Assembly (NCBI RefSeq): GCF_965641715.1
Contig: NZ_OZ282453.1
Source: Escherichia coli
Lineage (GTDB): Bacteria; Pseudomonadota; Gammaproteobacteria; Enterobacterales; Enterobacteriaceae
Direction: 5' to 3' (one strand)
DNA length: 64,000 bases
Part shown: positions 1 to 64,000 of the stretch, piece after piece
Layout of the letters: the number at the start of each line of letters is the position of its first letter
Position numbering within the stretch: position 1 is the first letter of the stretch
Translations under genes and position numbers: made by a program
Notes under the pieces: generated by a model
Told to the model about the DNA's origin: nothing
Database searches by the model: none
Seen by the model: only the letters and a program-made list of their open reading frames with translations

Positions 1-1060
1 GGTCGTACTGATGGCGGGCCTGCAAGGTGCCGGTAAAACAACCAGCGTTGGTAAACTCGGTAAGTTCCTGCGCGAGAAGCACAAGAAGAAAGTGCTGGTG
101 GTTTCTGCCGACGTTTATCGCCCGGCGGCAATCAAACAGCTTGAGACGCTGGCAGAGCAGGTGGGCGTTGATTTCTTCCCTTCTGATGTTGGTCAGAAGC
201 CGGTAGATATCGTTAACGCGGCGCTGAAAGAAGCCAAACTGAAATTCTACGACGTGCTGCTGGTGGATACCGCTGGTCGTCTGCACGTTGACGAAGCGAT
301 GATGGACGAGATCAAACAAGTCCATGCGTCGATTAACCCGGTTGAAACCCTGTTTGTGGTTGACGCCATGACCGGTCAGGATGCGGCCAATACGGCAAAA
401 GCATTCAATGAAGCGTTACCGCTTACCGGCGTAGTGTTGACCAAAGTGGACGGCGATGCCCGCGGCGGTGCGGCGCTCTCTATTCGTCACATCACTGGCA
501 AACCGATCAAGTTCCTCGGTGTTGGCGAGAAAACTGAGGCGCTGGAGCCGTTCCATCCGGACCGCATCGCGTCGCGTATTCTCGGCATGGGCGACGTACT
601 GTCGCTGATCGAAGATATCGAAAGCAAAGTTGACCGCGCGCAGGCAGAGAAATTAGCCAGCAAGCTGAAAAAAGGTGACGGCTTCGATCTCAACGACTTT
701 CTTGAGCAGCTGCGCCAGATGAAAAATATGGGCGGCATGGCTAGCCTGATGGGCAAGCTGCCGGGCATGGGGCAGATCCCGGATAACGTCAAGTCACAGA
801 TGGACGATAAAGTGCTGGTGCGTATGGAAGCCATCATCAACTCGATGACGATGAAAGAGCGCGCTAAGCCAGAAATCATCAAAGGTTCGCGTAAACGCCG
901 TATTGCTGCCGGTTGCGGTATGCAGGTGCAGGACGTTAACCGTCTTCTGAAACAGTTCGACGACATGCAGCGCATGATGAAGAAAATGAAGAAGGGCGGA
1001 ATGGCGAAGATGATGAGAAGCATGAAGGGGATGATGCCGCCGGGATTTCCTGGTCGCTAA
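1..1060 (+). CDS. ffh: Signal recognition particle protein Ffh, C-terminal ~352 aa (5' end outside window, frame continues from nt 2)
   Basis: SRP54 GTPase motifs GLQGAGKTT, DTAGR, TKVDGD and Met-rich M domain; synteny with rpsP-rimM-trmD-rplS. Confidence 0.95.
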   Translation, partial: VVLMAGLQGAGKTTSVGKLGKFLREKHKKKVLVVSADVYRPAAIKQLETLAEQVGVDFFPSDVGQKPVDIVNAALKEAKLKFYDVLLVDTAGRLHVDEAMMDEIKQVHASINPVETLFVVDAMTGQDAANTAKAFNEALPLTGVVLTKVDGDARGGAALSIRHITGKPIKFLGVGEKTEALEPFHPDRIASRILGMGDVLSLIEDIESKVDRAQAEKLASKLKKGDGFDLNDFLEQLRQMKNMGGMASLMGKLPGMGQIPDNVKSQMDDKVLVRMEAIINSMTMKERAKPEIIKGSRKRRIAAGCGMQVQDVNRLLKQFDDMQRMMKKMKKGGMAKMMRSMKGMMPPGFPGR

Positions 1061-1118
1061 ATGACCTTATGCGACAGAGTTATTAACTGCTGATTGCATT
1101 TTCTCCAGAAATCAGTAA

Positions 1119-1445
<327 letters not shown>

Positions 1446-1463
1446 TCTGTCACGGTGGTCATG

Positions 1464-2012
1464 ATGAGCAAACAACTCACCGCGCAAGCACCTGTTGATC
1501 CCATCGTTTTGGGAAAAATGGGTTCGTCTTACGGTATTCGTGGGTGGCTCAGAGTGTTTTCTTCCACCGAAGACGCCGAAAGCATTTTTGACTATCAGCC
1601 CTGGTTTATCCAGAAGGCGGGTCAGTGGCAGCAAGTCCAGCTGGAAAGCTGGAAGCACCACAATCAGGACATGATCATCAAGCTGAAAGGCGTTGACGAT
1701 CGTGATGCGGCGAACCTGCTGACGAATTGTGAAATTGTCGTGGATTCATCGCAGCTGCCTCAGCTTGAAGAGGGGGACTACTACTGGAAAGACCTTATGG
1801 GCTGCCAGGTAGTAACCACTGAAGGCTACGATCTCGGTAAAGTCGTCGATATGATGGAAACCGGATCCAATGACGTTCTCGTCATTAAGGCAAACCTGAA
1901 AGATGCGTTTGGTATCAAGGAACGTCTCGTACCGTTCCTCGATGGGCAGGTTATCAAGAAAGTCGATCTCACTACTCGTTCAATCGAAGTAGATTGGGAT
2001 CCTGGTTTTTAA
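1464..2012 (+). CDS. rimM: 16S rRNA processing protein RimM
   Basis: ORF 1455..2012; [18 protein letters not shown]... matches the remembered 182-aa RimM from ATG 1464. Confidence 0.9.
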
Positions 2013-2042
2013 ACCACCGGATAAACGGTAAAAGACGGCGCT

Positions 2043-2810
2043 ATGTGGATTGGCATAATTAGCCTGTTTCCTGAAATGTTCCGCGCAATTACCGATTACG
2101 GGGTAACTGGCCGGGCAGTTAAAAATGGCCTGCTGAGCATCCAGAGCTGGAGTCCTCGCGACTTCACGCATGACCGGCACCGTACCGTGGACGATCGTCC
2201 TTACGGCGGCGGACCGGGGATGTTAATGATGGTGCAACCCTTGCGGGACGCCATTCATGCAGCAAAAGCCGCGGCGGGTGAAGGCGCAAAGGTGATTTAT
2301 CTGTCACCACAGGGACGCAAGCTTGATCAAGCGGGCGTCAGCGAGCTAGCAACGAATCAAAAATTGATTCTGGTGTGCGGTCGCTACGAAGGTATAGATG
2401 AGCGCGTGATCCAAACCGAAATTGACGAAGAATGGTCAATCGGCGATTACGTTCTCAGTGGTGGTGAGTTACCAGCAATGACGCTGATTGACTCCGTTTC
2501 CCGGTTTATTCCGGGAGTACTGGGACATGAAGCCTCGGCAACGGAAGATTCCTTTGCTGAAGGATTGCTGGATTGCCCGCACTATACGCGGCCTGAGGTG
2601 TTAGAAGGGATGGAAGTTCCGCCAGTGTTACTGTCGGGCAACCATGCCGAGATACGTCGCTGGCGTTTGAAACAGTCGCTGGGCCGTACCTGGCTTAGAA
2701 GACCTGAACTTCTGGAAAACCTGGCTCTGACTGAAGAGCAAGCAAGGTTGCTGGCGGAGTTCAAAACGGAACACGCACAACAGCAACATAAACATGATGG
2801 GATGGCGTAA
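2043..2810 (+). CDS. trmD: tRNA (guanine37-N1)-methyltransferase TrmD
   Basis: 255-aa [16 protein letters not shown]..., operon position. Confidence 0.95.
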
Positions 2811-2848
2811 GCCCCCGAGATATCAGTTTACCCAGGATAAGAGATTAA

Positions 2849-3199
<351 letters not shown>

Positions 3200-3227
3200 G
3201 ATTTCGCTTAAGCGACATCCTGTTAAG

Positions 3228-3258
3228 AAGGGCTGGCCAATTGGCTGGCCCTTTTTTT
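3228..3258. terminator. Intrinsic terminator after rplS (convergent with yfiB)
   Basis: aagggctggccaattggctggccc hairpin followed by T7 run. Confidence 0.7.
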
Positions 3259-3275
3259 ATCTGTTTGCTCGTGTT

Positions 3276-3758
3276 TTAAGGGGTAGTAATCACCACTGCG
3301 ACGCGGCGGTTCTCGGCGCGGCCCTGGGCGGTCTTGTTACTGGCTATGGGATATTTTTTTCCTAAACCCTGTGCGGTGAGATTGCTGCGCGGAATTTGTC
3401 CACCCTTAGCCCATGCATCGGCCACGACATTCGCCCGTTTCAATGATAAGCCTTCGTTGTAACTGTCTTCACCATAGTTATCGGTGTGTCCATCCATACG
3501 GGCATGTGTTAGCCCTGTCGAGGCCAATTTGGCTGCCATGGTTTGGATCTGTTGCTGGCTTTCCGGGAGCAATTTGTAGTCATTTTTTGCGAACAGAATG
3601 GCATCTGATAAGCCCAGCGACCAGTCGCCGGCGGATTCAGTAAATCCATAAGATTGCATAGCGGCGACTTGCTCAGGAGTAAACTTTCCCTGAGGGGACT
3701 GGCAGCCAGTCAGTATTAGTGAGGTGAAAATCAGGGGTGCTACCAGGTGCTTTATCAT
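3276..3758 (-). CDS. yfiB: OmpA-family outer-membrane lipoprotein YfiB
   Basis: Lipobox LILTGCQ and OmpA-like C-terminal domain (GHTDNYG..., NRRV); yfiRNB operon. Confidence 0.9.
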   Translation of the reverse strand: MIKHLVAPLIFTSLILTGCQSPQGKFTPEQVAAMQSYGFTESAGDWSLGLSDAILFAKNDYKLLPESQQQIQTMAAKLASTGLTHARMDGHTDNYGEDSYNEGLSLKRANVVADAWAKGGQIPRSNLTAQGLGKKYPIASNKTAQGRAENRRVAVVITTP

Positions 3759-3773
3759 ATCGATATATCCTTG

Positions 3774-5000
3774 TTATCTCACCAGCTTTTCGGCACGCTG
3801 GTGTTTGGCCTGATACATATTGTGATCGGCAAGCTCTTGTAATTTTTCCGCAGAGGCGTGCTCAATGGTCATCGCGTAACCAATGCTTAATGTCATGGTG
3901 GTCTGATGGCCATTATTAAGATCAAACGGGAGATTAAAGATTTGTGTCAGTGCTGAGCATATCTGCTGCACTTCAGATTCCGACTGTACATCATAGAGCA
4001 CCATAGCGAATTCATCGCCGCCCAGGCGGTATGCTTTATGTCGCAGCCCGCCAAATTCAGCTAACCGTTTTGCGATTTCAATCAAGACTCTATCGCCCGT
4101 CGCATGACCCCAGGTATCATTGATATATTTGAAATTATCGCCATCAAGAAATAGTAACGCCGACGTTTTTCGGGCATCGGAATTGTTCATCAACGTATTG
4201 ATGCCGCTACGAAACGCTGCGCGGTTAGCCAGCCCGGTTAATGGGTCATGTAGCGCGGTACGCAGAAGCTGCGCATTTTTGGCCTGTAAACGAAGCTGCC
4301 ACTCTTCCATTTCATCCAGCAGACTGTTGAAGTCGAGAGCGAAGCGGTGAAACTCAGCGATACGTTCTTCCGAAACTCGTCGGGAAAAATTGCGGTTGGA
4401 ACGCACATCATGTACGACATCGGTGATATTTTTCAGTGCTTCCACCAGGCCATTGTGCAAATGGCGGGTGAGGGTAATTGCGATTCCTGATGCCAGCAGA
4501 ATACAACCGGTCAGTACGGCGAGCGAAAACCAGATAAAATGGCTGATTGAACTGTCGCGAGCGGTTAAGCGTACTTCGCCAATGGTTTCACCATTGTGAC
4601 GAATCGGCTGAATGATGGGGGCAGGGAAGAGCCAGTGGCTTATGAAATTGCTGAAAGTATCGCCTGGATCCTTACGGGTGTAATGCCAGGATGCCAGAAT
4701 ATTTTGCTGCTTATCACGTACTTCTGCAGTTGAAAATTGCCCTTGCTGGCCCAGCGCTGCCAGTGTTTCAGTTGCTGCAGGGCCATCGGCAAAAACGACA
4801 GCTGCTTCCAGACTGTAAGTCATTGTTGCTGCTGTCAGTGCCAGGTTTTTTTGCGCGTACTGTTTCAGGGTCAGCACCGAGGTCACGGAAAGCAGCAACC
4901 AGATCAGCATCATAGTGATAAATATGCTGGTCATACTGATGTTGCGTAATGCTCTTTTAAACGTGGGGCGCTTATTAAGAGAATTATCGTTATCCATCAT
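3774..5000 (-). CDS. dgcN: Membrane diguanylate cyclase DgcN (YfiN)
   Basis: 408-aa ORF with TM segments, HAMP-like linker and GGDEF motif ([10 protein letters not shown]). Confidence 0.9.
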
Positions 5001-5508
5001 TTTTCTTCCGTGCGAGCATTAAGACATCCGGGTTGACCTTTACACCGCTACGCGATAAGGCATCCAGGTTTACGGCAAATCTGACGTCATTATTGTGGAT
5101 GATTAGACAAAAGGCGCTACCAATAATGCACTCGGTATTTTGTTCGGCAATTAATAATAACGCCTTTGACGGATATTGTTCGGTTAATTCCATCTGGAAT
5201 GTCGGTGACTCGTTGCCAAAATAAAAACCATTGCAGCCTGAAATCATCGCCTCTTGTTGAGTGTGAATGATGACAGGCAGATAAGGCAAAGATGTCGCGG
5301 CATTCTCTTGTAGGGCGGTACTAAAACGTGAAGATGAAAAGATACATAACTTTGGTGGCCCTGATAGCGCAGGCCAGCGGGTGTAACTGACAATACCGGA
5401 AACCATCATACGCACGTTTTTCGCAACGTCAGAAGGCTCCTGAGCGAGTATTGGTGCTCCCGTCAGCAGGAGAATCAGAAGTAAGAACAGTCGGTGAGAA
5501 AAACGCAT
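4990..5508 (-). CDS. yfiR: Periplasmic DgcN inhibitor YfiR
   Basis: 172-aa ORF with signal peptide; overlaps the dgcN start. Confidence 0.85.
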
Positions 5509-5657
5509 TCAGGGATCCCCACCATCTTCGCTCGAAATGCATCGATATTTTTTCAGAATGCTCATTAAAATATCATTATTTCATGCGGTCGTCATCATTG
5601 TGAGAAATAAAACATAATGAGTAAAATCTTATGTTTAATTTATTTGTGGGGTTTTAA

Positions 5658-6023
5658 TTAATTTAATCGTATTGCGCTGGCATTTTCATCAGCCCCTTTT
5701 TGCCATACTTCATGCAGTTGGCTGGCATTTTCAACATTGTTGCAGCTGGCAGGAAAGCTTTTACCGGAAAGTCCTCGGGCATAAGTAAAATCGGTCTGGC
5801 AAGTTTTCTTTTGTCCTTCGGCATATCCTTTAAGGTATAGACCGCGATCCGCCTGTGAATCGCTAAATGCATCGTCATCTTTTATGGCGCTGCCCGATAT
5901 CGCATCTTCCATACCAACATCATACCAGTCGGTGCTGGTCAAGGTTGGCGCGTGAGTATAAGGATCAATCTGGCATCCGCTAACCAGTAAAGCCAACAAG
6001 GGGGCGATAAACTTTTTCATCAT
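5658..6023 (-). CDS. yfiL: Lipoprotein YfiL
   Basis: MMKKFIAPLLALLVSGCQ lipobox; start at ATG 6023 preceded by aaggag. Confidence 0.8.
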   Translation of the reverse strand: MMKKFIAPLLALLVSGCQIDPYTHAPTLTSTDWYDVGMEDAISGSAIKDDDAFSDSQADRGLYLKGYAEGQKKTCQTDFTYARGLSGKSFPASCNNVENASQLHEVWQKGADENASAIRLN

Positions 6024-6068
6024 TTCTTTCTCCTTTTTCAAAGCATAGCGGATTGTTTTCAAAGGTGG

Positions 6069-6161
6069 TGTAAATTTATCTATACAGAATCAAGGATTGA
6101 AAGCGCGAATAAATTGCTTATGTAAAGAAAAATGTACGAAATATGGATTGAAAACTTTACT
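6069..6161 (+). promoter_or_regulatory. Three TyrR boxes of the aroF-tyrA control region
   Basis: TGTAAATTTATCTATACA (6069-6086), TGTAAAGAAAAATGTACG (6121-6138), TGGATTGAAAACTTTACT (6144-6161) fit TGTAAA-N6-TTTACA. Confidence 0.7.
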
Positions 6162-6232
6162 TTATGTGTTATCGTTACGTCATCCTCGCTGAGGATCAAC
6201 TATCGCAAACGAGCATAAACAGGATCGCCATC

Positions 6233-7303
6233 ATGCAAAAAGACGCGCTGAATAACGTACATATTACCGACGAACAGGTTTTAATGACTCCGGCACAACT
6301 GAAGGCCGCTTTTCCATTAAGCCTGCAACAAGAAGCCCAGATTGCTGACTCGCGTAAAACCATTTCAGATATTATCGCCGGGCGCGATCCTCGTCTGCTG
6401 GTAGTATGTGGTCCTTGTTCCATTCATGATCCGGAAACTGCTCTGGAATATGCTCGTCGATTTAAAGCCCTTGCCGCAGAGGTCAGCGATAGCCTCTATC
6501 TGGTAATGCGCGTCTATTTTGAAAAACCCCGTACCACTGTCGGCTGGAAAGGGTTAATTAACGATCCCCATATGGATGGCTCTTTTGATGTAGAAGCCGG
6601 GCTGCAGATCGCGCGTAAATTGCTGCTTGAGCTGGTGAATATGGGACTGCCACTGGCGACGGAAGCGTTAGATCCGAATAGCCCGCAATACCTGGGCGAT
6701 CTGTTTAGCTGGTCAGCCATTGGTGCTCGTACAACGGAATCGCAAACTCACCGTGAAATGGCCTCCGGGCTTTCCATGCCGGTTGGTTTTAAAAACGGCA
6801 CCGACGGCAGTCTGGCAACAGCAATTAACGCTATGCGCGCCGCCGCCCAGCCGCACCGTTTTGTTGGCATTAACCAGGCAGGGCAGGTTGCGTTGCTACA
6901 AACTCAGGGGAATCCGGACGGGCATGTCATCCTGCGCGGTGGTAAAGCGCCGAACTATAGCCCTGCGGATGTTGCGCAATGTGAAAAAGAGATGGAACAG
7001 GCGGGACTGCGCCCGTCTCTGATGGTAGATTGCAGCCACGGTAATTCCAATAAAGATTATCGCCGTCAGCCTGCGGTGGCAGAATCCGTGGTTGCTCAAA
7101 TCAAAGATGGCAATCGCTCAATTATTGGTCTGATGATCGAAAGTAATATCCACGAGGGCAATCAGTCTTCCGAGCAACCGCGCAGTGAAATGAAATACGG
7201 TGTATCCGTAACCGATGCCTGCATTAGCTGGGAAATGACCGATGCCTTGCTGCGTGAAATTCATCAGGATCTGAACGGGCAGCTGACGGCTCGCGTGGCT
7301 TAA
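6233..7303 (+). CDS. aroF: Tyr-sensitive DAHP synthase AroF
   Basis: [24 protein letters not shown]... 356 aa from ATG 6233 inside ORF 6164..7303. Confidence 0.95.
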
Positions 7304-7313
7304 GAGGTTTATT

Positions 7314-8435
7314 ATGGTTGCTGAATTGACCGCATTACGCGATCAAATTGATGAAGTCGATAAAGCGCTGCTGAATTTATTAGCGAAGCGTCTGGAACTG
7401 GTTGCTGAAGTGGGAGAGGTGAAAAGCCGCTTTGGACTGCCTATTTATGTTCCGGAGCGAGAGGCATCTATGTTGGCCTCGCGTCGTGCAGAGGCGGAAG
7501 CTCTGGGTGTACCGCCAGATCTGATTGAGGATGTTTTGCGTCGGGTGATGCGTGAATCTTACTCCAGTGAAAACGACAAAGGATTTAAAACACTTTGTCC
7601 GTCACTGCGTCCGGTGGTTATCGTCGGCGGTGGCGGTCAGATGGGACGCCTGTTCGAGAAGATGCTGACACTATCGGGTTATCAGGTGCGGATTCTGGAG
7701 CAACATGACTGGGATCGAGCGGCTGATATTGTTGCCGATGCCGGAATGGTGATTGTTAGTGTGCCAATCCACGTTACTGAGCAAGTTATTGGCAAATTAC
7801 CGCCTTTACCGAAAGATTGTATTCTGGTTGATCTGGCATCAGTGAAAAATGGACCATTACAGGCCATGCTGGCGGCGCACGATGGCCCGGTACTGGGGTT
7901 ACACCCAATGTTCGGTCCGGACAGCGGTAGCCTGGCAAAGCAAGTTGTGGTCTGGTGTGATGGACGTAAACCGGAAGCATACCAATGGTTTCTGGAGCAA
8001 ATTCAGGTCTGGGGCGCTCGGTTGCATCGTATTAGCGCCGTCGAGCACGATCAGAATATGGCGTTTATTCAGGCACTGCGCCACTTTGCTACTTTTGCTT
8101 ACGGGCTGCACCTGGCAGAAGAAAATGTTCAGCTTGAGCAACTTCTGTCGCTCTCTTCGCCGATTTACCGCCTTGAGCTGGCGATGGTCGGGCGACTGTT
8201 CGCTCAGGATCCGCAGCTTTATGCCGACATTATTATGTCGTCAGAGCGTAATCTGGCGTTAATCAAACGTTACTATAAGCGTTTCGGCGAGGCGATTGAG
8301 TTGCTGGAGCAGGGCGATAAGCAGGCGTTTATTGACAGTTTCCGCAAGGTGGAGCACTGGTTCGGCGATTACGCACAGCGTTTTCAGAGTGAAAGCCGCG
8401 TGTTATTGCGTCAGGCGAATGACAATCGCCAGTAA
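7314..8435 (+). CDS. tyrA: Chorismate mutase / prephenate dehydrogenase TyrA
   Basis: 373-aa ORF; N-terminal chorismate-mutase helix plus GGGGQMG NAD-binding site. Confidence 0.95.
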
Positions 8436-8442
8436 TAATCCA

Positions 8443-8470
8443 GTGCCGGATGATTCACATCATCCGGCAC
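8443..8470. terminator. Bidirectional hairpin between convergent tyrA and pheA
   Basis: gtgccggatg / catccggcac perfect 10-bp stem. Confidence 0.7.
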
Positions 8471-8477
8471 CTTTTCA

Positions 8478-9638
8478 TCAGGTTGGATCAACAGGCACTA
8501 CGTTCTCACTTGGGTAACAGCCCAATACCTTCATTGAACGGGTGATTTCCCCTAACTCTTTCAATGCTTTTTGCATTTCCGCTGATTCAAGATTGGCCTG
8601 AATATCCAGATAAAACATCTCTTCCCATGGATTACCGTGAATCGGGCGTGATTCCAGACGGGTCATAATCAGATTGTGGTTGCGCAGTACCAGCAACGCT
8701 TCAACCAGCGCACCGGCTTGTTGCCCGGTCGCCATTAACAACGTCGTTTTCGCCGGAACCTGATCAGACACGTTAATGGCTTTACGCGCCAACACCACAA
8801 ATCGGGTGAAGTTTTGTCGCTGATTCGCTTCAATCCGCTCCAGTACCTGCAAACCGTACAAAGTGCCGCCAGCTTCGCTTCCCAACGCAGCAACATGCGG
8901 TGATTTTGCCTGTGCAACCTTTTCCATTGCCGCAGACGTACTTTCGGTATATTCAATCTTCCAGTGCGGATAACGATTAAGGAATTTGCTGCATTGCTGG
9001 AATGGCTGCGGATGGCTGTAGACCGTATTGATGGTGGATAAATCAGTAGTGCCGGAGACCAACAAACAATGGTCGATAGTTAACGTCATCTCGCCAACAA
9101 TCGACAAGCTGGTATGTTGCAGCAGATCGTAAACGTCATTTATGGCACCGGAGCTGGTATTTTCAATCGGTACGACGGCATAGTCGGCCTGGCCGGTTTC
9201 CACCTGATTAAAAATATCGGCAAATTTGGCGCAGCCACTTTCAATGAATTGCTCAAAGTGACGGGCAGCATACTGGCGCGCCGCAAGATGGGAATAAGAA
9301 CCTTTGGGGCCGAGAAAAGCGATGCGTGCTGAGTGCGGATTAATTTTATTGAGATGTTGTTGGAGCAAAGCCTGCTGAGTTAATACGGAATCTTCAATGA
9401 TGAGCTGGAACAGGCGAGTAATGTAATGGGCGTCCAGATGGTGCGCTTTACCGAGCGTAATTAATCTTTCCAGTAAATCGCGTTCACGATCAATATCACG
9501 TACCGGGCGATGCGAGAGCAGTTTGGCTTTTCCCACCTCGACGGCCAGTTCGCGCCGCTCTGCGAGTAATGCTAATAATTTTTCATCCAGCGCGCTGATT
9601 TTCTCTCGCAGCGCCAGTAACGGGTTTTCCGATGTCAT
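8478..9638 (-). CDS. pheA: Chorismate mutase / prephenate dehydratase PheA
   Basis: 386-aa [25 protein letters not shown]... Confidence 0.95.
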
Positions 9639-9661
9639 AGTGTTGCCTTTTTGTTATCAAT

Positions 9662-9690
9662 AAAAAAGGCCCCCCGATTTGGGAGGCCTT
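9662..9690 (-). terminator. pheA attenuator terminator
   Basis: Minus strand reads aaggcctcccaaatcggggggcctttttt, between pheL and pheA. Confidence 0.8.
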
Positions 9691-9736
9691 ATTGTTCGTC
9701 TTCGCATTCTGTTTCATACGACGAAACGCCTCCCAT

Positions 9737-9784
9737 TCAGGGGAAGGTAAAAAAGAATGCGAAGAAAAACGGTGTGTGTTTCAT
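9737..9784 (-). CDS. pheL: pheA leader peptide PheL (15 aa, below the ORF-track cutoff)
   Basis: Minus strand atgaaacacacaccgtttttcttcgcattcttttttaccttcccctga = [15 protein letters not shown] with 7 Phe codons. Confidence 0.9.
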   Translation of the reverse strand: [15 protein letters not shown]

Positions 9785-9840
9785 GTTTGTTTCCTTAAGT
9801 GACTTTAGTACAGTACCCGTACTGTTTTCACGCTGTCAAC
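9785..9840 (-). promoter_or_regulatory. pheL-pheA promoter region (-35 TTGACA at 9834..9839)
   Basis: Minus strand gTTGACAgcgtgaaaacagtacgggTACTGTACTAAAgtc upstream of pheL; the -10 choice is ambiguous. Confidence 0.6.
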
Positions 9841-9865
9841 AAAAAACGCGCCCGAAGGTGCGTTG
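9839..9865. repeat. attL core
   Basis: acaaaaaacgcgcccgaaggTgcgttg; 26/27 identical to 45803..45829. Confidence 0.85.
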
Positions 9866-9866
9866 T

Positions 9867-9912
9867 AAAACCCACTGAATTCAATGTTTTCCCTTTGTTT
9901 TCAGTGGGTTTT
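9867..9912. terminator. 13-bp inverted repeat hairpin downstream of int (candidate bidirectional terminator or P' arm element)
   Basis: aaaacccactgaa (9867-9879) / ttcagtgggtttt (9900-9912); a third aaaacccact copy lies at 9943-9952. Confidence 0.5.
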
Positions 9913-9951
9913 GTTATTGGTGGGGGGTACTGATTACCCTATAAAACCCAC

Positions 9952-10941
9952 TTATGTGGATGAAATGTGGATGCCTCCTTTTAACGGATTAAGTGAAATT
10001 GCATCCTGGAGGAAATCAGGAGCGAGGTGCGCATAGGTCATAGTTTGCTGGATCGTGGCGTGCCCCATAATTCGCTGGAGCGTAAGTATATTTCCTCCAT
10101 TAATCATAAAGTGAGCTGCAAAGGTATGGCGTAGAACATGTACTGCCTGCCCTTTTGGTAGATCAGGTTTAACACTGCGAAGCACCTTGCGATATTCCTC
10201 ATAATTGACGTCAAACAAAAGGCCGGATTTCTTTGTTTTGATCTCGCTAACAACTTCATCAGAGACAGGAATAATTCGAACTTTTCCGTTTTTAGTTTTG
10301 TTAAACGTCACGCGGTTATTGATGATGTGTTCCGCGCGCAGATTTTTCGCTTCTCCCCATCTCGCACCAGTACTGAGACAAAGTAGCGTAATCCGCCGGG
10401 CATCACCGCTTACTGCATCCAGTAATTTGGCAATTTCTTCCGTGGTGAGATACGTCATTTCGGGTGATTTTCGTTTCAAAGAGGGGAGGGCGCGGAGCGG
10501 ATTTTCTCCGTGAAATTCCCCGGCATTTGCCAGGAGTGTAAACATTCCTCCGAGATCCGACTCATCACGCCGAACAGTAGACTCTTTTACTCCCAAAGAT
10601 AAACGGGAGCTTCGATAAGCGGCCATGAAACGAGCATTAATCTGGCTAACCCTTGGATCATTCATTTCTTTGATGATTTTTTTCAACCTGGTTAGAACGC
10701 CGTTAGCATATGGCTTATTGCGTCCACCCAATTCCCACCATAACGGAAGCAGATCTGAGAGATGACGTTGCTCTGTTGGCTTTTCAAGCCATTCCTTATC
10801 GTGCATGTGGCTGAGAACATAACGCTCAAAGGCCACTGCATCTGCCTTTTTCTTAAAAATCCGCTGAATCCGACGTCCACTTCGGCCACGCGGTCTAACA
10901 TCCACTTTATACCGTCCACCATCGAGTGCTTTAATTGCCAT
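9952..10941 (-). CDS. int: Tyrosine recombinase / phage integrase
   Basis: C-terminal catalytic motifs (ARWGEA..., HVLRHTFAAHF, GHATIQQTMTYAHL); ATG 10941 has a ggaggg RBS, while the ORF-track start 10974 has none. Confidence 0.9.
   Translation of the reverse strand: MAIKALDGGRYKVDVRPRGRSGRRIQRIFKKKADAVAFERYVLSHMHDKEWLEKPTEQRHLSDLLPLWWELGGRNKPYANGVLTRLKKIIKEMNDPRVSQINARFMAAYRSSRLSLGVKESTVRRDESDLGGMFTLLANAGEFHGENPLRALPSLKRKSPEMTYLTTEEIAKLLDAVSGDARRITLLCLSTGARWGEAKNLRAEHIINNRVTFNKTKNGKVRIIPVSDEVVSEIKTKKSGLLFDVNYEEYRKVLRSVKPDLPKGQAVHVLRHTFAAHFMINGGNILTLQRIMGHATIQQTMTYAHLAPDFLQDAISLNPLKGGIHISST
9954..9973 (+). repeat. Candidate Int arm-type sites (2 x ATGTGGATG, 11-bp phasing)
   Basis: atgtggatg at 9954-9962 and 9965-9973; matching TGTGGA pair near attR (45743-45762). 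Confidence 0.45.
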
Positions 10942-11007
10942 TGGCAAGCCCTCCGGTGAAACGAGGAAAGACATTTCCAGTTTGTAAAACGTAAGAATAA
11001 TAAAGGG

Positions 11008-11310
11008 TTAACCAATTTTCCTTTCGGATGGGGGTAAATCCGTTGGTTCTTGCCCATAGTGTGCGAGAGCCGGAGCTATCTGCCCGGATTCAGGCGCAAT
11101 TTTTCCAGTCATAAACCACAACGCATATTTCTCAAATCTGGGGTTGTTTAGTATTTGCTCAATTACTTCAGCATTAGGGATAGTTTTACCGCTTTCATAT
11201 CTCCACAGAGCATCACGGTTTAAACCAAGCATTTTTGCTGTATCCGGGAGGCTAGTAAGTCTCTCGCTTTCACGCATGATTTTTATGCGCTCTCCAATAG
11301 TCATACGCAT
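11008..11310 (-). CDS. C: P2 C-type immunity repressor (HTH)
   Basis: KYALWFMTGKIAPESGQIAPALAHYGQ closely matches the remembered P2 C; ~100 aa from ATG 11310 (the ORF-track start 11325 is TTG). Confidence 0.85.
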   Translation of the reverse strand: MRMTIGERIKIMRESERLTSLPDTAKMLGLNRDALWRYESGKTIPNAEVIEQILNNPRFEKYALWFMTGKIAPESGQIAPALAHYGQEPTDLPPSERKIG

Positions 11311-11358
11311 GTTGCAATTCTCCAACGTCTGTATTAATGTTTATACAAATGAGTTTGA

Positions 11359-11390
11359 TTTGGGGCATCCGTCGCAAGAAATACCCCAAA
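11359..11390. promoter_or_regulatory. 10-bp inverted repeat in the C/cox switch region (candidate operator)
   Basis: tttggggcat (11359-11368) / ataccccaaa (11381-11390), 9/10 complementary, 12-bp spacer. Confidence 0.35.
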
Positions 11391-11405
11391 CAGGGAGATT
11401 ATCAC

Positions 11406-11732
11406 ATGAATGAAGAACTATTGAGGGCATTGTTTAAGATCCCAGACCCCATCACCGTCGATGAGTTTTCCCGCCGCACAGGTAAGACCGAATCAGCCGT
11501 AAGAAAGTTGGTAGAGCGTCGACTCATCCCTCTAACTACTGAGCGCGAGGTTTTAGGCGAGGAAGGGAGTTCGCGCCGTCTTCTCATCCTTTGGAATGAG
11601 TGGCTCGAAATGGTCTATGACGCAACGAAACAGCTTCCTCCTGAGCGTAAAGATTGGCGCAATCACTGGCTGAAGAAAGCCAAGAAGCTGGCGGAAGATT
11701 TGGGATTAGGTTTTCTTAATTTTGCTGCATGA
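11406..11732 (+). CDS. Cox/Apl-like early regulator-excisionase (putative)
   Basis: First gene divergent from C; ATG 11406 has a gggag RBS; HTH-like VDEFSRRTGKTESAVRKLVERRLIP resembles the P2 Cox N-terminus. Confidence 0.55.
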   Translation: MNEELLRALFKIPDPITVDEFSRRTGKTESAVRKLVERRLIPLTTEREVLGEEGSSRRLLILWNEWLEMVYDATKQLPPERKDWRNHWLKKAKKLAEDLGLGFLNFAA

Positions 11733-11750
11733 GATGCAGGGAGTTTTGAT

Positions 11751-12092
11751 ATGAAACAGCAACGTAATTCACGCTTTCGTAATGGCGCTGAACGCCACGC
11801 TAACCGTTTCGCTACCAGCGCATCACGCAGCAACATCCGCTACAGCCTGAGTGATACACACGCAACGCCGGATGGCTACCCAGTAAAACAAATCGGCGAG
11901 CATGCCTGGCTGATTGAAAAAGCTGGAATCGTGGTCCACAAATGCCCACGCAATCCGTTTACCGGAAACCGCATTTTTGCATTGAGCTGCGGCGACAATC
12001 AGTTCGGGCAGGATTTCACATTGTACGAAGCGCTACGCACGGTTGATCGTCTGCTCCGCGGACAAAGTTTTATTAAACAGGCTGATTTATAA
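11751..12092 (+). CDS. Hypothetical early-operon protein
   Basis: 113-aa ORF in the early operon. Confidence 0.5.
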   Translation: MKQQRNSRFRNGAERHANRFATSASRSNIRYSLSDTHATPDGYPVKQIGEHAWLIEKAGIVVHKCPRNPFTGNRIFALSCGDNQFGQDFTLYEALRTVDRLLRGQSFIKQADL

Positions 12093-12102
12093 CAGGTGCT
12101 TT

Positions 12103-12390
12103 ATGACCAAAGACCATGCACAAGGTGTATTTATCCGTTTTATTGATTTTCGCGGTGAACTGTTATTACGCGCATCCGCTATTGATGGAGTGGCTCCGGC
12201 GGGTAAAAACGGAGCCGACGAAGCCACTTACGTTTATCTGAACGGCACGCGACTGCTTGTGGAACTTCCGTACCAGACCGTACGAGAAATCATTAGCAAA
12301 GCTGAAAAAGCGCGCCAGGCTAATGGCAATGAACCCTATATCGAAATTATTTGCATGGATTCAGAAGCTGAAATCCAGAAAGCAGATTAA
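12103..12390 (+). CDS. Hypothetical early-operon protein
   Basis: ATG 12103 follows aggtg and the stop of the previous ORF; 95 aa. Confidence 0.5.
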   Translation: MTKDHAQGVFIRFIDFRGELLLRASAIDGVAPAGKNGADEATYVYLNGTRLLVELPYQTVREIISKAEKARQANGNEPYIEIICMDSEAEIQKAD

Positions 12391-12401
12391 AGGGCGTTGC
12401 G

Positions 12402-12644
12402 ATGGGCAAAGAATATAAAACTCTCATTAACAAAGCACTTGAGCGTTTCTATTTTCGCTTAAGTGCATCAGGCGCTCATGCTGAACGTGCTGCCCGTGAC
12501 TCATTGACCAGGGCAATCCGGAGTCTGTATGACGTGGCTTTTTACGCTGATGATCTGGATGCACCTAACGAACTTTCCGAGCTGATCTGTGCCGCAGAAT
12601 GCGGGGAACATATTGAACCGTATAAGCTGGGGAATATCGCATGA
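12402..12644 (+). CDS. Hypothetical early-operon protein
   Basis: 80-aa ORF. Confidence 0.5.
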   Translation: MGKEYKTLINKALERFYFRLSASGAHAERAARDSLTRAIRSLYDVAFYADDLDAPNELSELICAAECGEHIEPYKLGNIA

Positions 12645-12754
12645 GTATATTTATCTCATGGCTTGTTCTGATTATTTCGGTGGTCTGCGCCATTGGGATT
12701 ATGCGAATTATTAATTCAGTGAAAAAGATCGAGCGTTTTTTCTCTGATGAATAA
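12641..12754 (+). CDS. Small hydrophobic peptide, 37 aa (not in the ORF track)
   Basis: ATGA overlap with the upstream stop; MSIFISWLVLIISVVCAIGIMRIINSVKKIERFFSDE has one TM helix and a basic tail. Confidence 0.45.
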   Translation: MSIFISWLVLIISVVCAIGIMRIINSVKKIERFFSDE

Positions 12755-12846
12755 CGATACAAATAAAACATCAAATTAAATAAGAAAACGTGAAAACCAT
12801 CCGTATTAACGGAGGTATTCGCACACGTAAATAATGGAGATATAAA

Positions 12847-13263
12847 ATGAACGCAAAAGAAGAAGGCATTATCGACACATTAAAAAAAATATCAGAAGCG
12901 GAAGATGAAATGGCTAAAGATGACGTGAAGCGTAGCCAACATATGGCAGCACTTCACGCACTGACCATCGCAAAAATCACCGCTGACGCAGCCAAAATTA
13001 TTGAGGAACAGGGCAAAGAAATCGACACTCTTAAAACACAGTCAACAGTTGCAGCCATGAATCCGTCCAGCATTGGACGCCGCATTTACATTCTTGGTTC
13101 GGCAATAATGACGCAATACACCATTATTGCCGAACTGCACGGCAAATACCTGATAACGCCTTACCACACAAAAGAGTCAGAGCTTCTGACAAATCTCCGC
13201 CTGATAGAACGCTCTCAAGCTGTATTCATTGATGACGCGCAACGTGCCGTATTTAACGCATAG
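12847..13263 (+). CDS. Hypothetical protein
   Basis: 138-aa ORF preceded by ggagat. Confidence 0.55.
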   Translation: MNAKEEGIIDTLKKISEAEDEMAKDDVKRSQHMAALHALTIAKITADAAKIIEEQGKEIDTLKTQSTVAAMNPSSIGRRIYILGSAIMTQYTIIAELHGKYLITPYHTKESELLTNLRLIERSQAVFIDDAQRAVFNA

Positions 13264-13286
13264 GGTTACTGGACAAAGGGGGCGCA

Positions 13287-13490
13287 ATGGCAATTAAGCA
13301 TTTTCCCGTCGTTCGCTTTACCTCCAGAGGGCGCGAATACGAGGTCGACGAACGCCTGATTACCACTATCGACAAACATCGTTCGGAAAAGGATGCACAC
13401 CACATCTACCTCACTGACGGCACTTACTTCTGCGCCACCAACGTGGCGCGGGTGAATCTTATCCGACAGGTACAGGAGCCACACAGATGA
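13287..13490 (+). CDS. Hypothetical protein
   Basis: 67-aa ORF; its stop overlaps the next start (ATGA). Confidence 0.5.
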   Translation: MAIKHFPVVRFTSRGREYEVDERLITTIDKHRSEKDAHHIYLTDGTYFCATNVARVNLIRQVQEPHR

Positions 13491-13753
13491 CCATTCTGGA
13501 CTACATCGCTACTCATCCGGGGTGTAGCGGCGGAGAGATCGCCGCAGCACTGAATACTCCAACCACAGCCATTAATGCTGAGTTACGCCAACTTTGGCGC
13601 GGCGGCTTAGTCATCAGAACAAACCGCAGCACAGGTGGTCGCGCTCGCAAAACTGGAGGCCAGGCTTCTTACCACGTAAACCCGATGCCGTTCGGGTGTA
13701 GCAATCCACTTACTCACATGTTTAACCAGCTACTGAAGGAAGCCAGAGCATGA
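13487..13753 (+). CDS. Putative winged-helix DNA-binding protein
   Basis: 88 aa; ILDYIATHPGCSGGEIAAALNTPTTAINAELRQLWRGGLV looks like a MarR/wHTH recognition unit. Confidence 0.45.
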   Translation: MTILDYIATHPGCSGGEIAAALNTPTTAINAELRQLWRGGLVIRTNRSTGGRARKTGGQASYHVNPMPFGCSNPLTHMFNQLLKEARA

Positions 13754-14049
13754 GCACCATCAACCACCAGAAGCTACGCGAACTGGCATTTGCCCTGCAA
13801 CGAATGGCAACGCCTCAAAAATTACTGGCATTTCGCGCAATGCTCTCGCCGTCTGCTGTGCTGGCATTGCTGGATGAGCTGGAGCACGCCAGAACCACGG
13901 CTCCTGCCATTCGCCTGACGCTCCATCATGAAATCGCTGATTTCTGCGCGACATTGGAGGCGCCAGGCGAACCGGAAACGCCGGAAGCAATACAGCAAGA
14001 GCCGCTGCAACGCATTGACAAGGTTTTTGATTTTTTTCTGAACCAGTAA
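13750..14049 (+). CDS. Hypothetical protein
   Basis: 99-aa ORF translationally coupled (ATGA) to the upstream ORF. Confidence 0.5.
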   Translation: MSTINHQKLRELAFALQRMATPQKLLAFRAMLSPSAVLALLDELEHARTTAPAIRLTLHHEIADFCATLEAPGEPETPEAIQQEPLQRIDKVFDFFLNQ

Positions 14050-14141
14050 GAAACCAGAGCATGCACACACAAAAAAACCGCTTGCCATGCCGCAATCAGT
14101 CAGGTTACATTTTCGCTGCACCTCATAAAACGGGTGCCGGG

Positions 14142-14166
14142 TTTCGCAGCCTGCTGACAACCAAAG
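14142..14166 (+). promoter_or_regulatory. Upstream target boxes a1 (tttcgcagc) and b1 (caaccaaag) for the c4-like RNA
   Basis: Complementary to 14287-14293 and 14272-14280 respectively. Confidence 0.5.
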
Positions 14167-14232
14167 CGCACAACCGCGCCAGCGGTTTTTTTGTGCGTAC
14201 TGTATTGCCACGTTTTTTTCGCGTCAGAATTA

Positions 14233-14314
14233 TGGCGGGGCGTACGGGGCCGACTTCGGTCGGGCCGGGTTCTTTGGTTGCCGGTACTGCGAACCCCGTA
14301 CGTCTCGCCACCCA
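14233..14314 (+). ncRNA. P1 c4-like antisense regulatory RNA (~80 nt)
   Basis: 16-17 bp terminal helix (14233-14249 / 14294-14310) followed by ACCCA; UUCG-tetraloop hairpin 14250-14263; second hairpin whose 12-nt loop carries b'; single-stranded a' 14287-14293. Confidence 0.55.
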
Positions 14315-14317
14315 CAG

Positions 14318-14364
14318 TTTCGCAGCTCTGGATGGTGAGTTTTCAAAACTTACAACCAAAGAGG
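14318..14364 (+). promoter_or_regulatory. Downstream target boxes a2 (14318-14326) and b2 (14353-14362); b2 overlaps the SD aagagg of ORF 14372
   Basis: caaccaaaga is a perfect 10-nt complement of loop 14271-14280. Confidence 0.5.
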
Positions 14365-14371
14365 CCACACC

Positions 14372-14602
14372 ATGGCAAACCGCAAACAGCACCGCGCTAT
14401 CGCGGAGCGTCGTCACATCCAGACTGAAATCAACCGCAGACTTTCCCGCGCATTCCGCGTCGCTAAAATCATGCACATCAATATGCTGCATGAGCGTAGC
14501 TGCGAACTTTCAAACCTCTACTCATCCGCTGTTTTCAGCTATCTGGCGGATGATCTGCGCGAGCTTCAACAGCTCATCCAGCAGCAAAACAAACTCCATT
14601 AA
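14372..14602 (+). CDS. Hypothetical 76-aa protein in the position of P1 icd (first gene under c4-like control)
   Basis: ATG with SD aagagg; basic helical protein; the similarity to icd is positional only. Confidence 0.5.
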   Translation: MANRKQHRAIAERRHIQTEINRRLSRAFRVAKIMHINMLHERSCELSNLYSSAVFSYLADDLRELQQLIQQQNKLH

Positions 14603-14674
14603 TTCCTGTTCCGGGCCTTTCCTGCACCTTGCGGCGGGAGGCCTTCGCACATCTGTAACAAGAGGATTGCCGCA

Positions 14675-15040
14675 ATGATTCTCGCCAACGACTTTCTTGA
14701 ATACCTGCTCAACACAGAGCGTGATCTTGCCGCTCGCGTACGTGATCGTTATGACATGTATCTGAAATCCCTGCCTGTACCGCAGCTCGCTGACGGAAAG
14801 ATTGTTATTGATGGTCGCTACATGATTGACAGCCACGAGGGAAATTACAGGCTTTACCGCATTGAAGGTGGCACCCCGTCCGTTATTGGCATTTACCAGC
14901 GCCCATCCTCTGCAATCGTCGATGTGATTGCCGACAGCATCCGCATCACACATCGCCATGCCGACACAGAAGACACCGTGCTGGAAATTCAGCGGCTGGC
15001 TGCCGTCTGCCGCGACACCCTGAATGGCATGACGAAGTAA
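14675..15040 (+). CDS. Hypothetical protein
   Basis: 121-aa ORF immediately upstream of gene A. Confidence 0.55.
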   Translation: MILANDFLEYLLNTERDLAARVRDRYDMYLKSLPVPQLADGKIVIDGRYMIDSHEGNYRLYRIEGGTPSVIGIYQRPSSAIVDVIADSIRITHRHADTEDTVLEIQRLAAVCRDTLNGMTK

Positions 15041-15046
15041 ATCACT

Positions 15047-17869
15047 ATGACGGCAGAGTACATCAGGGACTGGCAACAACCGCGCCACGCAGTGGGACGT
15101 GAAGGAACGGGGATCCCCGTTCCTGAATCCGCGCTTTCCTCCTGGCTGGATGCCTACCGGGCAGAGAACGAGCGCCGCCAGGAAATGGCTGATGCGGCGT
15201 TCTCCGCCACGCCGCTGGGCAACCTGATTAATAAAAGCCTGGATGCACAGGAAAAACAGGACAAAACCATCACACTGGCAGGAGACGCCAGAAAACAGGT
15301 ACGCGGTGCGGTGGATGAAGCCATGGCCTCGCTGCGCCTGCTGCCGTCCTATCTGCGCGATCCGCTTATTCGCCACCTCTCCTTCCTGCGCAAAAAACAG
15401 GAAGCCGATCGCCGGAAAGGCAAAAAGAGCTGGCAGGCTGAACGCTACGCGCGCGGAACCCTGCGCAAAATATTCGAACGTCTGGACCGCACCGACCACC
15501 GCTGGCTGACACCGGGTTATCGCTCCCTTGCCGGACGCGAACGCCTGGATGATTTGCTTTACCTGCCGCAGCTCAACAAGCACCAGATACAGACGCTGGC
15601 CACCATGACGGCGGCGATGTTCAGCAGCACCTTCGAAAAACTCTGCGATGGCTTTGGCGCGACTGATGGCGAGCTGACCATGGATGTAACGCTGAAGGCG
15701 TATCAGATGCTGGCCCGCATGGCGTTACACCTGCACGCCATGCCTCCGCATTATGATGCACTGACAACAGACAAAGACCGGAGGAACGAACCGGACACGG
15801 AGCTGCTGCCGGGCGCAATCCTTCGCCTGACCTGTGCGGAATGGTGGAAACGCAAACTGTGGCTGTTACGTTGCGAGTGGCGGGAAGAACAACTCCGCGC
15901 CGCCTGTCTGGTTTCCAGAAAAACATCGCCCTATCTGAGCCAGGACGCGTTAAGCGAGTTTCGCGCACAGCGCGAGAAAACACGCGATTTCCTGAAAAGT
16001 TTCATGCTGGAAAACGAAGACGGGTTCACGATTGATCTCGAGACGGTGTATTACGCGGGAGTAAGTAACCCGGTTCATCGTAAGGCAGAAATGATGGCCA
16101 CCATGAAGGGGCTGGAACTTCTGGCCGAAGCCCGTGGCGACAAAGCGGTGTTTCTGACTGTCACCTGCCCGTCAAAATACCACGCCACAACAGAGAACGG
16201 TCATCCGAATCCCAAATGGAACGGGGCCACCATGCGCGACTCCAGCGATTACCTGGTTAACACGTTTTTTGCGGCGGTCCGCAAGAAACTGAACCGCGAC
16301 GGCCTGCGCTGGTATGGCATCCGCACGGTGGAGCCTCACCATGACGGCACCGTGCACTGGCATATGATGGTCTTTGCTCATCCGGAAGAAATCGACACCA
16401 TTGTGTCCCACACCCGCGATATTGCCATTCAGGAAGATCGTCACGAGCTGGGTGATGATATTACCCCACGCTTTAAGGCGGAGTACGTCGACGGCTCAAA
16501 AGGCACACCGACCAGCTACATCGCCACCTACATCGGGAAAAACCTGGACAGCCGTGCCGTGGATGGCATCGACCCGAAAACGGGCAAGCCACGCGTTGAC
16601 CACGAAACCGGAAAATCAATGGCCGAGAGCGTGGAACGCGCCATCGGCTGGGCGCGCCTTCATCGGGTCCGCCAGTTCCAGTTCTTTGGCATCCCCTCCC
16701 GTCAGGTGTGGCGTGAACTGCGCCGCCTTGCCAGCCAGATGGCTCGCAACCCGGAAGGACCGCAACGGCTGAAGGATGACGCAATGGACGCGGTTCTTGC
16801 TGCCGCTGATGCCGGATGTTTTGCCACCTACATAGAGAAACAGGGCGGCGTACTTGTTCCACGCAAGGACTACCTGATTCGCACCGCCTACGACCTCGCA
16901 GATGAGCTGAACGATTACGGTGAACAGAGCGTACAGATTTACGGGATCTGGTCACCGCTCATCGGGGAGTCTTCCCGCGTATGCACGCATCCGGACAACT
17001 GGAAGCTGGTAAGACGCAAACCGGAAGCGGAAGACAGCGCCCGCGAAAATGGTTTTGACCTTCAGGGCGGCCCTGCCGCCCCTTGGACTCGTGGCAATAA
17101 CTGTCCCCGTGTACAGGAAACAGGCAACAGCGGGACAGAACAGTCGAAAGAACGGCCAGCACCGTGGCCGCAGCTTCCTGACGGCGTTGACGTGAACGAA
17201 TGGATGCGCTCACTGAAACGGCACGAACGCCGGGCGCTGATGCGTTCGCTTCGTGACAAACAGGCAAAAAACAGCAGTGATGAAATGCAGAGCTGGACAC
17301 AGAGCCGCAAACAGCCACGGCCTTTGCCTGATAACCACGAATTACTCGCTAAAGAATGGCGGGAGTCTGCTGAATCTCTCGGCCTGCATATCGGTGAACA
17401 ACAGATGCAGCACCTGTTACGGGGCGGCAGTCTGTACGTTGACGGCAGCATCATTGCACCGCAGGGATTTGAAATTGTACGCAAACCGGATACCCGCCCG
17501 GACAGCCGAATCACGCAGCTCTGGCAGCGCCTGAGCCGTAATCATGGCGTAAGCAGCACGGAGATCCGCCATAACCCGGTCGCCAGCTATCTGGCACAGC
17601 TGGGGGCATCAGACCCTGAAGCCGCCGCACGCCTGGCATCCACACTTCAGCAGGACCAGAACACCATGAAAACACCCGTTACCGTGCTTTCTGACATGCT
17701 GCGCGCCATCCGCGACGCAGAGCACGCACAGAGAATCAGTGAAACCACTGAACGCGCCAGCCGCAAAGCAGACCTGCTGCGGGGTGGCCTGACCAGTGGA
17801 AACAAAAAACAGACAGAAACGGGATTCACAAATCCCATAAATGAGCAAAAAACGTGCCGCGATATATGA
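15047..17869 (+). CDS. A: P2 gpA-type rolling-circle replication initiator (HUH endonuclease) with a long C-terminal extension
   Basis: HUH-like VHWHMMVF and YIATYIGK tyrosine motif; 940 aa versus ~760 aa remembered for P2 A. Confidence 0.85.
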   Translation: MTAEYIRDWQQPRHAVGREGTGIPVPESALSSWLDAYRAENERRQEMADAAFSATPLGNLINKSLDAQEKQDKTITLAGDARKQVRGAVDEAMASLRLLPSYLRDPLIRHLSFLRKKQEADRRKGKKSWQAERYARGTLRKIFERLDRTDHRWLTPGYRSLAGRERLDDLLYLPQLNKHQIQTLATMTAAMFSSTFEKLCDGFGATDGELTMDVTLKAYQMLARMALHLHAMPPHYDALTTDKDRRNEPDTELLPGAILRLTCAEWWKRKLWLLRCEWREEQLRAACLVSRKTSPYLSQDALSEFRAQREKTRDFLKSFMLENEDGFTIDLETVYYAGVSNPVHRKAEMMATMKGLELLAEARGDKAVFLTVTCPSKYHATTENGHPNPKWNGATMRDSSDYLVNTFFAAVRKKLNRDGLRWYGIRTVEPHHDGTVHWHMMVFAHPEEIDTIVSHTRDIAIQEDRHELGDDITPRFKAEYVDGSKGTPTSYIATYIGKNLDSRAVDGIDPKTGKPRVDHETGKSMAESVERAIGWARLHRVRQFQFFGIPSRQVWRELRRLASQMARNPEGPQRLKDDAMDAVLAAADAGCFATYIEKQGGVLVPRKDYLIRTAYDLADELNDYGEQSVQIYGIWSPLIGESSRVCTHPDNWKLVRRKPEAEDSARENGFDLQGGPAAPWTRGNNCPRVQETGNSGTEQSKERPAPWPQLPDGVDVNEWMRSLKRHERRALMRSLRDKQAKNSSDEMQSWTQSRKQPRPLPDNHELLAKEWRESAESLGLHIGEQQMQHLLRGGSLYVDGSIIAPQGFEIVRKPDTRPDSRITQLWQRLSRNHGVSSTEIRHNPVASYLAQLGASDPEAAARLASTLQQDQNTMKTPVTVLSDMLRAIRDAEHAQRISETTERASRKADLLRGGLTSGNKKQTETGFTNPINEQKTCRDI

Positions 17870-17917
17870 AGCGCGCACAAAACAGGCAAAAGCGGGATTT
17901 AAAAATCCTGTAAACGA
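17802..17917 (+). repeat. Two ~42-bp imperfect direct repeats, each with a palindrome (candidate parC / ParR operator)
   Basis: acaaaaaacagacagaaacGGGATTCACAAATCCCataaatga (17802-17844) versus acaaaacaggcaaaagcGGGATTTAAAAATCCtgtaaacga (17877-17917). Confidence 0.35.
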
Positions 17918-17945
17918 TTAATTAATCAACATAAGGAAAAGCGAC

Positions 17946-18905
17946 ATGAAAATTTGTATCGACGACGGCTCCACCAACATCAAGCTGGCATGGACTGAGA
18001 ACGGCGAACGCCGCAACGCCATCAGCCCGAACAGCTTCAAGTCGGAATGGTCTGCGCCGTTCGGTGGCTCGCAGCCCGCGAACTACATGCTTGATGGCGT
18101 GCGCTATGGTTTTGATCCGGTCAGCGATCGCTTTGTCCAGACGACCGACACGCAATACCAGTACAGCGATGTGAATGTCATTGCCATTCATCACGCGCTG
18201 GTCAAATCAGGCATCACGCCACAGGAGGTGGATGTGGTTGTCACCCTGCCATTGAGCGAGTATTTCGACACAAACGCACAGCCGGACATGGCCAACATCA
18301 GCCGCAAAAAAGCGAACGTTATGCGCCCGGTGGAGTACCAGAACGGCGAAACATTCACTATCCGTAACGTACGGGTTATGCCTGAATCCATTCCGGCTGG
18401 CTTTAAAGCACTGGCTGACATGAGTCCGCTTGAATCCCTGCTGATTGTGGATTTGGGCGGAACCACACTGGATGTGGCAAAGGTTCAGGGGCAACTGGCA
18501 GGTATCAGCCAGGTGTTTTGCGATCCACACGTAGGCGTTTCCCTGATGGCCGATGCCGTACTGTCGGTGATGGCCACTAACGGTATGCGTATCAGTCACC
18601 ACATCGCCAATACCATTATCGAACATCGCCATGATGAAGCCTGGTTGCGCCAGCACATCCACAATGACGCGCATTACGCCAGCCTGATGGCGGTTATTCG
18701 TGAAAAGGAAGAAACACTGAAACAACGCGTGATCCGCGCGCTGGCGGTTTTTTCGGGTTACGGGCGGGTGATGGTTGTCGGTGGCGGGGCGGAGATTGTG
18801 GCACCCGCTATCCGCGAAGCCTGCGGAGTTAATGCGACTTTCATCGCGGACGGGGTGCCACAGTTTGCTCTGGTTAATGGGCTGTACGCAATGGACAAGG
18901 AGTAA
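17946..18905 (+). CDS. parM: ParM/StbA actin-like plasmid-segregation ATPase
   Basis: Full-length similarity to remembered R1 ParM (IDDGSTNIKL, ISPNSFK, YSDVNVIAIHHAL, RKKAN, VMPESIPAG, DLGGTTLD, GGGAE). Confidence 0.85.
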   Translation: MKICIDDGSTNIKLAWTENGERRNAISPNSFKSEWSAPFGGSQPANYMLDGVRYGFDPVSDRFVQTTDTQYQYSDVNVIAIHHALVKSGITPQEVDVVVTLPLSEYFDTNAQPDMANISRKKANVMRPVEYQNGETFTIRNVRVMPESIPAGFKALADMSPLESLLIVDLGGTTLDVAKVQGQLAGISQVFCDPHVGVSLMADAVLSVMATNGMRISHHIANTIIEHRHDEAWLRQHIHNDAHYASLMAVIREKEETLKQRVIRALAVFSGYGRVMVVGGGAEIVAPAIREACGVNATFIADGVPQFALVNGLYAMDKE

Positions 18906-18909
18906 ACCA

Positions 18910-19221
18910 ATGACGACTCCAACCAGACGGATAAGTTTCTATCTGAAGCCCGCCGCCGTCAAGAACGAAGGTGAAGCATGCGCCTGGCTGGACAGCCTTA
19001 CACCAGAAGCGCGCAAAAGCGGCCAACGCGTGGCTTTTCTGGCCGGGCTGGCACTTCTGAAAATGAATCCGGCAGAGGCTTACCGACTGGCTGCATGGGC
19101 TGATGATGAAGCGTTATCAGTGACACAAACCAGGACAGAACGCCCCGCGTCACAGCCAGTATCAACCGCACAGATAACCAGTCAGATGGCCGGAAATATC
19201 CGGGCGTTATTTCCCGAATAA
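18910..19221 (+). CDS. parR: ParR-like centromere-binding adaptor
   Basis: ATG 18910 follows aaggag, 4 nt after the parM stop; ISFYLKP...LDSLTPEARKSGQRVAFLAGLAL and C-terminal IRALFPE resemble R1 ParR. Confidence 0.7.
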   Translation: MTTPTRRISFYLKPAAVKNEGEACAWLDSLTPEARKSGQRVAFLAGLALLKMNPAEAYRLAAWADDEALSVTQTRTERPASQPVSTAQITSQMAGNIRALFPE

Positions 19222-19284
19222 CACAACATCAGGGCGCATCCGCCCTGATGACTTTAACCCGGGAACATAAACAAGGGGGACACA

Positions 19285-19620
19285 ATGCAACGCATTGACA
19301 GAGAAAAAGCGCAGCGACTGATTGAGCGGATGGAAGCGCTGGCGAAAGAAGAAAATGTCAACATCCAAAAAATAGCTGAATGTGGCCAGATAGTTCTTCG
19401 TCGTGAAAAAGACCTCAAACAACTGATGTCTGGCGAAACCAGCAAAACATGGACTTCAGGTGAGGAGACGATTTATTGCAGCTTCTGCAATAAATCCCAG
19501 TACGAAGTCACAAAGGTGATTGCCGGACCGTCTGTTTACATCTGCAATGAGTGCGTTGATTTGTGCAATGAAGTTATCAGGAGAGAAGTGACAGACCATG
19601 AAGAAAAAACGCATGAATGA
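19285..19620 (+). CDS. Orphan ClpX N-terminal zinc-binding-domain (zf-C4_ClpX) protein with no AAA+ module
   Basis: Residues ~60-101, [39 protein letters not shown], versus E. coli Clp[40 protein letters not shown]. Confidence 0.85.
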
Positions 19621-19786
19621 CGAATTTGACGGCTTTTAATTTTATCGGGGCGCACTGTCGCCCTGCATGGAGAAAAACAATAAAAAAGATGAATAACTGC
19701 TCATGTCAGACGCGCTGCGGGCAAGTCTGGCACCCTGCCCTGTCTCCGCAAAGGCTGTTGTCTTAACACGACAGAGTATGCCAGCA

Positions 19787-20194
19787 TTAAATATAATCTT
19801 CTTCGTAGTCGCTGATTAATTCATTGCCATAATCAGACAGCAATTTCAAAGCAAAGGTAACTTCCTCAAGGGTAGCTATCCCCATTGCTGAAAACACCGT
19901 TAATTTAACCAGCAGCAGGGAGTTTGAAAGTTCGGAAGAGTTCATCATTAAAAATATTGATGCAGCCTGAAAAGCTGTGCGTTTATTCCCATCATGAAAG
20001 GCATGAGCCTTGGCTATACCAATCAAATACATAGCAGCCAGAGCATGAATATCATCAACCCCTTCATAGTAGTGTAGTGTCCTGACGCGATTTAAAGCAC
20101 CTTCAAGTAGCCCGTCATTGGCATTTCCGCTCTGGGGTAAAGTTTCAGCATGGATACGTTCTACTTGTTCTTTTGACAAAAACACTATGTCCAT
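19787..20194 (-). CDS. doc: Doc (death-on-curing) Fic-fold toxin
   Basis: Doc signature HAFHDGNKRTAF; 135 aa; start overlaps the antitoxin stop (TGATG). Confidence 0.85.
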   Translation of the reverse strand: MDIVFLSKEQVERIHAETLPQSGNANDGLLEGALNRVRTLHYYEGVDDIHALAAMYLIGIAKAHAFHDGNKRTAFQAASIFLMMNSSELSNSLLLVKLTVFSAMGIATLEEVTFALKLLSDYGNELISDYEEDYI

Positions 20195-20550
20195 CAGTTA
20201 TCCTCAAGCTTTTTAATGATATCCGCATGTTTTTCTCTTGTACGCTTCATTGCATCTTCAAAAGACAATCCTTTTTTTCTCTGTGCGACAAGAGCTGGAT
20301 GACGTTTTTCCAGATCTCTCACTGCATTTATTAAGAGTGGTTGCTTCATTTTGTTTATTTGATCCCGCAGTTTTTTGGTTTTGCCAAGGACAGCCCGTAT
20401 TTCAGGACTAAGATCAGAACCAGCAAGAACAACATCCTTCCCTCCCTGCGCCGTGATAACGACACTGCCACCGGAAGAAAGGTAATCCAGAATTTCACTC
20501 AGGTTCTCACGAAATTCATCATCAGTTACAGTTTTCATATTCATTTCCAT
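20194..20550 (-). CDS. Phd/YefM-type antitoxin (extended C-terminus)
   Basis: Upstream of and coupled to doc; N-terminus MKTVTDDEFRENLSEILDYLSSGGSVVIT is Phd/YefM-like; the true start may be 20538. Confidence 0.7.
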   Translation of the reverse strand: MEMNMKTVTDDEFRENLSEILDYLSSGGSVVITAQGGKDVVLAGSDLSPEIRAVLGKTKKLRDQINKMKQPLLINAVRDLEKRHPALVAQRKKGLSFEDAMKRTREKHADIIKKLEDN

Positions 20551-20624
20551 TATGCACGCCCATAACGTAAGTATAACGGCTTGTTGGGCAGTAATAACAC
20601 CGCCATATTTTCATTTTATACACC

Positions 20625-20650
20625 GCACAATAGTGCACAAATTTGCACAA
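20625..20650 (-). promoter_or_regulatory. 3 x TTGTGC (GCACAA on the plus strand) at exact 10-bp phasing next to TATAAAAT: candidate phd-doc promoter/operator
   Basis: gcacaa at 20625, 20635 and 20645; minus strand reads TTGTGCaaatTTGTGCactaTTGTGCggtgTATAAAAT. Confidence 0.45.
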
Positions 20651-20746
20651 TTTTTTTGAACAACTTTTTACCCTTCCGGCCCGCGTGGCGACTGGATCCG
20701 TCAAGGATCCGTGCGTGCACAAAAAAACGCGTTTTTTCTGCGCGCA

Positions 20747-20765
20747 GGTGACGGGGGAACAGCCC
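20747..20765. other. Candidate cos cohesive-end sequence
   Basis: GGTGACGGGGGAACAGCCC versus remembered P2 cos GGCGAGGCGGGGAAAGCAC (about 12/19), ~310 bp beyond the end of Q as in P2. Confidence 0.3.
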
Positions 20766-21074
20766 GCGTTTCAGGGGGTAAATAGCATTCCCTGAACGAT
20801 GTCGCAGCGACACAACAGAATGGCTGTATTTCTCACACTGAGCGTGAAAAAGGCGTGAGGGCTTTTGATTTGATGGGGTGACAGATAAGGCCGTCAAAAT
20901 CGCACTGAGGCGGCAAGAACATGCAGTCAACGCGGTGGGATTGCGTAAGAGCCTGACCGTCGATGATGGCGATAAGCTGGAAGACGTCGTGAAATTATCT
21001 GATTGATACAGGAGCTGGAGAGTCGGGGCATAAATTTTTTATGCCCCGGCGAAGCAGCAGACAAGCGAAGCGCG

Positions 21075-22121
21075 TCAGGATGTGGGCTGGGTGTCCAGCA
21101 GTGCGTAAGGGTTAAAGCGGATCACCTCTTCGCCAAGCCAGTCATTGATATGCTTCATGGCCTCCATGACGGGCATCAGCTCGTTAATTGCGTAAACCCG
21201 CGCTGCCTTCTCCACATCACCAAACGCACTTTTTTCGCCCGGCATCGCCCCCATCAGTTGCGGCGGAACGCGGTGCGCAGCCAGCACATCATCACGGGAT
21301 GCCGCCTTAACATTCATGAACTCATCCTTTGCGGTGATCTGCTGGAACGGCAAAATTTGCACACCTTCTTTGCCCCCGTTGGGCGCGTGAATGAGCACGT
21401 TTTTAAATGCACCACCACCACGCGCACCCTGTAGCGTTTCCTTCAGGGAGTCCATGCTTTCGCGGTTTACCTGCGCTGCACCGATGTAGATGATGCACCC
21501 GGCGTGGGATCCATTGTCGTAGTACAGTTTTCTGAACATGTCCGCCGAATGAGACAGGCTGGCCGAGAGTAATGCGCCAAGATATTCCGGCATGCCGTAA
21601 ATTTCCTGGTTAATGTCCGGATTCATCAGGTGGCACACTTTGCCAGGGCGAAACTGAAACGCGTCCTTGCCATCCTGCACATACCACCATGATTCAAGAT
21701 CGCTTCCGCGTCGCATGTATTTCGCCAGTGCGTGCCGTAATTTAAGTGGTTCGCCGAGCATATTGCTCCGAAGCTCAAGGAATGCGTTACCGAACACAAA
21801 CCAGTCCAGCGCCAGCGCCGAGAAATCCTGCCGGGAAAGCAGCGGGTGCGGGATGTAGCAACCGAGCAATACATTGCGCTTAAAGTAAAGCGCAGACTGA
21901 TGCCAGGACGTTTGCCGGGCGGCTCTTGCCAGACCGTACCAGTCCACCGGGGTTTCATACCACCGCCCGTTATCAGCACAGTACATATTGTCCAGCAGGT
22001 CATGCCCGGTCAGGCGGTAAGGACCATCAAATGTGAATGCACTGAGCGACGATTCTTTCCTGAGCGCATCAGCGAGATCAATGCGTGAACTCATGCGCAC
22101 TTTTTTATTTTTTCTGCTCAT
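21075..22121 (-). CDS. Q: Portal protein (P2 gpQ-like)
   Basis: 348-aa ORF upstream-coupled to the terminase gene; P2 Q-P orientation. Confidence 0.85.
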   Translation of the reverse strand: MSRKNKKVRMSSRIDLADALRKESSLSAFTFDGPYRLTGHDLLDNMYCADNGRWYETPVDWYGLARAARQTSWHQSALYFKRNVLLGCYIPHPLLSRQDFSALALDWFVFGNAFLELRSNMLGEPLKLRHALAKYMRRGSDLESWWYVQDGKDAFQFRPGKVCHLMNPDINQEIYGMPEYLGALLSASLSHSADMFRKLYYDNGSHAGCIIYIGAAQVNRESMDSLKETLQGARGGGAFKNVLIHAPNGGKEGVQILPFQQITAKDEFMNVKAASRDDVLAAHRVPPQLMGAMPGEKSAFGDVEKAARVYAINELMPVMEAMKHINDWLGEEVIRFNPYALLDTQPTS

Positions 22122-23872
22122 CAGAACTCCATAACCGTGAAACGCTCGTTTTCTCCTTCGCCGCCAATTGGTTCGTTAATGACAGCAAGCATGGTTGCCC
22201 ACGCAAGGTCGCCGTGGCTGATCCCCCTCGCGCGGTCCGTTTCGTAAGTGATAAAGCCGCCCGGTGTTTTCACCTTACGCACGGCGTTAAAGGCCGCGAC
22301 CAGCTCGCGTTCGGCGCGATCGTATTCCCACCGCCCGGCACGCATTATTTGCAGCATTTTCAGTACCAGCGACCGTTTTGATGACAGCGTGAAGGTGTAC
22401 GGAATAGCGGCAGGGAAAAACCGTTTCACTATCTGATAAACAGCCTCCCCGTTCCCGCCCGTCACATCAATGCCGATGTGTTCCACGTTGTAGCGACACG
22501 TGAACTCTTCAATGACTCTGGCCTGTTCTTCAAACTCCAGCCCCTGAACGCGTCGCGTCTCCACCGTTCGAAAACGGCCACCAGGAACAGCCGGAGGAAC
22601 CACCACGGACACCGCGCCACTGTCGCCGTTTCCACTGCTGCCGTTTGCGTCATACCCAATCCATACCGGACGATTCCCCATCGGGCGGGGAGCAAAAGGT
22701 TTCCAGTCTTTCCAGTCGTCGTATCCGTCAACACCGCAGCCAATCAGGATATTCAGGTTAAATGCCGATTCCCCTTCGCGGACAAACTCACACATATAGA
22801 GATTGCGGAACTCGTCTTCGGTGTTTTCATCACGAATTTCATCAATATCGGTGTGTTTCCAGCCGTGATTAACCACATCTTCCAGCGTGACAATTTGCCG
22901 CCACGTCCGGTCGGGGCAGATAAGCCCGTTATGCAGCGTTTTCCAGTCCACAGAAAAACGCTGGCGTTTATGCGCGGCCTTTTTCTCGTTCCAGCGGTCG
23001 CCGTTCCAGTAGACGTATGCCTCGTGCGTTTCGGTTGATGGCGTGGAGAAGTAGGTGCGTCGCAGCCCGCTGAGGGTTGCCATAGCGCCAGCCACCTTGC
23101 GCAGTTCAGCAAAGCGACTGACCCAGAAAAATTCATCAAAATAAAAATTGCCTGTGTAGGACTGTGCCGTCGCAGCAGAAGTGCCGAGAAAATGCAGCTC
23201 TGCGCCGTTGGAGAGGATGATTTTATCGCCCCCTTTCAGCTCCACATCAACTTCAGATGCAGCCTTCTGAATAATGCTTTTAAACTGGAACGCCTGACGA
23301 CGCGACGCAGACAAAAAAATCTGGTTACGCTGGTAAGGTTGCGCCACATCGTCACGCAGCGCCATCAGCAGTGCTTCCTGTGCAAAATACCAGGTCGCCC
23401 CAATCTGTCGGGATTTCAGGATCATCCTGTTACGTATCCCGGCTTCCCTGCAAAGGGTCAGGGAGTCAAACCAGCCCCGCTGATGCCACTCCAGCCTGCT
23501 GATGATTTTTTCCCGCAGTGCGGCAATCTGTTCCGGCGTGAAATGATTTTTAAGCTTTTTCGCCCGGCCTTTCTTTCCTGTGGCCGTCGCATCCGGCTGG
23601 CCATCATGCAGTTTTTTAAGCTGCCGGGTCAGCAGGTCTATTTCCTTAAAGTCACCGCCTGTTTTATTCTGTTTTTCAGTAAGCTGGATGAGGCGCGCAT
23701 CGATGGACTGCGTGACACGCTGCACGGGTGGCGTTTCATCCCACTGGTCGCGTTTTTTCCACGCATAAATCGTGTTCGGGTTTATTCCCATCAGACGTGA
23801 TATTTCAGCGGGCGGATAACCCTGCCAGTAAAGTTGTCGCGCACGCTGGCGCACAAAAGCGTCCTGAATCAT
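22121..23872 (-). CDS. P: Terminase large (ATPase) subunit (P2 gpP-like)
   Basis: 583 aa; N-terminal HTH (YPPAEISRLMGINPNTIYAWKKRDQWDE) and terminase ATPase/nuclease body; gggggag RBS. Confidence 0.88.
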   Translation of the reverse strand: MIQDAFVRQRARQLYWQGYPPAEISRLMGINPNTIYAWKKRDQWDETPPVQRVTQSIDARLIQLTEKQNKTGGDFKEIDLLTRQLKKLHDGQPDATATGKKGRAKKLKNHFTPEQIAALREKIISRLEWHQRGWFDSLTLCREAGIRNRMILKSRQIGATWYFAQEALLMALRDDVAQPYQRNQIFLSASRRQAFQFKSIIQKAASEVDVELKGGDKIILSNGAELHFLGTSAATAQSYTGNFYFDEFFWVSRFAELRKVAGAMATLSGLRRTYFSTPSTETHEAYVYWNGDRWNEKKAAHKRQRFSVDWKTLHNGLICPDRTWRQIVTLEDVVNHGWKHTDIDEIRDENTEDEFRNLYMCEFVREGESAFNLNILIGCGVDGYDDWKDWKPFAPRPMGNRPVWIGYDANGSSGNGDSGAVSVVVPPAVPGGRFRTVETRRVQGLEFEEQARVIEEFTCRYNVEHIGIDVTGGNGEAVYQIVKRFFPAAIPYTFTLSSKRSLVLKMLQIMRAGRWEYDRAERELVAAFNAVRKVKTPGGFITYETDRARGISHGDLAWATMLAVINEPIGGEGENERFTVMEF

Positions 23873-24026
23873 TGCTCCCCCTGAGTAATTACAGGAAGAT
23901 TACCCGCGCGCGAAACCGTTCTCCTTAACCCCCTGTTCTGGCCATTTTCTTACAACAAAAGCCCTTTGTATCAGCCTGTTACGCTTTGCCATCATGACTG
24001 AAGAACCAGTCAGAGGGGCAAAAACT

Positions 24027-24863
24027 ATGGCTAATGAAAAAAAGACATCACGCAAAAAGTTTCGCGTGGCTGTCTCCGGATCAACTGTTGATGGCCGCGA
24101 AATCAGTCCGGTGCATCTGCGTGAAGCTGCTGAGAACTTCGACCCGGATGTTTACGCTGCCCGCGTGAACGTTGAGCACTATCTCTCGCCATGCCCGTCA
24201 AGCGAATTTTCCGCAATGGGCGATGTCACCGCACTGAGTACGGAAGACATTACGGAAGGTCCGCTGGCCGGGCGTACTGCGCTGTATGCAGAAATCGAAC
24301 CGACCGAGCGCATGAAGAAGCTTGTCGCTGACGGCAAGAAAATTTATTCCAGTATCGAACTGCACCCGCAGTTCTCCGTTAACGGGCGCGCCTATCTGGT
24401 CGGGCTGGCGATGACCGACACCCCGGCAAGCCTGGGCACTGAACGTCTGAAATTCACGGCACAGCAACGTCAGGCAGTGATGAAATTCAACAGTGTCCAG
24501 GGTGAGGCTCCGCTTATCTCCGAAGCCATCGAGTCTGAAATCATCGAAATGGCAGAACAACGCCAGGAAGAAGGCACCCAGTGGTTTAACCGCGTAATGG
24601 GAATTATTGGCCGTGGCCGCAAAGCGGATGACGCCAGTTTTTCCCGTATTCAGGAAGCGGTGGAAGGCGTCGCAACGTCACAGGCCGACATTATCGACCG
24701 TTTTAATGCACTGGAAGCCCGCCATAAGCAGGACCGTCAGAAAATCACGTCACTGACCACAGAGCTGACAGCACTGAAGGAAAAACTGCGCACGCAGGAC
24801 GGCGATCCGCAGAACCGGTTCACCGCAACGGGCGCAGCCTCCGACCAACTGGCTGACTTCTGA
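24027..24863 (+). CDS. O: Capsid scaffolding protein (P2 gpO-like)
   Basis: FRVAVSGSTVDGREI..., YLVGLAMTDTPASLGTE matches remembered gpO; ATG 24027 has a gagggg RBS. Confidence 0.85.
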   Translation: MANEKKTSRKKFRVAVSGSTVDGREISPVHLREAAENFDPDVYAARVNVEHYLSPCPSSEFSAMGDVTALSTEDITEGPLAGRTALYAEIEPTERMKKLVADGKKIYSSIELHPQFSVNGRAYLVGLAMTDTPASLGTERLKFTAQQRQAVMKFNSVQGEAPLISEAIESEIIEMAEQRQEEGTQWFNRVMGIIGRGRKADDASFSRIQEAVEGVATSQADIIDRFNALEARHKQDRQKITSLTTELTALKEKLRTQDGDPQNRFTATGAASDQLADF

Positions 24864-24886
24864 TAAGACAAAGGAGCAAAATTTTT

Positions 24887-25939
24887 ATGAATCTGGTGAT
24901 GTCAGATAATGCCCGTAACAAGCTGGGCTGCTACATGACGCAGCAGGCGTCGCTTAACAATATCCCGGTTTCTGCGCTGGTATCGCGATTTACCGTCAAT
25001 CCATCGGTACAACAGCGTTTTGAAAACGCTTCAAAGGAAAGTACCGAATTTACGAAAAGAATTAACGTAATCGGTGTAACTGACCAGAAAGGCGAAAAAG
25101 TTCTCCTGGACACCACCGGGCCGATTGCGCGCACGAATACCAGTTATGACGGCACAGATCGCCGTAATCCGATTAACGCTGTCGATATGAAGGCTCGTCA
25201 GTACCAGTGTGAACAGGTGAACTACGACACCTTTATTTCGTATCCGAAGCTTGATGCCTGGGCGGCTCACAGCGATTTTCAGTCGCGCATCAGCACACAG
25301 ATTGCCCGGCAGGTGGCGCTTGACCGCATCATGATCGGCTTTAACGGCACATCACACGCGGAAAAATCCAATTTCAGCACCAACAAGCTGCTTCAGGACG
25401 TTAACGTGGGCTGGCTGGAGCACATCAGAACCGATGCCAGTGAACGCGTAATGAATGACGTGACGCTGACTTCCCGCAACATGGACAACACCGTGGCGCA
25501 CGCGGGTAAGTATGCGAACGCTGATGCACTCGTACAGGACGCGCGCTCATCCCTGCTGGATGAATGGCACAAGGAAGCAGACGACCTCGTGGTGATTATG
25601 GGGCGCAACCTGTTTAACTCGCTGCGTCTGCCCGTTCTGAACAGCATCAGCGGCCAGAATCCCAATGCGGAATTACTCGCCGGACAGCTCATCCTGTCAT
25701 CGCGCACCATTGGCGGGCTGGATGTATTCCTTGCGCCGTTCTTCCCGGATGCAACGATGCTGATTACCTCATTCAACAACCTGTCAATTTACTGGCAGAG
25801 AGGCTCAATGCGTCGCCTGATGAAAGACGAGCCGGAATACAACCGCATCGCCACTTACCAGTCCATCAATGACGCTTATGTCGTTGAAGACTATGGCAAG
25901 TGCGCGATGGTCACTGGCCTGAAGTTCGCCGACAGCTAA
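24887..25939 (+). CDS. N: Major capsid protein (P2 gpN-like)
   Basis: FTVNPSVQQ..., IMIGFNGT..., VGWLE..., LSIYWQ blocks are colinear with gpN. Confidence 0.88.
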   Translation: MNLVMSDNARNKLGCYMTQQASLNNIPVSALVSRFTVNPSVQQRFENASKESTEFTKRINVIGVTDQKGEKVLLDTTGPIARTNTSYDGTDRRNPINAVDMKARQYQCEQVNYDTFISYPKLDAWAAHSDFQSRISTQIARQVALDRIMIGFNGTSHAEKSNFSTNKLLQDVNVGWLEHIRTDASERVMNDVTLTSRNMDNTVAHAGKYANADALVQDARSSLLDEWHKEADDLVVIMGRNLFNSLRLPVLNSISGQNPNAELLAGQLILSSRTIGGLDVFLAPFFPDATMLITSFNNLSIYWQRGSMRRLMKDEPEYNRIATYQSINDAYVVEDYGKCAMVTGLKFADS

Positions 25940-25984
25940 TCAACTCACGGCGGGCATCATGCCCGCCTGTAACGGAGAGAAAGA

Positions 25985-26785
25985 ATGATTACCCCTGCAC
26001 AGCAACACTGGCAGAACGTGATGGCGCAGCGCGCAGGCCGGGCGAATGAAGGCGTGGATCACGCCGCACGTACCGCGCATGAAGAGGTGCTGTATCGTCT
26101 GCGTCTGGCACAGGCCCGACTTAAGGGCGTACAGGCCAGAAGCGCCAAAGCCGCCATCAAAAAAGAGTTGTTACCGGACTTTTCTGGCTGGATTGAAGGA
26201 ACGCTGGAGGCTGACGGCGGGCAGCAGGATGAGGTGATTGCCACGCTGATGGTGTGGGCGATTGACTGTGGCGATCTTCCGCTGGCATTGCGTATTGGTG
26301 CGTATGTGGTCCGTCACAACCTCATCATGCCGGATAACTTTGGCCGTACTGCTGCCACAGTGCTGACCGAAGAAATCTGCAACCCGGTACTGACGCAGGC
26401 CGGGACGGATGCCGACGCGGATTTGTCCGCCTTTATCGAACCACTGGACACCCTCCGGGAGATTGTCACCGACCAGGATATGCCGGACGAAGTACGCGCC
26501 AAATTATGCAAGGCGTGCGCCTTTGCCCGCCGTGGCCTGAGCGATGCGGACAGCATGGCCCTGTCACTGAAGCTGCTGCGCGAAGCGATGCACCTGAACC
26601 CGAACGCAGGTGTGAAACGCGAGATTGCAACCCTTTCCCGCGCCCTGAAAAAAGCCGATTCCGCAGCCGCCCCAGATGACGCCAGCGCACAGCAGGCGCA
26701 GGACGAAAGCAGCAAAAGTAAAAAGACAACGCGGAAGCCTGCAACACGAAAAACCACCGCGACGCAGAAGGCGAAGCGCGTTTAA
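25985..26785 (+). CDS. M: Terminase small/endonuclease subunit (P2 gpM-like)
   Basis: DMPDEVRAKLCKA and AGVKREI blocks as in gpM; basic C-terminal tail. Confidence 0.85.
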   Translation: MITPAQQHWQNVMAQRAGRANEGVDHAARTAHEEVLYRLRLAQARLKGVQARSAKAAIKKELLPDFSGWIEGTLEADGGQQDEVIATLMVWAIDCGDLPLALRIGAYVVRHNLIMPDNFGRTAATVLTEEICNPVLTQAGTDADADLSAFIEPLDTLREIVTDQDMPDEVRAKLCKACAFARRGLSDADSMALSLKLLREAMHLNPNAGVKREIATLSRALKKADSAAAPDDASAQQAQDESSKSKKTTRKPATRKTTATQKAKRV

Positions 26786-26886
26786 CGACTGACCCCGTCA
26801 GCGGGCGGCGTGCACGGTGTTCCGGTTTGACTCCGTGACCGTTTACACCGCGCACCCACCGCCCGATTTTTTCAGGAGTGAACCCC

Positions 26887-27381
26887 ATGAGTATGGTTGC
26901 CAGAACCAACCCCGGCCCCGCAGAGGACGACATCACCGATACCGATGATGGTGATACCCGTATTTCAGCGGGCGCATTCTGGCCGGATATTGTGCTGCGT
27001 GAGCTGCGTCTGGCGATACGACTGCCGGGCCGTGTGACCACCTCCCGCCTGCTGCATACCGCCACCGGGGCCGTGGCACACGTTACCCGCGAGCTGGAAG
27101 CGTGGCAGCAGGAACAGCAGGCGGCTGGCCACCAGACGCTGGCCGATGTTCCGGCACCCGTAATTAACGGAGAAAGCGTCAATCTCTGGCACTGGCGCAA
27201 TGCCGTTTATACCGCCACACGCGCCCTGATTCTGGAGCGTTACCGCGATGCGGACACAACGGATAAGGGCGACCGCCGGGCGGACGCACTGGATATACAG
27301 ACATCGGATTTGTGGCGCGATGTGAGCTGGGCCATCTCTGACATTCTGGGACGACCGCGAATCTTTGCGGAGTTGTGCTGA
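26887..27381 (+). CDS. L: Head completion/stabilisation protein (P2 gpL-like)
   Basis: LADVPAPVINGESV...ERYRDADTTDKGDRRADALD...LWRDVSWAI resembles gpL; alternative GTG start at 26878. Confidence 0.8.
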   Translation: MSMVARTNPGPAEDDITDTDDGDTRISAGAFWPDIVLRELRLAIRLPGRVTTSRLLHTATGAVAHVTRELEAWQQEQQAAGHQTLADVPAPVINGESVNLWHWRNAVYTATRALILERYRDADTTDKGDRRADALDIQTSDLWRDVSWAISDILGRPRIFAELC

Positions 27382-27581
27382 TGAAAGTGAAGGCACTGGA
27401 AGGCGACACCGTGGATTCGCTCTGTTTCCGGTACTACGGCACGACGCAGGGCGTCACCGAAAAGGTGCTGGATGCCAACCCCGGACTCTGTCAGCAGGTA
27501 TTTCTGGACCCCGGGCAGGACGTGGAGATGCCGGAGCCGGAGAAGAAGAAACGAGAAATGATTCAGTTGTGGGGGGAGTAG
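27381..27581 (+). CDS. X: Tail protein X (LysM-like, P2 gpX-like)
   Basis: MKVKALEGDTVDSLCFRYYGTTQGVTEKVLDANPGL versus gpX; ATG overlaps the L stop (TGATG). Confidence 0.85.
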   Translation: MKVKALEGDTVDSLCFRYYGTTQGVTEKVLDANPGLCQQVFLDPGQDVEMPEPEKKKREMIQLWGE

Positions 27582-27583
27582 TA

Positions 27584-27907
27584 GTGAGCACTATTCAAAC
27601 AGGGATCACAGAGCAGGTTATTGCGTGGCTCTTTGACCACCTGCCAACGGTGTATGCAGCAGGCGCGGCAGTCAGCATTTCCGCGCTGATGAGTCTTTAT
27701 GACGGACGAACGCTGGTTCAGACCGTAACGGGATCGCTGGCGTGCGGCGTTCTTGCCATGGCCGTGGCCGGGTCGTTGCGCTTCTTCGGAGTTCCTGAAG
27801 ATGCCGTGACGTTTTTCGGCGCATCTATCGGTTTTATGGGCGCAGAAAAAGCACGCGACAAGATCATTGCCGCCTTTAACCGCATAACCCAAAAGGGAGA
27901 TGAATAA
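27584..27907 (+). CDS. Class I holin, lambda S-like (not P2 Y-like)
   Basis: GTG 27584 follows ggggggag; ~107 aa, multi-TM; GRTLVQTVTGSLACGVLAMAV...FGASIGFMGAEKARDKI is colinear with lambda S. Confidence 0.7.
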   Translation: MSTIQTGITEQVIAWLFDHLPTVYAAGAAVSISALMSLYDGRTLVQTVTGSLACGVLAMAVAGSLRFFGVPEDAVTFFGASIGFMGAEKARDKIIAAFNRITQKGDE

Positions 27908-27961
27908 GTCGCAGGCTTAAAGCCGGTAATCACCATAAAAATCATTCACAGAGGTGACGAA

Positions 27962-28507
27962 ATGAAATCGAAAGACGAAATTTTTGATGTCGTTCTTGGC
28001 AAAGAAGGCGGCTACGTCAATCACCCGGATGACAGAGGCGGTCCGACAAAATGGGGCATCACTGAAAAGGTGGCACGGGCGCACGGATACCGTGGCGATA
28101 TGCGTGATTTAACTCGCGGACAGGCACTGGAAATCCTTGAAGCTGATTACTGGTACGGACCGCGTTTTGATCAGATAGCGAAGCTGTCCCCGGATATTGC
28201 CGCAGAACTGTGTGACACCGGAGTAAATATGGGGCCGTCTGTGGCAACCAGAATGCTTCAGCGCTGGCTGAACGTATTCAATCAGGGCGGGAAACTGTAT
28301 CCCGATATGGACACGGACGGACGCACTGGCCCACGCACGATTAACGCATTGCGTGCATATCTGGAAAAACGCGGTCGGGACGGCGAGATGGTGATGTTGT
28401 CTGCAATGAACTGTACGCAGGGCGAACGCTATCTGGAGCTGGCAGAGAAACGCGAGGCTAACGAGTCGTTTGTCTATGGCTGGATGAAAGAACGTGTAGC
28501 CCTGTAA
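27962..28507 (+). CDS. Endolysin: GH108-type muramidase with a C-terminal peptidoglycan-binding domain
   Basis: N-terminal KEGGYVNHPDDRGGPTKWGIT (GH108 EGGY motif); 181 aa. Confidence 0.8.
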   Translation: MKSKDEIFDVVLGKEGGYVNHPDDRGGPTKWGITEKVARAHGYRGDMRDLTRGQALEILEADYWYGPRFDQIAKLSPDIAAELCDTGVNMGPSVATRMLQRWLNVFNQGGKLYPDMDTDGRTGPRTINALRAYLEKRGRDGEMVMLSAMNCTQGERYLELAEKREANESFVYGWMKERVAL

Positions 28508-28547
28508 CCTCATGAACTGCAACAAGTGAATAACGAGGACAACAACC

Positions 28548-29015
28548 ATGCTGAAAACTGATTCCCTGCGTGAAGCCATGACCCGTTCATGCCGATGGTG
28601 TCAGGCCAACCCGGAAAAATTCACCATTTTCGTGGAGAGCGGCAACATTGAAACGACCGGAGAAACGCCCTCGTTTGTTTACCGCTATCAGATGGTGATG
28701 TTTGTCATGGATTACGCCGGAGAGCTGGACGACCTCACGCTGCCGCTGCTGGCGTGGTTATCCGAAAATCAGCCACAGTTGTTGCTTAATCCGGAGTGTA
28801 ATCAGGACATCAAATTTTCCGCCGTTATCAATGACGATGACAGCGCCGATCTCCTGTTTACGCTCCCCCTGCGGGAACGCGTTCGCATCACGCGCAACAG
28901 TCAGGGGACACCGCAGGCAGAACACCTGCCGGAGCCAAAACCCCGCCTGCCCTCCTCCGAAGGCGACTGGTCGCATGTATTCCAGGATGTGACGTGGGGT
29001 GAAAGCGATGGATAA
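28548..29015 (+). CDS. R: Tail completion protein (P2 gpR-like)
   Basis: MLKTDSLREAM..., LPLLAWLSENQP versus gpR MLKPDSLRRAL..., VPVLAWLRENQP. Confidence 0.85.
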   Translation: MLKTDSLREAMTRSCRWCQANPEKFTIFVESGNIETTGETPSFVYRYQMVMFVMDYAGELDDLTLPLLAWLSENQPQLLLNPECNQDIKFSAVINDDDSADLLFTLPLRERVRITRNSQGTPQAEHLPEPKPRLPSSEGDWSHVFQDVTWGESDG

Positions 29016-29643
29016 GGCATTCACCCGCGTGGATGAAACCTTTGAGGCCATCCGCGACAGCCTGAATCAGCAGGCCATCAATAACATCGCCAGAAAGCTG
29101 GCACAGGATTTACGCCGCGCCCAGCAGGCGCGCATCCGGTCACAGAAAGCGCCGGACGGGACCGCATGGACACCACGCAGACGCCGCGTAACCCGGATAC
29201 AGGAGCGCATTCGCTTTATCTGGAATAACGAAGCACGCACGCTGAAAAACTGGCATCACGACACGGGGAAATACGGGCGAACCATCACCGGGTGGGATGA
29301 GGATAAAAACAGCATCCGCACGTTTTACCGGGATGACATCGACCGCTTTCTGGAAATACGCACCCGGCGCATCAACCAGGACAGCACCAGGCGCGTCCCC
29401 ATGTTCGTAAAACTGCGCACCGCCCGCTACCTGAAAGCCCGTGCAGATGCTTCCGGTGTGACGGTGGGTTACAGCGGCGTGGCCGCACGTATTGCACGCG
29501 TTCATCAGTTCGGTGAGCGCGATCAGGTTGCGCCGGGCATTTTCACCGATTACCCGGTACGTGAGCTGCTGGGTATCAGCCAGGCAGATGAGCGCCTGAT
29601 TTATAACACGGTGCTGGGCCGGATTGCGGAGGCTGTACGGTGA
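29008..29643 (+). CDS. S: Tail completion / virion morphogenesis protein (P2 gpS-like)
   Basis: Position after R; ATG 29008 overlaps the R stop. Confidence 0.7.
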   Translation: MDKAFTRVDETFEAIRDSLNQQAINNIARKLAQDLRRAQQARIRSQKAPDGTAWTPRRRRVTRIQERIRFIWNNEARTLKNWHHDTGKYGRTITGWDEDKNSIRTFYRDDIDRFLEIRTRRINQDSTRRVPMFVKLRTARYLKARADASGVTVGYSGVAARIARVHQFGERDQVAPGIFTDYPVRELLGISQADERLIYNTVLGRIAEAVR

Positions 29644-30221
29644 GCGCAGAACTCATGCGGCTACTGAGCAATATCATCCGCACCGGGATCATCTCTGAAG
29701 TTGATGAGAAGTCCTGGCGCGTGCGCGTTCGCAGCGGCGAACTGGAAACAGGCTGGTTGCGCTGGAACACCACGCGCGCGGGAGCCTTCAATGTGTGGCT
29801 GCCGCCATCACCAGGCGAACAGGTGGTCATTGCCTGCATTGGCGGCAACCCGGAAACCGCCATGATAATTGGCAGCCTGTGGAGTGATGCCATTCCGGCC
29901 CCAGGCAAAAGCCTGAAAGAAATCGTGGTCAGCGCGCCGGATGGCGCGGTGTTCCGCTACGACGCAGACGCAGGCGCACTGAGCGCCAGCGGCATGAAAA
30001 CGGCCACCCTGCAGGCATCCGTCAGTGTGACACTGGACACGCCTGTCGTGGAATGCACAGACCTTCTGAGAACAGCGACGCTTGACGTCACAAAAGGGGG
30101 AAAGATGAGCGGCAATATCACGCACAGCGGCGGCGATTTCACCTCAAACGGCATCACAGTGCATACGCATAAACACGGTGGCGTTAAAGGTGGCAGCGAT
30201 TCGACAGGAGGCCCGCAGTGA
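29640..30221 (+). CDS. V: Baseplate central spike (P2 gpV-like)
   Basis: 193 aa; GTGA overlap with S; C-terminal HTHKHGGVKGG apex motif. Confidence 0.85.
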   Translation: MSAELMRLLSNIIRTGIISEVDEKSWRVRVRSGELETGWLRWNTTRAGAFNVWLPPSPGEQVVIACIGGNPETAMIIGSLWSDAIPAPGKSLKEIVVSAPDGAVFRYDADAGALSASGMKTATLQASVSVTLDTPVVECTDLLRTATLDVTKGGKMSGNITHSGGDFTSNGITVHTHKHGGVKGGSDSTGGPQ

Positions 30222-30568
30222 CAACCCGCTACACAGGAATGAACCCGGACGGGACGGGAAACCTGAACGATATGGAGCACCTGAAACAGTCAGTCAGGGA
30301 CATCCTGATCACCCCGCTGGCAAGCCGGGTTATGCGACGGGAATATGGCAGCCTTGTGCCTGATTTAATTGACGAACCCATGAATAACACCACGCGTCTG
30401 CAATGCATGAGTGCTGCCGTGATTGCACTGACGCGATGGGAACCCCGCATTGCCCTGGATGCCATCGACGTTGTCTGGAAAGCAGGAGGCCGCGCCGGGG
30501 TGACGCTGTCGGGTACTGTCATGCAGACCATGCAGAATGTTGAATTAACCATCACGCTGAGGGAGTAA
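30218..30568 (+). CDS. W: Baseplate wedge protein (P2 gpW / gp25-like)
   Basis: 116 aa; SVRDILITPLASRVMRREYGS GPW/gp25 signature. Confidence 0.85.
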   Translation: MTTRYTGMNPDGTGNLNDMEHLKQSVRDILITPLASRVMRREYGSLVPDLIDEPMNNTTRLQCMSAAVIALTRWEPRIALDAIDVVWKAGGRAGVTLSGTVMQTMQNVELTITLRE

Positions 30569-30571
30569 ATC

Positions 30572-31468
30572 ATGCCTGCCGTTGACCTTTCCCAGTTACC
30601 GGAACCCGCCATCATCGCGGAGCCTGACTTTGAAGCAATTCTGGCTGACACAAAGGCCATGATGATTGCGGCTTATCCCGCCGAACAGCGTGAAGCCGTC
30701 TCCGCCGCGCTGGAGCTGGAATCGGAACCCCTGAACGTTATCGCTCAAACCATGTCGTTTCGTGAAATGCTGTTACGCCAGCGGGTTAACGAGGGCGCAC
30801 GCGCCTGCATGTTGAGCCACAGCACCGGAACAGACCTGGACAACCTCGCGGGCAATATGAACACAAAGCGCCTGGTTATCACTCCGGCAACGGATACCAC
30901 CGACGCGGTGATGGAGAGCGACACCTCGCTGAGACTGCGGGCGCAACGGGCGTATGATGGTCTGAGTGTTGCTGGCCCGTCAGGCGCATACGAGTATTTT
31001 GCACGCAGCGCCAGCGGTCTGGTGCGCGATGCGCGGGCCATCAGCCCGTCTCCGGCCAACGTGACGGTTTCCATCCTGTCCACTGAGGGCGACGGCACAG
31101 CAACGGAGGCGTTGCTTAATACCGTTCGCGCCGTTCTGAATGCAGAGGATACCCGCCCGGTGGCCGACCGCCTGACCGTACAGAGTGCCAGAATCGTGAC
31201 ATGGCGGCTGAATGCAAAACTGTACTTTTACCCCGGCCCGGAATCCGAACCTATTCTGGCGGCGGCTGAATCGTCGTTCAGGAAGTGGCTGGCTGAGCAG
31301 GGGCTTATCGGTCAGGACGTGGCGTTGTCCGCCATTGCTGCCGCACTGCATGTGCACGGTGTGCAACGCGTGGAGATAATCGAACCCACACAGAATCTGG
31401 CCATCAGCGACATACAGGCGGCGCGCTGTGAGTCATTCACCATCAGCGAAGGTGGGCGCAATGAGTAA
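30572..31468 (+). CDS. J: Baseplate wedge protein (P2 gpJ-like)
   Basis: 298-aa ORF in V-W-J-I order. Confidence 0.85.
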   Translation: MPAVDLSQLPEPAIIAEPDFEAILADTKAMMIAAYPAEQREAVSAALELESEPLNVIAQTMSFREMLLRQRVNEGARACMLSHSTGTDLDNLAGNMNTKRLVITPATDTTDAVMESDTSLRLRAQRAYDGLSVAGPSGAYEYFARSASGLVRDARAISPSPANVTVSILSTEGDGTATEALLNTVRAVLNAEDTRPVADRLTVQSARIVTWRLNAKLYFYPGPESEPILAAAESSFRKWLAEQGLIGQDVALSAIAAALHVHGVQRVEIIEPTQNLAISDIQAARCESFTISEGGRNE

Positions 31469-31991
31469 TTCACTGTTACCGCCATCAGCCAGCCGTTTCA
31501 TGCGTTGCGCCGAAGCTGTCGGAGCGCGCATTACAGACATCCCGGTAGACCTCAACACGCTGTGGTCACCGGACACCTGCCCGGTGCATTTGCTGCCTTA
31601 TCTCGCCTGGGCATTTTCCGTTGACCGCTGGGATCGCAACTGGCCGGAAGAGACAAAGCGACAGGTGATTCGTGATGCATGGCTGATACACCGACACAAA
31701 GGGACCATCAGCGCACTGCGCCGGGCCATTGAGCCGCTGGGATACCTCATTCGCGTGTCTGAGTGGTGGGAGTTCGACGGAGAACCGGGAACATTTACCG
31801 TTGAAGTCGGCACGCTGGACAGTGGCGTGACGGAGGAAATGTATCTGGAAATGGAGCGGTTGATTGCTGATGCCCGCCCGGTCAGCCGCCACATGACAGG
31901 GCTGAATATCATTCAGGAGATCCCGGGAGATATTTTCGCGGCGGCAGCAACTTACGACGGTGAAGTCATTACCATTTATCCGGACGATTAA
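31461..31991 (+). CDS. I: Baseplate/tail protein (P2 gpI-like)
   Basis: 176 aa from ATG 31461 (ATGAGTAA overlap with J). Confidence 0.8.
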   Translation: MSNSLLPPSASRFMRCAEAVGARITDIPVDLNTLWSPDTCPVHLLPYLAWAFSVDRWDRNWPEETKRQVIRDAWLIHRHKGTISALRRAIEPLGYLIRVSEWWEFDGEPGTFTVEVGTLDSGVTEEMYLEMERLIADARPVSRHMTGLNIIQEIPGDIFAAAATYDGEVITIYPDD

Positions 31992-31993
31992 GC

Positions 31994-34288
31994 ATGAGTA
32001 CCACAACACGAAAATTTAAAACCGTTATCACCGATACGGGTGCAAAAAAATTAGCTCAGGCAGCCGCGCCAGATGGTAAGCCTGTCCGCCTGACTCATAT
32101 GGCCGTGGGCGACGGTGGCGGCACGTTGCCCACACCAGACAGTAAGCAGACCCGTCTGGTGCATGAGGTGTGGCGACACACTGTTAATCGCGTCATCCTG
32201 GACGCAACACATCAGAACCGCATTATTGCGGAGCTGGTTATTCCTCCAGAAACGGGCGGATTCTGGATCCGGGAAATTGGTGTGTTTGATGAGCACGGCG
32301 ATTTAATCGCAGTAGGCAATACTGCCGAAAGTTACAAGCCAACCGTTGCCGAAGGGTCAGGACGTGCACAAACATTTCGCACCATTCTGACCGTATCCAG
32401 CACTGCCACCGTGGCGCTTACCGTGGATAACACCATGGTAATGGCCACAGTGGATTACGTGGATGACAAACTGAAAGAGCATGAACACTCACGACGTCAC
32501 CCGGACGCCTCGCTGACCGCAAAAGGCTTTGTTCAACTTAGCAGCGCCACTAACAGCACGTCTGAAACGCTTGCGGCAACGCCAAAGGCTGTTAAGGCGG
32601 CATATGACCTGGCTAATGGCAAATACACCGCACAGGACGCTACCACTGCGCGAAAAGGGATAGTTCAGCTCAGTAGCGCCACCAACAGCACGTCTGAAAC
32701 GCAGGCTGCAACGCCGAAAGCAGTAAAGGCCGCGTATGACCTTGCTAACGCAAAATATACCGCTCAGGACGCCACGACGGCACAAAAAGGGATAGTCCAG
32801 CTCAGTAGTGCCACCAACAGCACGTCTGAAACACTGGCCGCGACATCGAAAGCGGTTAAGGCGGTAATGGATGAAACGAACAAGAAAGCGCCCTTAAACA
32901 GTCCTGCGCTGACCGGAACGCCAACAACGCCAACTGCGCGACAGGGAACGAATAATACCCAAATCGCAAGCACGGCTTTCGTTATGGCTGCGATTGCCGC
33001 CCTTGTAGATTCGTCACCTGACGCACTGAATACGCTGAACGAGTTAGCGGCGGCGCTGGGAAACGACCCGAATTTTGCGACCACCATGACTAACGCGCTT
33101 GCGGGTAAGCAACCGAAAGATGCCACCCTGACGGCGCTGGCCGGGCTTGCTACTGCGGCAGACAGGTTTCCGTATTTTACGGGGAATGATGTCGCCAGCC
33201 TGGCAACCCTGACAAAAGTCGGGCGGGATATTCTTGCGAAATCGACCGTTGCTGCCGTTATCGAATACCTCGGTTTACAGGAAACGGTAAACAGGGCTGG
33301 TAACGCCGTGCAAAAAAATGGCGATACTTTGTCCGGTGGGCTTACTTTTGAAAATGACTCAATCCTTGCCTGGATTCGAAATACTGACTGGGCGAAGATT
33401 GGATTTAAAAATGATGCCGATGGTGACACTGATTCATACATGTGGTTTGAGACAGGCGACAACGGCAATGAATATTTCAAATGGAGAAGCAAACAAAGCA
33501 CCACAACAAAAGACCTGATGAATCTTAAATGGGATGCTTTGTATGTTCTTGTTAAAGCTCTTTTCAGCAGTGAAGTAAAAATATCGACAGTCAATGCACT
33601 GAGGATATTTAATTCATCTTTTGGTGCCATTTTTCGCCGTTCTGAAGAATGCCTGCATATCATCCCTACACGAGAGAATGAGGGGGAAAATGGTAATATA
33701 GGGCCACTACGTCCCTTTACGCTTAATCTCAGAACTGGCCGCATAACTATGGGGCATGGTCTGGATGTTACAGGAGATATAACAACTAACGCCTGGGTGT
33801 ATGCAAACAGGTTTGCTATTAATAGTGGCTCAACCTCATGGATTGATATGCGAAACCAGAATGTCATTTTTGGTAGAAACGCAGTATCAACAAGTTCTGC
33901 GCAGGCTTTGTTAAGACAAGACCATGCAGAACGCAAATTTTTTGTCGGTGGACTTGGTAACTACCAGTTTGGTTTTTACATGATTAATAACTCAAGGACA
34001 GCCAATGGCACCGATGGTCAGGCGTACATGGACAATAACGGTAACTGGCTTTGTGGCTCGCAAGTTATTCCTGGCAACTATGGCAATTTTGATTCCAGAT
34101 ATGTGAGAGATGTTCGCCTGGGTACGCGAGTTGTTCAATTGATGGCGCGTGGTGGTCGTTATGAAAAAGCCGGACACGCAATTACCGGATTAAGAATCAT
34201 TGGTGAAGTAGATGGCGATGATGAAGCCATCTTCAGGCCAATACAAAAATACATCAATGGCACATGGTATAACGTCGCACAGGTGTAA
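31994..34288 (+). CDS. H: Tail fibre protein (P2 gpH-like N-terminus fused to a Mu S / P1 S-type invertible C-terminus)
   Basis: 764 aa; 3 x 44-aa fibre repeats; crossover site at 33258-33283; C-terminal ...FRPIQKYINGTWYNVAQV. Confidence 0.9.
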   Translation: MSTTTRKFKTVITDTGAKKLAQAAAPDGKPVRLTHMAVGDGGGTLPTPDSKQTRLVHEVWRHTVNRVILDATHQNRIIAELVIPPETGGFWIREIGVFDEHGDLIAVGNTAESYKPTVAEGSGRAQTFRTILTVSSTATVALTVDNTMVMATVDYVDDKLKEHEHSRRHPDASLTAKGFVQLSSATNSTSETLAATPKAVKAAYDLANGKYTAQDATTARKGIVQLSSATNSTSETQAATPKAVKAAYDLANAKYTAQDATTAQKGIVQLSSATNSTSETLAATSKAVKAVMDETNKKAPLNSPALTGTPTTPTARQGTNNTQIASTAFVMAAIAALVDSSPDALNTLNELAAALGNDPNFATTMTNALAGKQPKDATLTALAGLATAADRFPYFTGNDVASLATLTKVGRDILAKSTVAAVIEYLGLQETVNRAGNAVQKNGDTLSGGLTFENDSILAWIRNTDWAKIGFKNDADGDTDSYMWFETGDNGNEYFKWRSKQSTTTKDLMNLKWDALYVLVKALFSSEVKISTVNALRIFNSSFGAIFRRSEECLHIIPTRENEGENGNIGPLRPFTLNLRTGRITMGHGLDVTGDITTNAWVYANRFAINSGSTSWIDMRNQNVIFGRNAVSTSSAQALLRQDHAERKFFVGGLGNYQFGFYMINNSRTANGTDGQAYMDNNGNWLCGSQVIPGNYGNFDSRYVRDVRLGTRVVQLMARGGRYEKAGHAITGLRIIGEVDGDDEAIFRPIQKYINGTWYNVAQV
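32519..32890 (+). repeat. Three tandem 132-bp (44-aa) tail-fibre repeats
   Basis: KG(F/I)VQLSSATNSTSET-AAT-KAVKA-YDLAN-KYTAQDATTA repeats starting at 32522, 32654 and 32786. Confidence 0.85.
33258..33283 (+). repeat. Left recombination site (gix/cix-like)
   Basis: ttatcgaatacctcggtttacaggaa; close to the remembered gix sequence TTATCCAAAACCTCGGTTTACAGGAA. Confidence 0.8.
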
Positions 34289-34819
34289 ATGATGCAGCAT
34301 TTAAAAAATATTAAGTCTGGAAATCCTAAAACGAAAGAACAATATCAGCTAACAAAGAATTTTGATGTTATCTGGTTATGGTCCGAAGACGATAAAAACT
34401 GGTATGAGGAAGTGAAAAACTTTCAGCCAGACACAATAAAGATTGTTTACGATGCAAATAATATTATTGTCGCCATCACTAAAGATGCCTCCACGCTTAA
34501 CCCTGAAGGTTTTAGCGTCGTTGAGGTTCCTGATATTACAGCCAACCGCCGCGCTGATGATTCAGGAAAGTGGATGTTTAAGGATGGAGCTGTAGTTAAA
34601 CGGATTTATACGGCAGACGAACAGCAACAACAAGGCGAATCACAAAAGGCCGCATTGCTTTCCGAAGCTGAATCAGTCATCCAGCCGCTGGAACGCGCTG
34701 TCAGGCTGAATATGGCAACAGACGAGGAACGCACACGACTGGAAGCATGGGAACGCTACAGTGTTCTGGTCAGCCGTGTGGATACGGCAAATCCTGAATG
34801 GCCACAAAAGCCTGAATAA
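34289..34819 (+). CDS. G: Tail fibre assembly chaperone (P2 gpG / Mu U-like), expressed orientation
   Basis: 176 aa, directly follows H. Confidence 0.85.
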
Positions 34820-34847
34820 AAATTAAGGCCCGCGATCGGGCCTTGTC

Positions 34848-35381
34848 TCATTCAGGTTGTTCGGGAAATGTTACTGGCAGGCTGGAGGTGTCTGTAGATT
34901 CGACTTTCTGCGCATAGAGCATCCACTCGGTTAATTTTTGTTTATTCTCGTCGGAAATGATGCCCAGCCGTAGCTGTGAGTCCCATAGCTGGGTTTTATC
35001 CCTAACGAGCTGTAGCAGGCTTTGCTTTTCATTTTCCGCCTGCTGCCTCTGCTCTTCCTCGGTATAAGTTCGCTTTACCACTACGCCATCTTTGAACATC
35101 CATTTACCAGAAATATCAGCCCGGCGATTTGCTGTAATATCAGGAACCTCAACGACGCTTGCGCCTTCTGGATTAATTGCTGAAACATCCTTTTCAATAC
35201 AAATAATAACGTTGTTGTGGTCATAGACCATTTTCAACGTATCAGGCTGAAAGTTCTTTTGTTCCTCATACCAGTTTTTCCCATCCTCTGTATAAAGCCA
35301 TTTGATGTTAAATTGTTTCGTTAGCTGGTATTGCTCTTTTGTTTTAGGGTTGCCAGCAGTAATATTTTTTAAGTGCATCAT
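34848..35381 (-). CDS. Alternative tail fibre assembly chaperone (U'-like), silent orientation
   Basis: 177 aa; N-terminal ~110 aa nearly identical to 34289..34819; divergent C-terminus. Confidence 0.85.
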
Positions 35382-35383
35382 AA

Positions 35384-36335
35384 TTAAATACTCCCCGCGT
35401 TATACCACGTCCCATTAATGCAATACTGAATTGGCCTTGCCTGAGTTGTATCAATTAATTCATCACGGTTTCCGTTAACTGAACCCGTAACGACATAACC
35501 TGACCTGTCAGACCAGCCGGGACCATTCCATGTCTGAACAGATGACAGACCGCCAAGGCGAATACCTGTAATAAACCTTGAGTTACATTCTGCCTGCGTG
35601 TATGCACCAACATCTCCCGCAGAGGGTTTGCGGGTCGTGGTGTAAAACTCTGACCAGTTAGCCTCAAATCCATAACCATCACGCGCTGAACGATAAAAAA
35701 TACCGCCGTTCCTGTAATTCACGCGGAACTGTACAGCAGGGCAGCTCCCCGTATTCATATTGAAGTGGAGGATTAATGTCGATGCACCGCTGATATCTGC
35801 ATCATAAACACCGCTATTCCAGTTCCAGCCAACAGCTTTATCATTTGCAACCCTGCTTCCTGTTTGCCCTAAAGCAAATGCAGGCTGCTGGTTTTTCGTG
35901 TTGTAGTCTCTTCGCCAGCCAGGAGCATAAGCATCACCATGATTAATATAAGTGAATTGAGCGTTAGAGGTGCCGCCTCCGGTGGAAGTGCTTGGTGTTG
36001 TTACACGGATGGTCATGGCACCTTTATTACCCATAACCTCAATAACGCAACCTGCAAGATGAATAGTTCCACAGCCAGTATCGGTAATAATTTTATTATT
36101 GCCGTATGACCATGAACATTTGCACATCCAGTATGGGTGATTGAATGCCCCTTGAGAATCCAGCCATTCAATCAATTGTGCCGTTGTCCAGTTCCCTGCC
36201 CCTGTACTAATAGCACTGTGAAAAGCGCGACATGCACCAATATTTTTTGTGAAGGTATCTTTTCCTGGAATATCTGCGCCGTTCTGGTTTTTCTGTAATG
36301 CGCCAGAAGCCTGATTTACCGTTTCTTGTAAACCG
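35384..36335 (-). CDS. Alternative tail-fibre C-terminal segment (S'-like), promoterless and start-less in this orientation
   Basis: Open frame runs from the crossover centre (36335/36336) to the stop at 35384; after inversion it joins the H frame as ...[29 protein letters not shown]... Confidence 0.8.
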
Positions 36336-36348
36336 AGGTTTTAGATAA
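36323..36348 (-). repeat. Right recombination site (gix/cix-like)
   Basis: ttcttgtaaaccgaggttttagataa, the inverted copy of 33258-33283. Confidence 0.8.
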
Positions 36349-36402
36349 TGGCCGTTTCTGACCTGCATGGCATGATTTACGCTTTTGGACGGGAGATTCA
36401 GC

Positions 36403-36990
36403 GTGCTGATTGGCTATGTAAGGGTATCAACAAATGACCAGAATACAGACCTGCAACGAAACGCTCTTGTTTGTGCAGGATGTGAACAAATATTTGAAGA
36501 TAAATTAAGCGGGACAAAGACAGACCGACCGGGATTAAAACGCGCTTTAAAGCGTCTTCAAAAAGGTGACACGCTGGTTGTCTGGAAACTGGATCGCCTC
36601 GGGCGAAGCATGAAACATCTGATTTCTCTCGTCGGGGAACTACGGGAGCGAGGGATTAATTTTCGCAGTCTGACCGACAGCATAGATACATCTTCTCCAA
36701 TGGGGCGTTTTTTCTTCCACGTGATGGGTGCCCTGGCTGAAATGGAACGTGAATTAATTGTTGAACGTACACTGGCCGGACTGGCAGCAGCGCGCGCACG
36801 GGGGCGCACAGGCGGACGTCGCCCGAAGCTGACAAAAGAACAGCATGAGCAAATAGCAAGGCTGATTAAAAACGGTCACGACAGAAAACAACTGGCAATA
36901 ATTTACGGCATTGGTACATCGACGATTTATCGTTACCACCCCGCAGGAGAATCAAGCGGAGCAATAGAGAAGAGTCAGAAAACAAAATAA
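36403..36990 (+). CDS. Serine DNA invertase (Gin/Cin/Hin/Pin family)
   Basis: (GTG)LIGYVRVSTNDQNTDLQRNAL..., catalytic Ser, C-terminal HTH; GTG 36403 follows gggag. Confidence 0.9.
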   Translation: MLIGYVRVSTNDQNTDLQRNALVCAGCEQIFEDKLSGTKTDRPGLKRALKRLQKGDTLVVWKLDRLGRSMKHLISLVGELRERGINFRSLTDSIDTSSPMGRFFFHVMGALAEMERELIVERTLAGLAAARARGRTGGRRPKLTKEQHEQIARLIKNGHDRKQLAIIYGIGTSTIYRYHPAGESSGAIEKSQKTK

Positions 36991-37017
36991 CCGCTAATCT
37001 GACCATTAGCGGTTTTT
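36989..37017 (+). terminator. Intrinsic terminator after the invertase gene
   Basis: aaccgctaat / attagcggtt stem followed by a T run. Confidence 0.7.
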
Positions 37018-37025
37018 GTGTTAAA

Positions 37026-37520
37026 TCAGAACAGCCCTTTAACTGAACTGGCCGCGCTGTTAAGAGATGATGTCACCTTATCTTTGAAGCCGGACAGCAT
37101 ATCGCTGAACGATGAGGATTGCAGGCGCTCCCGCAAATCCTCATCACAGCGTTCAAGGGTCAGTGAAAATTCTATCTTTTTCGCCTTACCGTAGCGATCA
37201 AACTCGGAACGGGTCGTATTCGTTCCGGTCAGGACATACATGCCGTAAATCTGCCCGACACCATCAATCAGAGGCCAGGGGCGTCCTGTATATGCCTGCG
37301 TGGTCAGCAACGAAAGCGACACTTCGCCACCTGTAATTTCAGGATAAAGCACACCAGAAAGAACGATGCGATCATCGCCTGCCCCGATATACTGCCAGCT
37401 TGCTGAACGGTTAACGCGTTCATTTTTCACATGCCGCCAGCTTTTGTTTTGCTGTAACTGCTGATGCGGCAACGTGCGCAGCTCAAAAACAAACATGCCG
37501 TAGATCATCATCATGGCCAT
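37026..37520 (-). CDS. U: Tail protein (P2 gpU-like)
   Basis: FVFELRTLPHQQLQQNKSWRHV...LSGVLYPEITGG versus gpU FVFMLRTVPYQELQYQRSWRHV. Confidence 0.85.
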   Translation of the reverse strand: MAMMMIYGMFVFELRTLPHQQLQQNKSWRHVKNERVNRSASWQYIGAGDDRIVLSGVLYPEITGGEVSLSLLTTQAYTGRPWPLIDGVGQIYGMYVLTGTNTTRSEFDRYGKAKKIEFSLTLERCDEDLRERLQSSSFSDMLSGFKDKVTSSLNSAASSVKGLF

Positions 37521-37526
37521 GACTCC

Positions 37527-40334
37527 TCAATCTTTATCGTAAAAACTGCCACGCCCGGCACGGGCGCGCCGTTCCATTTCTGCCCTGACCATTTCACCGA
37601 CCAGTTTCGCCAGTTCGCGGGGATTCTGCGTAACAACGTTATGCAGATGAACATGAATTTCACCACCAAATCCGGAGGCAACAGGCTCCCGGTTACGGGA
37701 AGTTACAGGAACTGATGCCACTGGAGATCGTATGGCCTCCGCCACCGGGCGGGAGCTGGCCGCAACAACAGGGACCAGCGCCGGAGGCAGCGGAGCCGGG
37801 ACCACGGGGGTGATATTAATTGCGGGGGCAGGCTTACTGACCTGCGCAATCTTCCGCTCCTGCCACTCCCCACGAACAGCAAGTGCGCGGGGCAGGTTCT
37901 TAAAGACAATATCGCCGGGGCCAATGCGTTTTTTCGTCTCATCAACCAGCTTACCTGTGTTATCAGCAATTTTGCTGAGTCTGCGTAGCGTCCCGGTATT
38001 GCTGTCTGTGAGCGGTTTATTGTCTTTGGGGTTATCACCTCCGGTGCCATTGCCATTTTCCACAGGCTTCGGCGGATTGATTTTCGCCAGGTCCCCCTGA
38101 AGCAAGGCAACCTTGTCCTGAAGAATGGCCGCACGCTGTGCGTCTTCGATTTTCTTTCTCGCCCTTTCCGCTTCATCCGGAAGCACACCGAGTTTTTCAA
38201 GTATCCACGCCAGCGTATCCAGCAGCATTTTTGCAGGCGTCAGAACAAGCTGTAGCGCGCCACCAAGAACGTTACCGAATATCTCGCCAGCACTGGTACA
38301 TTTATCCAGCGTTTCCTTGCTGGACTCCATCGGTGACAGCAGCGATTTAAACCAGTTAAAGAGCTGAATAATCCCATCGCGCACGACATCAAAAACAGGA
38401 CCAAACCGTTCAAAGGTTTCGCGCAACGGAGCCAGCCGTTCCATAATTCCACTGAACACCCCGGCATAAAACGCCTTGATGGGTTCCCAGTATTTCCAGA
38501 TGAGAACCGCCGCAGCCACAAACGCGGCAACAATCAATCCGACCGGACTGAACAGCGCCCCGATAGCGCCACCCAGCAACGAGATGGAACCTGTTACCAT
38601 TCCCCATAGTGCTGGCAGCACCCTGACGACATTCATTGATCCGGTCAGGAGAGAAAAACCAAGACGTAACGTGGCCAGTTTCCCGTGAAGCACGCCAATA
38701 ACCAGCGACAACGAGCCAATCGTTGCAGTCATTGCCAGCAACGCACCGCCTGCTATCAGTAGCTGGCGCGTCAGTGCCGGATGGGCCTGCGCCAGCGCCG
38801 TCACCCTTGATACCACCCGCGTGAGCCACTGCGTGACAGAACGCAGCGGGCCGTCAATCAGATCTGCAATGCGGATGCGCAACCCTTCCCATGCACTGCC
38901 GAGTGATTTCAGATCGCCGTCAAGGTTGTTGGCCATAACCTTTGCTGTGCGTTCAGCCTCACCGCGCGCGCCTTCAAGTTCTTTTCTCAGTTTAGGTAAG
39001 GAACCGTCACCCGCTGCATCAACGAGCGCCATAAACGATGTGAAAGCCTCTTCTCCGGCAATGTCCTTAAAGAACGATACCCGGTCAACTTCCCCGTATT
39101 TGCGGGTGGCTTTATAAAGGTCGGCCAGCACATCCTCCATCGGGCGCATTTTGCCGTTCGCGTCAGAGACTGCCACACCAAGCTCTTTCAGCGCCTCTGC
39201 TGCCGCCTTTGGCGGTGATGCAAGACGAGCCAGGCTGGCACGCATTGCCGTCCCGGCATCACTTCCCCTGATACCCATATTCGCCAGCACGCCCGCCATC
39301 GCTGCGGCCTGCTCCAGCGATATTCCCAGCTTGCCCGCCACCGGACCTGCATATTTCATGGTTTCGCCCAGTGCGCGAAGGTCAGTGTTGGTACGGGTAA
39401 ACGCTGCGGTGAGCGTGTCACCGACCCGGTCCATCTGGTCAGCAGAAAGGCCGAACTGCGTCAGGATATTTGAGCCAATATCTGCCGTCTCGCCGAGATC
39501 CATACCGCCAGCCGTTGCCATGCTCAGCACTCCGGGGAGCGCAGCCTGAATGGCCTGCGGTGTGAAGCCAGCCATTGCAAGAAATGCCTGCCCACTGGCG
39601 GCATCGCCTGCGGTGAACTGCGTTTCAGAGCCAAGTTTTAACGCCTGCTCACGCAGCGCCTTAAACTGCGGGCTGTTCTGGTCGATTCGCGTCAGCGCCT
39701 GAACGCGGGACATCTCTTTGCCGAACCCGATCGCGGGCTGCAAAAAACGCCCGGCAGCATAGCCGCCCGCCGCTGCCGCACCAATTGCCAGCGCACCACC
39801 TGTTTTCAGTTTTCCCGCGGTTTCCTGCGCGCGCGAATACCGCTCACGCGCCCGCGTTACACGCGCAAGCGCCTGCCGTTCGCGTTCAAGCTGGTTGTTG
39901 TACTGTTCGGTGCGTCTGATGGCCTGCTGGATGGTGTTATCGCTGCCTGTCAGGGAAATGCCGTGGCGTTTCAGCTCTCCGCCAAGTTCCCGCATTTTCT
40001 GAATTTCCCGTGTGCGCGATTCATTCAGGCGTTCAAGCCGGGTGCTTAACTGCTGCATCAGCTTTTGTTGTTTTTCGCTGAGCACTGTACCCGTGCGTTG
40101 TAACTGATTAAGAGCGTTAAGCTGGCGTCGTGCTTTCAATATGCCAGCATCCGCTTTACTGACAGCGTCACGGGCGCGCTCAAATGAACGCGCCTGACGC
40201 TCGAGATTTTTGATCGCCCCCTGCGTTCGCTGGATGGAGTCACCAAACTGCCCCATCAGGCGGCGGGCGTTTTCGGCAGGCCGGGTCAGCCTGTCAACGG
40301 CGCTGAAAGCGACCCGGATATCAAGAGTCTTCAT
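37527..40334 (-). CDS. T: Tail tape-measure protein (P2 gpT-like)
   Basis: ~935 aa, coiled-coil plus TM-rich middle; ATG 40334 follows gggaa. Confidence 0.85.
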   Translation of the reverse strand: MKTLDIRVAFSAVDRLTRPAENARRLMGQFGDSIQRTQGAIKNLERQARSFERARDAVSKADAGILKARRQLNALNQLQRTGTVLSEKQQKLMQQLSTRLERLNESRTREIQKMRELGGELKRHGISLTGSDNTIQQAIRRTEQYNNQLERERQALARVTRARERYSRAQETAGKLKTGGALAIGAAAAGGYAAGRFLQPAIGFGKEMSRVQALTRIDQNSPQFKALREQALKLGSETQFTAGDAASGQAFLAMAGFTPQAIQAALPGVLSMATAGGMDLGETADIGSNILTQFGLSADQMDRVGDTLTAAFTRTNTDLRALGETMKYAGPVAGKLGISLEQAAAMAGVLANMGIRGSDAGTAMRASLARLASPPKAAAEALKELGVAVSDANGKMRPMEDVLADLYKATRKYGEVDRVSFFKDIAGEEAFTSFMALVDAAGDGSLPKLRKELEGARGEAERTAKVMANNLDGDLKSLGSAWEGLRIRIADLIDGPLRSVTQWLTRVVSRVTALAQAHPALTRQLLIAGGALLAMTATIGSLSLVIGVLHGKLATLRLGFSLLTGSMNVVRVLPALWGMVTGSISLLGGAIGALFSPVGLIVAAFVAAAVLIWKYWEPIKAFYAGVFSGIMERLAPLRETFERFGPVFDVVRDGIIQLFNWFKSLLSPMESSKETLDKCTSAGEIFGNVLGGALQLVLTPAKMLLDTLAWILEKLGVLPDEAERARKKIEDAQRAAILQDKVALLQGDLAKINPPKPVENGNGTGGDNPKDNKPLTDSNTGTLRRLSKIADNTGKLVDETKKRIGPGDIVFKNLPRALAVRGEWQERKIAQVSKPAPAINITPVVPAPLPPALVPVVAASSRPVAEAIRSPVASVPVTSRNREPVASGFGGEIHVHLHNVVTQNPRELAKLVGEMVRAEMERRARAGRGSFYDKD

Positions 40335-40850
40335 TGTCTGTATTCCCGCTGCGAAGTGCCGCCCGCTCACGCCAGCTAACCACTTCGCCGGGAGTCATCA
40401 TGAAGATTTCGGCGGGCGACCAGTTAAAAATGGCGGCAATATCCGCCACAAAGTCTTCTATGTGCTCAAAGCACACAACCGTGATCAGGCTTCCGTCGCC
40501 TGTTCGTTCTTCCCGCCAGAGTCCGCACCGCTCAAAAAATTTACGGCAACCACACATAACTGAATAAAGTCACGGGATGCCATTTTTTTGATCGTCACTT
40601 CATCCAGTCGCGGTGATGTCACGCGTGACAGCAGCGTAAACATGGATTCCGCTTTCAGATTCAGCACATCAGACAGCGACAAATCTCGCAGAGATCCAGC
40701 CTGCTCAATAGCCCCGGTGATCTCCACATACGTGATTTTTTCGCCGCCTCGCTCAATTGGTTGGGTAAGTTTTACGCCACGCTCACTGGTTTCTTTCACA
40801 GTGTCAGTAACTACCGTGTTTTCGGTATCGATGTTTTTCGTCTCTTTCAT
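40321..40850 (-). CDS. gpE+E' -1 frameshift fusion chaperone
   Basis: T TTT TTG heptamer (complement of 40533..40539) in the E zero frame; the -1 frame is open to 40321 (ORF 40321..40557). Confidence 0.7.
40485..40850 (-). CDS. E: Tail assembly chaperone (P2 gpE-like)
   Basis: 121-aa ORF between FII and T; contains the slippery TTTTTTG. Confidence 0.8.
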   Translation of the reverse strand: MKETKNIDTENTVVTDTVKETSERGVKLTQPIERGGEKITYVEITGAIEQAGSLRDLSLSDVLNLKAESMFTLLSRVTSPRLDEVTIKKMASRDFIQLCVVAVNFLSGADSGGKNEQATEA

Positions 40851-40904
40851 CAGGAAACTCCTTTCAGTCAGAGGCGACGCACTGCGCCGCCTGCATATTA
40901 CTTA

Positions 40905-41417
40905 TCAGCCAAGCCCAAGCGCGGAACGGATACGGTCAGGCACAATGTCCTTGCCGTCCTTCCGGTAGATGAAGTTCAGCAGGTCAATCTCCCACAACGG
41001 GCGATCGTTAACACTCAGCTTGTAGTAGGTGTTTTTAATGGCGTAAGTGTGTGATGTGGCTTCGCCCTGTTTGGCTTCCCCCATATCAATTTCCGTCACA
41101 CGTCCGCGCATTTCGACTTCATACAGGTCGCTTTCTGCATCGGTGTAGTATTCACCCGCAAAACGCAGCAGCGTGCCGTCAATCGTGCCGCCATACTTAA
41201 GGAACAGCTCACGAACTGCGCCCCCCATGACAAAGCTCGCATCAAGCGCGGAGTCGTCCAGACCGAGATCAATACTTACCGCACCCATCATGCCGCCACC
41301 CCGGTAGCTGTCGGTTTTGCGCGTCAGCTTAGGCAGAGTGACGGACGTCACCTTACCCACTTCGTTTTCACCATCCACAAACAGCGTAAAAAAGCGAAGA
41401 TGTTTTGGCACAGCCAT
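40905..41417 (-). CDS. FII: Tail tube protein (P2 gpFII-like)
   Basis: 170 aa, follows the sheath gene. Confidence 0.85.
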   Translation of the reverse strand: MAVPKHLRFFTLFVDGENEVGKVTSVTLPKLTRKTDSYRGGGMMGAVSIDLGLDDSALDASFVMGGAVRELFLKYGGTIDGTLLRFAGEYYTDAESDLYEVEMRGRVTEIDMGEAKQGEATSHTYAIKNTYYKLSVNDRPLWEIDLLNFIYRKDGKDIVPDRIRSALGLG

Positions 41418-42601
41418 CAGGCACCTCCCAGCACCGCAAATGCGGGTTCAAAGTATTCATCAGTAAACGTCTGGTAAAGCTCCATGTCTTCCAGTGGCGG
41501 AACGGGCGTATATTTGTAGCGAATACGCACGCGCCCCTGACGTAAATCCGTGGTGCTGTTATCCACCACGTCATACCAGCACTCCGCGCCAATCAGTTTC
41601 CCGGCAGTAACCAGTGAATCCAGTTTTGCCCTGATGGCACTGATAACATCCTTCACGTTCGCAGGCGTCAGTGGACTGTCGATGGTTTCAAACTGCGCTT
41701 CCGCAATTGAATCAGCCAGCACCTGTGCGGTTCGGGTATACACCTCAAAGATGTAGGCGTTCGTTTCCGGTGTGCGGTTGCCCCAGAAGCGGAACCCGTT
41801 GCGACGAATAATGGTCGTGATTTCTTTGTTGTTGAGGCTGTTGGCATCGCTGTCTTCGGCCTGCAACGACCAGAACACATGCTTCGACATCCCCAGCACA
41901 TTTTTAACCGGAACGTTGGACAGTGATTTGTGCCACCCCTGCTCATGGTCAATGTACGCACGAAGGCCGCACGCATAGGCAGGTGCGGGGAACGTTTCGT
42001 TTTTGCCACTTTTCGGGTTGTAGGCGATGAAGTCCGGCCATAAGAGCATCACCTCACGTTCGTTGAATTTCTGGCGGTAGGTAATCGCCTCAGCCATCGT
42101 GTTACAGCCGTGACATGAGGCATACACAAACGCGCGCAGTTTACCCGCAATCACGCACAGGGATTTTGTTACAGCCTCCGTGTCCAGCTCCGGCGCGGCC
42201 AGAATACGCGGACGGTATCCGATGCTTTCATCCTGCTCTGCAACAAGCAGCGCATACATCCCCGTATAGCTGCCGTCAGATTCAGAACCACCGATAACCA
42301 GTTGATCCTGCGTCTTTCCGTCTTCTTCTTTGTGTTCAGCCACGCGAACGACGATCACCTTTGTGCTCACCTGGTCTGCGATGGCCTTAAGCGCACGATA
42401 AAGCGTCCCCGTTGTCCCGCATTTTCCCAGCACGTCATTGACGCGGGTCAGCAGTGTGGGCTTGTTCAGCGGGAACAGCTTCGCGTCCGCATCATCCGCC
42501 GTTGCCACGATACCGATAACGCTGGAATCAACATCGTTAATCGCTGTTACCAGGTCGGTATTTTCCGTAACACGGGCACCATGAAAACGAGTTTCACTCA
42601 T
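41417..42601 (-). CDS. FI: Contractile tail sheath protein (P2 gpFI-like)
   Basis: 394 aa, size and order as in P2. Confidence 0.88.
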   Translation of the reverse strand: MSETRFHGARVTENTDLVTAINDVDSSVIGIVATADDADAKLFPLNKPTLLTRVNDVLGKCGTTGTLYRALKAIADQVSTKVIVVRVAEHKEEDGKTQDQLVIGGSESDGSYTGMYALLVAEQDESIGYRPRILAAPELDTEAVTKSLCVIAGKLRAFVYASCHGCNTMAEAITYRQKFNEREVMLLWPDFIAYNPKSGKNETFPAPAYACGLRAYIDHEQGWHKSLSNVPVKNVLGMSKHVFWSLQAEDSDANSLNNKEITTIIRRNGFRFWGNRTPETNAYIFEVYTRTAQVLADSIAEAQFETIDSPLTPANVKDVISAIRAKLDSLVTAGKLIGAECWYDVVDNSTTDLRQGRVRIRYKYTPVPPLEDMELYQTFTDEYFEPAFAVLGGA

Positions 42602-42758
42602 AGCTTCAGCCCCTTGTATCCGTTAAATGATTCGGCAACAATCATCACCCACCACGCGCGTAATCTCACCCCTGCGCCGTTCTCCCGCCACGGCGACAAC
42701 AAAAAGCAGTAACCCCCTCCGCACGCACATGCGACCATGCCGCACAGGGAGGGAGCAG

Positions 42759-43868
42759 ATGACCGACACCACCATGCAATTGCTCAGTCAGGGCACAGAC
42801 CCCGTGAAAATGCCGGATTTTGATATTCTCGCGGAGGGTAAAACGCTGTCAGGCGTGGCAGAGCGCCTGATGAGCCTGTCAGTGACCGACAACCGGGGAT
42901 TTGAAGCGGACCAGCTCACCATCACGCTGGATGATGCGGATGGTCAGTTGCAGCTACCGCCACGGGGCGCGCGCCTGACGGTTCTCATTGGCTGGAAAGG
43001 AGAACCGCTGACAGAAAAAGGCACTTACATTGTTGATGAAATCGCTCACGAAGGACCGCCGGACAGGCTGACTGTTTCAGCCAGAAGCGCAGATTTTCGG
43101 GATGAATTTAACGTTAAACGTGAGGTGTCCTGGCATGATGTGACCGTTGAGCGTGTGGTATCCGCCATCGCTCATCGGTACGGTCTGAAACCGCAAATCA
43201 GCGAAATGCTGATGGATATCGAAATCGACCACGCCGACCAGACCGAAGAAAGCGACATGTCCTTTCTTACGCGCATGGCGGAAATGCTGGGCGCAATCAC
43301 CACGGTAAAAAGCGGTAATCTGTTATTCATTATGCCAGGCGGTGGCGTGAACGCACAGGGCCAGCCGTTGCCCTCGTTCGCCATCACGCGCAGCAGTGGC
43401 GATCGCCATCAGTTCCGCATTGCTGACCGCGAAGCGTATACGGGGGTACGCGCTTACTGGCTTGATCTTAATTACGGGAAAAAGAAAAAAGTCAGCGTGA
43501 AACGCCGCAAACCGCCAAAACCCAAAAAGGAGAAAAGCAGCAGCCGTGAAGGTGATTATATGGAAGGTGCGGAAGGCAATGTGTTTGTGTTACGCAAGAC
43601 TTATCAGAACGAGCAGGCAGCAAGACGCGCAGCGGCGGCAAAGTGGCAGCAACTACAACGCGGAGCCGCATCATTCTCCATCACGCTGACACGTGGACGA
43701 GCAGAACTCTACCCCGAAATGCATGGCACGGTAACAGGATTTAAAAGCGAGATTGATAATCAGGACTGGATTATTGCGAAAGCCGAGCACACCATTGATA
43801 ACAGTGGCTTTACCACGCAGCTTGAGCTTGAAGCAAAAATCCCGGAATGGATAGCAGAAACAGAGTGA
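42759..43868 (+). CDS. D: Late control / tail protein D (P2 gpD-like)
   Basis: ATG 42759 follows gggaggga; 369 aa; the earlier part of ORF 42627.. is likely non-coding. Confidence 0.85.
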   Translation: MTDTTMQLLSQGTDPVKMPDFDILAEGKTLSGVAERLMSLSVTDNRGFEADQLTITLDDADGQLQLPPRGARLTVLIGWKGEPLTEKGTYIVDEIAHEGPPDRLTVSARSADFRDEFNVKREVSWHDVTVERVVSAIAHRYGLKPQISEMLMDIEIDHADQTEESDMSFLTRMAEMLGAITTVKSGNLLFIMPGGGVNAQGQPLPSFAITRSSGDRHQFRIADREAYTGVRAYWLDLNYGKKKKVSVKRRKPPKPKKEKSSSREGDYMEGAEGNVFVLRKTYQNEQAARRAAAAKWQQLQRGAASFSITLTRGRAELYPEMHGTVTGFKSEIDNQDWIIAKAEHTIDNSGFTTQLELEAKIPEWIAETE

Positions 43869-43910
43869 GCAACTTAGAATAGCGGCAGCACCACGTTAAG
43901 GGAGGTCGCT

Positions 43911-44171
43911 ATGTTCCGTTGTCCGCTTTGTGGCGCATCTGCCCGTATCCGCACCAGTCGTCCGGAAAATGATTCAAACACCGTGCGGCAAAAGTATTAC
44001 CAGTGTAACAATCTGGAATGCGGCGTATGCTTCTCAACACTGGAAGCTTTCCATAAATTCACATCGAAACACGCCTCCGGCGTTCACTCTTCAGAAGGTA
44101 TCCCGTGGCATGAGCTGCCAGCTTCACACAGGGGAAACAATCAGATGAGTTTGCCTTTATCTCAGAATTAA
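43911..44171 (+). CDS. ogr: Ogr/Delta-type zinc-finger late transcription activator
   Basis: MFRCPLCGASARIRTSR...YYQCNNLECGVCF versus P2 Ogr MFHCPLCQHAAHARTSR...YHQCQNVNCSATF. Confidence 0.88.
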   Translation: MFRCPLCGASARIRTSRPENDSNTVRQKYYQCNNLECGVCFSTLEAFHKFTSKHASGVHSSEGIPWHELPASHRGNNQMSLPLSQN

Positions 44172-44259
44172 CAGGCAGAATTGCCGGAGTAACAAAAAAG
44201 CGATAGATTACGCGCGGGTGCCTTTCGGCTGATGGTCGGAGGGAATACCCGAAGGCCAG

Positions 44260-44496
44260 ATGTGGAAAGGCCCCGGAAAACATTTCTGTTTAACCGAGGC
44301 CCTAACACTTCTTACCTTCGCAAGTAGAAGGTTAGCGCCTCTCCTCTCAGGAGACAAGCGTTATGACGCAAATTCCGTTAAAAACCCTGTTACTTTGCAT
44401 AACTGCGGTAGCGATAATCTGGATCCTCCACACATCACCGTGCGAGTTACGATTCAGGTTTGCTGGCACGGAAATTGCGGCATTCTTACTATGTAA
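44260..44496 (+). CDS. mok-like overlapping reading frame of the hok-type locus
   Basis: ATG 44260 follows gaagg; overlaps the whole toxin ORF in another frame, as mok does in R1 hok/sok. Confidence 0.4.
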   Translation: MWKGPGKHFCLTEALTLLTFASRRLAPLLSGDKRYDANSVKNPVTLHNCGSDNLDPPHITVRVTIQVCWHGNCGILTM

Positions 44497-44503
44497 TAAG
44501 TAA
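44363..44503 (+). CDS. Hok/Gef-family type I toxin, 46 aa (not in the ORF track)
   Basis: MTQIPLKTLLLCITAVAIIWILHTSPCELRFRFAGTEIAAFLLCNK: TM helix plus the CE(L/I)R...E(V/I)AAF signature shared with HokA/HokB/Hok-R1; the SD aggaga is sequestered in tctcct-ctc-aggaga. Confidence 0.75.
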   Translation: MTQIPLKTLLLCITAVAIIWILHTSPCELRFRFAGTEIAAFLLCNK

Positions 44504-44512
44504 GATAACCGC

Positions 44513-44534
44513 GACGGGGGAGTAATCCCCCGTC
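44513..44534 (+). other. GC-rich hairpin at the 3' end of the hok-like mRNA
   Basis: gacggggg agtaat cccccgtc. Confidence 0.5.
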
Positions 44535-44590
44535 AATCGGTTGCTAAGGTTGGTCGAAACGGCATCCTATCTCACAGACATGAACAACAA

Positions 44591-44623
44591 ACCCGCAGCG
44601 TAAAAACTGCGGGTTTTCTTTTT
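44591..44623 (+). terminator. Intrinsic terminator
   Basis: acccgcag / ctgcgggt stem followed by tttctttttg. Confidence 0.75.
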
Positions 44624-44664
44624 GCTACCCTCACAAATGAGGGCACCATACATAAGCAATAGGC

Positions 44665-44715
44665 ATAACAGATCGATGCAATAAATCCGATCGATAAAAA
44701 CGATCGATTTGTTAT
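44665..44715 (+). promoter_or_regulatory. Dyad-symmetric region with three GATCGAT (Dam GATC) sites upstream of the com-like gene
   Basis: gatcgat at 44671, 44689 and 44702; outer arms ataacagatcgat / atcgatttgttat. Confidence 0.6.
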
Positions 44716-44752
44716 CATATCGGCAGCAGTAACCACACAAGAGGTGCCGCAA

Positions 44753-44950
44753 ATGACGCAAAATGTACGATGCAAAAATTGCAACAAACTACTTGCCCGC
44801 GCCTCATTTCACTACATTGAAATAAAATGTCCGCGCTGCAAAACACTTAACCAGATAACGAGAGCCATCGAGCACCCCACACACATGAGGAGTTATGACC
44901 GTGGGGATCGCAATCCAGCACCAACCAGCACATACGCCAGAACACACTAA
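44753..44950 (+). CDS. com: Mu Com-like zinc-finger translational regulator
   Basis: MTQNVRCKNCNKLLARASFHYIEIKCPRCKTLNQITRAIEHPT versus Mu Com MKSIRCKNCNKLLFKADSFDHIEIRCPRCKRHIIMLNACEHPT; aagaggtg RBS. Confidence 0.85.
   Translation: MTQNVRCKNCNKLLARASFHYIEIKCPRCKTLNQITRAIEHPTHMRSYDRGDRNPAPTSTYARTH
44875..44906 (+). promoter_or_regulatory. Stem-loop enclosing the SD and ATG of the methyltransferase gene
   Basis: CCCCAC (44875-44880) / GTGGGG (44901-44906) flank gaggag and ATG 44895. Confidence 0.5.
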
Positions 44951-45701
44951 GGTTTATCAGACTGACAATGTCACGCTCTGTTGTGGGAATGCACTGGAAA
45001 TATTGCCGCTGATTGAGCCAGAAAGCATTGATGCCTTAATCACTGACCCGCCTTACAGTTCGGGTGCGACACACAAGGCCGGACGCACCAATCAGGGCAG
45101 CCATGCAAAATATCTGAACGGCGAGAACCTTCACCGCTTTGATGGGTTCGCGGGTGAAAACATGGACGCCCGTTCGTGGGCTTACTGGACACAATTATGG
45201 ATGGCACAGGCACACCGCGCAGTCAGGCCAGGCGGTTATGCCATGGTATTTACTGACTGGCGACAACTACCAGCTTTAACCGATGCGTTTCAGGCCAGTG
45301 GCTTTACATGGCGCGGCATCATTGCGTGGAACAAGGGGAGGGGGTCACGAACACCACATACCGGGTATTTCCGGCATCAGTGCGAATACATCGTCTGGGG
45401 CAGCAAAGGCCATTTAGATAAATCGCCTTCGGGGCCGTTCGACGGCTGCATGACGTACCCGGTTATCCCGTCAAAGAAAATGCACCCGACCGGAAAACCA
45501 GAAGAACTAATGGCGGAACTGGTCAGGACTGTGAATAGTGGCGGAACAGTCCTTGATCCTTTTATGGGGTCAGGGACAACGGGTGTGGCTGCACTGAAAG
45601 CAGGGCGAAAATTTATTGGTATAGAAACCAGTGATCATTATTTTGAGGTAGCAGCGCAGCGGCTTCGGGGGACTATTACCACAACCATTTCGGCTACATA
45701 A
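44895..45701 (+). CDS. Beta-class N6-adenine/N4-cytosine DNA methyltransferase
   Basis: Motif IV DPPY (res 51-54) lies N-terminal to motif I VLDPFMGSGTTG; the start lies 56 nt inside the com-like ORF. Confidence 0.85.
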   Translation: MTVGIAIQHQPAHTPEHTKVYQTDNVTLCCGNALEILPLIEPESIDALITDPPYSSGATHKAGRTNQGSHAKYLNGENLHRFDGFAGENMDARSWAYWTQLWMAQAHRAVRPGGYAMVFTDWRQLPALTDAFQASGFTWRGIIAWNKGRGSRTPHTGYFRHQCEYIVWGSKGHLDKSPSGPFDGCMTYPVIPSKKMHPTGKPEELMAELVRTVNSGGTVLDPFMGSGTTGVAALKAGRKFIGIETSDHYFEVAAQRLRGTITTTISAT

Positions 45702-45705
45702 GACA

Positions 45706-45728
45706 AAGCCCGCATTTTTTGCGGGCTT
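45706..45728 (+). terminator. Hairpin after the methyltransferase gene
   Basis: aagcccgc attttttt gcgggctt. Confidence 0.6.
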
Positions 45729-45742
45729 GTATATCATTACTG

Positions 45743-45762
45743 ATGTGGACAGTTTGTGGATG
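45743..45762 (+). repeat. Candidate Int arm-type sites near attR (2 x TGTGGA, 11-bp phasing)
   Basis: atgtggac 45743-45750 and tgtggatg 45755-45762. Confidence 0.45.
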
Positions 45763-45802
45763 TTTATAAGAAATAAGCTAATAGAAACAATTTGTTAGCT
45801 TT

Positions 45803-45829
45803 ACAAAAAACGCGCCCGAAGGCGCGTTG
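45803..45829. repeat. attR core, which is also the functional raiA intrinsic terminator
   Basis: acaaaaaacgcgcccgaaggCgcgttg; minus strand reads caacgcgccttcgggcgcgttttttgt. Confidence 0.85.
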
Positions 45830-45851
45830 GCGATACACTCAATATAAAGGA

Positions 45852-46247
<396 letters not shown>

Positions 46248-46463
46248 TCAAAATGTGTGATGGAAATCTCATAATTTTGTCACTTTTTGTCAACGAATCT
46301 TTTTTGTGAGAAATCGCAGGAAGAGGTGTTTTTTTACTTGAGGAATATCTCAAAGCGAGCCATATTTGATGAGATCGATAGTGACTAAATCGCTTCAGTT
46401 TCACAACTGACAGAATAAAAAAACGGCAGCTCAAGGGCTGCCGTTTTGTGTTTCAGGTTTCTG

Positions 46464-47201
46464 TTATGTATTGCTGCTGTTTGCGGCGATGATTTTCGCT
46501 ACTTTTTCAGCTTGCGCATTCATCTGCATCTGACGGTATGCATTTTCCATCAGCGGCAGCGCATCACGCGTAGCCTGGGTATCCGGGTAGTCGCGCAACA
46601 TGCCTTCTACGCGGTTAACGACGGCAACCCATGCGCCACGTTCTGTATAGTACTCGGCCACGGAGTATTCATATTTCGCCAGACGATCTTTCAGGAATAC
46701 CAGACGTTTGGTGGCATCGGTGGTGTACTGACTGTTTGGATAGCCGCGCACCAGTTTGGAAAAGTCACTAAACGCAGCTCGTGCATGTTGAGGATCGCGA
46801 TCGCTACGGTCAACGCCAAAGAACCCTTGCAGCGCACTGTCATCCAGCGCCATATTGGTCAGGCCACGCATGTACATGACATAATCGATATTCGGATGGG
46901 TCGGGTTAAGGCGAATAAAACGATCGATGGCAGCCTGCGCTAACGGCAAATCGGCGTTTTTATAGTAGGCGTAGATGAGATCCAGCTGCACCTGCTGCGA
47001 ATACGGACCAAACGGATAGCGATTATCTAACGCTTCCAGTTGCGTTATTGCCTGTCTCCAGTTACCGTCCTGCAGCTTTTGTTGTGCAGTCGCGTAAATT
47101 TCATTTGGCGGATTATCAGGTACTTCTTCCTTTGACCCCGAGCAACCCGCCAAAAACAGGCTTAGTGTGGCGGCTGCCACCAGATATTTCATGCGCGTCA
47201 T
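46464..47201 (-). CDS. bamD: Outer-membrane protein assembly factor BamD
   Basis: 245 aa, lipobox [11 protein letters not shown]-like repeats. Confidence 0.95.
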
Positions 47202-47335
47202 GACGTTTTGACTTTCCTCAAAATGTAATACGGGAGATTCTCTGTTCCTGCTCCCGGTTAAGACCAGCTACAATAGCACACTATATTAAACGGCAAAGCC
47301 GTAAAACCCCAACGATAAACGAAGAAGCAGTATAT

Positions 47336-48316
47336 ATGGCACAACGAGTACAGCTCACTGCAACGGTGTCCGAAAACCAACTCGGTCAACGCTTAGATCA
47401 GGCTTTGGCCGAAATGTTCCCGGATTATTCACGTTCGCGAATAAAAGAATGGATCCTCGACCAGCGCGTGCTGGTTAACGGCAAACTTTGTGATAAGCCG
47501 AAAGAAAAAGTATTGGGTGGCGAGCAGGTTGCCATCAACGCAGAGATTGAAGAAGAAGCGCGTTTTGAACCGCAGGATATCCCGCTGGATATCGTCTATG
47601 AAGATGAAGACATCATCGTCATTAATAAACCGCGCGACCTGGTGGTTCATCCTGGCGCGGGTAACCCGGATGGCACGGTACTGAATGCGTTGCTTCATTA
47701 TTATCCGCCTATTGCCGATGTACCGCGTGCGGGCATCGTCCATCGTCTGGATAAAGACACCACTGGCCTGATGGTTGTGGCAAAAACCGTTCCGGCTCAG
47801 ACGCGTTTAGTCGAATCTTTGCAAAGGCGTGAAATTACTCGTGAGTACGAAGCGGTGGCGATTGGTCATATGACCGCTGGCGGTACGGTGGATGAGCCAA
47901 TCAGTCGCCACCCGACCAAACGTACTCACATGGCGGTGCATCCGATGGGCAAACCAGCGGTGACTCACTATCGCATCATGGAACACTTCCGTGTGCACAC
48001 GCGTCTGCGGTTGCGTCTGGAAACTGGACGTACGCACCAGATCCGCGTGCATATGGCCCATATCACTCATCCGCTGGTGGGCGATCCGGTTTATGGTGGC
48101 CGTCCGCGTCCGCCAAAAGGTGCTTCGGAAGCGTTTATCTCCACGCTGCGTAAATTTGACCGCCAGGCGCTTCATGCAACCATGCTGCGTCTTTATCACC
48201 CGATCTCCGGTATCGAAATGGAATGGCATGCGCCTATTCCACAAGATATGGTGGAGCTGATTGAGGTGATGCGCGCCGATTTCGAAGAGCATAAAGATGA
48301 AGTGGACTGGTTATGA
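47336..48316 (+). CDS. rluD: 23S rRNA pseudouridine synthase RluD
   Basis: 326 aa, S4 domain plus HRLDKDTTG catalytic motif. Confidence 0.95.
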   Translation: MAQRVQLTATVSENQLGQRLDQALAEMFPDYSRSRIKEWILDQRVLVNGKLCDKPKEKVLGGEQVAINAEIEEEARFEPQDIPLDIVYEDEDIIVINKPRDLVVHPGAGNPDGTVLNALLHYYPPIADVPRAGIVHRLDKDTTGLMVVAKTVPAQTRLVESLQRREITREYEAVAIGHMTAGGTVDEPISRHPTKRTHMAVHPMGKPAVTHYRIMEHFRVHTRLRLRLETGRTHQIRVHMAHITHPLVGDPVYGGRPRPPKGASEAFISTLRKFDRQALHATMLRLYHPISGIEMEWHAPIPQDMVELIEVMRADFEEHKDEVDWL

Positions 48317-49044
48317 GTAAGCTGATTGTCCCGCAGTGGCCGCTGCCAAAAGGTGTTGCGGCCTGTAGCTCTACTCGTATCGGCGGCGTGAGCTTGCCCC
48401 CGTATGACTCGCTCAACCTCGGTGCCCATTGTGGCGATAACCCGGATCACGTTGAGGAGAATCGCAAGCGACTTTTTGCTGCGGGCAATTTGCCTTCTAA
48501 ACCGGTCTGGCTTGAGCAGGTACACGGCAAAGATGTGCTTAATCTTACTGGCGAACCTTATGCCTCAAAACGAGCAGATGCCTCTTATAGCAATACGCCC
48601 GGCACGGTTTGCGCAGTGATGACTGCCGACTGCCTCCCTGTGCTGTTTTGCAATCGAGCGGGAACGGAAGTCGCCGCCGCTCATGCTGGCTGGCGTGGAC
48701 TGTGCGCAGGCGTGCTGGAAGAGACAGTTTCCTGTTTTGCTGATAATCCAGAAAATATTCTCGCCTGGTTAGGGCCGGCAATTGGTCCACGCGCGTTCGA
48801 AGTGGGGGCGGAGGTTCGCGAGGCGTTTATGGCAGCAGACGCCAAAGCGAGTACAGCTTTCATTCAGCATGGTGATAAGTATCTGGCGGATATTTATCTG
48901 CTTGCCCGGCAGCGTCTGGCGAGCGTTGGTGTTGAACAAATTTTCGGCGGCGACCGTTGTACATATACGGAAAATGAGACTTTCTTCTCTTATCGTCGCG
49001 ACAAGACCACCGGGCGTATGGCAAGTTTCATTTGGCTGATATAA
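48313..49044 (+). CDS. yfiH: Polyphenol oxidase/laccase-domain protein YfiH (PgeF)
   Basis: 243 aa; overlaps the rluD stop. Confidence 0.9.
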   Translation: MSKLIVPQWPLPKGVAACSSTRIGGVSLPPYDSLNLGAHCGDNPDHVEENRKRLFAAGNLPSKPVWLEQVHGKDVLNLTGEPYASKRADASYSNTPGTVCAVMTADCLPVLFCNRAGTEVAAAHAGWRGLCAGVLEETVSCFADNPENILAWLGPAIGPRAFEVGAEVREAFMAADAKASTAFIQHGDKYLADIYLLARQRLASVGVEQIFGGDRCTYTENETFFSYRRDKTTGRMASFIWLI

Positions 49045-49106
49045 CCTAAAGAATCAAGACGATCCGGTACGCGTGATTTTCTTTTCACATTAATCTGGTC
49101 AATAAC

Positions 49107-49135
49107 CTTGAATAATTGAGGGATGACCTCATTTA
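49107..49135 (+). promoter_or_regulatory. sigma32 heat-shock promoter of clpB
   Basis: CTTGAAT - 13 nt - CCTCATTTA fits CTTGAAA / CCCCATnT. Confidence 0.65.
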
Positions 49136-49173
49136 ATCTCCAGTAGCAACTTTGATCCGTTATGGGAGGAGTT

Positions 49174-51747
49174 ATGCGTCTGGATCGTCTTACTAATAAA
49201 TTCCAGCTTGCTCTTGCCGATGCCCAATCACTTGCACTCGGGCACGACAACCAATTTATCGAACCACTTCATTTAATGAGCGCCCTGCTGAATCAGGAAG
49301 GGGGTTCGGTTAGTCCTTTATTAACATCCGCTGGCATAAATGCTGGCCAGTTGCGCACAGATATCAATCAGGCATTAAATCGTTTACCGCAGGTTGAAGG
49401 TACTGGTGGTGATGTCCAGCCATCACAGGATCTGGTGCGCGTTCTGAATCTTTGCGACAAGCTGGCGCAAAAACGTGGTGATAACTTTATCTCGTCAGAA
49501 CTGTTCGTTCTGGCGGCACTTGAGTCTCGCGGCACGCTGGCCGACATCCTGAAAGCAGCAGGGGCGACCACCGCCAACATTACTCAAGCGATTGAACAAA
49601 TGCGTGGAGGTGAAAGCGTGAACGATCAAGGTGCTGAAGACCAACGTCAGGCTTTGAAAAAATATACCATCGACCTTACCGAACGAGCCGAACAGGGCAA
49701 ACTCGATCCGGTGATTGGTCGTGATGAAGAAATTCGCCGTACCATTCAGGTGCTGCAACGTCGTACTAAAAATAACCCGGTACTGATTGGTGAACCCGGC
49801 GTCGGTAAAACTGCCATCGTTGAAGGTCTGGCGCAGCGTATTATCAACGGCGAAGTGCCGGAAGGGTTGAAAGGCCGCCGGGTACTGGCGCTGGATATGG
49901 GCGCGCTGGTGGCTGGGGCGAAATATCGCGGTGAGTTTGAAGAACGTTTAAAAGGCGTGCTTAACGATCTTGCCAAACAGGAAGGCAACGTCATCCTGTT
50001 TATCGACGAATTACATACCATGGTCGGCGCGGGTAAAGCCGATGGCGCAATGGACGCCGGAAACATGCTGAAACCGGCGCTGGCGCGTGGTGAATTGCAC
50101 TGCGTAGGTGCCACGACGCTTGACGAATATCGCCAGTACATCGAAAAAGATGCTGCGCTGGAACGTCGTTTCCAGAAAGTGTTTGTTGCCGAGCCTTCTG
50201 TTGAAGATACCATTGCGATTCTGCGTGGCCTGAAAGAACGTTACGAATTGCACCACCATGTGCAAATTACTGACCCGGCAATTGTTGCAGCGGCGACGTT
50301 GTCTCATCGCTATATTGCTGACCGTCAGCTGCCGGATAAAGCCATCGACCTGATCGATGAAGCAGCATCCAGCATTCGTATGCAGATTGACTCAAAACCA
50401 GAAGAACTCGACCGACTCGATCGCCGTATCATCCAGCTCAAACTGGAACAACAGGCGTTAATGAAAGAGTCTGATGAAGCCAGTAAAAAACGTCTGGATA
50501 TGCTCAACGAAGAACTGAGCGACAAAGAACGTCAGTACTCCGAGTTAGAAGAAGAGTGGAAAGCAGAGAAAGCATCGCTTTCTGGTACGCAGACCATTAA
50601 AGCGGAACTGGAACAGGCGAAAATCGCTATTGAACAGGCTCGCCGTGTGGGTGACCTGGCGCGGATGTCTGAACTGCAATACGGCAAAATCCCGGAACTG
50701 GAAAAGCAACTGGAAGCCGCAACGCAGCTCGAAGGCAAAACTATGCGTCTGTTGCGTAATAAAGTGACCGACGCCGAAATTGCTGAAGTGCTGGCGCGTT
50801 GGACGGGGATTCCGGTTTCTCGCATGATGGAAAGCGAGCGCGAAAAACTGCTGCGTATGGAGCAAGAACTGCACCATCGCGTAATTGGTCAGAACGAAGC
50901 GGTTGATGCGGTATCTAACGCTATTCGTCGTAGCCGTGCGGGGCTGGCGGATCCAAATCGCCCGATTGGTTCATTCCTGTTCCTCGGCCCAACTGGTGTG
51001 GGGAAAACAGAGCTTTGTAAGGCGCTGGCGAACTTTATGTTTGATAGCGACGAGGCGATGGTCCGTATCGATATGTCCGAGTTTATGGAGAAACACTCGG
51101 TGTCTCGTCTGGTTGGTGCGCCTCCGGGATATGTTGGTTATGAAGAAGGTGGCTACCTGACCGAAGCTGTGCGTCGTCGTCCGTATTCCGTCATCCTGCT
51201 GGATGAAGTGGAAAAAGCGCATCCGGATGTCTTCAACATTCTGTTGCAGGTACTGGATGATGGGCGTCTGACTGACGGGCAGGGGAGAACGGTCGACTTC
51301 CGTAATACGGTTGTCATTATGACCTCTAACCTCGGTTCCGATTTGATTCAGGAACGCTTCGGTGAACTGGATTATGCGCATATGAAAGAGCTGGTGCTCG
51401 GTGTGGTAAGCCATAACTTCCGTCCGGAGTTCATTAACCGTATCGATGAAGTGGTGGTCTTCCATCCGCTGGGCGAACAGCACATTGCCTCGATTGCGCA
51501 GATTCAGTTGAAACGTCTGTACAAACGTCTGGAAGAACGTGGTTATGAAATCCACATTTCTGACGAGGCGCTGAAACTGCTGAGCGAGAACGGTTACGAT
51601 CCGGTCTATGGTGCACGTCCTTTGAAACGTGCTATCCAGCAGCAGATCGAAAACCCGTTGGCACAGCAAATACTGTCTGGTGAATTGGTTCCGGGTAAAG
51701 TTATTCGCCTGGAAGTTAATGAAGACCGGATTGTCGCCGTCCAGTAA
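49174..51747 (+). CDS. clpB: Disaggregase chaperone ClpB
   Basis: [18 protein letters not shown]..., two AAA+ modules ([16 protein letters not shown]); ATG 49174 follows gggagga. Confidence 0.95.
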
Positions 51748-51752
51748 TGATA

Positions 51753-51778
51753 AAACGAGCCCTTCGGGGCTCGTTTTT
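51753..51778 (+). terminator. clpB intrinsic terminator
   Basis: aacgagccc ttcg gggctcgtt plus T run. Confidence 0.8.
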
Positions 51779-51861
51779 GTCTATAAGTTAGACGGAAAAG
51801 ACTATATTTAAGATGTTTTGCCTGAAAAATGAGCGAACGATAAAGTTTTTATATTTTTCGC

Positions 51862-51889
51862 TTGTCAGGCCGGAATAACTCCCTATAAT
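51862..51889 (+). promoter_or_regulatory. rrn P1 promoter
   Basis: TTGTCA - 16 nt - TATAAT with an AT-rich UP element upstream and a GCGC discriminator. Confidence 0.8.
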
Positions 51890-51979
51890 GCGCCACCACT
51901 GACACGGAACAACGGCAAACACGCCGCCGGGTCAGCGGGGTTCTTCTGAGAATCTCAACAGAGAAAAGCAAAAAAATGC

Positions 51980-52007
51980 TTGACTCTGTAGCGGGAAAGC
52001 GTATTAT
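51980..52007 (+). promoter_or_regulatory. rrn P2 promoter
   Basis: TTGACT - 16 nt - TATTAT. Confidence 0.75.
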
Positions 52008-52044
52008 GCACACCCCGCGCCGCTGAGAAAAAGCGAAGCGGCAC

Positions 52045-52057
52045 TGCTCTTTAACAA
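52045..52057 (+). promoter_or_regulatory. rrn leader boxA antitermination element
   Basis: tgctctttaacaa. Confidence 0.8.
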
Positions 52058-52188
52058 TTTATCAGACAATCTGTGTGGGCACTCGAAGATACGGATTCTT
52101 AACGTCGCAAGACGAAAAATGAATACCAAGTCTCAAGAGTGAACACGTAATTCATTACGAAGTTTAATTCTTTGAGCATCAAACTTTT

Positions 52189-53730
<1,542 letters not shown>

Positions 53731-53815
53731 CCTTAAAGAAGCGTACTTTGCAGTGCTCACACAGATTGTCTGATAGAAAGTGAAAAGCAAGGCGTCTTGC
53801 GAAGCAGACTGATAC

Positions 53816-53891
53816 GTCCCCTTCGTCTAGAGGCCCAGGACACCGCCCTTTCACGGCGGTAACAGGGGTTCGAATCCCCTAGGGGACGCCA
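53816..53891 (+). tRNA. gltW: tRNA-Glu (UUC) in the 16S-23S spacer
   Basis: gtccccttcgtctagaggcccagg...cccTTTCACgg...ggttcgaatcccctaggggacgcca; 76 nt. Confidence 0.95.
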
Positions 53892-54084
53892 CTTGCTGGT
53901 TTGTGAGTGAAAGTCGCCGACCTTAATATCTCAAAACTCATCTTCGGGTGATGTTTGAGATATTTGCTCTTTAAAAATCTGGATCAAGCTGAAAATTGAA
54001 ACACTGAACAACGAAAGTTGTTCGTGAGTCTCTCAAATTTTCGCAACACGATGATGGATCGCAAGAAACATCTTCGGGTTGTGA

Positions 54085-56988
<2,904 letters not shown>

Positions 56989-57080
56989 ACAACGCCGAAG
57001 CTGTTTTGGCGGATGAGAGAAGATTTTCAGCCTGATACAGATTAAATCAGAACGCAGAAGCGGTCTGATAAAACAGAATT

Positions 57081-57200
57081 TGCCTGGCGGCCGTAGCGCG
57101 GTGGTCCCACCTGACCCCATGCCGAACTCAGAAGTGAAACGCCGTAGCGCCGATGGTAGTGTGGGGTCTCCCCATGCGAGAGTAGGGAACTGCCAGGCAT
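57081..57200 (+). rRNA. rrfG: 5S rRNA
   Basis: tgcctggcggccgtagcgcggtgg ... gggaactgccaggcat; 120 nt. Confidence 0.97.
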
Positions 57201-57211
57201 CAAATTAAGCG

Positions 57212-57240
57212 AAAGGCCATCCTGACGGATGGCCTTTTTG
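57212..57240 (+). terminator. rrn operon terminator
   Basis: aaaggccatcc tgac ggatggccttt plus T run. Confidence 0.85.
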
Positions 57241-57258
57241 CATTGGCGCAGAAAAAAA

Positions 57259-57287
57259 TGCCTGATGCGACGCTGCGCGTCTTATAC
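57259..57287. repeat. REP-like element
   Basis: tgcctgatgcgacgctgcgcgtcttatac resembles the REP consensus. Confidence 0.5.
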
Positions 57288-57522
57288 TCCCACATATGCC
57301 AGATTGAGCAACGGATACGGTTTCCCCAACTTGCCTACTTCCATACGTGTCCTCCTTACCAGATATTTATCCTTAAGCTCCTCAATAACCATTTTCCTGC
57401 TAACTAAATTCATGGTTAAGGTTGCATAATGATACGCAACAAATGTATAACATTTTCTTTACCAAAAGAAATAAACAAAAGCGACCGACAAAAGCATCGG
57501 ATTACGGCAGGAGACTAATGGC

Positions 57523-58821
57523 ATGGCTGAAAGTACTGTAACGGCAGACAGCAAACTGACAAGTAGTGATACTCGTCGCCGCATTTGGGCGATTGTGGGG
57601 GCCTCTTCAGGTAATCTGGTCGAGTGGTTCGATTTCTATGTCTACTCGTTCTGTTCACTCTACTTTGCCCACATCTTCTTCCCTTCCGGGAACACGACGA
57701 CTCAACTACTACAAACAGCAGGTGTTTTTGCTGCGGGATTCCTGATGCGCCCAATAGGCGGTTGGCTATTTGGCCGCATAGCCGATAAACATGGTCGCAA
57801 AAAATCGATGCTGCTATCGGTGTGTATGATGTGTTTCGGCTCACTGGTAATCGCCTGTTTGCCTGGTTATGAAACAATCGGTACGTGGGCTCCGGCATTA
57901 TTGCTTCTCGCGCGTTTATTTCAGGGATTATCCGTTGGCGGAGAATATGGCACCAGCGCCACCTATATGAGTGAAGTTGCCGTTGAAGGGCGCAAAGGTT
58001 TTTACGCATCATTTCAGTATGTGACGTTGATCGGCGGACAACTGCTAGCCCTACTGGTTGTCGTGGTTTTACAACACACCATGGAAGACGCTGCACTCAG
58101 AGAGTGGGGATGGCGTATTCCTTTCGCGTTAGGAGCTGTGTTAGCTGTTGTGGCGTTGTGGTTACGTCGTCAGTTAGATGAAACTTCGCAACAAGAAACG
58201 CGCGCTTTAAAAGAAGCTGGATCTCTGAAAGGATTATGGCGCAATCGCCGTGCATTCATCATGGTTCTCGGTTTTACCGCTGCGGGCTCCCTTTGTTTCT
58301 ATACCTTCACCACTTATATGCAGAAGTATCTGGTAAATACTGCGGGAATGCATGCCAACGTGGCGAGTGGCATTATGACTGCCGCATTGTTTGTATTCAT
58401 GCTTATTCAACCACTCATTGGCGCGCTGTCGGATAAGATTGGTCGCCGTACCTCAATGTTATGTTTCGGTTCGCTGGCAGCCATTTTTACCGTTCCTATT
58501 CTCTCAGCATTGCAAAACGTTTCCTCGCCTTATGCCGCTTTTGGTCTGGTGATGTGTGCCCTGCTGATAGTGAGTTTTTATACATCAATCAGTGGAATAC
58601 TGAAGGCTGAGATGTTCCCGGCACAGGTTCGCGCATTAGGCGTTGGTCTGTCATATGCGGTCGCTAATGCTATATTTGGTGGTTCGGCGGAGTACGTAGC
58701 GTTGTCGCTGAAATCAATAGGAATGGAAACAGCCTTCTTCTGGTATGTGACCTTGATGGCCGTGGTGGCGTTTCTGGTTTCTTTGATGCTACATCGCAAA
58801 GGGAAGGGGATGCGTCTTTAG
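57523..58821 (+). CDS. kgtP: Alpha-ketoglutarate:H+ symporter (MFS)
   Basis: 432 aa, 12-[44 protein letters not shown]. Confidence 0.93.
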
Positions 58822-59141
58822 TGACGGGTCAGTTGCCAGACGGTATAGCCGGTGCTTGCACCGGCGACATCCCAGGCCAAATCCTTCCAGCTCCAGCCGC
58901 TCCCTTCGGGGCGGCTATCCCAAAGCTCTTTTGACGCCCCCAAACTGACAGAGAACATCAATCCAAACATGGCACTGCGATCCCGGCTCATCCCCTGATG
59001 CTGTGAATATTCATTTCCGGCGGCGGAAAGCATCGCCGAGGCGATAAAGTGTTGAGCTTTATCCTGCCCGCTCCAGCTATCGTTAGCCATATGGCTGCAT
59101 CCAGAAAGTAACAATAGCGAACAGACAAAAAGAATACGCAA
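58818..59141 (-). CDS. yfiM: Lipoprotein YfiM
   Basis: (TTG)[16 protein letters not shown] lipobox; TTG 59141 follows ggagg. Confidence 0.8.
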
Positions 59142-59186
59142 AACGTGGCCTCCAAAAAACAAACCCCGTACAGGGCGGGGTTGTGA

Positions 59187-60542
59187 TTACAGGATGCGGC
59201 TAATTAATCGGTCGATGCGGATACGGCGCAAACGGCGGATGAGTTTACGAACCTTCACCGGATAATCGGCAATACTTTGCAGATCGCGATAGTGCTTAAC
59301 GATGGTGGTATGCTCGCGGATCAGCTCCAGTTCTTTCTCTCGCTGCGGCGCAAGCTCCAGTTGTGGATCGTGGATCAAAATGGCGTTTTCCAGATCCAGA
59401 CGCCAGGCGCGCGGGTTCAGGTTATTACCGGTGATCAACATCCACTTATCATCAACCCACATCCCTTTTAGGTGATAGGTGTTGTCGTCATCTTTCCATA
59501 ACCGAACCACAAGCTGGTCAGTATTGACGTAATACTGCAAACGGCTCAGGAAACGACGCAGATTGATCTCATAGAGATAAGGCAATGCGCCAATTATCTT
59601 GAAAGGTTCATCTTCCGGAATGTAGAAGTCGTTCGCGGTTTTATCACCAACAATAATTTCGACCTTTTTCCCTTCGCGCAGCAACTGGATAATATTGCGC
59701 ACAAGGATTGCTGGCAGGTTGAAGTATGGCGTACAGATGGTTAGTTTCTGCTCGGCACAAGGCATAAGATGGAAAATGGTCTTGTTCAACAGACTCGATT
59801 TCCCCAGCCCCACTAGCGGCGTTACGGAAAGCTGATCGTTGTCGGCATCGCCCTGGAAATGATAAGCGGCATCACGCAGCTCCTGGCGGAACAGACGAAT
59901 ATCGTTCTTGATTTCCGGGCTTTTTGGCCGATTAACATCATCCAGACGATTAACGCCGCGGCCATTCATAATATTCTGTGTAACCCATTCAAACATAATG
60001 TCTGACATCTTACGGTTACGGATAAGATGATAACGGTCGTAGCGATATTTATCGTGCTGATGCAGGTAAACATCGTTCAGGCTGGCACCGCTATAAAGTA
60101 CGCTATCGTCGATGATAAAGCCTTTAAAGTGCAGAACGCCAAGGGCTTCACGGGTATTGATTGGAACGCCATAAACCGGAACATCTACGCCCGGATTTTC
60201 CTGCGCCATGCGGCAGTACCAGTCAGCGTTAGTGTTAGATGCCGCAGCGCCAATGCGTCCACGTTGTGCACGATGCCAGTCGACCAGCACCCGCACATCC
60301 AGTTCCGGACGCTGCCTTTTAGCTTCATACAACGCGTTCAGAATGCCTTTGCCACCGTCATCCTGTTCGAGATACAGGGCGACAATGCAAATGCGCTGCT
60401 TCGCGCTGGCTATTTTTTCCAGCAGCGTCTCCCGGAAGTCGGCGGGAGCGTAAAAGAAATCGACATCATCAACTGATTGAGAAATCTTGGGTAGTTGGGC
60501 AAGGTGTTGTTGATGTTTATTACGCTTAAATTTTGACAACAT
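59187..60542 (-). CDS. pssA: Phosphatidylserine synthase
   Basis: MLSKFKRNKHQQHLAQLPK..., two PLD HKD-type motifs; 451 aa. Confidence 0.93.
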   Translation of the reverse strand: MLSKFKRNKHQQHLAQLPKISQSVDDVDFFYAPADFRETLLEKIASAKQRICIVALYLEQDDGGKGILNALYEAKRQRPELDVRVLVDWHRAQRGRIGAAASNTNADWYCRMAQENPGVDVPVYGVPINTREALGVLHFKGFIIDDSVLYSGASLNDVYLHQHDKYRYDRYHLIRNRKMSDIMFEWVTQNIMNGRGVNRLDDVNRPKSPEIKNDIRLFRQELRDAAYHFQGDADNDQLSVTPLVGLGKSSLLNKTIFHLMPCAEQKLTICTPYFNLPAILVRNIIQLLREGKKVEIIVGDKTANDFYIPEDEPFKIIGALPYLYEINLRRFLSRLQYYVNTDQLVVRLWKDDDNTYHLKGMWVDDKWMLITGNNLNPRAWRLDLENAILIHDPQLELAPQREKELELIREHTTIVKHYRDLQSIADYPVKVRKLIRRLRRIRIDRLISRIL

Positions 60543-60655
60543 CACAGTGCATTTCTTCTCTGTTCATTGAAGGGTCCTCTGTGCAATGCAGACGACATAA
60601 GCGGGCAATAATAACACCAGTCCCGATTAAGTGGTCAACATTTCCAGTACCTTAC

Positions 60656-63316
60656 TCATGATTCCTCGCGTTGGGCAAGATTTAGCGTAAGCCCAACGAT
60701 CCCCTCTTCGAGCTGGATATCAACGTTAAACCCGAGCTTGCGGGCCAGCGCCACCATGCCACGATTATTTGGCATCGTAATACCATTCAGACGTTGTAGT
60801 CCGTGATCTCGCGTATAGGTAATCAACTTTTCCATTAAGCGTCGACCTAAGCCTAACCCTTTGAGATCCGAGCGAACCAGCACGGCAAATTCGGCATCGA
60901 TGTTATCAGGGTCGGAGATCGCACGCGTGACGCCGAGGATCTCTTCCGTTTGATCAATACGTCGTACCGCTACAAACGCCATTTCCCGATCGTAGTCGAT
61001 CTGCGTCATGTTGGCTAAATCTTCATGGGTAAATTCGTTGATCTCGCTAAAGTAGCGGTAATAAAGATCTTCTTTGGTGACTCGCGAAATGAATTGCTGA
61101 AGTTGTGGCTCATCTTCTGGCAAAATCGGGCGGAACAAGCAGCGTTCACCGTTTTTCAATTCTACCCATTCTTCCAGCTGATGCGGATAAGGGCGCACTG
61201 CCAGCCGACTCTCGTTATCGCCTTCAAACGGCGCGATATCCAGCGTGACATCCAGCGCGGTAAATTCACTGCCAGAAGCCAGCAAAGGATGAATATCCAG
61301 ACGCTGAATTTCCGGGCAATCGACAATCAAGTTGGAAACCTGCACCAGAAGCTGGCTCAAGCCTGCAACATCCAATGGGCGTAGCGCACTGCGCGCACGA
61401 ATCTTTTTACTTTTGATCCCCTGAATAACCAGATAGCGGGCCAGGTTCATATTCAGCGGCGGCAGTGCGACGACGGCTTGATCTTCAGGACGCCACTCCA
61501 CACCGCCTTCACCCAGCATGATCAACGGCCCAAAAACCGGATCGTGCTCAACCACAACCCGCAACTCCTGAGCGCCAGCACGGTTAGCCATACTTTGCAC
61601 CAACAGGCCGTGGACCCGCGCCTGCGGCCAGGTCATTTTTACGCGATCGAAAATAGCGTTTGCCGCTTGCTGGACTTCATTGGCTGTACGCAGGTACAGC
61701 ATGACGCCCTGAACTTCCGATTTATGTGGAATATCCGGCGAACGCAATTTCAGCGCCACCGGATAACCAATCTGTTCGGCAATATGCACCGCTTCCGTGC
61801 TATCACTGGCAATCCAGGTAGGGAGCGTGTTCATGCCATACGCTTGCATGATGGGCTGAACTTCATGGGTATCGAGCGACGTAGCCCCTTCGGCAATCGC
61901 CTGTTGCAACAGAAGATGCGCTTTTGCGGTATTGGAAGTCAGATTGCTGGGCAACGCCGGCGTTTCGCGTAGTTGCTTCTGATTACGCCGGTACTCCACC
62001 ATATGCATAAAAGCAGTGATGGTTCCTTCCGGGGTACGGTAGGTCGGCAGCCCGGCTTCGCTGAATAAACGTCGTGCCTCTTGCGAGGAGTGCTCGCCGC
62101 ACCAGTTCGTCAGCAGAGAAACATACTTGCTGCGGGGATGATGCTTTACCGCTTCAATTAATGCTTGCGCACTTTCTGTTGCGGGAGCAGCGGCGCTGGG
62201 CGAATGAATAACCATCAGCGCATCAAAATCCTGGCTATGGAGCAGAATGTCCAGCGTTTTGACATAATGCTCGCTGCTGGCGTCATCGCGCAGATCGAGC
62301 GGGTTAGAGATTGCCACATGTCCTGGCAGTGCATCGCGCAGTTTCTGGCAGGTTTCTTCGCTTAGTGTTGCCAGCTTGCCATTGCGTGACCATAAGGCAT
62401 CCAGCGCCAGCGCGGCAGGCGCAGCACCGTTGCTGATAATCATCAACCGGTCGCCACGCAGCGGGCGCATATGGCTAAGGGTTTCTACCGCCGAAAACAG
62501 TTCGTGGGTGTCCTGTACCCGCAACAAACCGGCACGCTGAATAGCCGCATCCCATGCCGGGTCCATTCCTGCCGTCGTGTTGAGCAGTCGCTGTGCCGCC
62601 GGGCTACGTCCGCTTTTAATCACCAGAATCGGTTTATTACGCGAGGCACTACGGGCCGCCGAAACAAAGCGTCGCGCGTCGCTTAACTGTTCGAGATAGA
62701 GCAGGATGGCGCTGGTTTTACTGTCGCGTGCCAGATAGTCAAGCAATTCATCAACGTCGATATCCAGGCTGTCGCCGAGCGCAATAAAGTAGGAAAAGCC
62801 CATCTCACGCTGTTGCGCCCAGTCGAGGATGGTGTTGGAGACGGCAGCCGATTGTGAAATAAACGCCAGCTTGCCGCGTTTAATCGGCACAGGCGAAAAG
62901 CTGGCATTCAGACCTTGCCAGGGAGCCAGTAAACCCAGACTGTTTGGTCCAAGCAGGCGCATGTTATGGCGCAGGGCGCAGGCGCGGAGATCTTCGTGTT
63001 GCGATGCCGGGGCGGAAAGAATAATGCAGGTTTTACAGCCTTTCTCGCCGAGCTCTTCCAGAAGAGCAAGATTACGGCTGGCATTGGTACATAAAACCGC
63101 AAGGTCGGGTGTAAAGGGCAAGCTGGCAATATCCGGCCAGGCCAACACACCCAACACCGCTTTCCAGGCTGGCGTCACCGGGAGTACCGGTCCGTTAAAG
63201 CCTCCCGCCAGCAGGTTACGCATCATCAGGTAACCTGCGCGATTGGGTTTCATCGACGCGCCAATTACCGCTATCGATTTTGGTCGCAGTAGTGCTTCCA
63301 GTCCTCGCTGACTCAT
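60656..63316 (-). CDS. patZ: Protein lysine acetyltransferase PatZ (YfiQ/Pka): CoA-ligase-like plus GNAT domain
   Basis: 886 aa; C-terminal GNAT (RSDLKGLGLGRRLMEKL). Confidence 0.92.
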   Translation of the reverse strand: MSQRGLEALLRPKSIAVIGASMKPNRAGYLMMRNLLAGGFNGPVLPVTPAWKAVLGVLAWPDIASLPFTPDLAVLCTNASRNLALLEELGEKGCKTCIILSAPASQHEDLRACALRHNMRLLGPNSLGLLAPWQGLNASFSPVPIKRGKLAFISQSAAVSNTILDWAQQREMGFSYFIALGDSLDIDVDELLDYLARDSKTSAILLYLEQLSDARRFVSAARSASRNKPILVIKSGRSPAAQRLLNTTAGMDPAWDAAIQRAGLLRVQDTHELFSAVETLSHMRPLRGDRLMIISNGAAPAALALDALWSRNGKLATLSEETCQKLRDALPGHVAISNPLDLRDDASSEHYVKTLDILLHSQDFDALMVIHSPSAAAPATESAQALIEAVKHHPRSKYVSLLTNWCGEHSSQEARRLFSEAGLPTYRTPEGTITAFMHMVEYRRNQKQLRETPALPSNLTSNTAKAHLLLQQAIAEGATSLDTHEVQPIMQAYGMNTLPTWIASDSTEAVHIAEQIGYPVALKLRSPDIPHKSEVQGVMLYLRTANEVQQAANAIFDRVKMTWPQARVHGLLVQSMANRAGAQELRVVVEHDPVFGPLIMLGEGGVEWRPEDQAVVALPPLNMNLARYLVIQGIKSKKIRARSALRPLDVAGLSQLLVQVSNLIVDCPEIQRLDIHPLLASGSEFTALDVTLDIAPFEGDNESRLAVRPYPHQLEEWVELKNGERCLFRPILPEDEPQLQQFISRVTKEDLYYRYFSEINEFTHEDLANMTQIDYDREMAFVAVRRIDQTEEILGVTRAISDPDNIDAEFAVLVRSDLKGLGLGRRLMEKLITYTRDHGLQRLNGITMPNNRGMVALARKLGFNVDIQLEEGIVGLTLNLAQREES

Positions 63317-63347
63317 ACCGGTCTCCCGCAGAAGTGACCGAATGATT

Positions 63348-64000
63348 TTAAACGCTTTCTAACTGTTCTGCTGTGATGCTACCCAGATGTTGCGTTTTTC
63401 CTGCCAGATAGCGTGTTTTAAAGCGGGTAAAATGCTCGCCTAACCCTGCTGCCGCCCCGGTATCGCCGGCCATATCTAACAGTGCGATGGCTACCTCGGC
63501 AGTACAATATTGGCCTTCAGCCTGGGCTTCACGCAGGCGATAGGCAGAAAGCCGGGAAAGATCGACGGAAATGACGGGAAGATTATCCAGATACGGACTT
63601 TTACGAAACATCTTGCGAGCTTCCGGCCAGGTACCATCGAGCATGATAAACAGCGGTGGCTTACCGGAAGGCGGGGTGAAGATCACTTCCCGTTGCTCAT
63701 CAGCATACGAGGCGGGAAAGACCACCATTGGCTGATAATCCGGGTTTTGTACCAGATCCAGCAAATCCTGCGAGGGTTCGGTACGCGACCATTGAAACGC
63801 AACGGTATCAGGCAAAATATCAGCAATCAGACGCCCGGTATTACTGGGCTTCATTGGCTCGGTGTCGAACATCAGCAAACAGAAGCGACTTTTTGCTTGT
63901 GCTGGGGTAATTGTCGAACAGAGACATAATTTCTCTGGCAAAAGACAGCGTTGGCAGCGACGAACGCGATTACCGCGGGCAAGAAAAGGACGTGTTGCGC
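63348..64000 (-). CDS. yfiP: DTW-domain tRNA-modifying protein YfiP (N-terminus beyond the window end)
   Basis: DGTWPEARKMF DTW motif; the frame stays open to the window edge. Confidence 0.85.
   Translation of the reverse strand, partial: ATRPFLARGNRVRRCQRCLLPEKLCLCSTITPAQAKSRFCLLMFDTEPMKPSNTGRLIADILPDTVAFQWSRTEPSQDLLDLVQNPDYQPMVVFPASYADEQREVIFTPPSGKPPLFIMLDGTWPEARKMFRKSPYLDNLPVISVDLSRLSAYRLREAQAEGQYCTAEVAIALLDMAGDTGAAAGLGEHFTRFKTRYLAGKTQHLGSITAEQLESV

What the first reader, a model, noticed from the sequence alone, without database searches (positions are those of the whole stretch)
44665..45701. Mu mom-style control region (three clustered GATC sites, Com zinc finger, sequestered start) driving a conventional DNA methyltransferase instead of Mom
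Seen directly:
- A 65-aa ORF (ATG 44753) shares the four-Cys core and flanking residues of the phage Mu Com protein (RCKNCNKLL...IEI-CPRCK...EHPT).
- Its last 56 nt overlap the start of a 268-aa beta-class MTase, with DPPY preceding FxGxG.
- The MTase SD (gaggag) and ATG (44895) lie inside a loop closed by CCCCAC/GTGGGG (44875-44906).
- 40-90 bp upstream of com, a dyad-symmetric block carries three GATCGAT sites within 38 bp (44671, 44689, 44702).

Established knowledge, in Mu:
- com overlaps mom;
- Com binds the mRNA to open a stem-loop that hides the mom start;
- mom transcription is gated by Dam methylation of three closely spaced GATC sites that otherwise bind OxyR.

Inference: the whole three-layer mom safety circuit has been transplanted onto an ordinary N6A/N4C methyltransferase at the ogr-attR end of a P2-like phage. 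This implies a late-expressed, potentially toxic anti-restriction methylase. The GATCGAT or ATCGAT motif may even be its own target, which would allow epigenetic feedback.
Basis: partly seen in the sequence, partly recalled or inferred. Interest (0 to 1): 0.78.

Follow-up and report, generated by a model that had tools for sequence, protein, structure and literature searches.

The report
Com-gated methyltransferase cassette on P2-like prophage
At the right end of a P2-like prophage sits a small two-gene cassette in which a phage Mu-type zinc-finger protein (Com), a hidden start codon and a Dam/OxyR-type DNA switch appear to control a DNA methyltransferase; the sequence features are real, but this is one more member of an already known family of "Com plus DNA-modification enzyme" modules, not a new kind of system.

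Summary
The resemblance to Mu is homology. The three GATC sites have the same 18/13-nt spacing as in Mu Pmom and are the best OxyR-consensus match in the 64-kb window. The Com target motif (CCAUCGAG) and the CCCAC/GUGGG stem align base for base with Mu.

Refinements:
- The homologue of mom's sequestered start is GUG 44901, in the 3' arm, not AUG 44895.
- The conserved "EHPT" is probably kept at least partly because it encodes the RNA operator.
- There is no Mu C-type site and no P2 Ogr-type site. A sigma70-like extended -10 promoter lies inside the OxyR/GATC block, so late expression is not shown.
- The GATCGAT repeats belong to com, whatever the payload, so they are not evidence for the methyltransferase's own target.

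Com-gated cassettes carry interchangeable payloads: Mom, C5, D12, Hin1523-type and PF01555 methyltransferases. Com plus PF01555 pairs were already annotated in P2-like phages KS5 and Smp131, with enzymes 40-47% identical to this one. The cassette occurs in about 3% of complete E. coli genomes and is auto-annotated there. Verdict: new member of a known kind, moderate interest. Function and specificity are untested.

The parts
44589..44616 (+). Intrinsic terminator (10-bp stem, T-run) that separates the cassette from ogr and hok upstream
   Evidence: a homologous terminator lies upstream in L066 and L069
44659..44708 (.). OxyR-type binding block carrying three Dam sites (GATC at 44671, 44689, 44702; spacing 18 and 13 nt)
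   Evidence: Best OxyR-consensus matches in the whole window, both strands: 15 of 20 defined positions at 44659 and 44668, against 13/20 for Mu mom and 14/20 for agn43. Same 18/13 spacing as Mu; agn43 has 19/13. Retained in 163 of about 170 E. coli genomes that carry the cassette.
44691..44718 (+). Predicted sigma70 promoter: -35 TCGATA (44691-96), 16-nt spacer, extended -10 TGtTATCAT (44710-18). Inferred TSS about 44725. GATC II lies in the -35 hexamer and GATC III in the spacer.
   Evidence: The only promoter-like hit in 44150-45850. A positionally equivalent hit with the same -10 occurs in the diverged homologue L069 and in the cluster-less L066. No such hit in the Mu-like L099. The TSS is inferred, not measured.
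44753..44950 (+). com: 65-aa CCCC zinc-ribbon protein (SD AGAGG 44741-45)
44862..44875 (+). Putative Com-binding hairpin GAGC-CAUCGA-GCAC containing the Com motif 5'-CCNNNGAG-3' (CCAUCGAG, 44865-72). The third pair is an A.A mismatch.
   Evidence: Motif as defined in PMC6483171. Present 30 nt upstream of the start. Family-wide covariation of the 4-bp stem: 88.9% of cells paired, 18 double changes, 0 of 500 shuffles reach the observed score.
44875..44906 (+). Translation-inhibition stem-loop. Outer stem 44875-80/44901-06; inner stem 44884-88/44893-97; SD GAGGAG 44887-92; AUG 44895; GUG 44901.
   Evidence: CCCAC and GTGGG are invariant across seven aligned operators with beta-class, C5 and Mom payloads.
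44901..45701 (+). Beta-class (PF01555) DNA amino-methyltransferase, 266 aa from GUG 44901 (268 aa if from AUG 44895)
   Evidence: the database representative is 266 aa; pLDDT 86.9; fold like CcrM, M.BceJIV, M1.HpyAVI and N4CMT. L069 has no AUG in the loop, only the GUG.
45706..45728 (.). GC-rich stem-loop directly after the methyltransferase stop; likely end of the operon
   Evidence: scored on the - strand; sequence
45803..45829 (.). attR core (27-nt direct repeat of 9839-9865), about 100 nt downstream of the cassette

Best explanation
This is a self-contained, horizontally mobile 'Com-gated DNA-modification cassette' carried as cargo at the ogr-attR end of a P2-like prophage.

Proposed mechanism:
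1. Transcription starts at a sigma70-type extended -10 promoter (inferred TSS about 44725). Its -35 hexamer and spacer lie inside an OxyR-type site with three Dam targets.
2. Unmethylated or OxyR-occupied DNA is off. Dam-methylated DNA cannot bind OxyR and is on. This is inferred from homology to Mu Pmom and resemblance to agn43.
3. The bicistronic mRNA yields Com first. The methyltransferase start (most likely GUG 44901, with SD GAGGAG 8 nt upstream) is locked in a two-tier stem-loop.
4. Com binds the adjacent CCAUCGAG hairpin and frees the start, so enzyme is made only once Com has accumulated. This is inferred from Mu.
5. The enzyme is a compact beta-class amino-methyltransferase, probably m6A (DPPY motif). 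It most plausibly methylates replicating or packaged phage DNA to evade restriction in the next host.

Shown here: sequence homology, motif and structure conservation, and modular payload exchange.
Inferred: OxyR and Dam dependence, Com dependence, time of expression, enzyme specificity and toxicity.
For: Proteins: PF10122 Com and PF01555 methyltransferase.

RNA operator:
- GCC-N3-GAGCA(C/U)CCCAC...GUGGG aligns with Mu and with E. coli Mu-like phages.
- The Com motif CC(N)2-3GAG was defined experimentally (PMC6483171).
- It recurs about 30-36 nt upstream of the payload start in Mu-like and P2-like phages and in MAG loci.
- The hairpin stem covaries.
- The payload start codon is almost fully paired in 9 of 11 lineages, even where the stem sequences are unrelated, e.g. 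Haemophilus GCCAUAG/CUAUGGC.

GUG start:
- L069 has no AUG in the loop.
- The SD spacing is 8 nt to the GUG and 2 nt to the AUG.
- The database representative is 266 aa.
- Mom and C5 payloads behind related com genes also begin GUG-GGN.

DNA switch:
- GATC spacing is identical to Mu, and 29 of 38 bases are identical by eye.
- It is the top OxyR-consensus score in the window.
- All three GATC sites are kept in L069, whose spacers have diverged.
- The block is kept in 163 of about 170 E. coli carriers.

Promoter.

Precedents: com plus non-Mom methyltransferases in FluMu, Pnm1 and B3 (PMC3299994); KS5 Com plus an N4/N6 methylase (PMC3091744).
Against: - Nothing here is experimental.
- The window's Com hairpin has an A.A mismatch at its third pair; 11 of 27 family members also mismatch there.
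- The enterobacterial TIS arms never vary, so they give no covariation evidence.
- The 5' arm also encodes part of Com, so protein constraint cannot be fully separated from RNA constraint. However, H41P variants change the protein and keep the stem.
- Variants that lost the GATC block still have intact genes (L008, L066-68), so that layer is dispensable.
- Homologues of the enzyme at 55-62% identity sit without com in other prophages. The enzyme therefore need not be unusually toxic.
- The promoter and TSS are only consensus predictions.
Confidence: 0.72

Rival explanations
1. The cassette is a Dam/OxyR phase-variable (bistable ON/OFF) locus expressed in a sub-population of lysogens, like agn43 or the P22 gtr operon. 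It would not be a strictly lytic, late anti-restriction function. The methyltransferase would then create epigenetic heterogeneity in the host, or pre-protect it.
For: - The promoter looks activator-independent (sigma70 type with extended -10), and no Ogr or C site is present.
- The OxyR/GATC block overlaps the -35 hexamer and the spacer.
- The 13-nt GATC pair next to the promoter resembles gtr(P22), where GATC3 and GATC4 lie at -46 and -33 and expression phase-varies (PMC2909390).
- agn43 has near-identical GATC spacing.
- That paper notes it is unknown whether mom expression phase-varies.
Against: - Related com-linked methyltransferases were silent in lysogens (PMC3299994).
- The Com/TIS gate argues for keeping expression minimal.
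- A terminator-insulated cargo gene next to att could equally be switched on by replication-driven titration of OxyR.
- There are no methylome or reporter data.
Confidence: 0.2
2. The GATC/OxyR block is an inherited relic of a Mu-like ancestor with no regulatory role in the P2-like context. Control would rest on the promoter and on Com/TIS only.
For: - Cluster-less variants have intact com and methyltransferase and still give a promoter-like hit (L066-68, L008).
- Com plus PF01555 cassettes in the Burkholderia and Stenotrophomonas phages KS5 and Smp131 have no such block.
Against: - All three GATCs and their spacing are kept in L069 although the spacers diverged.
- 163 of about 170 E. coli carriers keep the block, and none of 5426 genomes has the collapsed form.
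- It is the best OxyR-consensus match in 64 kb.
Confidence: 0.12
3. Methyltransferase translation is activated mainly in cis by ribosomes translating com through the stem-loop (translational coupling), not by Com protein binding the mRNA.
For: The com ORF runs through the whole stem-loop and ends 44-50 nt past the methyltransferase start. The same overlap occurs in most family members.
Against: - In Mu, Com binds the hairpin next to the TIS and activates mom translation (PMC6483171). To my recollection of the older Mu literature, not checked here, it also acts in trans.
- The CC(N)2-3GAG motif and its covarying stem are conserved even where com and the payload do not overlap, as in Haemophilus, which has a 56-nt gap.
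Confidence: 0.1
4. One reading: GATCGAT or ATCGAT is the methyltransferase's own recognition site, giving epigenetic self-feedback.
For: None specific. A promiscuous adenine methyltransferase would incidentally also methylate these GATCs and could then block OxyR binding.
Against: - The same block precedes com when the payload is Mom or a C5 cytosine methyltransferase.
- agn43 has a similar block with no methyltransferase at all.
- Relatives of the enzyme occur without the block.
Confidence: 0.04

Closest known systems
Phage Mu com-mom operon (Pmom with Dam/OxyR control, Com, TIS)
   Same: - Com zinc ribbon, 59.5% identical over residues 3-43.
- com overlaps the payload gene.
- Com motif CCNNNGAG directly 5' of a CCCAC/GUGGG stem, with a GUG in the 3' arm.
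- Three GATCs with 18/13 spacing.
   Different: - The payload is a PF01555 methyltransferase, not Mom (PF25680).
- There is no C-activator dyad.
- GATC III lies 51 nt from the com ATG, against 78 nt in Mu, so the OxyR block overlaps the predicted promoter instead of lying upstream of it.
- The host element is a P2-like phage, not a transposable one.
com plus non-specific m6A methyltransferase modules of Mu-like prophages (FluMu Hin1523, Hia5, Pnm1 Nma1821; phage B3) - Drozdz et al. 2012, PMC3299994
   Same: A Com homologue followed by a methyltransferase at the mom position. A Com site or TIS was suggested for hin1523. The enzymes are silent in lysogens. Here the Haemophilus loci show CCUUGAG plus a start-sequestering stem.
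   Different: Those enzymes have the permuted motif order, with FxGxG before DPPY at about residue 194. They share only motif-level similarity with this beta-class enzyme. They sit in Mu-like phages, and no GATC triplet was found in the 130 nt upstream of com.
P2-like phages KS5 (gp21 Com / gp20 N4-N6 methylase; Lynch et al. 2010, PMC3091744) and Smp131
   Same: A P2-like phage with Com overlapping a PF01555 methyltransferase that is 40% (KS5) or 47% (Smp131) identical to this one. The CC(N)2-3GAG motif lies at -32, and the SD or start is paired.
   Different: The genome position differs: the tail-fibre/sheath junction in KS5 and next to the portal gene in Smp131. There is no GATC/OxyR block. 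The TIS topology differs, with a long-range stem enclosing the Com hairpin. These were annotated only; the regulation was not analysed.
Dam/OxyR epigenetic switches agn43 (E. coli) and gtr (phage P22)
   Same: Clustered GATCs inside an OxyR site: agn43 spacing 19/13, and gtr has GATC pairs 13 nt apart with the site overlapping the promoter.
   Different: Phase variation is proven for those loci and untested here. Neither has a Com/TIS translational layer or a methyltransferase payload.
E. coli Mu-like prophages with com-mom or com-C5 methyltransferase (e.g. the Mu-like insert in LC727895; IMG/VR loci L070-L106)
   Same: These have the closest regulatory DNA. GATC II and III lie at -64 and -51 from the com ATG. 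Com is 60-65% identical. The operator is GAGCGCC-N3-GAGCACCCCAC...GUGGGG. The payload starts GUG-GGN.
   Different: The payload is Mom or a PF00145 C5 methyltransferase. GATC I is degenerate. No sigma70-like promoter was detected in the one representative scanned (L099).

Membership tests
Mu-type Com/TIS translational control module | Com protein: small CCCC zinc ribbon (PF10122) | tested here: met
   E=9e-12, 44.7 bits against a cut-off of 22.9. All four Cys, R6 and the CPRC motif are invariant across Mu, KS5 and Smp131.
Mu-type Com/TIS translational control module | com lies immediately upstream of, or overlapping, the controlled DNA-modification gene in one operon | tested here: met
   56-nt overlap (50 nt from the GUG), same strand, with no terminator between them
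Mu-type Com/TIS translational control module | Com target: short hairpin carrying 5'-CC(N)2-3GAG-3' directly 5' of the inhibitory stem | tested here: met
   CCAUCGAG at 44865-72, abutting CCCCAC. The stem is C-G, G-C, A.A, G-C. The family stem covaries. The A.A mismatch weakens the local hairpin.
Mu-type Com/TIS translational control module | Payload start codon or SD sequestered in a stem-loop (TIS) | tested here: met
   P(unpaired) <= 0.01 for both AUG 44895 and GUG 44901. z = -2.6 to -2.7. 9 of 11 lineages show the same.
Mu-type Com/TIS translational control module | Translation of the payload requires Com binding to the mRNA | not testable with these tools
   Needs reporter fusions with and without com, plus EMSA or SHAPE
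Mu com-mom operon in the strict sense | Payload is Mom (PF25680, acetamido-adenine modification) | tested here: not met
   The payload is PF01555. Mu Mom scores PF25680 at E=2e-75.
Mu com-mom operon in the strict sense | Promoter depends on the late activator C (TTAT-N6-ATAA dyad upstream of a poor -35; the dyad definition is from my own knowledge and from reading Mu Pmom) | tested here: not met
   No match with up to 1 mismatch in 44600-44760
Dam/OxyR-controlled promoters (mom, agn43, gtr) | Several GATC sites inside a sequence matching the OxyR tetramer consensus | tested here: met
   Three GATCs with 18/13 spacing. 15 of 20 consensus positions, the best in the window and higher than Mu (13) and agn43 (14).
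Dam/OxyR-controlled promoters (mom, agn43, gtr) | OxyR binds unmethylated DNA only, and expression depends on dam and oxyR | not testable with these tools
   Needs EMSA with methylated and unmethylated DNA, and dam and oxyR mutants
P2 late (Ogr-dependent) promoters | TGT-N12-ACA dyad centred near -55 (definition from my own knowledge of P2 late promoters) | tested here: not met
   None with up to 1 mismatch in 44550-44760. There are 7 exact sites elsewhere in the prophage, one of them inside com at 44828.
Beta-class N6A/N4C DNA methyltransferases (PF01555) | Motif IV (D/S)PPY precedes motif I FxGxG, with a Rossmann fold like CcrM, RsrI or PvuII | tested here: met
   DPPY at 51-54, FMGSG at about 223. 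PF01555 E=3e-33. PDB sequence hits M1.HpyAVI at 1e-20 and CcrM at 1e-19. Model pLDDT 86.9; Foldseek E=1e-15 with TM 0.6-0.8.
Beta-class N6A/N4C DNA methyltransferases (PF01555) | Catalytic activity, target base and recognition sequence | not testable with these tools
   DPPY favours m6A. No separate target-recognition domain is seen, and the low-confidence loops are residues 51-90 and 151-160. Specificity cannot be read from the sequence.
Hin1523/Hia5 non-specific m6A methyltransferases | Sequence family with FxGxG N-terminal and DPPY near residue 194 | tested here: not met
   Only motif-level hits in permuted order; best E=0.005 over 45 aa

The most novel reading that the evidence does not exclude
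In lysogens the cassette acts as a heritable Dam/OxyR ON/OFF switch (agn43/gtr-like) that phase-varies a promiscuous adenine methyltransferase. Because such an enzyme would also methylate the GATC adenines in its own operator, the ON state would be self-locking. That would make a prophage-borne, recombination-free 'phasevarion' present in about 3% of E. coli genomes. The Com/TIS gate would set a threshold that keeps leaky OFF-state transcripts untranslated.
Probability: 0.1. Interest if true: 0.75.

Novelty: new member of a known kind. Interest (0 to 1): 0.36.

Why it matters
The cassette is common. It occurs in about 170 of 5426 complete E. coli genomes, and also in Salmonella and in many IMG/VR prophage contigs. 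It encodes an uncharacterised methyltransferase that is probably silent under laboratory conditions, so it may be missed in methylome studies of uninduced cultures.

If the predicted controls work, three things follow:
- It would be a compact, portable three-part expression gate (methylation-sensitive promoter, RNA-binding activator, hidden start) that phages reuse for at least five unrelated DNA-modification enzymes.
- It would be a candidate for anti-restriction, and so for host-range effects in P2-like phages.
- It would offer a tractable E. coli system for a question explicitly left open in PMC2909390: whether mom-type Dam/OxyR promoters phase-vary.

The comparative data also give two practical corrections. 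The likely start is GUG 44901. The RefSeq product name 'Com family DNA-binding transcriptional regulator' is probably wrong, because Mu Com binds RNA.

Tried and rejected
- M.EcoGII/M.EcoGI link, recalled from memory: the paper (PMC5778455) never mentions com, mom or upstream elements, and its enzyme is 349 aa on another prophage. Dropped.
- Ogr-dependent late promoter: no TGT-N12-ACA upstream of com. Rejected.
- Mu C-type activator site: absent. The 9-nt TAACCACAC shared with Pmom lies only 13 nt from the com ATG, so it cannot serve a promoter there.
- An Rfam family for the operator: none. The only hit in 43800-46300 is sok.
- NCBIfam naming of Com gave no hit. The methyltransferase matches only sub-threshold models (PRK13699, CcrM, YhdJ-type).
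- Covariation in the enterobacterial TIS: impossible, because the arms are invariant. I used cross-lineage start-codon accessibility instead.
- A six-sequence Com alignment was too divergent for the search for related loci. A three-sequence alignment worked.
- Literature searches for a described Dam/OxyR-controlled prophage methyltransferase, or for P2-like com-methyltransferase regulation, found only annotation-level mentions.
- Structure prediction and fold search confirmed the beta-class fold but could not assign specificity.
Full report
**1. Observation**

Reading 44400-45900 and the ORF list confirms each item.
- com runs from ATG 44753 to the stop at 44950 and encodes 65 aa.
- A 268-aa ORF spans 44895-45701 in another frame, overlapping com by 56 nt.
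- Its motif order is ITDPPYSSG followed by DPFMGSGTTG, which is beta-class.
- CCCCAC (44875-80) and GTGGGG (44901-06) enclose GAGGAG (44887-92) and ATG 44895.
- GATCGAT occurs at 44671, 44689 and 44702.

Pfam gives Zn_ribbon_Com (PF10122, 9e-12) for the small ORF, N6_N4_Mtase (PF01555, 3e-33) for the large one, and Ogr_Delta for 43911-44171.

Chance is excluded on several counts.
- The pattern GATC-N14-GATC-N9-GATC occurs once in the window and in none of 100 shuffles.
- The stem-loop folds at -14.3 to -17.5 kcal/mol, with z about -2.6 to -2.7.
- Both candidate start codons are at least 99% paired in the ensemble of the predicted transcript.

The prophage is bounded by 27-nt repeats at 9839-9865 and 45803-45829. 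The integrase lies at the left end and raiA immediately to the right. The cassette is therefore the last cargo before attR.

**2. The resemblance to Mu is homology**

I fetched Mu and read its com-mom region.
- Mu's three GATCs (L002 860, 878, 891) have exactly the window's 18/13-nt spacing. The 38-nt blocks are about 76% identical by eye.
- Mu's operator AAUGCCUGCGAGCAUCCCAC-GGAGAAACAUU-GUGGG aligns with the window's GAGAGCCAUCGAGCACCCCAC-...-GUGGGG.
- The experimentally defined Com recognition motif is 5'-CC(N)2-3GAG-3' in a hexaloop hairpin next to the TIS (PMC6483171). It is present as CCAUCGAG at 44865-72.

Variants with H41P (GAGCAC to GAGCCC) change the protein but keep the stem. That suggests RNA constraint contributes to the conservation of this stretch.

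**3. The start codon**

In Mu the mom start is the GUG in the 3' arm of the TIS (PMC6483171). Here GUG 44901 is in frame with AUG 44895.
- The SD is 8 nt from the GUG but only 2 nt from the AUG.
- The 73%-identical homologue L069 has no AUG in the loop, only GUG-GGG-AAC.
- The public 90%-cluster representative is 266 aa.
- Mom and C5-methyltransferase payloads behind related com genes also begin GUG-GGN.

I therefore take 44901 as the likely start. The AUG is in any case paired in an inner stem.

**4. Comparative evidence for the mechanism**

A genome scan with a Com alignment, an IMG/VR scan and a phage tblastn search gave more than 110 loci. Downstream of com I found five payload kinds:
- Mom (PF25680);
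- C5 methyltransferases (PF00145);
- D12 N6A methyltransferases (PF02086);
- Hin1523-type enzymes;
- PF01555 enzymes.

Across 27 distinct operators the four-pair Com hairpin is 88.9% paired. It has 18 double-sided changes and a covariation score of 0.477 against 0.21 in shuffles (0 of 500 reach it). Slid registers collapse. The third pair is often mismatched, and it is A.A in the window.

In 9 of 11 lineages the payload start codon has P(unpaired) <= 0.05, although the stems differ completely in sequence. In KS5 the SD is paired instead.

In enterobacterial loci the operator, including the first payload codons, stays constant while the payload changes. This is direct evidence for modular exchange.

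**5. Transcription**

A strong terminator at 44589-44616 insulates the cassette. The only sigma70-like site in 44150-45850 is TCGATA-16-TGtTATCAT at 44691-44718.
- Positionally equivalent hits with the same extended -10 occur in L069 and in the cluster-less L066. No such hit occurs in the Mu-like L099.
- There is no Ogr box and no C dyad.
- The best matches to the OxyR consensus anywhere in the window, on either strand, are at 44659 and 44668. They score 15/20, against 13 for Mu mom and 14 for agn43.
- agn43 has GATC spacing 19/13.
- In P22 gtr, GATC pairs 13 nt apart overlap the promoter, and expression phase-varies (PMC2909390).

With the inferred TSS near 44725, the GATCs lie at about -54, -36 and -23. 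Bound OxyR would therefore occlude the -35 hexamer.

Conservation supports a function.
- L069 keeps all three GATCs in a diverged background.
- 163 of about 170 E. coli carriers keep the block, and none has the collapsed form.
- Rare variants lost it by collapse between the GATCGAT repeats and still have intact genes (L008, L066-68). This layer is therefore dispensable.

**6. The enzyme**

It belongs to a very large phage-associated family, with more than 5800 hits at E <= 1e-20.
- It is 40% identical to KS5 gp20 and 47% identical to the Smp131 methyltransferase, both of which are Com-linked.
- Relatives at 55-62% identity sit without com inside late, lysis or early operons of other prophages.
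- The AlphaFold model (pLDDT 86.9) matches N4CMT, CcrM, M.BceJIV and M1.HpyAVI at 19-26% identity.
- DPPY favours m6A. Specificity cannot be inferred.
- It is unrelated in motif order to the Hin1523/Hia5 enzymes.

**7. What is known**

- Com plus non-Mom methyltransferases at the mom position were described for FluMu, Pnm1, Hia and B3. A suggested Com site was noted, and the enzymes were silent in lysogens (PMC3299994).
- The P2-like phage KS5 was annotated in 2010 with a 'Com translational regulator' overlapping an N4/N6 methylase (PMC3091744). Smp131 is annotated likewise.
- The E. coli cassette itself is auto-annotated in RefSeq and in phage Chuche.
- I found no paper that analyses its regulation or activity.

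It is therefore a new member of a known kind. Three points look new at the level of detail:
- the Mu-type Dam/OxyR block is retained in front of a non-Mom payload;
- that block is fused with an activator-independent promoter;
- the GUG-GGN start is shared across payload families.

**8. Verdict**

The core interpretation is supported by homology and comparative structure. 'Late expression' and 'own-target feedback' are not supported. Confidence is about 0.7 that the cassette is a Com/TIS-gated and probably Dam/OxyR-gated phage methyltransferase module. The main open alternative is agn43/gtr-like phase variation in lysogens.

Noticed in passing
window 44216-44503: A hok/sok-like type I toxin-antitoxin module lies between ogr and com. 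It has a Hok/Gef-type ORF at 44363-44503 and an Rfam sok (RF01794) hit at 44216-44374 (47 bits, E=7e-9, below the gathering score of 59). It is annotated Hok/Gef in UMNF18 and 'MokW-like' in phage Chuche.
   Followed up: partly
window 9839-9865 and 45803-45829: 27-nt direct repeats (26/27 identical) that look like the att cores of a roughly 36-kb P2-like prophage. The integrase ORF is at 9952-10974 (-). The repeat contains the GC-rich stem-loop just downstream of raiA, which looks like its terminator.
   Followed up: partly
window 32521-32916: Three tandem copies of a 132-nt unit (100%, 80% and 61% identity to the reference copy) inside the prophage, presumably in a tail-fibre-type gene.
   Followed up: no
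window 44828-44845: An exact Ogr-box-like TGT-N12-ACA lies inside com, in the codons for CPRCKT. If it were used, it would place a start near the methyltransferase SD and bypass the 5' arm of the stem. It is absent in Mu and in L003, so it is probably chance.
   Followed up: partly
L017, L028, L032 (Bacillota and Syntrophomonas MAGs), about 2490-4200: Com-family zinc-ribbon ORFs that carry GAGAGCC-N2-3-GAGCCCC at their 3' end are followed by thiolase genes, or by a contig end in L028, rather than by DNA-modification genes. Com-type control may extend beyond phage methyltransferases, or the adjacency may be accidental.
   Followed up: no
L008 (contig labelled Vagococcus sp. WN89Y), 2380-3434: An enterobacterial-type com-methyltransferase cassette (Com 89% identical) sits in a genome labelled as a Gram-positive Vagococcus. 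It has only one GATCGAT copy left. This is either contamination or mis-binning, or recent transfer.
   Followed up: no
L115-L119: Homologues of the methyltransferase at 55-62% identity sit without com inside operons of other prophages: between holin and lysozyme, before a large gene that precedes the Mu-type portal, or in an early region after the repressor. They overlap their neighbours at start and stop.
   Followed up: partly
L120 (E. coli UMNF18), 2694-2891: RefSeq names the small protein 'Com family DNA-binding transcriptional regulator', whereas Mu Com is an RNA-binding translational activator. UMNF18 also has an IS4 between raiA and bamD that the window lacks. Otherwise it is 99.9% identical over the cassette.
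   Followed up: partly
L003 2655, L069 2652, L070 and L099 2655, Mu L002 1108: Three unrelated payload families (beta-class methyltransferase, C5 methyltransferase, Mom) behind enterobacterial com genes all begin with GUG-GGN (VGN or VGK). These codons are the 3' arm of the inhibitory stem, so the recombination junction lies a few codons inside the payload.
   Followed up: yes
window 44731-44739: The 9-nt TAACCACAC is shared with the C-binding region of Mu Pmom (AATAACCACACTC). Here it lies only 13 nt upstream of the com ATG and has no TTAT-N6-ATAA dyad. It may be a relic of a Mu-type promoter after a deletion.
   Followed up: partly
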